In this document: positions 1-32,000 of the stretch, one piece after another
Layout: each line of letters opens with the position of its first letter
Position numbering within the stretch: position 1 is the stretch's first letter
Source: Candidatus Iainarchaeum sp.
Lineage (GTDB): Archaea; Iainarchaeota; Iainarchaeia; Iainarchaeales; CSSED10-239
Assembly: GCA_037441475.1 (NCBI GenBank)
Contig: JBBISB010000002.1
Span: 1 to 32,000 of the forward strand
DNA length: 32,000 bases
Reading direction: 5' to 3'
Notes under the pieces: generated by a model
The model's input: the letters and a program-made list of their open reading frames with translations, nothing else
Told to the model about the DNA's origin: nothing
The model's database searches: none
Translations under genes and position numbers: made by a program

Positions 1-5
1 TTTGT

Positions 6-55
6 AAATAGCTATAAAGGAAATAGCTATAAAGGAAATAGCTATAAAGGAAATA
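6..55. repeat. Perfect 15-bp tandem repeat AAATAGCTATAAAGG x3 plus a 5-nt partial copy
   Basis: Read directly. Units at 6-20, 21-35 and 36-50, partial AAATA at 51-55. Sits at the window edge about 200 nt upstream of thrS. Confidence 0.9.
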
Positions 56-250
56 AAAAAGAAGCACAAAAGATATATAAATATAATGATTTTTTATAAA
101 AATAAGAAAAAACAACAGCCCCAAAGAAATATTACAAAAATAACAACCTTAAAAACTTTTTAACAGAAAATACACTATTTTTATACATTTCTTTACACTA
201 ATATATTAGTACTTTTCACAAATTACAAAAAAAAAGGAGTTTGAAAACAA

Positions 251-2164
251 ATGAAAACAAAAATAAAATTTCCAGATGGATCAATAAAAGAAATAGACTC
301 TGGAAAAACAGCTGAAGAAGTAATAAGAGAAGAAATTGGTGAAGGATTATTAAACGCATCAATAGCTGTAAAAATAAATAATGATATTAAAGACTTAACA
401 ACTCCTATAACGACAAATTGTGATTTTAAAGTACTTACAACAAAAGATATTGAAGCAAAGGAAGTGTTATGGCATAGTTCAGCACACATCTTAGCTTATG
501 CCATACAAAAACTATATCCTAACATTAAACTTACAATAGGTCCTGCCATAGAAAATGGTTTCTACTATGATATAGACATGGATGTTTCAATAACAGAAGA
601 AGATTTTGAAAAAATAGAAAAAGAAGCAGAAAAAATAATTTCTGAAAAAATACCTTTCATAAGACATGAAGTATCATACGATGATGCAAAAGAGATGTTT
701 AAAGATAACCCTTACAAAATAGAAATGATTGAAGAAATACAAAACATAAACGAACCTTTAACATACTATTCCTTAGCAGACTTTAAAGATCTTTGTAGAG
801 GTCCTCATCTTAAACACACAGGAAAAGTTAAAGCATTCAAAGTTTTAAAAACATCAGGTGCTTACTGGAGAGCAGACTCTAAAAATAAACAACTAAAAAG
901 AGTATACGGTATCTCCTTCTTTTCAAAAGAAGAAATGAAAGAATTTTTAATAAGACAAGAAGAAATTGCAAAAAGAGACCATAGAAAAATAGGAAGAGAA
1001 CTTGATCTTTATTCCTTCCAAGAAGAAGCACCAGGTATGCCTTTCTTTCATGATAAAGGTAGCTTTATATGGAATAAATTAGTTGAGTTTGTTTCAGAGA
1101 TTATGGAAGAAAGAGATTATGAGATTAATAAAACACCATTAATCCTTAACAGAAGTCTATGGCTTCAATCAGGACACTGGGATCACTATAAAGATAATAT
1201 GTATTTTACAAAGATAGATAACCAAGATTATGCAGTAAAACCAATGAACTGTCCTGGTAACATCTTAATCTACAAAGCACACCAATATTCTTATAGAGAC
1301 CTACCTATAAGAGCAGGAGAGTTTGGGCTAGTACATAGACATGAACTTTCAGGTGCTCTTTCTGGTCTTTTCAGAGTAAGAGCTTTCACTCAAGATGATG
1401 CACATGTCTTTTGTACTCCTGAGCAATTAAAGGAAGAGATTAAAGACTTAATTGATTTTATGGATGTTGTTTATAAAACATTTAACTTCTCTTACAGTAT
1501 GGAACTTTCAACAAAACCAGAAAAGGTAATGGGTGATCCTAAGGTATGGGAGATGGCAGAAAAAACTTTAGAGGAAGTTTTAAAAGAAATGAAAAAAGAA
1601 TATAAACTAAACCATGGCGATGGTGCTTTCTATGGTCCTAAAATAGACTTCCATATAACAGATGTTATTGGTAGAAAGTGGCAATGTGGAACCATACAAC
1701 TTGACTTTCAAATGCCTGAAAAGTTTGATTTAACTTATGAAGCTGCAGATAATACTAAAAAAAGACCAATCATGCTTCATAGAGCAGTTCTTGGAAGTGT
1801 TGAAAGGTTTATGGGTAATTTAGTTGAACATTTTGCAGGTAAATTCCCTCTTTGGATATCCCCTATGCAAGTAATTATCCTTCCAATAGCTGATAGACAC
1901 AACGAGTATGCAGAAAACTTAAGGAAGATGCTTAAAAAGAATGGGTTTAGAGCAAAGGTTAACCAAAAGGCAGAGACTATGAATAAAAAGATAAGGTCTG
2001 CACAGCTTGAAAAAATCAACTACATTTTAGTTATTGGAGATCAAGAGCAAGAGCACCAAACAATTAATGTAAGAACAAGGGATGAAAAGATCTTAGGTGA
2101 AATGAAGTTATCTGACCTTATGGAAGAAATGAAGCAAGAAGTTTTATCAAAAGAGATTAAATAA
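251..2164 (+). CDS. thrS: Threonyl-tRNA synthetase, full-length bacterial-type architecture
   Basis: 637-aa ORF. N-terminal TGS-like region, editing-domain HxxxH (WHSSAHILAYA), class II motifs (FRVRAFTQDDAHVF; GSVERFMGNLVEHFAGKFPLWISP) and a C-terminal anticodon-binding region. AGGAG about 12 nt upstream of the ATG. TAA stop. Confidence 0.95.
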   Translation: MKTKIKFPDGSIKEIDSGKTAEEVIREEIGEGLLNASIAVKINNDIKDLTTPITTNCDFKVLTTKDIEAKEVLWHSSAHILAYAIQKLYPNIKLTIGPAIENGFYYDIDMDVSITEEDFEKIEKEAEKIISEKIPFIRHEVSYDDAKEMFKDNPYKIEMIEEIQNINEPLTYYSLADFKDLCRGPHLKHTGKVKAFKVLKTSGAYWRADSKNKQLKRVYGISFFSKEEMKEFLIRQEEIAKRDHRKIGRELDLYSFQEEAPGMPFFHDKGSFIWNKLVEFVSEIMEERDYEINKTPLILNRSLWLQSGHWDHYKDNMYFTKIDNQDYAVKPMNCPGNILIYKAHQYSYRDLPIRAGEFGLVHRHELSGALSGLFRVRAFTQDDAHVFCTPEQLKEEIKDLIDFMDVVYKTFNFSYSMELSTKPEKVMGDPKVWEMAEKTLEEVLKEMKKEYKLNHGDGAFYGPKIDFHITDVIGRKWQCGTIQLDFQMPEKFDLTYEAADNTKKRPIMLHRAVLGSVERFMGNLVEHFAGKFPLWISPMQVIILPIADRHNEYAENLRKMLKKNGFRAKVNQKAETMNKKIRSAQLEKINYILVIGDQEQEHQTINVRTRDEKILGEMKLSDLMEEMKQEVLSKEIK

Positions 2165-2290
2165 TTTTAATACTCTTTCTTTTTTTATTTTTTTAAAAGA
2201 AAATTACTATTTCTAATCAAAAACCAAATCTTTATAAATATAACCAATAACATTAATTTATTAACAATAATAAATATAGGTGATATTAAC

Positions 2291-3223
2291 ATGGGATTAT
2301 TTAAGAAAAAAACACCGGCTGCACAAAAAGATCCATCAAAAGAAAAGTATGGACCAATCAATAGACTTGTAAGAGGAAAAATAGAACAAATAAAAGCAAA
2401 CAAAGCTTCAAAAAAATTAAGTGAAGTTGCAAAGATACCATTTAATAAAATAAGAAATGCACTAAAGTTAAGACCTGCAAAAGTAAAACTAAGTTATGAT
2501 GTCTTAATAAAAGAATATTCTTCCGCAGAAATTACTTCAATGAAACAAAAGCTTGCAATGCTTGAGAAAAGAGCAGAAGAAAGTCATAAAAGAATATTAG
2601 AACTTAAAGGTGGATTTATAAAAGATACCAATAACCTTGAAGTTATTAATAGAAAGAAAATTGCACAGCAACTTCTAAAAGGAGAAGAAGTTAAGGAAAT
2701 ACCAAAAAGACTTGCAATAAATCCTGAAGCCCTACAACCAAACCAAGGAACAAAAGTAACTAACAAGACCTTAAAGCAACTTGAAGCTGGAGATAGAGAA
2801 TTAAAAACAAGAGAACTTGATAAATATTTCACAGCAGAAAAGAAAAGAGGAATGCTTTCAAAAGAAGTTAGAAAAGAAGTTGAAAAAGCAATAATCATTA
2901 ATAGAGAGATTGCAAGTATACAGTCTATTATGTTTAATGAAGTTATAAAAAATCAATTAGCATCTTTTGGATCTGCTGCAGAAACTAAACAAGCAAGAGA
3001 AGCTATTATTAAATCTCTTTTTAACAAATATGAAAAAGGGGTAATTGATCTTCCAGGACTAAGAGATTTAATAAAGTATTTATCAGTTGAAGTTGAGATT
3101 GGTAAGAAAATGAAAGTTATTAACTCTGCAGAGAATGCAAACACCTATCTTTTAGGAAATGCAGAAATAATAAGTCAAATTTCAGATGTTAAAGAAATTA
3201 AAAAGAGATTTAAATTCTTTTAA
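2291..3223 (+). CDS. Hypothetical Lys/Glu-rich, probably coiled-coil protein
   Basis: 310-aa ORF with AGGTGAT 7 nt upstream of the ATG. No TM segment and no family motif recognised. Confidence 0.6.
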   Translation: MGLFKKKTPAAQKDPSKEKYGPINRLVRGKIEQIKANKASKKLSEVAKIPFNKIRNALKLRPAKVKLSYDVLIKEYSSAEITSMKQKLAMLEKRAEESHKRILELKGGFIKDTNNLEVINRKKIAQQLLKGEEVKEIPKRLAINPEALQPNQGTKVTNKTLKQLEAGDRELKTRELDKYFTAEKKRGMLSKEVRKEVEKAIIINREIASIQSIMFNEVIKNQLASFGSAAETKQAREAIIKSLFNKYEKGVIDLPGLRDLIKYLSVEVEIGKKMKVINSAENANTYLLGNAEIISQISDVKEIKKRFKFF

Positions 3224-3708
3224 ATCTTTAAAACATATATAGGCAATTCATTTTCTTTTATTTCTATAGTAACAAGCCTTTCTTTACTATTCAAACCAGC
3301 AACATAATATTTTTGTCCTTTAATAAAATTATTAACACCATAAAGATCAAGTGTTTTTATATCTTTATCTTTAAGTTTTTTAAAAAAAACATCAGCACCT
3401 TCAGGATTAATAATCTTAACATTTAAGCTTTTTTGTAAATTAGAATGATTATAGAAAACATGTGTTCTGAAGTATATTTGTTTTACTTTTTTTTCTTTTG
3501 CAAAATCAATTAATTTTAATAAATAGTTTCTAAAACCAAGAACACTTTTTTCAGAGCTGATTTTATTTAAACTAGAAACATACATTTTTTTATTACTATG
3601 TAATCTGTACTTTAAAGTATAATTATTATCTGAAAAAAGTTTAGGTTTAAATATACCAGTTTTAAATATATTCCCTCTCTTAAATAAATTTAATCTCATA
3701 TATGTCAC
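3220..3708 (-). CDS. Hypothetical protein
   Basis: 162-aa ORF. Start is GTG at 3708 or ATG at 3699. Begins 12 nt downstream of the tRNA-Leu 3' end. Its stop overlaps the convergent upstream gene in a shared TTAA. No family recognised. Confidence 0.5.
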   Translation of the reverse strand: MTYMRLNLFKRGNIFKTGIFKPKLFSDNNYTLKYRLHSNKKMYVSSLNKISSEKSVLGFRNYLLKLIDFAKEKKVKQIYFRTHVFYNHSNLQKSLNVKIINPEGADVFFKKLKDKDIKTLDLYGVNNFIKGQKYYVAGLNSKERLVTIEIKENELPIYVLKI

Positions 3709-3720
3709 TAATATTTATAA

Positions 3721-3802
3721 TGCAGGGTACAGGATTCGAACCTGTGAAGCACTAAGCAATGGATTTTGAGTCCATCCCCTTTGACCGCTCGGGAAACCCT
3801 GC
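3721..3802 (-). tRNA. tRNA-Leu (anticodon CAA)
   Basis: Reverse complement folds as a cloverleaf: acceptor GCAGGGT/ACCCTGC, anticodon stem ATGGA/TCCAT with loop CT-CAA-AA, long variable arm, T arm ACAGG-TTCGAAT-CCTGT, discriminator A. No encoded CCA. Confidence 0.9.
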
Positions 3803-3865
3803 TTAATATATTATATTTAGTAGCAAACGTTTTTAAAAAGAGTTTGTAGGCTTAATTTTAGAAAC

Positions 3866-4921
3866 TTACATGATAGTTGACTTAAAGATATTTAAAAAAA
3901 AGTAAATTAAACAAGAATAATTTAAAATCAAGTGATCAATTATTCTTATTTTTACTTCATCATCATTTTTAACTCTACAACTACCACCAATAGGGAAAGT
4001 AAAGACTGGGTTGGTGTGACCAAAATCAATATTTGCAATGACAGGAATATTTTTTAACTCTTCTTTTGTTTTAATAATTTCTTTAAGTCTTTCTATAGTT
4101 ATCTTAGAATCATTTTCAAATCTTCCAATTACAATACCTTTTATTTTATCAAAACCTTTTTGCTGAGTTAAAGATACTAAGTGTCTATCAAAATTATAAG
4201 AAAGATCAGTTCCTTCTTGATCATCTTCTAAGAAAAGTATTTTATTATTAAATTTAGGCATATACTCTGTTCCATTTAATAAATAGAAAGTACCTACATT
4301 ACCACCTATAATAGTTCAGTTCATGTTACCTGGATTAATAACAACAGGCCCAGTATTTTTATATAATTCTTTTTTAGAATCTTTTTTATACCAACTTTCT
4401 TCATAATAATAATTAGATGGTTTTATATCTATAGGTTTATTTTCAAATAAACATTTTTTAAAATAATCAACAGTATATTCATCTTTTTTTTCTAAACCAA
4501 AAACTGCAAAGTTCGGACCATAATAAGTAACCATTCCAGTTTTTGCATAAATTGCATTTAAGAGGACAGATATATCTGAAAAACCACACAATATCTTTTT
4601 GTTTTTTTTAATTAAACTAAAATCAATATATTTTAAAAGTTGGTTTGTATTAAATCATCCACATGACGTTAAAATACCTTTTACAGACTTATCTAAAAAA
4701 GCATCATTAATATCAGATATTCTAGAAGAAATACTTGATGATTGAAAACCATCTATTTCAAGTGCATTTTTTGAATAACTTACATTTAATCCAAGATTGG
4801 TTAGAATATTTTGAGCATTAACTCTGAAGTTATAAGGCATAACTGATAAACTTTTAGATGGAGAAATAATTCTTAAGTTATCTCCTGTTTTAAGCTTTTG
4901 TGGAATTAACATTACTATCAC
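3866..4921 (-). pseudogene. S66 LD-carboxypeptidase / MccF-like serine peptidase, one frame interrupted by two in-frame TGA codons
   Basis: ORF-track fragments 4655..4921, 4316..4591 and 3866..4261 share one frame. TGA at 4655-4657 and 4316-4318. Family motifs: CGFSDIS (Ser nucleophile), IIGGNVGT, LFLEDD (Glu), DFGHTNP (His). GAGGTGAT lies upstream of ATG 4912, the likely true start; the ORF track used GTG 4921. Confidence 0.8.
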
Positions 4922-5084
4922 CTCTATAAATATTATAAATGGTGGTTTTTAAAAGAATTAGTGGGAAAAATTTATAAAGATAATTAAATTTTTAAATATA
5001 GTTATTATAGATATTTAACTTAATATTTAAGATATAAAGAAATATTTAGAAAGAAGTAAAAAAAGATAAATCTCTTTATAGATA

Positions 5085-5522
5085 TTATCTTCCTAAATTT
5101 TTATTTGTACAAATATTATTTTCACAGATACAATCTTCTGGAGAATAAGCTGAATTTAATCTATATTCTAAGGTACATGCAAGCTCAGTATTAACCTTAT
5201 AAGTAGATTCAAACTTTTTATTTATACAAGAGGTAGGATGACATTGAGAAGATAAAGGAATACAATCTTCATTTACTTGACATACAAACTGTTTTGAAGG
5301 AACAGTTACCCATGGCCCATTGAATTGTTTTCCTGTATTTGTTTCACATATCTTTGGATTTGAGTTTATTACTTTAAAACCAGCTTCAACACATTCTTCA
5401 AAACTATTTATATTTTGAGTAGAAGCAATTATTTTTTTAGGGGTAGAAAAAGGCATGAATATAGCTACTAAGACAATTAATAATATTAAACTACTTACTA
5501 TTAGAATTAACTTAATATTCAA
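5085..5522 (-). CDS. Small secreted or membrane-anchored cysteine-rich protein
   Basis: 145-aa ORF. TTG start with GGGGGT 6 nt upstream. N-terminal hydrophobic segment LILIVSSLILLIVLVAIF. 10 Cys in the mature part. Confidence 0.6.
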   Translation of the reverse strand: MNIKLILIVSSLILLIVLVAIFMPFSTPKKIIASTQNINSFEECVEAGFKVINSNPKICETNTGKQFNGPWVTVPSKQFVCQVNEDCIPLSSQCHPTSCINKKFESTYKVNTELACTLEYRLNSAYSPEDCICENNICTNKNLGR

Positions 5523-5706
5523 AACAAATACCCCCTTCTTTAAAATTAATATAAATATTTATGTATGTAACAGTTTATATTATTAATCATAAATAGATGC
5601 TAAATAACCAAAAGCATTGTGCGTTTAACCTTAGCGAAACTATTGGATGCTTACTTTACCGAAACCAGTTCTTTTGGGGGTAAAGCCACTTTCATAAAGG
5701 GGCTCA

Positions 5707-5789
5707 CGCAGAGGACGGGATTCGAACCCGTGTAGACGTAAGTCTCTAGCTTAGCAGGCTAGCGCGTTTGACCACTCTGCCACCTCTGC
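5707..5789 (-). tRNA. tRNA-Ser (anticodon GCT)
   Basis: Reverse complement: acceptor GCAGAGG/CCTCTGC, anticodon stem CTAGC/GCTAG with loop CT-GCT-AA, long variable arm AGAC-TTAC-GTCT, T arm ACGGG-TTCGAAT-CCCGT, discriminator G. Confidence 0.9.
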
Positions 5790-5863
5790 TCTATTTGCTT
5801 CTCTATTGACATGTAAACAATTAGTAAATATTTATACTTCTAAAAGTATTTAAAGGTATTTTT

Positions 5864-6757
5864 TTACTTTTTAGAAAAGACTTTTCCTGAAAACACCTTT
5901 TTGTTAATACCATACCTTTTAATCTCAATATACCCTTTACTTTCAAGTTTTTTAAGGTTTCTTGAAACAGTTCCTTTTGGAAGGAAACATTCTTTTGAAA
6001 GACTTTTTTGTAAAATACCATCATTTTCTAAAATAATCTTAATTATCTTTTGTTCATTCTCATTTAATCCTAAAAGAAGGTCTTCTTTGCTCTCTTTAAT
6101 AACCTTAACAGATTTTTTCTTTCTTAAGATAATATATATTCCTGAAAACAATAAAGTTAAACCAAGGAGAATAGATATAATATATGTTAAATAATTAAAA
6201 TTATTACTTTCAGGTAAAACCACATGATTTAAAGAATAATTAATATCTAAACTTGAAACAGGGTTATTTAAAGTTAAAACAAATTGATTATTAACAATAC
6301 TTATGTTTTGTAAATCAACAGAAAGATCAATTATTTCTGTATTTTTAGGAAAAGTAAACTTTAAGGTATCTGTATATTCTTTAAATAATGGATAATAAAT
6401 TACAGACCATACATTACCTTGCTTATAAGAATAAACATCTGTTAAGTATATTATTTCTAAATTAAGAGAGTTGTTTAAGATACAGCAATCAGAGGCATTA
6501 ACTGTTAAAGTGTCCAAGGAATAACTATATGTTAGATCCTTATAATCACTTTTTATCTTAAGGTCATAGACAGGAAATATTAGAAAGGTAATAATATCTG
6601 ATTTATTAACTTCTGTTAAAATAAGTTTATCAGAGACTTGTACTATACCGTTATCTCTTAAAGTAACACTTGTATCAATTCTTTCGATATTATAGGAATA
6701 GATGTTCACTGAAAGAAAAATAATAAATATTATTGTCAAAATATTATAATATTTCAT
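5864..6757 (-). CDS. Membrane-tethered winged-helix (MarR/ArsR-like) DNA-binding protein with an extracytoplasmic N-terminal domain
   Basis: 297 aa. N-terminal signal/anchor (ILTIIFIIFLSVNIYS), about 170-aa external domain, TM LTYIISILLGLTLLFSGIYIIL followed by RKKK. C-terminal wHTH-like LNENEQKIIKIILENDGILQKSLSKECFLPKGTVSRNLKKLESKGYIEIKR. Confidence 0.6.
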   Translation of the reverse strand: MKYYNILTIIFIIFLSVNIYSYNIERIDTSVTLRDNGIVQVSDKLILTEVNKSDIITFLIFPVYDLKIKSDYKDLTYSYSLDTLTVNASDCCILNNSLNLEIIYLTDVYSYKQGNVWSVIYYPLFKEYTDTLKFTFPKNTEIIDLSVDLQNISIVNNQFVLTLNNPVSSLDINYSLNHVVLPESNNFNYLTYIISILLGLTLLFSGIYIILRKKKSVKVIKESKEDLLLGLNENEQKIIKIILENDGILQKSLSKECFLPKGTVSRNLKKLESKGYIEIKRYGINKKVFSGKVFSKK

Positions 6758-6844
6758 AATGTATATAATATACCAAAAGTATTTAAAAGATATTATTTAG
6801 TAAAAAAACTGACTTAATTAATTATTTTTAAAAAAAAAGATAAC

Positions 6845-8263
6845 TTATTCAGTTATCTCTATTTCTTGAGAAAGATCTATCTCTTCAGATGCATTTAAAG
6901 AAACATATTTTTCTCTATGTCCAAAAGGTATAAAACCTAAAATCTTTCTTTTCTCTCTAATTTTTAAAACATACTCTGGATTGTTATCAACTAAAACTAA
7001 CTCTACATTTCCAACAACATTTTCTGCTTTTATTTTATTAGATACTAAAACTTGATTTATAGGTTTAATTTTTCTTACCTTTTCTTGGTTTGATATATAC
7101 ATTTCAGTCATGTCTTCATCTGTATAAACCTCATAACCATCTAAAGACTTAACGTCAGCAATTCTACCCTTTACTTTATTAACAGCTTGAGAAACTTCTG
7201 AACTTATTTGTCCTTGAGAAACTCTTACTTCTTCTTGTACTATGGTAATTTGTTTTGCAAGCCCATTAGGTAAGTTTTTTGATGAACCGTATTTAACATA
7301 GAAATTTTTTGAATCAACTATTTCTTTATTATTTATTTCTTCTGCAGATAAAACTTTTGTTAATACAACATCAATTTTATATGCTTTATTTTTATAATCA
7401 TTTCCAAATACTGCTTCTATTTCAGCTTGATTTTCTACAAAATTTACTAAGTAATTATAAACATATACTTTTCTTAATTTTGAAGAATTTTGATTAGCTT
7501 CTACAAATGCCTTATCATCTGAAGTCTTTACATTATTAGATGCAACAACTTGATTTGATATTGACACTGATGCATTATTATTTGTAACTTGGGTATATAC
7601 TTCAGCTCTATTATTAGAAACGTCCATTATTGAATATAACTCTACATCAGAATTATTTTCTTCAGATGCATTATTTAAATTTCTAATATTTAAATATACT
7701 TCTTTTACTTCTGTTGAAGAAGGATCAGCTTCAGTCATTCTTGCAGTAAGATTATATTCGCTTACATTTATTACTTTTGTAGAAACAATTCTTAAATGTA
7801 TTTTTGAAAAATTATATATATAACCTTCATTATTGTTCTCTAACATAGGAGTAAATCTTGCTTGTAATCCAACACGATCTTCCATTAATGGAGGTCGTTC
7901 TATAGGAACATTTGGATTTTGTGCACGTTTATTATAATTTAATCTACAATCATTTTCTGTTTCAAAATAATTTATACCATCTGCTTTTAAACATCCACTT
8001 GCACATTCTATAAATCTACAAGTCTTGTTTTCTACAACCCATACAGGAACACAAACAGCAGGACAAATTATTTCATCATCTGAAATAGAAATAATTGGTT
8101 GATTTGTTCCATTAGAATTTAAAACATTCTGATTATTAATCATTAAACCATTTTCACCAGGAAAATTATCTTCAGCATTTACTTTTGGAATAACAGTAAA
8201 CATACCAATTGCAAAAACAATTGCTAAAAGAATAACTCCTAAAAGTTCAATCTTTTTATTCAT
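6845..8263 (-). CDS. Secreted protein with an N-terminal 6-Cys module
   Basis: 472 aa. Signal peptide MNKKIELLGVILLAIVFAIGMFTVIPKVNA. Module CPAVCVPVWVVENKTCRFIECASGCLKADGINYFETENDC. AGGTGA 8 nt upstream of the ATG. Probably co-transcribed with 5864..6757. Confidence 0.6.
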   Translation of the reverse strand: MNKKIELLGVILLAIVFAIGMFTVIPKVNAEDNFPGENGLMINNQNVLNSNGTNQPIISISDDEIICPAVCVPVWVVENKTCRFIECASGCLKADGINYFETENDCRLNYNKRAQNPNVPIERPPLMEDRVGLQARFTPMLENNNEGYIYNFSKIHLRIVSTKVINVSEYNLTARMTEADPSSTEVKEVYLNIRNLNNASEENNSDVELYSIMDVSNNRAEVYTQVTNNNASVSISNQVVASNNVKTSDDKAFVEANQNSSKLRKVYVYNYLVNFVENQAEIEAVFGNDYKNKAYKIDVVLTKVLSAEEINNKEIVDSKNFYVKYGSSKNLPNGLAKQITIVQEEVRVSQGQISSEVSQAVNKVKGRIADVKSLDGYEVYTDEDMTEMYISNQEKVRKIKPINQVLVSNKIKAENVVGNVELVLVDNNPEYVLKIREKRKILGFIPFGHREKYVSLNASEEIDLSQEIEITE

Positions 8264-8484
8264 ATTTTTTTCACCTTTTTATTTTTTTAAAAAAAACTTG
8301 AAAAGAATTATTTTTCTTAACCAAAAAAAAATAAAACCTCTTCAAGTCATAAGCTTTACTATTCAACTTATGTTTTCAGGTATTTAAATAGATTCTGTGA
8401 AACTTAGCGAAACTTTGTGAAAAATAGAGAGAAAATAAGTGAAAAAATAATAAATTAAGATAAAATAAGAAAATTAATAAAAAG

Positions 8485-8556
8485 CGCCCCAGACGGGAGT
8501 CGGACCCGTCCCGCGACCTTGACAGGGTCGCATCCTAACCGATAGACCACTGGGGC
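8485..8556 (-). tRNA. tRNA-Asp (anticodon GTC)
   Basis: 72 nt. Acceptor GCCCCAG/CTGGGGC, anticodon stem CGACC/GGTCG with loop CT-GTC-AA, T arm ACGGG-TCCGACT-CCCGT (non-canonical T loop), discriminator G. Confidence 0.85.
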
Positions 8557-8670
8557 TTTTTATAATAAGTTAAAAATAGATTAACTATAAATAAATTAAT
8601 GAACAAAAACATTTATATTTGTATCTTATGCCTCTTTTATAAAAAATTATGTTTAATAACTCTCTAAAAA

Positions 8671-17349: not shown

Positions 17350-18525
17350 TTATCTTCGTTCTAAAACGTACACATACCTGTTGATTTTTGAATCGTTTGC
17401 AGCTGTGTAGTAAATAGGGTTTTCAATAGAAATCCCTGGATTGATCTTTTTAAGATCATAAAAATCAAAACCGTTTTTTAAGAAAACATCTTGAGAAACT
17501 CCAACTATCTGTTCATCATATGTTCTTAGTTCAGGGAGTATACATACAACCCTTGTCTTTGGTTTAAGATTATTATAAAGATTTTTGAATAAATCATAAT
17601 AAAGCTTGTTTAAAGAATCAACAATGCTTCTTGCTCTTACATAGTTTGGAAGTTTACTTATAAAAGGTCCCATGTATGGTTCAAAAACAACACCATCTGC
17701 TGAGAAATTAAGTTTTGAAGAGTCTCCATTTAGAACAGTGAAGTCATTTTTATATTTAAAATAATTAACAGCCCATGCAAGGTTTTTCTTTGACTTTAAA
17801 ACCATTTCTCTATCCTTATCAATACCTAAAACATTATACCCTTTTGATAAACCCTCTATTAAGAAGTTTCCAAAACCAGAGAAAGGATCTAAGATTCTTT
17901 TATCTTTTTTTAAACCTAGAATATTTACCATTATTTTTGTAAGCCTAAAGGAAGTGGAATAAAGTTTTTCTTGTTCTGGTCTTAAGGTATCTTTTATGAT
18001 TAAGTCTTTTGGGTTATAGCAAGCCACAGCATACCCCAAATAATATTTATTATCTTCCTTTGTTGCAAAAATTTCAAAACCTTTGTCAAGGGCATATGAA
18101 AAATAGTTATTAGGGTTAATAATTGTGTTTTCTTTTTTATCTTTAAACTTTTTTGGTTTTTTATAAACAGCTTTTATTTTTTCAATCTTAAATTGTTGTT
18201 TAAAAATCTCTTTTAAAAGATCTAAATCATCATCAGAGAAATTAACAGATGAAACTGCATAGTTAAATTTTTTAGGGTAATTTACATCAAACTTGTTTAA
18301 AAGTTCAGAAGTTATTTTTGGGGATGTAAAAAATATTTTATAGATTCTTGTAGTGCCACCTAAATCACTGATAATCTTATTAAGGTTAACTTGAGATTTA
18401 AAATCAAAAATAGCATAATGAGAGGTTGAAGAAACTAAAGAAAAGGGAATACCATTTAATTTGAAATAAGAAAAAACCTCTAAAGTAGATAGTTTATAGT
18501 CCCTTCCAAATAAAAATAAGTACAT
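17350..18525 (-). CDS. Trm11/TrmG10-like (COG1041-type) N2-guanine RNA methyltransferase
   Basis: 391 aa. N-terminal THUMP-like start MYLFLFGRDYKLSTLEV, motif I ILDPFSGFGNFLIEG, and divergent motif IV VFEPYMGP instead of DPPY. Confidence 0.55.
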   Translation of the reverse strand: MYLFLFGRDYKLSTLEVFSYFKLNGIPFSLVSSTSHYAIFDFKSQVNLNKIISDLGGTTRIYKIFFTSPKITSELLNKFDVNYPKKFNYAVSSVNFSDDDLDLLKEIFKQQFKIEKIKAVYKKPKKFKDKKENTIINPNNYFSYALDKGFEIFATKEDNKYYLGYAVACYNPKDLIIKDTLRPEQEKLYSTSFRLTKIMVNILGLKKDKRILDPFSGFGNFLIEGLSKGYNVLGIDKDREMVLKSKKNLAWAVNYFKYKNDFTVLNGDSSKLNFSADGVVFEPYMGPFISKLPNYVRARSIVDSLNKLYYDLFKNLYNNLKPKTRVVCILPELRTYDEQIVGVSQDVFLKNGFDFYDLKKINPGISIENPIYYTAANDSKINRYVYVLERR

Positions 18526-18576
18526 AGTTTTTCAAATAATATTCCTTTATAAAATAAATTAAAAAGAAGAAGAAAA

Positions 18577-19311
18577 TTACTTCTTCTTTTTATCATCTTT
18601 CTTTGCAGGTGCAGCCTTTGCATCTTTACCAGCAGGTGCTTTTGCATCCTTTCCAGGAGCGACTTTACCTTTTGCAGCCTTAAGTTCTTGAGCTTTTGCT
18701 TCTTCAGCTTTCTTCTCTTCTTCTGCCATTGCTGCAAGTTTTTTTCTTTTCTTTGTAGTTCCAACAGACTTAATTGTTTCTTTATTTTCTTCAATTACAA
18801 CTTTCATTTTACATGGAAGTTTTGAATTAAGTCTTTCGAAAACTTTTTTAACAAATTCAACATTTGCTTCATCTACTAAAACACTAAATAATTTTTGATT
18901 AGCTCTTACTCTTGCAGCTATTCCAACTACCTTACCAAAAGGGCATTGACTCATACCTTGCTGTATTCTGTCGGCTTTTGCACCTTGAGCTTGTTTGTTT
19001 TCTCTTAAAAAGAATTGTGGATAAACTCTTAACTTCATATAGAAGTTTTGAGCTGTTAATTTCTTGTTTAAGTTTCTAACAACTGTTGTTCTTACTGATT
19101 CAAGAGCAGTATCTCTTACTTGTATTTTTTCTGAAGTAACATAATGTACAACATGTGTGTATGCTCTTTCTCCAAAACCCATGTGGTATTGTCTTACCTT
19201 TGAGTTTGGAACACCACCAATGTAGTTTTTCCTATGTACTTTTTTTGCAATCCTTGTATAAGCTCTTTTATTGAACTTTGGATTGTAACAATGTCCTGGT
19301 CTTACACCCAT
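18577..19311 (-). CDS. rpl10e: Ribosomal protein L10e (uL16, archaeal/eukaryotic type) with a Lys/Ala-rich C-terminal extension
   Basis: 244 aa. MGVRPGHCYNPKFNKRAYTRIAKK...GVPNSKVRQYHMG. AGGTGA 7 nt upstream. The tail is KKRKKLAAMAEEEKKAEEAKAQELKAAKGKVAPGKDAKAPAGKDAKAAPAKKDDKKKK. Confidence 0.9.
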   Translation of the reverse strand: MGVRPGHCYNPKFNKRAYTRIAKKVHRKNYIGGVPNSKVRQYHMGFGERAYTHVVHYVTSEKIQVRDTALESVRTTVVRNLNKKLTAQNFYMKLRVYPQFFLRENKQAQGAKADRIQQGMSQCPFGKVVGIAARVRANQKLFSVLVDEANVEFVKKVFERLNSKLPCKMKVVIEENKETIKSVGTTKKRKKLAAMAEEEKKAEEAKAQELKAAKGKVAPGKDAKAPAGKDAKAAPAKKDDKKKK

Positions 19312-19651
19312 AAATATTCACCTATAATTTGAAATTTTTTATAAATTAACTCCTTTATTTTAAAATAATTTTTAGTAACAAAGAAATTGTCTAATATAAT
19401 ATATATATAGAAAAGTATATAAATGAATATTTTTGAAAAAAATAAGAATTAATTTAAGACTATAAAGATACAAATAAATTAAATAAATTGAAAGCAAGAA
19501 CAGGGATCTGTTATATAGGATAACAGTATGCTCTCACCTTCTTCTTTCTGCCTTTTTTTCTATTTGTGAAATTAGGTAATAGATTACCGTATATATTTAC
19601 AATCAAACTATTTTTATATGTTGTGAGGTTGTAAAAATAAAGTGAAAAGGG

Positions 19652-19679
19652 AAAAAAGTTTAAAAAACTAAACTTTTTT
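19652..19679 (-). terminator. Terminator-like hairpin 19 nt downstream of the adhesin stop
   Basis: Perfect 11-bp inverted repeat AAAAAAGTTTA (19652-19662) / TAAACTTTTTT (19669-19679) with a 6-nt loop. Followed on the minus strand by CCCTTTTCACTTTATTTTT. Confidence 0.5.
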
Positions 19680-19697
19680 ATGTTGAAGTAAGATTAA

Positions 19698-21998
19698 TCA
19701 GTCAAGGTGGAGGTTTATAGGCATTTCAATTCTTACTATTACAACCCAGGTTCCACCGTAAGCAGAACCTGGCATATCAGGAAAACCGTTTGCTCCATTA
19801 CCTATATTTGCAGCAGCATTACCATAAGTACTATTTCCATTACCTCCTTTAGCATAAGCTACAGAAGTCCCTGTAATGCTGTTTGAAATACCAGGAGCAC
19901 CAGCACCACCTGCTGCTGAAGAACTACCAGCAGTACCTATTCCATTTGCACCACCATAACTAAAACCAAAACCTTCTTCATTTGTTGCCCCACCTGTAGA
20001 AGTTGTAGCTCCAAAAGAACTACTTGTTCCAGAAATTCTTTTACGAGGCCAAGAACTATCAGTATATCCACCAGAACCAATAGTTACAGTAGTGTTACCT
20101 AAACTAATAGCTTGACTTGAAAAATATCTATATTGCCCACCATTTCCTCCAGCTCCATTGTAAGGAGCACCACCACCGCCGCCCACAACTAATAATTGTC
20201 CTGTTAAAGCAATATTTGAGTTAAAGGTTCCACCTGAAATGAACCTATGAACTCTCCATACAACTCCACCTGAAACACCCTCAGTAATTAAACCACCTGA
20301 TGAAATAACTTTTCTTACATAAATAGTGTAGGTTTTAGATGGAGCACCAGAAACTGTTGCAACCACAGTAATTGTTTTTTCTAAACCGTCAGAAATATTT
20401 ATTGGACCTGATTCTGAACCAGAAGTTACTGGAGAAACATTAACAGTTATTGTTCCTGATCCAGTTGGAATAACAGTTTTACTATTTATTGTACTTGAAA
20501 GATATCTTACCCCACTATAGGTATATGTACTTGGACTAAAAGTATAGTAACTCGAATAATTCAAAAAAATATCAGTAAGATCTGGAGTTACAGGATCACT
20601 TATAACTACATTATAAGAAGAAACAGAAGTTGCACTTCTTGAAGCACCATCAACAACAGTTACTCTAATATATTTTGTACCAATAGTTGAAAATGAAAAT
20701 GTTTCTGAAGAGTTATTACCTCCAAAAATAATCCATGTGCTTTGATTTGTACTGTATTCCCAAGTATATGTAGATACTCCATTAACAGCATTACTTACTG
20801 AAGATACAAAAGTTATATTTGCATTTGTAAAATGACCTGATCCAGATGTTGGAGAAGTAACACTTGCTGATAATGGATTTGCAACTAAAACACCAGTTAT
20901 TGTGTTTGAATAACCAGTATTAATTGGAAAAGGTCTTCCCGAGTCTGTTAACAAAACTCTAAATTGATAAGTTCCACCAGTTGCAAAAACAGCTGTAATT
21001 GATGCTGAGTTTGTTCCAAAGTTTGTCCACCCAGTATTATCTCTATTATGTTGCCATTGATATGTAATAGTTCCAATATTATTTACAGAACCTACAGTAA
21101 AAGTAATTGATTGACTTAAGTTATATACAGAACTGTTTAAAGGAGAAGATGTAGTTCCTGTCAAAAGAAGAACAACTGTGAAAGAAACACTTGAAGTTGA
21201 AACATCTCCTGTTCCTGTATCTGTAACCTTATAAAAAACAGTATAGCTTCCTGTTGTTTCAAAAGTATGTGTTAAAGAAGAACAGTTAGTTCCTCTTGAG
21301 GTATTAACGTCACTTAATCTTGATATCCATTCACAAGTCACAGCAGAAGTGTTATTATCATAACTTCCATTAAAAGCAATTGCTTCATTGTTGTTCCATG
21401 TACTTCTTGATAAAGCAGTTATGCTTGAAGAAAGATTATCTAAAATATTTACAGAAATTGTGTTTGTTGAAGTAGAAGAGTCTCCAGTATCATTAGTGTC
21501 AAGCTTTATTGAATAACTGTTTACACTTGGAAGGGAGAGAGTAGTGTTACAACTACTACTAAAAGAAGTAAAGGTGCCTAAATCTGCTCTTTTATGACTC
21601 AAGTCACATAAAACAATTGACATATTATTATCAACAGTTGAAGTTAAATTGAAAGTTTTATTAACATTTATATATTTTCCATCAACAGGAGCATTTATGC
21701 TTGATGAAAAAGCATCCCATAAATATAAAAATATTGTTTTACTTGATGTTGTTTCATCATCAGTTGCTACAAGTAAGATTTCATAAGTTCCAGCTGTTGT
21801 AAAAGTATAAGAAATATCACAACTTGTGTTTGAAGGATTCATTCTTACTTGAGAACCGCCATTAATTGTTTGATAAAACTCACAAGCAGCTGTTCCTTTT
21901 GCATTACTTGCAGTTGTATTAAAATCTATTAAAGTATTTGTTCTTTTTTTATCAAAGGTTACAAGATCTGTAAAAAATATTTCAGGCAGGCATTTCAA
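19698..21998 (-). CDS. Large surface adhesin-like protein: five PKD/Ig-like repeats, a cadherin-like beta-sandwich and a C-terminal glycine-rich domain
   Basis: 766 aa. Repeats carry (C/Y)xW...TF...GTY...V.D signatures, e.g. TYQWQHN..GGTYQFRVLLTD and TYTWEYS..GTKYIRVTVVD. Cadherin-like LTDIFLNYSSYYTFSPSTYTYSG...KTYTIYVRK. Gly-rich LLVVGGGGGAPYNGAGGNGGQYRY...VTIGSGGY. Many N-x-S/T sequons. TTG start directly after an in-frame TAG, with no SD and no signal peptide. Confidence 0.7.
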   Translation of the reverse strand: MKCLPEIFFTDLVTFDKKRTNTLIDFNTTASNAKGTAACEFYQTINGGSQVRMNPSNTSCDISYTFTTAGTYEILLVATDDETTSSKTIFLYLWDAFSSSINAPVDGKYINVNKTFNLTSTVDNNMSIVLCDLSHKRADLGTFTSFSSSCNTTLSLPSVNSYSIKLDTNDTGDSSTSTNTISVNILDNLSSSITALSRSTWNNNEAIAFNGSYDNNTSAVTCEWISRLSDVNTSRGTNCSSLTHTFETTGSYTVFYKVTDTGTGDVSTSSVSFTVVLLLTGTTSSPLNSSVYNLSQSITFTVGSVNNIGTITYQWQHNRDNTGWTNFGTNSASITAVFATGGTYQFRVLLTDSGRPFPINTGYSNTITGVLVANPLSASVTSPTSGSGHFTNANITFVSSVSNAVNGVSTYTWEYSTNQSTWIIFGGNNSSETFSFSTIGTKYIRVTVVDGASRSATSVSSYNVVISDPVTPDLTDIFLNYSSYYTFSPSTYTYSGVRYLSSTINSKTVIPTGSGTITVNVSPVTSGSESGPINISDGLEKTITVVATVSGAPSKTYTIYVRKVISSGGLITEGVSGGVVWRVHRFISGGTFNSNIALTGQLLVVGGGGGAPYNGAGGNGGQYRYFSSQAISLGNTTVTIGSGGYTDSSWPRKRISGTSSSFGATTSTGGATNEEGFGFSYGGANGIGTAGSSSAAGGAGAPGISNSITGTSVAYAKGGNGNSTYGNAAANIGNGANGFPDMPGSAYGGTWVVIVRIEMPINLHLD

Positions 21999-22518
21999 CT
22001 AAACATCTTTTAAGATCTATTGTTTTTTTAGGACAAGTTGCTGTTGATAAAGTAAAGGACTTAATATTTCCTCCATCAATAATATCCCCAGAATCAATAT
22101 TAATATCGTTTGTTATAAATGTAAAACCAGAATCTGTACTTAAACTTTTAATTTCTCCTTCTTTTATAGAAGTATCAAACCTACCATGTACTTTTAAAAT
22201 ATCATCAGAAGCTTGAGATTTACCTTGTAAAGTTAAACTTAAGCCTTCAAAATCAATTGGGGTTGGGTTTCTTAAAAGAAGAGTGACTTTACTTGTTTCA
22301 TTATCAACATTACATGAAGTTACAACAAGAGAATATTTCATACATTCCATATTGGATGCAGATTGAAGCTCTCCTTGAGAAACATCTAACTTATCTCTTG
22401 CAGTTGTCTTAGACCATGATAAAAAACCAGCAACCATTACAGAGGTAACTAATATTAATAAAACCACAGAGATTATAGCAGAAATTGATTTTCTTTTAAG
22501 CATTTTTGATTCCTTCAT
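21982..22518 (-). CDS. Archaeal type IV pilin-like protein (class III signal peptide), copy 1
   Basis: 178 aa. MKESKMLKRKS|ISAIISVVLLILVTSVMVAGFLSW. 4 conserved Cys. Its 3' end overlaps the adhesin ORF by 17 nt. TGA stop. Confidence 0.75.
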   Translation of the reverse strand: MKESKMLKRKSISAIISVVLLILVTSVMVAGFLSWSKTTARDKLDVSQGELQSASNMECMKYSLVVTSCNVDNETSKVTLLLRNPTPIDFEGLSLTLQGKSQASDDILKVHGRFDTSIKEGEIKSLSTDSGFTFITNDINIDSGDIIDGGNIKSFTLSTATCPKKTIDLKRCLVEMPA

Positions 22519-22567
22519 AGATATTTATGTTTTATTTAGATATATTTATCTAAATTATATATAATAT

Positions 22568-22607
22568 ACAATTAATAAGTATTAACAAAACTATTATAAA
22601 TATATGT
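22568..22607 (-). promoter_or_regulatory. Conserved 40-nt upstream element of pilin copy 1 containing a TATA-like TTTATAAT
   Basis: ACAATTAATAAGTATTAACAAAACTATTATAAATATATGT matches 23224-23263 at 39/40 positions. It lies 50-90 nt upstream of the start codon. Confidence 0.5.
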
Positions 22608-22656
22608 TAAATATTTAAAATATTAAAAAAAGTATAGAATGGTAAAAATATTAAAT

Positions 22657-23184
22657 TTATTCAACAAAACATCTTTTTAAATCTATAGTATTTTTAGGAC
22701 AAGTTGCTGTAGAAAGTGTAAAGGATTTAATATTTTCCCCATCAATAATATTTCCAGAATCAAAATTTATGTCATTTGTTATGAATGTAAAACCAGATTC
22801 TGTATTTAAATTTTTAATTTCACCTGATTTTATAGAATTACTAAAACTACCATGCACTTTTAAAATATCATTTGAAACTTGAGACTTACCTTGCAAAGTT
22901 AAACTTAAACCTTCAAAATCAATTGGAGTTGAATTTATTAAAAGAAGATGAATTTTATTTGTATTATTATCAAAAATACAAGATTCCACCATTAAATAAT
23001 ATTTTGAACACTCAACACTAGATGCGGACTTAAATTCTTGTTGAGAAACTTCTAGTTTTTCTTTTGAACTTGTTTTTGACCAAGATAAAAAACCAGCAAC
23101 CATAACAGAAGTTACTAAGATTAATAAAACCACAGAAATTATAGCTGAGATTGATTTTTTATTAATTAATTTTGGCTTCTTCAT
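22657..23184 (-). CDS. Archaeal type IV pilin-like protein (class III signal peptide), copy 2
   Basis: 175 aa. MKKPKLINKKS|ISAIISVVLLILVTSVMVAGFLSW. About 70% identical by eye to copy 1, with identical N-terminal helix and C-terminal FTLSTATCPK.TIDLKRC. TAA stop. Confidence 0.75.
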   Translation of the reverse strand: MKKPKLINKKSISAIISVVLLILVTSVMVAGFLSWSKTSSKEKLEVSQQEFKSASSVECSKYYLMVESCIFDNNTNKIHLLLINSTPIDFEGLSLTLQGKSQVSNDILKVHGSFSNSIKSGEIKNLNTESGFTFITNDINFDSGNIIDGENIKSFTLSTATCPKNTIDLKRCFVE

Positions 23185-23223
23185 AAATATTCAATGGTTA
23201 AAATTTATTTATATTAAAATGAT

Positions 23224-23263
23224 ACAATTAATTAGTATTAACAAAACTATTATAAATATATGT
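23224..23263 (-). promoter_or_regulatory. Conserved 40-nt upstream element of pilin copy 2
   Basis: ACAATTAATTAGTATTAACAAAACTATTATAAATATATGT, 40-80 nt upstream of the start codon, matching 22568-22607 at 39/40 positions. Confidence 0.5.
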
Positions 23264-23297
23264 AAAAGAATAATAATTTAAAAAAATAATTTAAATG

Positions 23298-23639
23298 TTA
23301 CCAAGAGACCTTATCATCTAACTTTACAAAAGAAACATCTGTTTCTACAGGTAATTCAATGATATATCTTGCCTTCTTTTTAGGAGCGTAGAAAGTAAAA
23401 GGTTTTAAACTTTTTTTAATATCCACAACCTTTTTTTCAGAATCTAAGAAAATAACATTTATTGGGTAAAAGACAAATAACATATGTATGGATGATCCTA
23501 AAATTGATTCATACTCTCTTTGAAAAATAAGACCAAACTTAAACTTTTTGCGAGGATAAAACATTAAGCCTAAACCTTGCTTTAAAGGAGAAAGTATTTT
23601 TTTTTTATTAATTAAGGTTTTATTATTTACTTTTATCAT
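23298..23639 (-). CDS. DUF192 (COG1430) family protein
   Basis: 113 aa. Pattern GLGLMFYPRKK...IHMLFVFYPINVIFLDSEKKVVDI...ARYIIELP is typical of DUF192. Confidence 0.65.
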   Translation of the reverse strand: MIKVNNKTLINKKKILSPLKQGLGLMFYPRKKFKFGLIFQREYESILGSSIHMLFVFYPINVIFLDSEKKVVDIKKSLKPFTFYAPKKKARYIIELPVETDVSFVKLDDKVSW

Positions 23640-23706
23640 AAAGATTATCTTCCTTTTTTTATTATGTTTCTATTACCTTTTTATAAATATTATTTTAAAA
23701 AAAATT

Positions 23707-24852
23707 TTAATTATACTCATAGAAAATTATAAAATCTATTCCATTCTTTGAAATTTCAAAATCTAAAAAGATTGCATCTGAAACAAAAATGGCATACTCT
23801 GCACAAGAAAAGCCACATTCTTTATTTTCAAAAGATAAAAAATATAAAGTATCACTATATGTTTTATCTAAAATATATCTAGAACTAATGGATTTTAAGG
23901 CAATTATGTTGCTTATTTTAATTGTATTTAAATTGTTTGCATTCATGTAAGTTATTGTGTCAATTAAAACCTTCTCTGCATCTGGCTTTGGAACAGTTAT
24001 TTGAAAAATTAAAACAATTATTACAAAGAAAACTAAAATATATTTTATAAAATTAAAACTACTCTCTTCCTTTATAGAAAACATTATAAAAGAAGTAAAG
24101 ATGGATAACAAAATAGCTGTATACAACAAGAAATTATCAAAGAAGATTCTTGTAATTAACTCTCCATCTCCATACCACAAAAAATTATAACCAAAGATAA
24201 TGTTTACAAAAAGAATAACTATTAAAAATATAAAAAATAAAACTATAGAAAGATAATAAAGGTTTAAAAAATATTTTTTCTTTTGAGACTCTTCTTTAAA
24301 AACAGTTAAGTCTTTTGAAATATTAAAAAGAACTCTGTCAAGAGGAACAGAACTATCTTTAAAAGTTTTTAAAAGTATTAAGGTATGGTTTATAATTGGA
24401 CTTTTAATAGTTTCATTAACATTTAATAAGGCATTTTCAAAATCATCTCCCCATGAGACTCTATTAGCTATCCTCTTTATTTCAGTATCAATTGAACCAT
24501 AGGTGTTTGATTTTGTGATATTTGTAAGAGACAAAGATATATTTTTTGTTATCTTATACTCTCTTGATAAATCTTGAAGAAAATAATTAAAAGAAGTTTC
24601 AATTGCCTTTTTTTTAAAATATTTAATAATAAACTCTAAAAAGAAACCAACAAAACTAACCAAAACACCAAAGAAAAACAAAAAATAATAAAGTTTTGTA
24701 TGTATAATATATTTATTTGCTATATAAACAATTAAAAGACCTGAAAGTATACTTGCAAGTATTAATATCTGATACTCATAATTGTATATAAACATCTTAA
24801 ACTTGATGTTAAACTTTTCAAATAAATTTTTATTATTTAAAACCATATTCAC
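23707..24852 (-). CDS. Type IV pilus platform protein, single T2SS-F-like domain with a C-terminal extra domain, locus B
   Basis: 381 aa. TM pair, cytoplasmic helical domain (FLQDLSREYKITKNISLSLTNI...WGDDFENALLNV), more TMs, then a tail of about 95 aa. Confidence 0.5.
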   Translation of the reverse strand: MNMVLNNKNLFEKFNIKFKMFIYNYEYQILILASILSGLLIVYIANKYIIHTKLYYFLFFFGVLVSFVGFFLEFIIKYFKKKAIETSFNYFLQDLSREYKITKNISLSLTNITKSNTYGSIDTEIKRIANRVSWGDDFENALLNVNETIKSPIINHTLILLKTFKDSSVPLDRVLFNISKDLTVFKEESQKKKYFLNLYYLSIVLFFIFLIVILFVNIIFGYNFLWYGDGELITRIFFDNFLLYTAILLSIFTSFIMFSIKEESSFNFIKYILVFFVIIVLIFQITVPKPDAEKVLIDTITYMNANNLNTIKISNIIALKSISSRYILDKTYSDTLYFLSFENKECGFSCAEYAIFVSDAIFLDFEISKNGIDFIIFYEYN

Positions 24853-24865
24853 ACATTCTTAAACA

Positions 24866-25708
24866 TTATTTATATAAGATAATAACTAATATAAACTCAA
24901 TGATTCCAAAAATTATTGCGAAAACCAATAAAGCATCCTTAAGATAAAGATAATCTGAAAAGGTAAAAAATAATATTACTAAAATTATTATAAATAAGAA
25001 AAATAAAAAAATATACATCAAAAATAAAAGATTGATCCTGCTTTTTTTCTGTTCACTAATCTCCCTTCTTGATTGTTCTAAACTTGAGAGGAAATCAGAA
25101 ACAACTTGATTTAAGTTTTCTTTCTTATCAATAACATCTATAAGCTTTCTAAAGAAATTTTTTTCAATCTCAGAATAAGTTTCAGAGATTATTGATTTAA
25201 AGGTATCTCTTAAATTATGGTTGTAATTTGTTAAAGCCATTATCTTTTTAGCTTCTTTACTTAAAAGATCATTATTTTCTAAATTTTCAAAAACCTTTAA
25301 GACATCTTCAATAGTTAAGTTTTCATCTTTTAAAACAGAAAGGTGTCTTATAGTTCTATTAAACTCATCTCCAATCTCTTTTTTAATTGCATCAAGTAAA
25401 TAGTAAGGATATTTATAAAGTAATAAAAAGATCATGAAAGAAAAGGTAAAAGCAATAAAGACAGTTATAAAGAAACTAAAAATATTAAACAAGATATTTA
25501 ACTTAATCATTAAAAAAATTAAAGCAAATTCAATGACTATTAAAAAGAATAGAGCAATAAATAAAATATTGGAGATATAGCTAACAGAGTCTTCATTAAT
25601 ACCAGTATAGTCAAGTACTTTTTCAAAACTTTTTAAGTTATCTTTAAACATTAAGACCAGGTCTTTGAAAAAGAAACTAGATATTTGTGTTAAAAATTTA
25701 CTGAACAT
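24866..25708 (-). CDS. Type IV pilus platform protein, single T2SS-F-like domain, locus B
   Basis: 280 aa. TMs flank a cytoplasmic helical domain (EIGDEFNRTIRHLSVLKDENLTIEDVLKVFENL...). Confidence 0.5.
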   Translation of the reverse strand: MFSKFLTQISSFFFKDLVLMFKDNLKSFEKVLDYTGINEDSVSYISNILFIALFFLIVIEFALIFLMIKLNILFNIFSFFITVFIAFTFSFMIFLLLYKYPYYLLDAIKKEIGDEFNRTIRHLSVLKDENLTIEDVLKVFENLENNDLLSKEAKKIMALTNYNHNLRDTFKSIISETYSEIEKNFFRKLIDVIDKKENLNQVVSDFLSSLEQSRREISEQKKSRINLLFLMYIFLFFLFIIILVILFFTFSDYLYLKDALLVFAIIFGIIEFILVIILYK

Positions 25709-25715
25709 ACATATA

Positions 25716-28688
25716 TCACTTTATATCAAGCTTTTTAAAAAGATTGTCTTTTTCAAAATAGTATTGAGATACAATACTATTGAAGTCCTTATAACTATAA
25801 ATCTTAGAATCTCTCATCCATCTCATTATTTTTTTTCTCTTTAAAAAATCAACGACATTTATTGACGAGGATAAAAGATTAATTGCATAAACATCCTCTG
25901 AAAGGTCAATATCAACAACCAAACTTTCTTTTTTATTAACAATTTCTCTAATATTCATTATTTGTAAGACTTCTTTTATACCTTGGTTTATTCTTTTAAG
26001 TTCAATAACTATTGACTTTTGATTTACTACTTTTAATTGATCTAAAAATTGATCTGCAACATCAGGGTTTATTGAAAATAAATTTATATTATACCATGAA
26101 ACATCAAAAACATCTTTTGAAAACTCATCAACAACTATGTAGTCTGGTTTTTGAGAGATTGTTTGTTCAATCATTAACTTCTTATTTAAATCTTGGTTAC
26201 TTGTAAAAACTCTATTAACCCATTCTTTCTGTGGAAGTTTAAAACGATCGTAAGCCTGAACTGTAATAATCTTTTTTTCAGGTAAAAATAATAAAATAGA
26301 GTTAAAGATAATAAATGAATCATCAGTATCTATTATCACAACTTTGTAGTTTTCTGCAATTGCAGACCAGATATATGAAAACACATCAACAGACCCAACA
26401 CTGGTGTTGATTAAAGAAACTGGGGTTAATGGTTCTTCTAAATATTTTTTAATTACAAAAGAAGACCCTTTACTACTAGTATCTCCAACAGAATAAAGAC
26501 CTTCCACCTTATAACCGTTAGGAAGATAACCGTCAATAACAGGATGTGCTTGAGTGATGTAAAGACCCATATTTTTTGTAAGTATTAAAACAAATTTATT
26601 GAGTTCATTGATATCTGGAAAACTAATGTTTGTTTTTAAAAGTCCATACTCTACATGCATGATTGAAAGAGTAGATTTTTCTCCTGAACAACTAACTTCT
26701 AGAATCTTTTTATCTTGTAAAAGGTTTGTTAAGATACCAAGACCAAAGAACTCTCTTTGTATAAACTTAAGATAAAGTTTTTGTTGAAGATTACCAAGCC
26801 TGTAAGAAAGTTTATCTAAGGAAATATCATATATCTTTTCTATATATTTATTTAAACTATGCTTATCTCCATTAAAAGAATAATAGTTTTTGTCAATGGT
26901 GTTGAAAAAAATTCTTTTTAACTGTTGATATTCTTTTTCTTGTTCAGCACTTAAATCAGGTTGAACAAGGTTATAAAATAAACCTAACTCTTGATCATAG
27001 TAAATGGTAACATATGTAAAATCATCTATAGAGTATTTATCATAGATTGTTGTAATATCTTTTTTAAAAGTTAAAATAGGGTCATTGTATACTAGTGAGG
27101 AAAATAAACTATTATCACTTGAAAGTTCTTCTTGATATATTTCTTTATTTATTTTAATAGGATTTTTACCTGCATCTTTTGGTAGTATATAATCAATTCC
27201 TTTATCTCTTAGATCTTTAAACTTTTCTGCAATTAAATCCTTTTTAACTCTAGGGTTTTCTTTTATTCTTTTTACAGTCGTTGTTTCAACTATTTGAGGA
27301 GTTTCAATTATTTGTTTTATACCTAACTGTAATTTTTGATCATCCTCTGGAGTAAACTTAATTTCTGAAAAGGTTTTTTGTGTGCTTGCTTGTTCTTCAT
27401 TTATTTTTTGACTAAAAGAATCAATATTAAATTTTTCTTCTTTTTTTAAAGGAACCCTAGTAATATTTTTCTTAATTTCTTCATTTAATTTTACTTGGTT
27501 GTTATCCATTACAAAGTTAGGTATCTTTTCAGAAGCTTCATTTGTTTTAACAATAGATACCATTTTTGAATCATTATTAAGATCAGTTATTTTTTCCTGC
27601 TCAGAGTTTACTTGAGAAATGAAATTTCTATCAATAACATCCTCCATATTTGAAGAATCGTCTTCAATTGCATACATATCAGGAACATCAATTTCTTCTA
27701 AAAGATCATACTTAAGAGATTCTTTTTTAATGTTATAATCTATTTTATCAACAGCAGAAGTTTGTTTTTCTTTAAAAGATGTTTCTTTTACAGAAGTTAC
27801 TGTTTCTTTCTTATGTTCTGTAAGTGCGTCTATTTTTGAATAAAGATTTTTAACATTATATGAGTTAAACTCAACTTTTTTCATCTTTGGCTTATCATCT
27901 AAGAAAGAAAAGACTTCTAAAAAAACATCTTCATTTAATTTATCAGTTTTTTTATTTAATTCTTCTAAAAGAGAATCAACATTTTCACTCTTATTTTTAA
28001 AAGACTCATAAAAATCATCTTTAGAATTATTTTTTAAAGGACTTTCTTTAAAAGGTTGAGAAACTTCTTTTAAAATTTCTTTTAAAATATTCATTGATTT
28101 ATCATTATTAATTGAATAATCTAAGGATAGGTCTTTTTTAATAACCTTGTCAATAACAGAAATGTTTTTTTCAGGAGATACAAAAGAAGAAATATTCTTT
28201 TGAGATTTATTATTTAAGGAAACTTTATTTTGAACAGATGTAGTTGATTTTACTCTTGAGCGCTTATTTAAAGAAATATCTAATAACTCTTTATGTTCAG
28301 GTATCATTAATTGATTATTTGAAAAAAACTTACTATGTTCTTCTATCATTAGGCGTGGTTTTGTTTCTTCTTTAAGAATAAGATCTTCTTTAGGAGTTAG
28401 AGAAGTTGCTTCCTTTACAATAATTTTTTCTTTAACCTTTTCTTTTTCAAAAGGATTAAATGGTTTTTTATGTTCAGAAATGTCAGAAACGTCTATTTTC
28501 AAGTCTACTTTTTTTACACCTTGATATTCCAAAGGAACTGTTTTAGTTTCTTTTTTATAAGGTAAAGAAACATCCATTTTTTCTAATCTATTTACTTTAG
28601 ATTCGGTTTGATATTTTTGAGTGATACTTTTAGATAGAGGAATTCTTTTAATTACCTTAAAATCTAAAGATCCATCTATTTCTGACAT
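25716..28688 (-). CDS. FlaI/TadA-like protein with a degenerate Walker A (probable pseudo-ATPase) and an N-terminal low-complexity extension of about 540 aa
   Basis: 990 aa. The C-terminal half is collinear with FlaI: FYNLVQPDLSAEQEKEY, REFFGLGILTNLLQDKKILEVSC, GSSFVIKKYLEEPLTPVSLI. The Walker A position reads IIDTDDSFII (DTDDSFII at 26307-26330) instead of GxxGSGKT, and the His box reads FSINP. Walker B-like KPDYIVVDEF is retained. AGGTAG upstream of the ATG. Confidence 0.65.
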   Translation of the reverse strand: MSEIDGSLDFKVIKRIPLSKSITQKYQTESKVNRLEKMDVSLPYKKETKTVPLEYQGVKKVDLKIDVSDISEHKKPFNPFEKEKVKEKIIVKEATSLTPKEDLILKEETKPRLMIEEHSKFFSNNQLMIPEHKELLDISLNKRSRVKSTTSVQNKVSLNNKSQKNISSFVSPEKNISVIDKVIKKDLSLDYSINNDKSMNILKEILKEVSQPFKESPLKNNSKDDFYESFKNKSENVDSLLEELNKKTDKLNEDVFLEVFSFLDDKPKMKKVEFNSYNVKNLYSKIDALTEHKKETVTSVKETSFKEKQTSAVDKIDYNIKKESLKYDLLEEIDVPDMYAIEDDSSNMEDVIDRNFISQVNSEQEKITDLNNDSKMVSIVKTNEASEKIPNFVMDNNQVKLNEEIKKNITRVPLKKEEKFNIDSFSQKINEEQASTQKTFSEIKFTPEDDQKLQLGIKQIIETPQIVETTTVKRIKENPRVKKDLIAEKFKDLRDKGIDYILPKDAGKNPIKINKEIYQEELSSDNSLFSSLVYNDPILTFKKDITTIYDKYSIDDFTYVTIYYDQELGLFYNLVQPDLSAEQEKEYQQLKRIFFNTIDKNYYSFNGDKHSLNKYIEKIYDISLDKLSYRLGNLQQKLYLKFIQREFFGLGILTNLLQDKKILEVSCSGEKSTLSIMHVEYGLLKTNISFPDINELNKFVLILTKNMGLYITQAHPVIDGYLPNGYKVEGLYSVGDTSSKGSSFVIKKYLEEPLTPVSLINTSVGSVDVFSYIWSAIAENYKVVIIDTDDSFIIFNSILLFLPEKKIITVQAYDRFKLPQKEWVNRVFTSNQDLNKKLMIEQTISQKPDYIVVDEFSKDVFDVSWYNINLFSINPDVADQFLDQLKVVNQKSIVIELKRINQGIKEVLQIMNIREIVNKKESLVVDIDLSEDVYAINLLSSSINVVDFLKRKKIMRWMRDSKIYSYKDFNSIVSQYYFEKDNLFKKLDIK

Positions 28689-28755
28689 ATATCTACTACC
28701 TTGATTAAAATATATTTTAATATATATAGATATAAGTCATTATATTTATAAATCT

Positions 28756-29487
28756 TTATATAAACTGATTTAAGATAACTGACATTAAATCAAAAATATA
28801 TAAGAAGATTACAAGGATGTAACTAATAAAAATAAGGATAACAAAGGGAACTAAAGGAGAAACCCATACCTTTGAAACATTATTCTTTTTTGCAAAGTTC
28901 TTTAATAAAAGTATCTCTTTTTCAGGCTCTATGTTTGGAGCATAAATGATATTTGAAACTACCTTGTTGTTTTCTAAAGTTAATTTTTCTAAAGGAGTAT
29001 AGAATTTAGTAATTTTATTTAAAGATAAAGGGTATCCTAAAAACATTAGATAAAGGGATTTAAAAAAAGAAAATTTAGGATAATTTCTTTTAAAAACATT
29101 AAATAAGAATATAGATGTTGGAACCAATAAAGTTAAAAGTAAAGCAAAAAAGAAAACAAACATTGGAAAATAAATATTAAAGATATTAGTAAAAGACAAT
29201 GCCATTATTGTATATAAATCTCCCTCTCCGATATAAGTAAAATAACTTAATTTTCCAAGACCATAAAAGATTAATAAGAAAACAAAAGTAACAAATATTT
29301 GTAAAAAGTAAGCCCACCATAGAGAGGTGTTACTTTTAAAAATAAAAAAACCTAAATAAATTAGACTAACAATTGCAAGAACAAGTAAAGACATGATATT
29401 TATTTCACGATATTTAATGTCTTGATACGTAATATAAAGTAGAATAACTAAAGTAAATATAACTAATGGTAAATATAAAACATTCAT
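28756..29487 (-). CDS. A24-family prepilin/preflagellin peptidase (PibD/EppA/FlaK-like)
   Basis: 243 aa, polytopic. Two catalytic Asp contexts: YQDIKYREI and YIGEGDLYT. The start ATG overlaps the upstream gene's TGA as ATGA. Confidence 0.75.
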   Translation of the reverse strand: MNVLYLPLVIFTLVILLYITYQDIKYREINIMSLLVLAIVSLIYLGFFIFKSNTSLWWAYFLQIFVTFVFLLIFYGLGKLSYFTYIGEGDLYTIMALSFTNIFNIYFPMFVFFFALLLTLLVPTSIFLFNVFKRNYPKFSFFKSLYLMFLGYPLSLNKITKFYTPLEKLTLENNKVVSNIIYAPNIEPEKEILLLKNFAKKNNVSKVWVSPLVPFVILIFISYILVIFLYIFDLMSVILNQFI

Positions 29488-30395
29488 ATTGATCTCTTTG
29501 TAAGATACATTAAATCTTTGTAAGCTTTTGTTTTTGTTTTCCTTGCAGTTGATCTTTCAAAAAGATTATCTGTATAGATGCCAGGAGGACCTACAGACAT
29601 TATTCTTTTAAATTTAATTCTATCTAAGATAGTTTTATTTTTAACTTTATCATCTGAAGAATCTATCAAGGACTTTGGTAGATCTAAAGTTATAATACCA
29701 GATCCAATTTCACCTACATTATAACTACCAGAGCCTGCTGTTATAAACTTTGCAGATTTTCCAAGCTTAATGGCAGCTTCAAACCTATAAACAACATCAT
29801 AACTTTTTTGATCTATCTTGTGGGTTATATACTCACTGAAGTTTGAAAGCCCAATTGTTCTAAAAAATCTATGAAGTTCTAAATAATCTAAGACATCTCT
29901 AACTTTCCTTAAAAAGAAAGAATCATACATATAATAAGAAAGATAACCTATTGTCCCTGTATATGCCTCAACACCAATCTTCTTTTCTTTAATTAATTTT
30001 TCAAGTCTATCTAAACCTAATATATATGTTGCTGAGTTTGAGATAAGACCAAAAGGATGAGCTATTGTTATCATATAATTTTTTTTAGAACAAAAATCAA
30101 TTAATCTTCTTAAAGCAACTTTATTTTCATAAAGTATAGAATAGTTATACATCTCTTCATCAGAAGAGTAGACTAAGACCTCTCCTGAGTCTGTCATTAT
30201 CTTTATTCCAGGTATTAATATTTTATCTTTAGGTTTATATTTTAAAAGATCTAAGTATGCTTTCTTTGGATCTAAATAATTATATTCAGTTATGGCTGTA
30301 CCTAAAAGATTATTTTCACAAACTATTTTCCAATATTTCTTTACAGACTCTTTGTTTTTATGTAAGTGAGTGTGCAAATCTATGTTATAAAGCAT
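29484..30395 (-). CDS. PHP-domain-like metal-dependent phosphoesterase
   Basis: 303 aa. N-terminal IDLHTHLH and a later AHPFG. By-eye assignment only. First gene of the locus B operon. Confidence 0.45.
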   Translation of the reverse strand: MLYNIDLHTHLHKNKESVKKYWKIVCENNLLGTAITEYNYLDPKKAYLDLLKYKPKDKILIPGIKIMTDSGEVLVYSSDEEMYNYSILYENKVALRRLIDFCSKKNYMITIAHPFGLISNSATYILGLDRLEKLIKEKKIGVEAYTGTIGYLSYYMYDSFFLRKVRDVLDYLELHRFFRTIGLSNFSEYITHKIDQKSYDVVYRFEAAIKLGKSAKFITAGSGSYNVGEIGSGIITLDLPKSLIDSSDDKVKNKTILDRIKFKRIMSVGPPGIYTDNLFERSTARKTKTKAYKDLMYLTKRSI

Positions 30396-30534
30396 ATTAT
30401 ATATTTATAAACCTATTACTATATATTTATTTTGCTTATATAATATATATTATAGACACATAACTTAAGAATTATATTAATATTTACGATATAGTAAATA
30501 ATTATTTAACAACAAAAAAAGGACGTGAACAAAA

Positions 30535-31839
30535 ATGAAAATAAAATGTTTAGGTGCTGGTCATGAAGTAGGAAGAAGTGGCTTTCTTGTTTCAGGCACC
30601 GATAAGATACTGTTTGATTATGGTTTAAAGTTAAACCCAAGATATCTTAATGAAAAATCAGAAAAAATTGATTTTGAAGGAAATATAGAAGAACCTATTA
30701 AAATAACAGAACAAATAGATGGAGTTATCTTAAGCCACGCACATTTAGATCATTCAGGAGACATACCTTCACTTTACAAGAAAAATTCTCCTAATCTTTT
30801 TTTAACTCAAGCAACTTTAGATCTTTCATCTTTACTTTGGAAAGACACCTTAAAGATTGCAAAGTTTGAACAGAAAAAACCACCTTATGAAATTGATCAG
30901 ATGTATGCTGCTTTAGATAGTGCTTTTTATTTAAAGTTAAGAAGCCCTACAGAAATTACAAAACATACAAAATTAACATTATACGATGCAGGGCACATTA
31001 CAGGAAGTGTTATATCTGTTCTTGAAATGGATGGTAAAAAAATAATGTATACTGGAGATTTTAGAGCATCAGAAAGTTCCTTATTTCCAGGTTATGATAA
31101 AGATTTACCAGAAGTGGATTATTTAATAATTGAAAGTACTTATGGTTCTTCAAATCACTTGCCTAGAAAAAAAATAGAGCAAGAACTAATATCTGAGATA
31201 CAAACAACTTTAAAGAAAAAAGGAACTGTTATGCTTGCATCTTTTGCTATTGAAAGAACACAAGAAATAATTAATCTTTTACATGACTATAAAATAAAAG
31301 TGCCTATCTATGTAGATGGTATGGGTGTTAAGGCAACAGATATTTTCTTAAGATATCCAGAATATTTTAAAAACTTTAAAGAGTTTAAGAAAGCAACATC
31401 AGAAGTAGTTTTTATTAAAAATAGTAAGATTAGAAAGAATGTTTTTAATGAAACAAAACCATGCATAATTGTTTCAACAGCAGGTATGCTTGAAGGTGGA
31501 CCAATGCTTTTATACCTTAAGGAGTTTGGAGATAGTAATATCAATAAATTAATAATGACAGGATACCAAGTAGAAGGAACAAATGGGCATAGGTTAAAAA
31601 CTACAGGTAAACTATTCATTGATGGGGCCCTTTATCAACCAAGATGTGAAGTTAAGCATGTTAGTTTTTCAGGACATCCTGATAAATATGAACTTATGGA
31701 GTTTGTAAATCTTGTAAACCCTAAAAAAGTTATTTGTATACATGGAGATACTCATGCTGTAAATGACTTTGTTGCTGACTTAAAGAAAGAAGGGTATGAG
31801 GCAGTAGCACCTATCACTGGTGAGACAGTAGAATTATAA
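30535..31839 (+). CDS. Beta-CASP metallo-beta-lactamase RNase (aCPSF2-like, no KH domains)
   Basis: 434 aa. Motifs SHAHLDHSG, YDAGHITGS, ESTYG and a C-terminal CIHGD. AGGACGTGA upstream. Confidence 0.8.
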   Translation: MKIKCLGAGHEVGRSGFLVSGTDKILFDYGLKLNPRYLNEKSEKIDFEGNIEEPIKITEQIDGVILSHAHLDHSGDIPSLYKKNSPNLFLTQATLDLSSLLWKDTLKIAKFEQKKPPYEIDQMYAALDSAFYLKLRSPTEITKHTKLTLYDAGHITGSVISVLEMDGKKIMYTGDFRASESSLFPGYDKDLPEVDYLIIESTYGSSNHLPRKKIEQELISEIQTTLKKKGTVMLASFAIERTQEIINLLHDYKIKVPIYVDGMGVKATDIFLRYPEYFKNFKEFKKATSEVVFIKNSKIRKNVFNETKPCIIVSTAGMLEGGPMLLYLKEFGDSNINKLIMTGYQVEGTNGHRLKTTGKLFIDGALYQPRCEVKHVSFSGHPDKYELMEFVNLVNPKKVICIHGDTHAVNDFVADLKKEGYEAVAPITGETVEL

Positions 31840-31854
31840 AAGATTTGATTTTGT

Positions 31855-32000
31855 ATGAAGAGATTTTGTCCTAAATGTGGAAAAACAATAACTGAAGAAG
31901 GAATGATAAATAACTTTTGTATAGATTGTTATATGTCAGAAAATGAACTAATTAAAGTTCCAGAGATAGACATCTCTCTTTGTGTTAAATGTTTTAAGAT
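31855..32000 (+). CDS. NMD3-family protein, N-terminal fragment running off the window
   Basis: MKRFCPKCGKTITEEGMINNFCIDCYMSENELIKVPEIDISLCVKCFK shows the paired CxxC zinc-ribbon pattern of archaeal NMD3. Confidence 0.6.
   Translation, partial: MKRFCPKCGKTITEEGMINNFCIDCYMSENELIKVPEIDISLCVKCFK

What the first reader, a model, noticed from the sequence alone, without database searches (positions are those of the whole stretch)
3866..4921. Bacterial-type S66 LD-carboxypeptidase is intact except for two in-frame TGA codons, both at conserved glycine positions
Three ORF-track fragments form one frame. Reading through gives ...KGILTSCG-[TGA 4655-4657]-FNTNQLLKYIDF... and ...VINPGNMN-[TGA 4316-4318]-TIIGGNVGTFYLLNGTEYMP.... 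From my memory of S66 sequences (P. aeruginosa/E. coli LdcA, MccF), the first TGA falls on the second Gly of the GG(Y/F) motif. The second falls on the middle Gly of G-x3-G-x3-GGN. The Ser (GFSDIS), Glu (LFLEDD) and His (DFGHT) catalytic contexts survive, as do the SD and ATG, and there is no frameshift. Three explanations are possible. (a) Two very recent GGA->TGA nonsense mutations. (b) Recent transfer from a TGA=Gly (genetic code 25) bacterium such as Gracilibacteria or Absconditabacteria, which would leave the gene unreadable in this host. (c) Local read-through. A peptidoglycan-peptide or microcin-C-type peptidase in an archaeal context already suggests horizontal acquisition.
Basis: partly seen in the sequence, partly recalled or inferred. 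Interest (0 to 1): 0.7.

Follow-up and report, generated by a model that had tools for sequence, protein, structure and literature searches.

The report
Recently broken S66 peptidase pseudogene
An MccF/LdcA-type serine peptidase gene in a small AT-rich archaeon was inactivated very recently by two Gly-to-stop mutations plus loss of its own stop codon; it is an ordinary young pseudogene, not a sign of an alternative genetic code.

Summary
One S66 peptidase reading frame (minus strand, ATG 4912) carries in-frame TGA at 4655-4657 and 4316-4318. Both fall on columns that are Gly in 120/120 and 117/120 homologues.

The exotic readings fail.
- Three close relatives carry the same gene in the same neighbourhood, at 98.2%, about 90% and about 82-88% nucleotide identity. 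All have GGA at both sites and a stop directly after ...IIDH.
The ancestral TAG stop is now TTG, which adds 21 codons.
- TGA is a genuine stop in this lineage. Six of 32 ORFs end in it, two of these ends are conserved in a 94.6% relative, and 8,536 other codons hold 150 GGA and no internal TGA.
- The nearest more distant homologues are standard-code DPANN archaea and CPR bacteria (49-56%). A Gracilibacteria copy is only 41% identical.

A second gene in the window, a ferredoxin-fused pilus ATPase, is also broken, by a poly-A frameshift, a Gln-to-TAG change and radical replacements. Its derived changes are almost all G/C to A/T, which makes two GGA-to-TGA hits unremarkable (about 5%).

Verdict: a recent pseudogene of low interest.

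The parts
3866..4912 (-). S66 (MccF/LdcA-family) serine peptidase pseudogene. ATG at 4912-4910, 327 ancestral codons, then a 21-codon run-on to TAA at 3866-3868.
   Evidence: Pfam PF02016 + PF17676; PDB 5usd/4e5s 1e-104; intact 327-aa orthologues P0123, P0124, P0001
4655..4657 (-). Nonsense codon 86, TGA derived from GGA (Gly, second G of GGFN). It lies upstream of the catalytic Ser112.
   Evidence: GGA in L032, L031 and L001; column is Gly 120/120
4316..4318 (-). Nonsense codon 199, TGA derived from GGA (Gly of G-T-I-I-G-G-N).
   Evidence: GGA in L032, L031 and L001; column is Gly 117/120
3929..3931 (-). Lost stop codon: TTG here, TAG in L032 and L031, TGA in L001. All 120 aligned homologues end near this His.
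4577..4579 (-). Codon for the catalytic Ser112 (GFSDIS), still intact. Glu229 (4226-4228) and His299 (4016-4018) are likewise intact.
   Evidence: motif positions; alignment to solved MccF-like structures
4918..4924 (-). GAGGTGA ribosome-binding-like site, identical in the relatives.
   Evidence: direct reading
3721..3802 (-). tRNA-Leu(CAA), the downstream neighbour. Its 5' part is at the same relative position at the contig ends of L001 and L032 (synteny marker).
5085..5522 (-). Upstream 145-aa Cys-rich predicted membrane/secreted protein. An orthologue sits directly upstream of the gene in L001, and its 3' end is present at the contig edge of L032 (synteny marker).
10833..12589 (-). Second pseudogene in the window (context, not part of the finding): ferredoxin-fused FlaI/CpaF-type ATPase. 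It has a frameshift in the A8 run at 12117-12124 and a Gln->TAG change at 11187-11189.

Best explanation
The region is a very young pseudogene of a stand-alone MccF-like S66 serine peptidase, inherited vertically in a low-GC DPANN-type archaeon. Shown: on the branch leading to this genome, two GGA glycine codons each mutated G->T to TGA. The TAG stop mutated to TTG, and a few conservative replacements accrued. Sister strains keep an intact 327-aa gene. Inferred: translation ends at codon 86, before the Ser112-Glu229-His299 triad, so no active enzyme is made. After the first hit the remaining lesions accumulated neutrally, under the lineage's strong G/C->A/T mutation bias. The coincidence with conserved glycines arises because GGA is one of the few G/C-containing codons one step from a stop, and because most glycines in this fold are conserved.
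For: (1) Polarised comparison with three orthologues (L032 at 98.2% nt, L031, L001) shows G86*, G199* and *328L are all window-derived. (2) Synteny: same 145-aa gene upstream in L001, with its 3' end at the L032 contig edge, and the start of the same tRNA-Leu downstream in both. L031 aligns with the window through both flanks at 89.6%. (3) dN/dS against L001 is 0.13 and uniform before, between and after the TGAs. This indicates long purifying selection and hence recent breakage. (4) On the short terminal branches the window has 6-7 non-synonymous or disabling changes against 3-4 synonymous. The sister L032 has 0-1 against 5-6 (Fisher p about 0.03-0.13 depending on how ambiguous sites are assigned). 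(5) TGA is a real stop here. Six of 32 ORFs end in TGA. There is no internal TGA in 8,536 codons of 28 other genes, which hold 150 GGA. The TGA ends of the 990-aa and 303-aa genes are conserved in a 94.6% relative. (6) The lesions cluster: 3 in this gene, at least 2 in the Fer4-ATPase gene, and none in about 28 others. That is the pattern of pseudogenes, not of random errors. (7) The three fragment proteins (85, 91, 131 aa) are on record from both an NCBI contig (98,019 bp) and a Logan assembly. (8) Derived changes in the neighbouring pseudogene are 7 of 8 G/C->A/T. Restricting nonsense paths to G/C->A/T gives 9/39 for GGA->TGA, so about 5% for both hits (counts).
Against: Under a uniform mutation model only 9 of 162 nonsense paths are GGA->TGA, so two such hits have probability 0.3%. 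Even with the observed bias it is a roughly 5% event. The window-derived amino-acid replacements (V25M, D319E, L320V) are conservative and at variable columns, so relaxed selection rests mainly on the three disabling changes. No reads were inspected. The two assemblies may derive from the same sequencing run.
Confidence: 0.86

Rival explanations
1. Sequence artefact or minority-allele consensus: the organism really has an intact gene, and the three changes are read or assembly errors or a rare strain variant that happened to be assembled.
For: No read-level data could be examined. G->T is the classic oxidative-damage artefact, and the other broken gene has a homopolymer (A8 against A9) indel.
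Against: The same three fragments occur in two assemblies, NCBI and Logan, as do the ATPase fragments. The overlap between the window and Logan contig L002 is 100% identical over 3,310 nt. Errors would scatter over genes, yet five lesions sit in 2 of about 30 genes. No intact near-identical (>98%) copy from the same sample surfaced in the protein search.
Confidence: 0.07
2. The gene is still functional because TGA is decoded, at least partly, as glycine in this archaeon (an incipient code-25-like reassignment or efficient local read-through).
For: Both TGAs replace GGA at near-invariant Gly columns. The catalytic motifs, RBS and frame are preserved. dN/dS downstream of the TGAs is as low as upstream.
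Against: The low dN/dS reflects the long shared history, since dS to L001 is 0.48 whereas the TGAs arose within the last 1.7% of divergence (17 differences in the 984-nt CDS against L032). There is no internal TGA in 8,536 other codons despite 150 GGA, nor in 5 kb of extra sequence from the same organism (L002). Six of 32 genes stop at TGA, and two of those stops are positionally conserved in a relative. None of the window's three tRNAs has a UCA anticodon. The third lesion is loss of a TAG stop, which no TGA recoding explains. A neighbouring gene is broken by TAG and a frameshift.
Confidence: 0.03
3. Recent horizontal transfer of the gene from a TGA=Gly (code 25) Gracilibacteria or Absconditabacteria donor, unreadable in the new host.
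For: TGA falls at Gly positions. The family is shared between CPR bacteria and DPANN archaea.
Against: Orthologues at 98%, about 90% and about 82-88% nt identity sit in the same genomic neighbourhood with GGA at both codons, so the TGAs arose in situ. The gene's GC content and flanks match the host. The only Gracilibacteria homologue retrieved from GTDB representatives is 41% identical, against 49-53% for standard-code CPR/DPANN genomes. It has no TGA at these columns.
Confidence: 0.01

Closest known systems
Stand-alone MccF-like S66 peptidases of Firmicutes (B. anthracis BA_5613, PDB 5usd/4e5s; Listeria Lmo1638, PDB 4h1h)
   Same: Full-length alignment (residues 2-327) at E = 1e-104 and 3e-93. 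Same two-domain S66 architecture and the same Ser/Glu/His motif contexts. The B. anthracis enzyme hydrolyses peptidyl- and aminoacyl-adenylates of the microcin C type (PMC8323819).
   Different: The window copy is interrupted twice and has lost its stop. It is archaeal (DPANN) rather than firmicute. Its substrate is untested.
E. coli MccF microcin C7 immunity peptidase (PDB 3tla/3tlc) and LdcA murein tetrapeptide LD-carboxypeptidases (PDB 5z01, 1zl0)
   Same: Same MEROPS S66 family and fold.
   Different: Much more distant: 4e-35 for E. coli MccF, 4e-15 (C-terminal part only) for E. coli LdcA and 4e-06 for P. aeruginosa LdcA. The 'LD-carboxypeptidase' label is therefore a family name, not a demonstrated activity. 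There is no mcc cluster nearby.
Intact S66 genes annotated in DPANN archaea and CPR bacteria (Woesearchaeota, Pacearchaeota, Aenigmarchaeota, Nanoarchaeota, Parcubacteria, Moranbacteria)
   Same: 49-56% identity, the same 325-328 aa length, ending in ...H.
   Different: Those copies are intact. This one is a pseudogene.
Genetic code 25 genes (TGA = Gly) of Gracilibacteria/Absconditabacteria
   Same: TGA sits where homologues have Gly.
   Different: Here TGA is otherwise a stop, the TGAs are confined to one gene, they arose from GGA within the last <2% of divergence, and they are accompanied by a stop-codon loss.

Membership tests
MEROPS S66 / Pfam Peptidase_S66 + Peptidase_S66C | Both domain models matched above the gathering score | tested here: met
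   PF02016 96.9 bits (cut-off 25) and PF17676 100.6 bits (cut-off 23.7)
MEROPS S66 / Pfam Peptidase_S66 + Peptidase_S66C | Ser-Glu-His catalytic triad in conserved motif contexts | tested here: met
   GFS112D, LE229DD and GH299T align with the same motifs of 5usd/4h1h. Identity of the catalytic residues is from knowledge of the family (S118 in E. coli MccF).
MEROPS S66 / Pfam Peptidase_S66 + Peptidase_S66C | Uninterrupted coding sequence able to yield the enzyme | tested here: not met
   Stops at codons 86 and 199, and the natural stop is lost. It is a pseudogene of the family, not a functional member.
MccF-type (peptidyl/aminoacyl-nucleotide hydrolase) subgroup as opposed to LdcA | Closer in sequence to characterised MccF proteins than to LdcA | tested here: met
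   1e-104 (BaMccF-like), 2e-43 and 4e-35 (MccF) against 4e-15 and 4e-06 (LdcA)
MccF-type (peptidyl/aminoacyl-nucleotide hydrolase) subgroup as opposed to LdcA | Hydrolysis of microcin C-like compounds | not testable with these tools
   Biochemical assay needed; the ancestral intact allele (P0123) would be the protein to test.
Gene written in genetic code 25 (TGA = Gly) | In-frame TGA at Gly columns | tested here: met
   2 of 2 TGAs at Gly columns
Gene written in genetic code 25 (TGA = Gly) | TGA not used as a terminator, and sense TGA spread over many genes of the genome | tested here: not met
   6 of 32 ORFs end in TGA, there are 0 internal TGAs in 8,536 other codons, and TGA ends are conserved in relative L033
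Gene written in genetic code 25 (TGA = Gly) | Nearest relatives in code-25 lineages, or TGA ancestral at the sites | tested here: not met
   GGA in all three close orthologues; Gracilibacteria homologue 41% against 49-56% for others
Gene written in genetic code 25 (TGA = Gly) | tRNA-Gly with anticodon UCA in the genome | tested here: inconclusive
   None among the three tRNAs of the window. The rest of the genome was not available.
Unitary pseudogene | Disabling lesions, with intact orthologues at the same locus in close relatives | tested here: met
Unitary pseudogene | Excess of non-synonymous or disabling changes on the pseudogene branch | tested here: inconclusive
   6-7:3-4 against 0-1:5-6, Fisher p = 0.03-0.13. 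The numbers are small and the replacements conservative.
Unitary pseudogene | No full-length protein produced | not testable with these tools
   Needs proteomics or an expression test.

The most novel reading that the evidence does not exclude
This DPANN archaeon is at the very first step of a TGA->Gly reassignment, or has efficient context-specific TGA suppression. The S66 gene would then still be expressed with Gly (or another residue) at both sites. This would be the first such case in Archaea.
Probability: 0.02. Interest if true: 0.85.

Novelty: already known. Interest (0 to 1): 0.12.

Why it matters
It matters mostly as a caution. Two TGA codons on invariant glycines look like a code-25 signature. 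Here they are only what AT-biased mutation does to GGA codons once a gene is no longer needed. A modest positive point: together with the neighbouring broken ferredoxin-ATPase gene, the locus catches gene loss in progress in a DPANN-type archaeon, with intact alleles still circulating in strains 2-10% diverged. Someone studying genome reduction, or the role of MccF-like peptidases in ultra-small archaea, could use these as natural knock-outs. It does not bear on genetic-code evolution.

Tried and rejected
(1) Finding the source contig and more of the genome by exact protein look-up. ThrRS, the 297-aa, 310-aa and 145-aa neighbours and two S66 fragments were 'not on record'. Only the right-end gene worked, giving 5 kb of extra sequence (L002).

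(2) An exact-pattern scan of metagenome contigs around TGA site 1 found nothing.

(3) The GTDB representative scan did not contain the source genome. It gave only 34-53% homologues.

(4) Selenocysteine was rejected. Sec replaces Cys, not invariant Gly. Rfam found no RNA element, only three tRNAs.

(5) A code-4 (TGA = Trp) reading was briefly suggested by relative protein P0132, which shows W where the window's 990-aa gene stops. The DNA has TGA there too, and the Logan gene caller had simply used table 4.

(6) The Gracilibacteria homologue (L026) was inspected for TGA at the two columns. It has none, and that copy is itself frameshifted.

(7) Literature searches for S66 genes or pseudogenes in DPANN gave nothing specific.

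Full report
**Observation**

On the minus strand, the frame from the ATG at 4912 to the TAA at 3866-3868 is one continuous reading frame. Exactly two internal stops interrupt it, both TGA, at 4655-4657 (codon 86) and 4316-4318 (codon 199). There is no frameshift.

The read-through product matches both S66 Pfam domains well above threshold. It aligns over residues 2-327 with the B. anthracis BA_5613 and Listeria Lmo1638 MccF-like crystal structures at 1e-104 and 3e-93. E. coli MccF follows at 4e-35, and the LdcA enzymes reach only 4e-15 to 4e-06.

In a MAFFT alignment with the 120 best database homologues, the first TGA column is Gly in 120/120 (GG[F/Y]N). The second is Gly in 117/120 (G-x-I-I-G-G-N). 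The Ser112, Glu229 and His299 motif contexts and a GAGGTGA ribosome-binding-like site are intact.

**Context**

The window has about 26% GC. It carries archaeal markers:
- an archaeal-type A24 prepilin peptidase C-terminal domain;
- FlaI/CpaF-type ATPases and split T2SSF membrane proteins;
- an L16p/L10e-family ribosomal protein gene;
- a beta-CASP nuclease, with NMD3 just beyond the right end.

It is a DPANN-type archaeon. S66 genes are common in such genomes and in CPR bacteria. Named hits at 51-54% identity include Woesearchaeota, Pacearchaeota, Aenigmarchaeota, Nanoarchaeota, Parcubacteria and Moranbacteria. GTDB representatives give the same mix at 49-53%, and a Gracilibacteria copy reaches only 41%.

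**Is TGA a sense codon in this organism? No.**

- Six of 32 long ORFs terminate in TGA. Reading through them adds only 6-11 codons before the next stop, or in one case runs into the next gene.
- Twenty-eight other genes (8,536 codons) contain 150 GGA codons and not one internal TGA.
- Five further kilobases of the same organism (L002, 100% identical in the overlap) also have none.
- In a relative at 94.6% nucleotide identity (L033), the TGA ends of the 990-aa and 303-aa genes are at the same positions.
- One database protein from that relative shows a Trp there. This is only because the Logan gene caller applied table 4 to that contig.

**Where did the TGAs come from?**

The protein search and a cluster look-up revealed three close orthologues, and I fetched their DNA:
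- L032: JGI metagenome 3300051198, 98.2% identical over 1,306 nt.
- L031: Logan SRR14932604, aligning with the window through both flanks at about 90%.
- L001: Logan SRR34068995, about 82% over 1.6 kb and 88% within the CDS.

L001 has the same 145-aa gene upstream and the start of the same tRNA-Leu(CAA) downstream. The short L032 contig carries the 3' end of that gene and the start of that tRNA at its edges.

All three encode an intact 327-aa protein with GGA at both positions and a stop codon immediately after ...IIDH. That stop is TAG in L032 and L031, and TGA in L001. The window has TTG there.

Polarising the 17 CDS differences between the window and L032 with the two outgroups gives the following:
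- Window-derived: G86* (G->T), G199* (G->T), *328L (TAG->TTG), V25M, L320V, probably D319E, and three synonymous changes.
- L032-derived: 5-6 synonymous changes and at most one replacement.

The contrast gives Fisher p = 0.03-0.13, depending on how ambiguous sites are assigned. The replacements are conservative and at variable columns. The case for relaxed constraint therefore rests mainly on the three disabling changes.

Against the more distant L001, dN/dS is 0.13 and is uniform across the three segments. The gene was under purifying selection for nearly all of its history and broke within the last <2% of sequence divergence.

**How surprising is 'both on GGA'?**

Of 162 single-nucleotide routes to a stop in the ancestral sequence, 9 are GGA->TGA. 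That gives 0.3% for two hits under uniform mutation.

The lineage's mutation is far from uniform. In the neighbouring pseudogene, 7 of 8 window-derived amino-acid-changing substitutions are G/C->A/T. This is as expected for a 26%-GC genome. Restricted to G/C->A/T, the routes number 39, so GGA->TGA is 23% of them and two hits about 5%. If only G:C->T:A transversions are counted, the figure is 9%.

That the glycines are conserved adds little, because most glycines in this family are. The pattern is a mild coincidence, not a signal.

**Second broken gene**

Homologues of the ATPase at 10833-12589 are 584-587-aa proteins with an N-terminal 4Fe-4S ferredoxin domain fused to a FlaI/CpaF ATPase. A relative, P0260, is 96.8% identical to the repaired window translation (566 of 585 residues). 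It is intact, reads ...ETKENKKKYIVF... and has Gln in ...TFHSQTANE....

The window differs in several ways:
- It has an A8 run (12117-12124) where three Lys codons (A9) are needed, splitting the gene into a 165-aa Fer4 ORF and a start-less ATPase frame.
- It has TAG (11187-11189) at the Gln.
- It has radical replacements at residues invariant in five homologues: C91F in the KCDLC cluster motif and G131W.

These fragments are also on record from both NCBI and Logan assemblies.

Five or more lesions are concentrated in 2 of about 30 genes, with none elsewhere. This is what real pseudogenes look like. Random sequencing errors would be spread across genes.

**Mechanism**

- Shown: the lesions, their direction, their recency, and the standard use of TGA.
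- Inferred: translation ends at codon 86, before the nucleophile Ser112, so no enzyme is made. Any rare double read-through would insert a non-Gly residue at near-invariant positions and carry a hydrophobic 21-residue tail.
- Ancestral function (inferred): judged from similarity to the B. anthracis enzyme, which hydrolyses peptidyl- and aminoacyl-adenylates and confers microcin C resistance (PMC8323819), it was more probably detoxification or turnover of aminoacyl-nucleotide-type compounds than murein recycling. This is inference only.

**Comparison and novelty**

This is a pseudogenised member of a well-known family, in a lineage where intact members are already annotated. The code-25 transfer reading is refuted. 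The recoding or read-through reading is contradicted by every test possible within the window, and I leave it about 2-3%. An artefact or minority-allele explanation cannot be fully excluded without reads (about 7%).

Interest is low.

Noticed in passing
window 10833-12589 (-): A ferredoxin-fused FlaI/CpaF-type pilus ATPase is a pseudogene. It has an A8-for-A9 frameshift at 12117-12124, a Gln->TAG change at 11187-11189, and C91F and G131W at invariant residues. It is intact (585 aa) in a relative (P0260) that is 96.8% identical to the repaired translation. A poly-A frameshift could in principle be rescued by transcriptional slippage, but the TAG argues for decay.
   Followed up: yes
L033 10001-13027 and 8294-9226 (Logan SRR14932604): Database proteins P0132 (1008 aa) and the 310-aa neighbour were called with translation table 4. 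A genuine TGA stop is therefore rendered as Trp and the proteins are extended by 6-7 residues. Low-GC archaeal contigs in this protein collection can carry such read-through artefacts.
   Followed up: yes
window 251-2164 (+): The window's ThrRS clusters at >=90% identity with a 345-aa partial ThrRS labelled 'Candidatus Moranbacteria bacterium' (NCU42712.1) on a 1,038-bp contig. Given the archaeal context here, that short contig may be mis-binned.
   Followed up: no
window 3866-4912 and 10833-12589: Window-derived changes in both pseudogenes are dominated by G/C->A/T. Several are coding-strand G->T (GGA->TGA twice, TGT->TTT, GGG->TGG). Both genes lie on the minus strand, so this may reflect strand-biased oxidative-damage-type mutation.
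   Followed up: partly
L026 about 10001-10974 (Gracilibacteria MAG JAAUSE010000002.1): The Gracilibacteria S66 homologue changes frame about 290 codons in, under both code 11 and code 25. The C-terminal GHT motif is in another frame, so this copy is itself frameshifted or mis-assembled.
   Followed up: no
window 9302-12589 and 23707-30395: There are two separate pilus/archaellum-like gene sets. One has the Fer4-ATPase and two single-domain T2SSF genes. The other has a 990-aa protein without Pfam hits, two T2SSF genes and an archaeal A24 prepilin peptidase. Only the first set carries the broken ATPase.
   Followed up: no
window 18577-19311 (-): The L16p/L10e-family ribosomal protein ORF is 244 aa, but the Pfam match covers only residues 23-172. 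It therefore has an unexplained C-terminal extension of about 70 aa, or the start or stop is mis-set.
   Followed up: no

What the first reader, a model, noticed from the sequence alone, without database searches (positions are those of the whole stretch)
21961..22030. Signal-less 766-aa adhesin ORF overlaps the 3' end of pilin copy 1: possible modular pilin made by recoding or lost to an indel
The adhesin consists of extracellular-type domains with many N-x-S/T sequons, yet it has no signal peptide or TM. Its only start is a TTG (21996-21998) directly preceded by an in-frame TAG, with no SD, and it overlaps pilin copy 1 by 17 nt. Pilin copy 2 ends ...KRCFVE-TAA, whereas copy 1 reads on as ...KRCLVEMPA-TGA. 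A +1 shift at GCC-U-GAA at that TGA continues as EIFFTDLVTFDKK..., the adhesin frame. That would yield a class III signal peptide, a pilin domain and a ~760-aa adhesin in one chain. Modular type IV pilins with C-terminal adhesive modules are known in bacteria (for example Streptococcus sanguinis PilB/PilC). I do not know of an archaeal example of this size.
Basis: inference. Interest (0 to 1): 0.6.

Follow-up and report, generated by a model that had tools for sequence, protein, structure and literature searches.

The report
Split archaeal pilin-adhesin gene
The small pilin gene and the signal-less 766-codon "adhesin" ORF are the two halves of one pilus-subunit-plus-adhesin gene that relatives carry as a single ORF; here a net 2-base loss in the hinge splits it, most likely a young loss-of-adhesin allele and not a decoding trick.

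Summary
Pilin copy 1 (22518-21982) ends ...KRCLVEMPA-TGA. The 766-aa ORF (21998-19698) starts at TTG after an in-frame TAG, overlaps the pilin by 17 nt, has no hydrophobic segment, and lies in the +1 frame.

Six relatives encode pilin and adhesin as one ORF of 765-934 aa. The +1 read-through of the window aligns end to end with one of them at 70% identity. The hinge from the last pilin Cys to a conserved Arg is 63 nt in nine other sequences and 61 nt here, a net loss of 2 nt.

A Logan contig is 100% identical over 5 kb, so this is not an assembler artefact. Reads could not be checked.

Two other lineages (Ca. Forterrea and an uncultured MAG) carry an in-frame TAA within three codons of the window's TGA. 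Two more have frameshifts inside the adhesin. All are young: downstream frames remain open and dN/dS is not raised.

There is no stimulatory RNA structure, conserved shift site or suppressor tRNA. The same genome also has a fragmented pilus ATPase and a second fragmented adhesin gene.

Best reading: a recent, real disruption that leaves a bare pilin. Leaky recoding is not excluded. The scan found the Forterrea TAA case earlier on other DNA.

The parts
21982..22518 (-). Pilin copy 1 (178 aa): class III signal peptide (MKESKMLKRKS|ISAIISVVLLILV...), N-terminal helix and beta-sandwich head. It ends VEMPA-TGA. This is the pilin module of the split modular pilin.
   Evidence: ORF list. Hydrophobic peak 2.8 at residue 15. 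AF2 model with pLDDT 77.8, helix 10-50 plus beta-sandwich. The top PDB fold hits are archaeal type IV pilins 6w8x and 8fk7, prob 1.0 but E about 2e-3.
21942..22005 (-). Hinge between the modules, from the last pilin Cys codon (22005-22003) to the conserved Arg codon (21944-21942). The Cys-to-Arg offset is 61 nt here and 63 nt in nine other sequences.
   Evidence: offset count; alignment. The full-length AF2 model has pLDDT below 50 over residues 170-189, but that model is poor overall.
21981..21987 (-). Frame break: GCC (Ala178) then TGA in the pilin frame. Skipping the T (21984) gives GAA ATA TTT TTT, i.e. EIFF, the homologous continuation.
19698..21998 (-). Adhesin module ORF (766 codons as listed; homologous coding starts at GAA 21983): about five PKD-like repeats, a cadherin-like sandwich and a glycine-rich C-terminal domain. 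It has no signal peptide of its own.
   Evidence: It is 65-68% identical over 99% of its length to residues about 170-934 of the fused proteins P0001 and P0002. Gly_rich_2 and Cadherin-like are called in P0002.
22657..23184 (-). Pilin copy 2 (175 aa), a stand-alone pilin. Its homology with copy 1 stops exactly at GTT GAA (VE) and is followed at once by TAA.
22566..22607 (-). Near-identical upstream element (contains TTTATAAT) in front of copy 1. Its twin lies in front of copy 2 at about 23222-23263. These are likely promoters of the duplicated unit.
   Evidence: DNA alignment A3. Noted earlier as e1-2518684.
23298..23639 (-). DUF192 gene, found directly upstream of the pilin in every orthologous locus.
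23707..25708 (-). Two T2SSF (TadB/C, ArlJ-type) platform genes: 23707-24852 and 24866-25708.
25716..28688 (-). 990-aa FlaI-like protein in the motor-ATPase position. It gives no Pfam T2SSE hit and only a sub-threshold partial FlaI match.
Evidence: I did not re-test that.
28756..29487 (-). Archaeal class III signal (prepilin) peptidase, A24 plus Arc_PepC_II.

Best explanation
The locus is an archaeal (DPANN, Forterrea-like Iainarchaeota) type IV pilus operon. It encodes an A24 prepilin peptidase, a FlaI-like protein, two platform proteins, DUF192 and the pilins. Ancestrally, the last gene encodes a modular pilin: a class III signal peptide and pilin module, joined by a hinge of about 21 residues to an adhesin of about 760 residues. 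The adhesin consists of PKD-like repeats, a cadherin-like sandwich and a glycine-rich tip. It has no signal peptide because it is exported and displayed as the C-terminal extension of the pilin. In this genome a real mutation removed a net 2 nt from the hinge. The simplest event is GCC TCT GAA becoming GCC T GAA. The pilin frame therefore ends at once at TGA and the adhesin lies in the +1 frame. The cell now makes a bare 178-aa pilin, alongside the stand-alone copy 2. The adhesin module is no longer translated, or only at the background error rate. It is a young remnant that has not yet decayed. Shown here: the fused state in relatives, the frame break, the hinge length deficit, and the recurrence and youth of such breaks. 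Inferred: that the adhesin is not expressed, and that losing it is tolerated or favoured.
For: Fused orthologues. P0001, P0002, P0003, P0005, P0006 and P0008 (765-934 aa) run from the pilin signal peptide straight into the adhesin, at loci with the same synteny of DUF192, pilin-adhesin, rpL10e. The +1 read of the window (P0014, 939 aa) is 70% identical to P0001 over 935 residues, with the junction aligned.

Hinge length. The Cys-to-Arg offset is 63 nt in nine other sequences and 61 nt in the window.

Not an assembler artefact. Logan contig L043 is 100% identical over 5040 nt, including the junction. ORFs of at least 100 aa cover 83-84% of the genome, so there is no genome-wide indel noise.

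Recurrence in relatives by different mutations:
- Ca. Forterrea has CAA changed to TAA at hinge codon 8, identical in eight loci from several samples.
- MAG CAZQEL01 has TTA changed to TAA at hinge codon 10.
- L042 is fused at the hinge but has a 7-nt deletion about 145 codons further on.
- L040 has an A6-to-A4 frameshift near the C-terminus.

Youth. L042 is identical to Forterrea around the hinge except for the C/T change. dN/dS of the adhesin is not raised in broken lineages: 0.26-0.38 against 0.44-0.54 for fused pairs. Polarised N/S on the window branch is 0.92, against 1.67 on its intact sister. A neutral 2.3-kb ORF of this composition would have a 50% chance of a stop by 0.7% divergence and 95% by 2.9%.

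No recoding signals. RNA folding downstream of the TGA gives z = +1.2. No suppressor or expanded-anticodon tRNA was found.

Other broken genes in the same genome. A Fer4-T2SSE pilus ATPase gene is in at least three pieces. The orthologue of Forterrea's 1737-aa class-III-signal adhesin is spread over five frame segments.

A bare pilin is viable. Copy 2, L044 and many family members are stand-alone pilins ending 3-7 residues after the same Cys.
Against: Three of five independent breaks fall within hinge codons 7-10, out of about 650-760 adhesin codons. That is far from uniform, roughly 3e-4 by my rough estimate. It needs either selection for a clean cut or a function for the stop. In every broken lineage the downstream frame is fully open and shows no relaxation of constraint, which is also what continued translation would give. 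No old, decayed remnants were seen at this locus. Reads could not be examined, so the allele frequency in the population is unknown. L043 may come from the same reads as the genome. GCC-UGA-A formally resembles stop-dependent +1 sites. Only tRNA-Ala(UGC) was detected, which would read GCC by weak wobble, a condition known from my own knowledge of yeast to favour +1 shifts.
Confidence: 0.68

Rival explanations
1. Two products from one gene by leaky decoding. Most ribosomes stop at the hinge and make the bare major pilin. A small fraction shift +1 at GCC-U-GAA (or read through TAA in Forterrea and the CAZQEL MAG) and make the pilin-adhesin. This would set a low adhesin-to-pilin ratio in the filament.
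For: Three independent interruptions fall within hinge codons 7-10. All downstream ORFs are intact and dN/dS is not raised. The break places a stop codon in the A site right after GCC, and only tRNA-Ala(UGC) was found. In most relatives the fused gene is the only close pilin gene at the locus.
Against: The three lineages would need two different mechanisms, +1 shifting and TAA read-through. The Forterrea TAA is a very recent single C-to-T change on an otherwise identical background, which leaves no time for a signal to evolve. TAA-A and TGA-A are, from general knowledge, efficient terminators. There is no RNA structure, no conserved shift site and no suppressor tRNA. Peptidyl-tRNA-Ala cannot re-pair on CCU. 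Other breaks lie inside the adhesin, where recoding makes no sense. Other pilus and adhesin genes of this genome are plainly decaying.
Confidence: 0.12
2. The break is not the organism's main allele. It is a sequencing or consensus error, or a minority variant, and the real gene is fused and intact.
For: Reads were not available. The genome comes from a metagenome. L043 may derive from the same run. The adhesin ORF is perfectly intact and looks constrained.
Against: Two assemblers give the identical sequence over 5 kb. The site is not a homopolymer, and a 2-nt loss is not a typical short-read error. No near-identical intact allele is on record among 5.8 billion proteins; the best hit is 68% identical. 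Genome-wide ORF coverage is normal. Analogous breaks in Forterrea were reproduced in many independent samples.
Confidence: 0.1
3. Reversible on/off switching (phase variation) of the adhesin. Slippage at short repeats in the hinge and elsewhere ((CT)2 or GCCT-GCCT here, A6 in L040) toggles between sticky and bare pili in the population.
For: The window junction reads A-TGCC-TGCC-TGA. Either adding CT or removing one 4-nt unit restores the frame. L040 is broken in an A-run. Breaks recur and are young.
Against: Two-unit repeats slip rarely. The two TAA cases are point mutations, which are not slippage-prone. No mixed alleles could be demonstrated. All copies within each population are identical.
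Confidence: 0.07
4. The adhesin is translated on its own from the TTG at 21998 by coupling or re-initiation, and acts as a separate protein.
For: The 17-nt overlap with the pilin stop is compatible with coupling.
Against: The product would have no signal peptide or anchor, yet it consists of extracellular-type domains. In all relatives these residues are internal to one polypeptide. The TAA lineages have no start codon until a Met about 46 residues into the first domain.
Confidence: 0.03

Closest known systems
Bacterial modular type IV pilins (Streptococcus sanguinis PilB with a vWA module and PilC with a lectin module; ETEC CofB; V. cholerae TcpB), as defined by Raynaud et al. 2021 (PMC8179133)
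   Same: An N-terminal pilin module with a class III signal peptide is joined by a short linker to modules not specific to pilus biology. The adhesive part is exported and displayed because it is part of the pilin.
   Different: This case is archaeal, whereas the 2021 survey used the bacterial IPR012902 motif and does not mention archaea. The appended part is much larger, about 760 aa with some seven domains. In most relatives it is the only close pilin at the locus, so it may not be a minor tip pilin. In the window the fusion is broken.
Archaeal type IV pilins with solved filaments (Saccharolobus solfataricus pilus 6W8X; Pyrobaculum calidifontis pilus 8FK7)
   Same: A class III signal peptide, a long N-terminal helix and a beta-sandwich head. 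These are the top fold matches of the AF2 model. An A24/Arc_PepC_II peptidase and platform genes lie alongside.
   Different: The fold matches are weak (E about 2e-3, TM 0.3-0.46). No Pfam or NCBIfam pilin model reaches threshold. The solved pilins carry no C-terminal adhesin.
Phase-variable or frameshift-inactivated pilus adhesin genes, e.g. Neisseria pilC poly-G frameshifts (own knowledge)
   Same: A pilus-associated adhesin is switched off by small frame-changing mutations while the pilus genes stay intact. Independent off-alleles recur.
   Different: There is no long homopolymer here. Two relatives use point nonsense mutations. Reversibility is not shown. The adhesin is part of the pilin gene itself.
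Stop-dependent programmed +1 frameshifting (bacterial prfB CUU-UGA-C; antizyme UCC-UGA-U) (own knowledge)
   Same: An in-frame UGA immediately follows the last zero-frame codon, and the product continues in the +1 frame.
   Different: There is no conserved site in relatives, no re-pairing-competent P-site codon, and no upstream or downstream stimulator.
Geobacter split pilin PilA-N / PilA-C (mentioned in PMC10191384)
   Same: A pilin whose parts are encoded as two adjacent genes after fission.
   Different: In Geobacter both parts are made and assemble together. Here the downstream part lacks any export signal, and the split is very young.

Membership tests
Archaeal type IV pilin (class III signal peptide protein) | N-terminal class III signal peptide: a short basic leader, a [KR]-[GAS] cleavage site, then about 20 hydrophobic residues | tested here: met
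   MKESKMLKRKS|ISAIISVVLLILVTSVMVAGF. The Kyte-Doolittle 19-residue mean is 2.8 at residue 15. The motif is conserved across 18 family members.
Archaeal type IV pilin (class III signal peptide protein) | Pilin fold: a long N-terminal alpha-helix packed on a beta-sandwich head | tested here: met
   AF2 model with pLDDT 77.8, helix 10-50 and a beta-sandwich. The best PDB matches are 6w8x and 8fk7, both archaeal pili, with prob 1.0 but weak E (1.6e-3) and TM 0.31-0.46.
Archaeal type IV pilin (class III signal peptide protein) | Cognate machinery in the locus: prepilin peptidase, platform protein, assembly ATPase | tested here: inconclusive
   The A24 plus Arc_PepC_II peptidase and two T2SSF genes are present. 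The 990-aa protein in the ATPase position gives no Pfam T2SSE hit and only a sub-threshold partial FlaI match. A second T2SSE gene in the window is fragmented.
Archaeal type IV pilin (class III signal peptide protein) | Match to a curated pilin family model | tested here: not met
   No Pfam hit. The NCBIfam UpsA match has E 0.083 and 13 bits against a cutoff of 130.
Modular type IV pilin (Raynaud et al. 2021) | The pilin module and the extra module lie in one polypeptide, joined by a short linker | tested here: not met
   This is met in six relatives. In the window as encoded, the two modules are in different frames, separated by TGA. The window carries a broken member of the family.
Modular type IV pilin (Raynaud et al. 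2021) | The extra module consists of domains not specific to pilus biology | tested here: met
   PKD_4 and PKD, with a sub-threshold Cadherin-like match, in the window ORF. Cadherin-like and Gly_rich_2 above cutoff in P0002.
Modular type IV pilin (Raynaud et al. 2021) | The module has a direct role in a pilus-mediated function such as adhesion | not testable with these tools
   This is an inference from domain types only.
Programmed +1 ribosomal frameshift | The shift site and two-frame arrangement are conserved among relatives | tested here: not met
   Six of the ten other lineages have uninterrupted fused ORFs, two more are in frame at the hinge, and two have an in-frame TAA. None shares the GCC-TGA-A site.
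Programmed +1 ribosomal frameshift | A stimulatory element, such as an RNA structure, near the site | tested here: not met
   131 nt around the site fold at -14.2 kcal/mol against a shuffle mean of -17.9, z = +1.23.
Programmed +1 ribosomal frameshift | The trans-frame product is detected | not testable with these tools
   This needs proteomics or a reporter assay.

The most novel reading that the evidence does not exclude
The hinge stops are not losses. They are a recurrent way of making two products from one gene: bulk bare pilin by termination, plus rare pilin-adhesin by spontaneous +1 shifting (window) or TAA read-through (Forterrea, CAZQEL MAG). Selection would keep the downstream 640-760 codons open. 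This would be a stoichiometry-setting recoding device in archaeal pili, analogous in logic to the phage tail G/GT proteins.
Probability: 0.12. Interest if true: 0.8.

Novelty: new member of a known kind. Interest (0 to 1): 0.4.

Why it matters
DPANN archaea are thought to live attached to other cells, and their pili and adhesins are the prime candidates for host recognition. This locus shows that Forterrea-like archaea graft a multi-domain adhesin of about 760 residues, with exchangeable tips, directly onto a pilin. That is an archaeal counterpart of bacterial modular pilins. It also shows that natural populations repeatedly carry young alleles that cut the adhesin off, preferentially at the hinge. 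This gives a concrete, testable handle on selection acting on attachment, for example virus or host pressure, or sticky versus bare pili. For annotation, the 766-aa ORF should not be called a separate cytoplasmic protein, nor should a recoding event be annotated without evidence.

Tried and rejected
Allele frequency remains untested.

2. Looking for diverged sequences that share the same break, which would test selection after the break. All eight Forterrea loci are identical to each other, and so are all six CAZQEL-type loci. No second record of the window species carries a different sequence.

3. dN/dS (NG86 pairwise; polarised counts). These show no relaxation in broken lineages. That fits both a young loss and continued function, so it does not discriminate.

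4. My first idea was that a 13-nt or 4-nt tandem duplication (TGAAAT...TGAAAT, or GCCT-GCCT) created the shift. I demoted it because the hinge is 63 nt in nine other sequences and 61 nt here, so one 2-nt loss is more parsimonious. The 4-nt duplication cannot be excluded.

5. I also considered that copy 2's TAA shares ancestry with copy 1's TGA, which would make the stop old. I rejected this because homology between the copies ends exactly at GTT GAA.

6. Full-length AF2 model of the +1 read. Mean pLDDT was 50 and the C-terminal 300 residues were not modelled. I used it only as weak support for a disordered hinge and did not search with it.

7. An alternative genetic code does not help, because the two halves are in different frames and the pilin frame meets TGA and TAA again within 13 codons.

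8. The Forterrea genome paper has no mention of pili or stop codons.
Full report
**What is at the coordinates**

The finding lies on the minus strand. Pilin copy 1 (22518..21982, 178 aa) ends ...AAA AGA TGT TTA GTT GAA ATG CCT GCC TGA. The 766-codon ORF (21998..19698) begins at a TTG that follows an in-frame TAG. It overlaps the pilin by 17 nt and lies in the +1 frame relative to the pilin.

Its next possible start is an ATG at codon 53. It has no hydrophobic segment: the Kyte-Doolittle 19-residue maximum is 1.2, against 2.8 for the pilin N-terminus. It carries 24 N-x-S/T sequons, where 18 are expected from composition. Pfam calls PKD/PKD_4 domains above cutoff and gives a sub-threshold cadherin-like match. 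Pilin copy 2 (23184..22657) is 76% identical to copy 1 and ends ...KRCFVE-TAA.

**Context**

The window has about 27% GC. Upstream of the pilins, on the same strand, lie:
- a DUF192 gene;
- two T2SSF platform genes;
- a 990-aa FlaI-like protein;
- an A24/Arc_PepC_II class III signal peptidase.

Downstream lies rpL10e. This is an archaeal type IV pilus operon.

The pilin has the class III signal pattern (KRKS|ISAIISVVLLILV...). An AF2 model (pLDDT 77.8) shows a helix over residues 10-50 followed by a beta-sandwich. Its best PDB matches are the S. solfataricus (6w8x) and P. calidifontis (8fk7) pilins, though weakly. The closest named genome is Candidatus Forterrea multitransposorum, a DPANN archaeon described as a Diapherotrite. 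A second hit is titled Ca. Iainarchaeum sp.

**The two ORFs are one gene in relatives**

A search with the 766-aa ORF returned proteins of 765-934 aa that cover 99% of the query and extend about 170 residues further at the N-terminus. Their sequences begin with the same pilin and run straight into the adhesin. An example is ...CPKKTIDLKKCAVELPSSQIFFSNITNFD... in P0002.

Six distinct fused proteins exist: P0001, P0002, P0003, P0005, P0006 and P0008. Their loci have the same synteny of DUF192, pilin-adhesin, rpL10e. Reading the window with one +1 step at GCC-T gives a 939-aa product, P0014. It is 70% identical to P0001 over 935 residues, with the junction aligned. The adhesin lacks a signal peptide because it is normally the C-terminal extension of a pilin.

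**Nature of the break**

The offset from the last pilin Cys codon to a conserved Arg codon (R-V/I/T-N-T/S) is 63 nt in nine other sequences and 61 nt in the window. The simplest event is a 2-nt loss. For example, GCC TCT GAA becoming GCC T GAA fits the Ser found at that position in the Forterrea clade. A 4-nt tandem duplication (the junction reads A-TGCC-TGCC-TGA) or a 1-nt gain would each need an additional in-frame deletion.

**Is it real?**

A Logan contig from SRR11582163 is 100% identical to the window over 5040 nt, including the junction. So the break is not specific to one assembler, although the reads may be the same.

ORFs of at least 100 aa cover 83-84% of the genome, so there is no general indel noise. 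No intact near-identical allele is on record; the best hit is 68% identical.

**Relatives are broken too, independently**

- In Ca. Forterrea the same gene has a single in-frame TAA where close relatives have CAA (...VELPSS*IFFSN...). The sequence is identical in eight loci from the complete genome, another NCBI assembly, and JGI and ENA metagenomes.
- In MAG CAZQEL01, and in matching JGI and Logan contigs, a TAA replaces the TTA of its fused relative P0003 (...NLPDFET*ILSPS...).
- Within the 21-codon hinge, the three stops sit at codon 7 (window), codon 8 (Forterrea) and codon 10 (CAZQEL). The nearest relative of each broken lineage is fused and the mutations differ in kind, so the events are independent.
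- L042, a strain identical to Forterrea around the hinge except for C instead of T, is fused at the hinge. It has a 7-nt deletion about 145 codons into the adhesin.
- L040 (P0003) has an A6-to-A4 frameshift that cuts off the last 50 or so residues. L042 and L040 are single contigs, so these two breaks could not be verified independently.
- L044, a more distant lineage, has only the pilin, ending RCSVN*, directly before rpL10e.

Of about eleven lineages, five carry a disruptive change in the adhesin part. Three of those five are in the hinge.

**Age and selection**

L042 shows that the Forterrea TAA is very recent.

Pairwise dN/dS of the shared adhesin region is 0.26-0.65 for all pairs. It is not higher for broken lineages:

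| Pair | dN/dS |
|---|---|
| window vs L009 | 0.26 |
| Forterrea vs L014 | 0.38 |
| L006 vs L040 | 0.36 |
| fused vs fused pairs | 0.44-0.54 |

Polarised counts give N/S = 0.92 on the window branch and 1.67 on its intact sister. By my calculation, a neutral ORF of this sequence would have a 50% chance of a stop by 0.7% divergence and 95% by 2.9%, ignoring indels. So either every break is young or the downstream part is still under selection. No diverged pair sharing a break was available to separate these two possibilities.

**Tests of recoding**

- No structure follows the site: z = +1.23 against shuffles.
- The site is not conserved.
- ARAGORN finds no suppressor or expanded-anticodon tRNA in the genome. 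Only tRNA-Ala(UGC) is detected for Ala.
- Two different mechanisms, +1 shifting and TAA read-through, would be needed across lineages.
- The breaks inside the adhesin in L042 and L040 cannot be explained by recoding at the hinge.

**Genome context favours decay**

On contig C1, the orthologue of Forterrea's 1737-aa class-III-signal adhesin is spread over five frame segments.

**Why the hinge?**

Stand-alone pilins of this family end 3-7 residues after the same Cys. In the window, the homology between copy 1 and copy 2 stops exactly at VE. A cut in the hinge therefore leaves a complete, normal pilin. A cut inside the adhesin leaves a pilin dragging a partial domain. Selection among loss-of-adhesin mutants for a clean cut explains the clustering without recoding. 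This step is inference.

**Conclusion**

The best explanation (about 0.68) is a real, young frameshift allele that turns a modular pilin into a bare pilin plus an untranslated adhesin remnant. It is one case in a recurrent pattern of adhesin knock-outs in this clade.

The rivals are:
- leaky two-product decoding (0.12);
- artefact or minority allele (0.10);
- reversible switching (0.07);
- separate translation from the TTG (0.03).

**Comparison with the literature and earlier scan notes**

Modular pilins are defined and surveyed for bacteria only (PMC8179133; PMC10191384). A 2026 survey of archaeal type 4 filament systems mentions adhesin-like and class-III-signal proteins, and says these systems are poorly represented in DPANN (PMC13705601).

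The scan had already reported the Forterrea TAA case on other DNA (e1-548943 and e1-1898486). My results agree with both. For the window lineage they add the frameshift, the 61-nt against 63-nt hinge, and the L040 break.

Noticed in passing
window 10833-12589 (-): A pilus-type secretion ATPase gene with an N-terminal 4Fe-4S domain is in at least three ORF pieces: a Fer4 ORF at 12092-12589, a T2SSE fragment at 11187-11657 matching profile positions 100-244 of 370, and a 112-aa remainder.
   Followed up: partly
G000 contig C1 about 501900-505800 (L046:1434-5323): The orthologue of Forterrea's 1737-aa adhesin with a class III signal peptide (L047) is spread over frames 3, 2, 1, 3, 2, so it has at least four frame changes. 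This is a second, more heavily broken pilin-anchored adhesin in the same genome.
   Followed up: partly
L042:780-790 (JGI 3300042281): A Forterrea-like strain has CAA (fused) at the hinge but a 7-nt deletion (TTATTCT) about 145 codons into the adhesin. It is a single contig and was not independently verified.
   Followed up: partly
L040:3955-3975 (ENA ERZ27315937): The 'fused' P0003 gene has an A6-to-A4 change relative to L006. This shifts the frame and removes the last 50 or so residues. The shifted frame still encodes the homologous KCKYW...VTDYT end.
   Followed up: yes
P0002 vs P0005 (L005/L013 vs L014): These proteins are 89-99% identical over the first 636 or so residues but carry unrelated C-terminal tips. 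One tip is a cadherin-like sandwich plus Gly_rich_2 (also in the window and P0001). The other is a module of about 180 aa ending KCKYW...Y[GTE]. The tip module appears to be exchanged between close relatives.
   Followed up: partly
L044:861-1391 (Logan SRR32456898): A more distant relative (52% identical pilin) has a stand-alone pilin ending RCSVN*. About 320 nt of non-coding DNA and then rpL10e follow, so the adhesin-less state exists at the same position.
   Followed up: yes
window 25716-28688 (-): The 990-aa protein in the motor-ATPase position gives no Pfam T2SSE hit and only a partial, sub-threshold FlaI match (123 bits against a cutoff of 550).
   Followed up: no
G000 whole genome: ARAGORN finds 36 tRNA genes and only one tRNA-Ala (anticodon UGC). 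GCC, the last zero-frame codon before the break, would then be read by wobble, unless a tRNA-Ala(GGC) is unassembled or intron-containing.
   Followed up: no
L025-L036 (family relatives): Other genera of the family carry pilin modules of the same type fused to other extensions (ORFs of 304, 411 and 538 aa, and open frames up to 1444 aa), next to stand-alone pilins of 165-179 aa. Modular pilins look common in this DPANN family.
   Followed up: partly

What the first reader, a model, noticed from the sequence alone, without database searches (positions are those of the whole stretch)
25716..28688. 990-aa FlaI/TadA homologue with a destroyed P-loop: a candidate pseudo-ATPase scaffold
The C-terminal ~450 aa are collinear with archaeal FlaI: the N-terminal domain, the GxG..LL.D...E..C block and IKKY..PLTP. 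At the Walker A position, where the locus A paralogue has VAGNTGSGKTTTLNTLISFVP, this protein reads VIIDTDDSFIIFNSILLFLP, with no Gly-Lys-Thr. The Asp box reads VQAYDRF and the His box FSINP. KPDYIVVDEF (Walker B-like) survives. The N-terminal ~540 aa are K/E/N/S-rich low-complexity sequence with no TM. The ORF is long, uninterrupted and has an SD, which argues for selection for a non-catalytic role such as scaffold, regulator or hetero-hexamer partner.
Basis: partly seen in the sequence, partly recalled or inferred. Interest (0 to 1): 0.7.

Follow-up and report, generated by a model that had tools for sequence, protein, structure and literature searches.

The report
Dead pilus-motor ATPase, conserved in DPANN
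A 990-residue protein in the motor-ATPase position of an archaeal type IV pilus operon keeps the fold of the FlaI/GspE/PilB motor but has lost every ATP-binding motif, and this "dead motor" with a long disordered N-terminal extension is kept under strong purifying selection in a small clade of Forterrea-like DPANN archaea.

Summary
ORF 25716-28688 (-) encodes 990 aa. Residues ~530-990 are homologous to archaeal secretion ATPases: afGspE 2OAP E=1e-34, and an AF2 model (pLDDT 87) matches 2OAP at TM 0.78. Every nucleotide motif is gone: the P-loop is shortened by 2-3 residues with no GK[ST], the Asp-box Glu is Gln, the catalytic Glu is not conserved, the His-box segment is deleted, and the Arg fingers are Lys. 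There is no other P-loop in the protein. About 16 clusters (50% identity) among 1.84 billion representatives share these losses and a family-specific N-terminal extension with four conserved islands. All come from Ca. Forterrea-like Iainarchaeota. The dead domain has dN/dS 0.03-0.04, the same as neighbouring genes. The operon orf303-PibD-pseudoATPase-2xT2SSF-DUF192-pilin is conserved in 12 of 12 loci, with no live ATPase within 10 kb. The only intact relative seen is a ferredoxin-fused TadA-like ATPase about 13 kb away with its own platform genes. It is 22% identical, and in this window it is disrupted by a frameshift and a TAG. Best reading: a non-catalytic, platform-bound scaffold. Hetero-hexamer formation is less likely. 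No published description was found. New variant of a known kind.

The parts
25716..28688 (-). Pseudo-ATPase gene, 990 aa (stop codon 25716-25718).
   Evidence: An identical protein, P0001, is in the public collection.
27111..28688 (-). Family-specific N-terminal extension (residues 1-526). It is K/E/S/N-rich, mostly predicted disordered, and has no TM segment.
   Evidence: Composition and hydropathy. AF2 full-length model has pLDDT <50 for residues 1-236, 275-387 and 462-526. dN/dS is 0.23-0.50. An HMM of the extension hits only P-loop-less family members.
27822..27974 (-). Conserved island 1 (residues 239-289): SLLEELNKKT..FLEVFSFLDDKPK..NLYSKID. Weakly predicted as a helix plus a beta-hairpin.
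   Evidence: A4 invariant L244, E258, F262, P267, L282, Y283, K285, D287. AF2 pLDDT 50-61.
27663..27701 (-). Conserved island 2 (residues 330-342): LEEIDVPDMYAIE, an acidic motif. A similar motif is also present in the distant clade protein P0057.
27483..27527 (-). Conserved island 3 (residues 388-402): KIPNFVMDNNQVKLN.
   Evidence: N402 is invariant. AF2 predicts a beta-hairpin plus helix at pLDDT 61-66.
27171..27197 (-). Conserved island 4 (residues 498-506): IDYILPKDA.
   Evidence: Y500, P503 and D505 are invariant.
26424..27110 (-). FlaI/GspE-type N-terminal domain (residues 527-755).
   Evidence: Aligns to 2OAP and 4II7. AF2 pLDDT about 85-92.
26439..26486 (-). Former arginine-finger block, GDTSSKGSSFVIKKYL. 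The canonical sequence is RGSxFTIRKF. The second Arg is an invariant Lys in the family.
   Evidence: Role of the Arg fingers: PMC5424180.
25719..26423 (-). RecA-like C-terminal domain plus a PilB3_C-like helical end (residues 756-990).
   Evidence: Foldseek matches over the full length to 2OAP and 4IHQ. PF23989 PilB3_C is hit in 12 of 18 family members.
26286..26345 (-). Former Walker A, KVVIIDTDDSFIIFNSILLF. The strand-loop-helix is kept, but the loop is shortened to 4 residues and there is no GK[ST].
   Evidence: DSSP of the model: E256-260, loop 261-264, H265-275. The family conservation trough lies over residues 783-796.
26244..26273 (-). Former Asp box, KIITVQAYDR. The Mg-coordinating Glu is replaced by an invariant Gln811.
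26118..26147 (-). Former Walker B, PDYIVVDEFS. Asp854 is invariant in place of the canonical Gly. The catalytic-Glu position is variable in the family.
26061..26093 (-). Former His-box region, YNINLFSINPD. There is a 5-residue deletion and no His.
28756..29487 (-). Prepilin peptidase (PibD/FlaK type). The DxxxR and GxGD Asp motifs are present (YQDIKYREI, IGEGDLY).
   Evidence: Pfam Arc_PepC_II 1.2e-12 and Peptidase_A24 2.4e-6. The motifs were read from the sequence.
29484..30395 (-). orf303, a conserved first gene of the operon with unknown function (N-terminal DLHTH motif).
24866..25708 (-). Platform protein half 1 (T2SSF/FlaJ-like, 280 aa). Its ATG lies 7 nt after the pseudo-ATPase stop.
   Evidence: Pfam T2SSF 6e-12. 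NCBIfam ArlJ/FlaJ 9e-9. Spacing.
23707..24852 (-). Platform protein half 2 (T2SSF-like, 381 aa).
   Evidence: Pfam T2SSF 2.3e-6.
23298..23639 (-). DUF192 protein, a conserved operon member.
22657..23184 (-). Pilin-like protein (175 aa) with a class III-type signal peptide: ..NKKS ISAIISVVLLILV.
19698..22518 (-). Second pilin head (21982-22518) and PKD-repeat surface protein (19698-21998). Together they are a frameshift-split version of an 811-aa pilin-headed adhesin seen in relatives.
10833..12589 (-). Locus A: a ferredoxin-fused TadA/VirB11-like ATPase with an intact P-loop (GNTGSGKTT). In this window it is disrupted by a 1-nt deletion near 12129 and by TAG at 11187-11189.
9302..10661 (-). 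Locus A's own two small T2SSF-like platform genes. They are intact.

Best explanation
The gene encodes a pseudo-ATPase. It descends from an archaeal PilB3/GspE/FlaI-type pilus assembly motor, keeps the two-domain motor fold, and can no longer bind or hydrolyse ATP in the canonical way.

It is made together with a prepilin peptidase, two FlaJ/TadBC-like platform proteins, DUF192 and pilins. It most likely still docks on the cytoplasmic face of its own platform proteins, probably as an oligomeric ring, where it serves as a static cap or adaptor rather than a motor. Its long, mostly disordered N-terminal extension carries four conserved short islands that would recruit other partners. Any ATP-driven work on the pilins would then come from a separate module: the ferredoxin-fused TadA-like ATPase with its own platform genes about 13 kb away.

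Shown computationally: the homology and fold, the loss of all nucleotide motifs, family-wide conservation under purifying selection, the fixed position in the operon, and the absence of a live ATPase within the operon.

Inferred: oligomerisation, platform binding, partner recruitment by the extension, and energy supplied in trans.
For: Homology and fold:
- 2OAP E=1e-34 and FlaI E=2.6e-23. The family profile gives 9.8e-39.
- AF2 model pLDDT 87.4, pTM 0.83. Foldseek 2OAP E=5e-32 with TM 0.78, and FlaI TM 0.73, both over the full length.

Motif loss:
-. No P-loop anywhere in the protein.
- These are exactly the residues reported as family-invariant in PilT-like ATPases (PMC5424180).

Family:
- 16 clusters at 50% identity score above 500 bits and all lack a P-loop. 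The next hits (215 bits or less) are almost all intact ATPases.
- The family is monophyletic in an NJ tree.
- The N-terminal extension HMM is found only in P-loop-less members.

Selection:
- C-terminal domain dN/dS is 0.034 against the closest relative (45 synonymous, 7 non-synonymous differences) and 0.03-0.04 among Forterrea strains.
- Neighbours give beta-CASP 0.032, T2SSF 0.024 and PibD 0.054.
- Identity to Forterrea is 78%, like the T2SSF proteins at 74-76%.

Context:
- The order orf303-PibD-X-T2SSF-T2SSF-DUF192-pilin holds in 12 of 12 loci, with no other T2SSE gene within 10 kb.
- The same PibD-X-T2SSF-T2SSF core surrounds the distant P-loop-less P0057.
- The pseudo-ATPase stop and the platform gene start are 7 nt apart, or overlap in L004 and L022.
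- The peptidase motifs and pilin signal peptides are intact.

Separate live module:
- An intact Fd-T2SSE fusion co-occurs in the complete Forterrea genome, in NPID01 and in the SRR7299214 MAG.
Against: - There is no direct evidence for oligomerisation, platform binding or lack of nucleotide binding. All of it rests on sequence and models.
- Whole genomes could not be scanned, so another intact FlaI-like ATPase elsewhere in these genomes is not excluded.
- In this window the candidate trans-acting ATPase is itself disrupted. If that is real, the pseudo-ATPase operon persists without it.
- The former active-site region keeps its own invariant residues (Q811, D854, F856, W865), which could mean a new ligand site rather than an inert one.
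- The AF2 full-length model gives no confident structure or docking for the extension.
Confidence: 0.55

Rival explanations
1. Decoy or brake. The dead ring competes with a live ATPase for the platform or the pilins, and so locks the machine. It would be a negative regulator, or a latch that keeps a finished adhesive filament from being retracted or extended.
For: The same facts as the scaffold model: platform-coupled expression and no catalysis. Archaeal ATPase/TadC modules are known to share pilin sets (PMC4858521).
Against: The pseudo-ATPase has its own dedicated platform genes, which are not detectably similar to those of locus A. There is therefore no obvious shared binding site to compete for. 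The extension with conserved islands suggests recruitment rather than simple blocking.
Confidence: 0.15
2. Hetero-hexamer partner, one of the first reader's options. The protein alternates with the locus A ATPase in one mixed ring, like the non-catalytic subunits of F1 or of clamp loaders.
For: Both genes co-occur about 13 kb apart in several genomes. The block that forms the subunit interface in canonical motors (residues 716-753) is the most conserved part of the protein.
Against: Identity between the two is only 22% over 212 aa, and they belong to different subfamilies, FlaI/GspE-like versus TadA/VirB11-like. Their N-terminal domains differ, and each has its own platform genes. The locus A gene is broken here while the pseudo-ATPase is under dN/dS 0.034.
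Confidence: 0.12
3. Not dead. It is a repurposed ligand-binding or enzymatic site that uses non-canonical residues, for example binding a nucleotide second messenger, a peptide or a metal in the old pocket.
For: New invariant residues line the former site: Q811, D854, F856 and W865, plus the near-invariant D790.
Against: The P-loop is shortened to 4 residues and is the least conserved stretch of the core. The pocket is acidic and has no Lys or Arg to hold phosphates. The Arg fingers are lost.
Confidence: 0.08
4. A role unrelated to pili. The operon position would be historical, and the protein now acts elsewhere, for example as a cytoplasmic hub or nucleic-acid binder through its K-rich extension.
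For: The extension is large, charged and lineage-specific.
Against: Strict synteny and tight coupling with the platform genes hold across deep clades, including P0057. Its evolutionary rate matches that of the platform proteins.
Confidence: 0.05
5. A decaying pseudogene, or an annotation or assembly artefact.
For: This genome does carry lesions in other pilus genes.
Against: A 990-codon open frame in 25% GC DNA. Orthologues in more than 12 independent assemblies. dN/dS 0.03-0.04.
Confidence: 0.02

Closest known systems
afGspE (Archaeoglobus fulgidus secretion ATPase, PDB 2OAP) and the archaeal PilB3-type pilus assembly ATPases
   Same: Best sequence hit (E=1e-34) and best structural hit (TM 0.78). 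It shares the same NTD, RecA-like CTD and C-terminal helical domain; PilB3_C is hit in 12 of 18 members. The gene is likewise next to FlaJ/TadC-like platform genes.
   Different: All nucleotide motifs are lost. There is an extra 300-650 aa N-terminal extension. It falls below the Pfam and NCBIfam thresholds.
FlaI/ArlI archaellum motor ATPase (PDB 4II7, 4IHQ)
   Same: Collinear over about 320 residues (E=2.6e-23) with TM 0.73.
   Different: This is not an archaellum locus: there are no FlaH, FlaX, FlaF, FlaG or archaellin genes. It scores 123 bits against the 550-bit equivalog cut-off. It is catalytically ablated.
FlaH/ArlH, the non-hydrolysing RecA-fold partner of FlaI
   Same: A cytoplasmic ATPase-fold protein in an archaeal type IV filament machine that does not hydrolyse ATP and acts through protein contacts (PMC5019145).
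   Different: FlaH keeps Walker A and must bind ATP to function. It is a KaiC-like single domain and works beside a live FlaI. Here the motor homologue itself is dead and has no P-loop.
GspL/PilM cytoplasmic domains and the clamp-loader delta-prime subunit (from general knowledge, not tested here)
   Same: NTPase folds that have been turned into static scaffolds or stators inside ATP-driven machines.
   Different: They belong to unrelated folds or families (actin-like, AAA+). None of them is a PilT/VirB11-family member.
TadA/CpaF-type ATPase (locus A of this window)
   Same: Same superfamily, and also paired with two small TadB/C-like genes.
   Different: Only 22% identity. It keeps intact Walker A, Asp box, Walker B and His box, and carries an N-terminal 2x[4Fe-4S] ferredoxin domain in orthologues.

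Membership tests
PilT/VirB11-like (T2SS-E / FlaI / GspE / PilB) secretion ATPases | Sequence and fold homology: an N-terminal PAS-like domain plus a RecA-like C-terminal domain. | tested here: met
   phmmer against 2OAP gives 1e-34. Foldseek gives E=5e-32, TM 0.78.
PilT/VirB11-like (T2SS-E / FlaI / GspE / PilB) secretion ATPases | Walker A motif GxxxxGK[ST]. | tested here: not met
   The aligned segment reads IDTDDSFII with a 2-residue deletion. No GK[ST] occurs anywhere in the protein. It is absent in all family members.
PilT/VirB11-like (T2SS-E / FlaI / GspE / PilB) secretion ATPases | Asp-box Glu that coordinates Mg. | tested here: not met
   IEDTxE is replaced by [IV]Q..D. Gln811 is invariant.
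PilT/VirB11-like (T2SS-E / FlaI / GspE / PilB) secretion ATPases | Atypical Walker B (hhhhG) followed by the catalytic Glu. | tested here: not met
   The Gly is replaced by an invariant Asp854. The Glu is present in the window protein, but the position reads E/Q/N/Y/K/D/T across the family.
PilT/VirB11-like (T2SS-E / FlaI / GspE / PilB) secretion ATPases | His-box histidine. | tested here: not met
   LFSINPD aligns to ATIHAEN next to a 5-residue deletion, and there is no His.
PilT/VirB11-like (T2SS-E / FlaI / GspE / PilB) secretion ATPases | Two arginine fingers in the N-domain block (RGSxFTIRKF). | tested here: not met
   The block reads KGSSFVIKKY. The second Arg is an invariant Lys.
PilT/VirB11-like (T2SS-E / FlaI / GspE / PilB) secretion ATPases | Reaches the curated model thresholds (Pfam PF00437, NCBIfam FlaI NF058587). 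| tested here: not met
   No PF00437 hit at E<=1 for the window protein, and none at E<=0.1 for any of 18 members. 123 bits against a 550-bit cut-off.
PilT/VirB11-like (T2SS-E / FlaI / GspE / PilB) secretion ATPases | Encoded next to a PilC/FlaJ/TadBC platform gene. | tested here: met
   Two T2SSF genes lie immediately downstream in 12 of 12 loci.
PilT/VirB11-like (T2SS-E / FlaI / GspE / PilB) secretion ATPases | Hexameric ring with ATPase activity. | not testable with these tools
   Needs a multimer prediction or biochemistry.
Pseudoenzyme (a conserved, catalytically dead homologue of an enzyme) | Clear homology to an enzyme family together with loss of its catalytic and cofactor-binding residues. 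| tested here: met
Pseudoenzyme (a conserved, catalytically dead homologue of an enzyme) | Maintained by purifying selection across species, so not a decaying gene. | tested here: met
   dN/dS is 0.028-0.041 at dS 0.1-0.19, equal to neighbouring genes. Orthologues occur in at least 3 clades.
Pseudoenzyme (a conserved, catalytically dead homologue of an enzyme) | Experimentally shown lack of activity or binding. | not testable with these tools
   Requires purified protein.
Archaellum (FlaI proper) | Locus with FlaH, FlaJ, FlaF, FlaG and archaellins. | tested here: not met
   The operon holds PibD, two split T2SSF genes, DUF192, pilins and a PKD adhesin. There is no KaiC-like FlaH or FlaF/G.

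The most novel reading that the evidence does not exclude
Forterrea-like DPANN archaea may build a type IV filament organelle whose motor position is permanently occupied by an inert ring with a partner-recruiting disordered arm. Under this reading, pilin extraction is either powered in trans by a redox-sensing ferredoxin-TadA motor encoded elsewhere, or the structure is a motor-less, static attachment device for episymbiosis. That would be the first pseudo-motor described in the type IV filament superfamily.
Probability: 0.25. Interest if true: 0.8.

Novelty: new variant of a known kind. Interest (0 to 1): 0.6.

Why it matters
Type IV filament machines (pili, archaella, T2SS, Tad) are defined by a hexameric PilT/VirB11-family motor, and its ATP-site residues are reported as essentially invariant (PMC5424180). 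Here a lineage replaces the operon's motor with a conserved, strongly constrained dead copy. This shows that the motor fold has a structural role separable from catalysis. It also raises the question of how, or whether, these pili are energised.

The organisms are ultra-small, probably host-dependent DPANN archaea, for which surface filaments are the prime candidates for host contact. The family also gives a natural 'ATP-free' version of the motor for dissecting platform binding. Its co-occurrence with a ferredoxin-fused live ATPase hints at redox control of pilus dynamics.

I found no published description. The Forterrea genome paper only calls the gene 'a secretion-related ATPase' (PMC5905446). 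The archaeal T4P survey mentions no inactivated ATPase (PMC4858521).

Tried and rejected
- An alternative P-loop elsewhere in the protein: none was found with strict or relaxed patterns.
- A Pfam domain in the N-terminal extension: none for the window protein or 17 relatives, apart from PilB3_C at the C-terminus.
- Tandem repeats in the window gene: only trivial ones. By contrast, the Forterrea orthologue has a 45-bp repeat of 5.7 copies.
- Full-length AF2, to see whether the extension docks on the dead site: the extension is mostly below pLDDT 50, so the result is uninformative.
- Extending the window contig to look for further ATPases: one flank gave only housekeeping genes, and the other protein is not on record.
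- An independent assembly of the window's locus A, to verify the lesions: none was found. L015 does not reach it.
- The afdb50 fold library was unavailable.
- Literature searches for inactive or degenerate T4P ATPases in archaea or DPANN returned nothing relevant.
- orf303 against PDB, by sequence and by profile: no hit.
- The pseudogene or artefact reading was rejected on the dN/dS values and the number of orthologues.


Full report
**1. The observation**

The ORF at 25716-28688 (minus strand) is real. It is 990 codons long, starts at ATG and ends at TGA, and lies in DNA of about 25% G+C, where long open frames do not arise by chance.

Pfam's T2SSE model does not detect the protein, but direct comparison with solved structures does.
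- Archaeoglobus afGspE (2OAP): E=1e-34 over query residues 557-856.
- Sulfolobus FlaI (4II7): E=2.6e-23.
- CpaF: weak.
- NCBIfam's FlaI model gives E=1.3e-35, but only 123 bits against a cut-off of 550.

An AlphaFold2 model of residues 527-990 is confident (pLDDT 87.4, pTM 0.83). It superposes over its whole length on 2OAP (Foldseek E=5e-32, TM 0.78) and on FlaI (TM 0.73), followed by CpaF, PilB, VirB11 and PilT.

**2. The motifs**

McCallum et al. (PMC5424180, read) list the residues conserved throughout PilT-like ATPases: Walker A, the atypical Walker B, the catalytic Glu, two arginine fingers, the Asp-box Glu, and (highly conserved) a His-box His. In the alignments the window protein compares as follows.

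| Motif | Canonical | Window protein | Note |
|---|---|---|---|
| Walker A | GETASGKTT | IDTDDSFII | 2-residue deletion |
| Asp box | SIEDTRE | TVQAYDR | Gln811 is invariant in the family |
| Walker B + catalytic Glu | VGEV | VDEF | the Glu position varies in relatives: E/Q/N/Y/K/D/T |
| His box | ATIHAEN | LFSINPD | next to a 5-residue deletion |
| Arg-finger block | RGSxFTIRKF | KGSSFVIKKY | second Arg is an invariant Lys |

In the model the strand-loop-helix of the P-loop is kept, but the loop is only four residues long. No P-loop-like pattern exists anywhere else in the 990 residues, and there is no TM segment.

**3. It is a family, not an accident**

- Close homologues (42-61% identity, 940-1130 aa) and a second clade (44-50% identity in the C-terminal part, 757-820 aa) all lack the P-loop.
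- A profile of the C-terminal part, searched against 1.84 billion representative proteins, finds 16 clusters above 500 bits. Every one lacks GK[ST].
- The score then drops to 215 bits or less, and almost all of those proteins have an intact GxxxxGKT.
- In an NJ tree the family is monophyletic inside FlaI-like intact ATPases.
- A more distant protein, P0057, has a substituted but undeleted P-loop (KKDNRKCDE). It shares the acidic EEI.VP motif and sits in the same PibD-X-T2SSF-T2SSF arrangement. It looks like an earlier stage or a sister lineage.
- None of 18 members reaches Pfam T2SSE, while 12 of 18 hit PilB3_C. This points to an origin from PilB3/GspE-type pilus ATPases rather than from FlaI proper.
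- The organisms are Ca. Forterrea multitransposorum (complete genome CP045477.1), 'Ca. ainarchaeum' and Diapherotrites/Iainarchaeota MAGs.

**4. The N-terminal extension**

Residues 1-526 are K/E/S/N-rich and disorder-like. The full-length AF2 model gives pLDDT below 50 for most of this region. It is not featureless, though. Four islands are conserved across both clades:
- residues 239-289;
- residues 330-342;
- residues 388-402;
- residues 498-506.

The extension and the loss of the ATP site are therefore linked derived characters. The extension evolves faster than the core (36% identity to Forterrea; dN/dS 0.23-0.50) but is still constrained. In Forterrea it carries a 45-bp tandem repeat. 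This explains the 15-aa length steps among cluster members and is probably the repeat region in 'a secretion-related ATPase' shown in Fig. 1F of Probst & Banfield 2018 (PMC5905446).

**5. Selection**

| Comparison | Gene or region | Result |
|---|---|---|
| Window vs closest relative L015 (dS 0.19) | dead ATPase domain | 45 synonymous, 7 non-synonymous; dN/dS 0.034 |
| Forterrea-like strains | dead ATPase domain | dN/dS 0.028-0.041 |
| Window vs L015 | beta-CASP | 0.032 |
| Window vs L015 | orf303 | 0.038 |
| Window vs L015 | PibD | 0.054 |
| Window vs L015 | T2SSF | 0.024 |

Amino-acid identity to Forterrea is 78% for this domain. That matches the platform proteins (74-76%) and exceeds PibD (65%) and the pilins (61%). 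Within the core, the conservation trough lies exactly over the former P-loop (residues 783-796), while the flanks stay conserved.

**6. Context**

- In 12 of 12 loci the order is orf303, prepilin peptidase, pseudo-ATPase, T2SSF (280 aa), T2SSF (~380 aa), DUF192, then pilin or surface proteins.
- No other T2SSE-family gene lies within 10 kb.
- The pseudo-ATPase stop is 7 nt from the platform gene's ATG. In other genomes the two genes overlap.
- The peptidase keeps both catalytic Asp motifs (read).
- The pilins have conserved class III-type N-termini.

The rest of the machine therefore looks functional.

**7. The other ATPase**

About 13.6 kb away, locus A encodes a TadA/VirB11-like ATPase with intact motifs and its own two small T2SSF genes. 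In relatives it is a single 584-587-aa protein with an N-terminal 2x[4Fe-4S] ferredoxin domain. It co-occurs with the pseudo-ATPase in the complete Forterrea genome (15 genes apart), in NPID01 and in the SRR7299214 MAG.

It is only 22% identical to the pseudo-ATPase, and the platform proteins of the two loci are not detectably similar. In this window the gene is disrupted twice. A 1-nt deletion near 12129 separates the ferredoxin part from the ATPase part, and CAA has become TAG at 11187-11189. Its neighbours are intact. I could not verify these lesions in an independent assembly.

**8. Mechanism**

Best supported: a non-catalytic, platform-bound scaffold (a 'pseudo-motor') whose extension recruits partners, with ATP-driven work, if any, supplied by the separate Fd-TadA module.

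The homology, the motif loss, the selection and the context are shown. Oligomerisation, platform binding and energy supply in trans are inferred.

A mixed hexamer with the locus A ATPase is less likely, for the reasons in section 7. A decoy or brake role, or a repurposed ligand site (Q811, D854, F856 and W865 are invariant), remain open. A decaying gene is excluded.

**9. Comparison with what is known**

The protein works within the logic of type IV filament machines, but it fails six of the defining sequence features of the PilT/VirB11 ATPase family. It should be filed as a pseudoenzyme derived from that family, not as a member ATPase.

The nearest functional analogy in archaea is FlaH, which binds but does not hydrolyse ATP (PMC5019145). 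FlaH, however, keeps its P-loop and works beside a live FlaI.

The archaeal T4P survey (PMC4858521) and the dark-matter review (PMC6393860) mention no inactivated secretion ATPase. Eight further text searches found none either.

**10. Verdict**

This is a new variant of a known kind, of moderate to high interest to people working on type IV filaments and DPANN symbiosis.

Noticed in passing
window 10833-12589 (-); frameshift near 12129; TAG at 11187-11189: The locus A ATPase is split into three pieces relative to intact 584-587-aa orthologues. A 1-nt deletion separates the ferredoxin domain ORF (12092-12589) from the ATPase part, which then has no start codon. CAA has also become TAG right after the His box. 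The neighbouring platform genes are intact. This is either recent pseudogenisation or an assembly or population variant.
   Followed up: partly
L006:10001-11764, L016:3395-5149; one search hit list: Fusions of an N-terminal 2x[4Fe-4S] ferredoxin domain to a TadA/CpaF-like pilus ATPase are common in DPANN MAGs (Iainarchaeota, Micrarchaeota, Diapherotrites). This suggests redox-linked control of pilus assembly. One text search for it found nothing.
   Followed up: partly
window 19698-22518 (-), junction near 21990: The 178-aa pilin and the overlapping 766-aa PKD-repeat ORF (TTG start, different frame) correspond to one 811-814-aa pilin-headed adhesin in L006 and L002. The window has a 2-nt gap at the junction. 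In Forterrea (L001) the two parts are also separate genes.
   Followed up: partly
window 29484-30395 (-); A5: orf303 is always the first gene of the operon. It is 59-81% identical across clades with dN/dS 0.038, and has an N-terminal DLHTH motif. There is only a faint CehA/McbA metallohydrolase hit (E=0.004) and no PDB sequence match. Its function is unknown.
   Followed up: partly
L007:8353-8610: The Forterrea orthologue carries a 45-bp (15-aa) tandem repeat of 5.7 copies in the N-terminal extension. This matches the length variants of 1071, 1086, 1101 and 1116 aa among deposited genomes. The Forterrea paper attributes such differences to local scaffolding errors.
   Followed up: yes
L022:8001-10475 (P0057); L023/L024 (P0118); P0100: Other FlaI-like proteins have partly degenerate ATP sites. 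P0057 reads KKDNRKCDE and sits in the same PibD-X-2xT2SSF operon. P0118 reads GKAKSGKH and has lost its Asp box. P0100 reads GTGRTS, with Walker B GD instead of GE. Loss of catalysis in this family may have happened stepwise or more than once.
   Followed up: partly
L015:13013-13027: In the closest relative the pseudo-ATPase ORF reads 5 codons further (YMYVQ) and overlaps the platform gene. That relative also has a 12-aa insertion (EPVLKEGLVTKK) in the extension.
   Followed up: no
window 15713-16153 and 16277-16738 (-): Two tandem paralogous small membrane proteins of 146 and 153 aa. The orthologous position in L001 carries a weak DUF5684 hit, and relatives have one copy.
   Followed up: no
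window 3721-3802, 5707-5789, 8484-8556 (-): tRNA-Leu(CAA), tRNA-Ser(GCT) and tRNA-Asp(GTC). There are no other Rfam matches in the window.
   Followed up: yes
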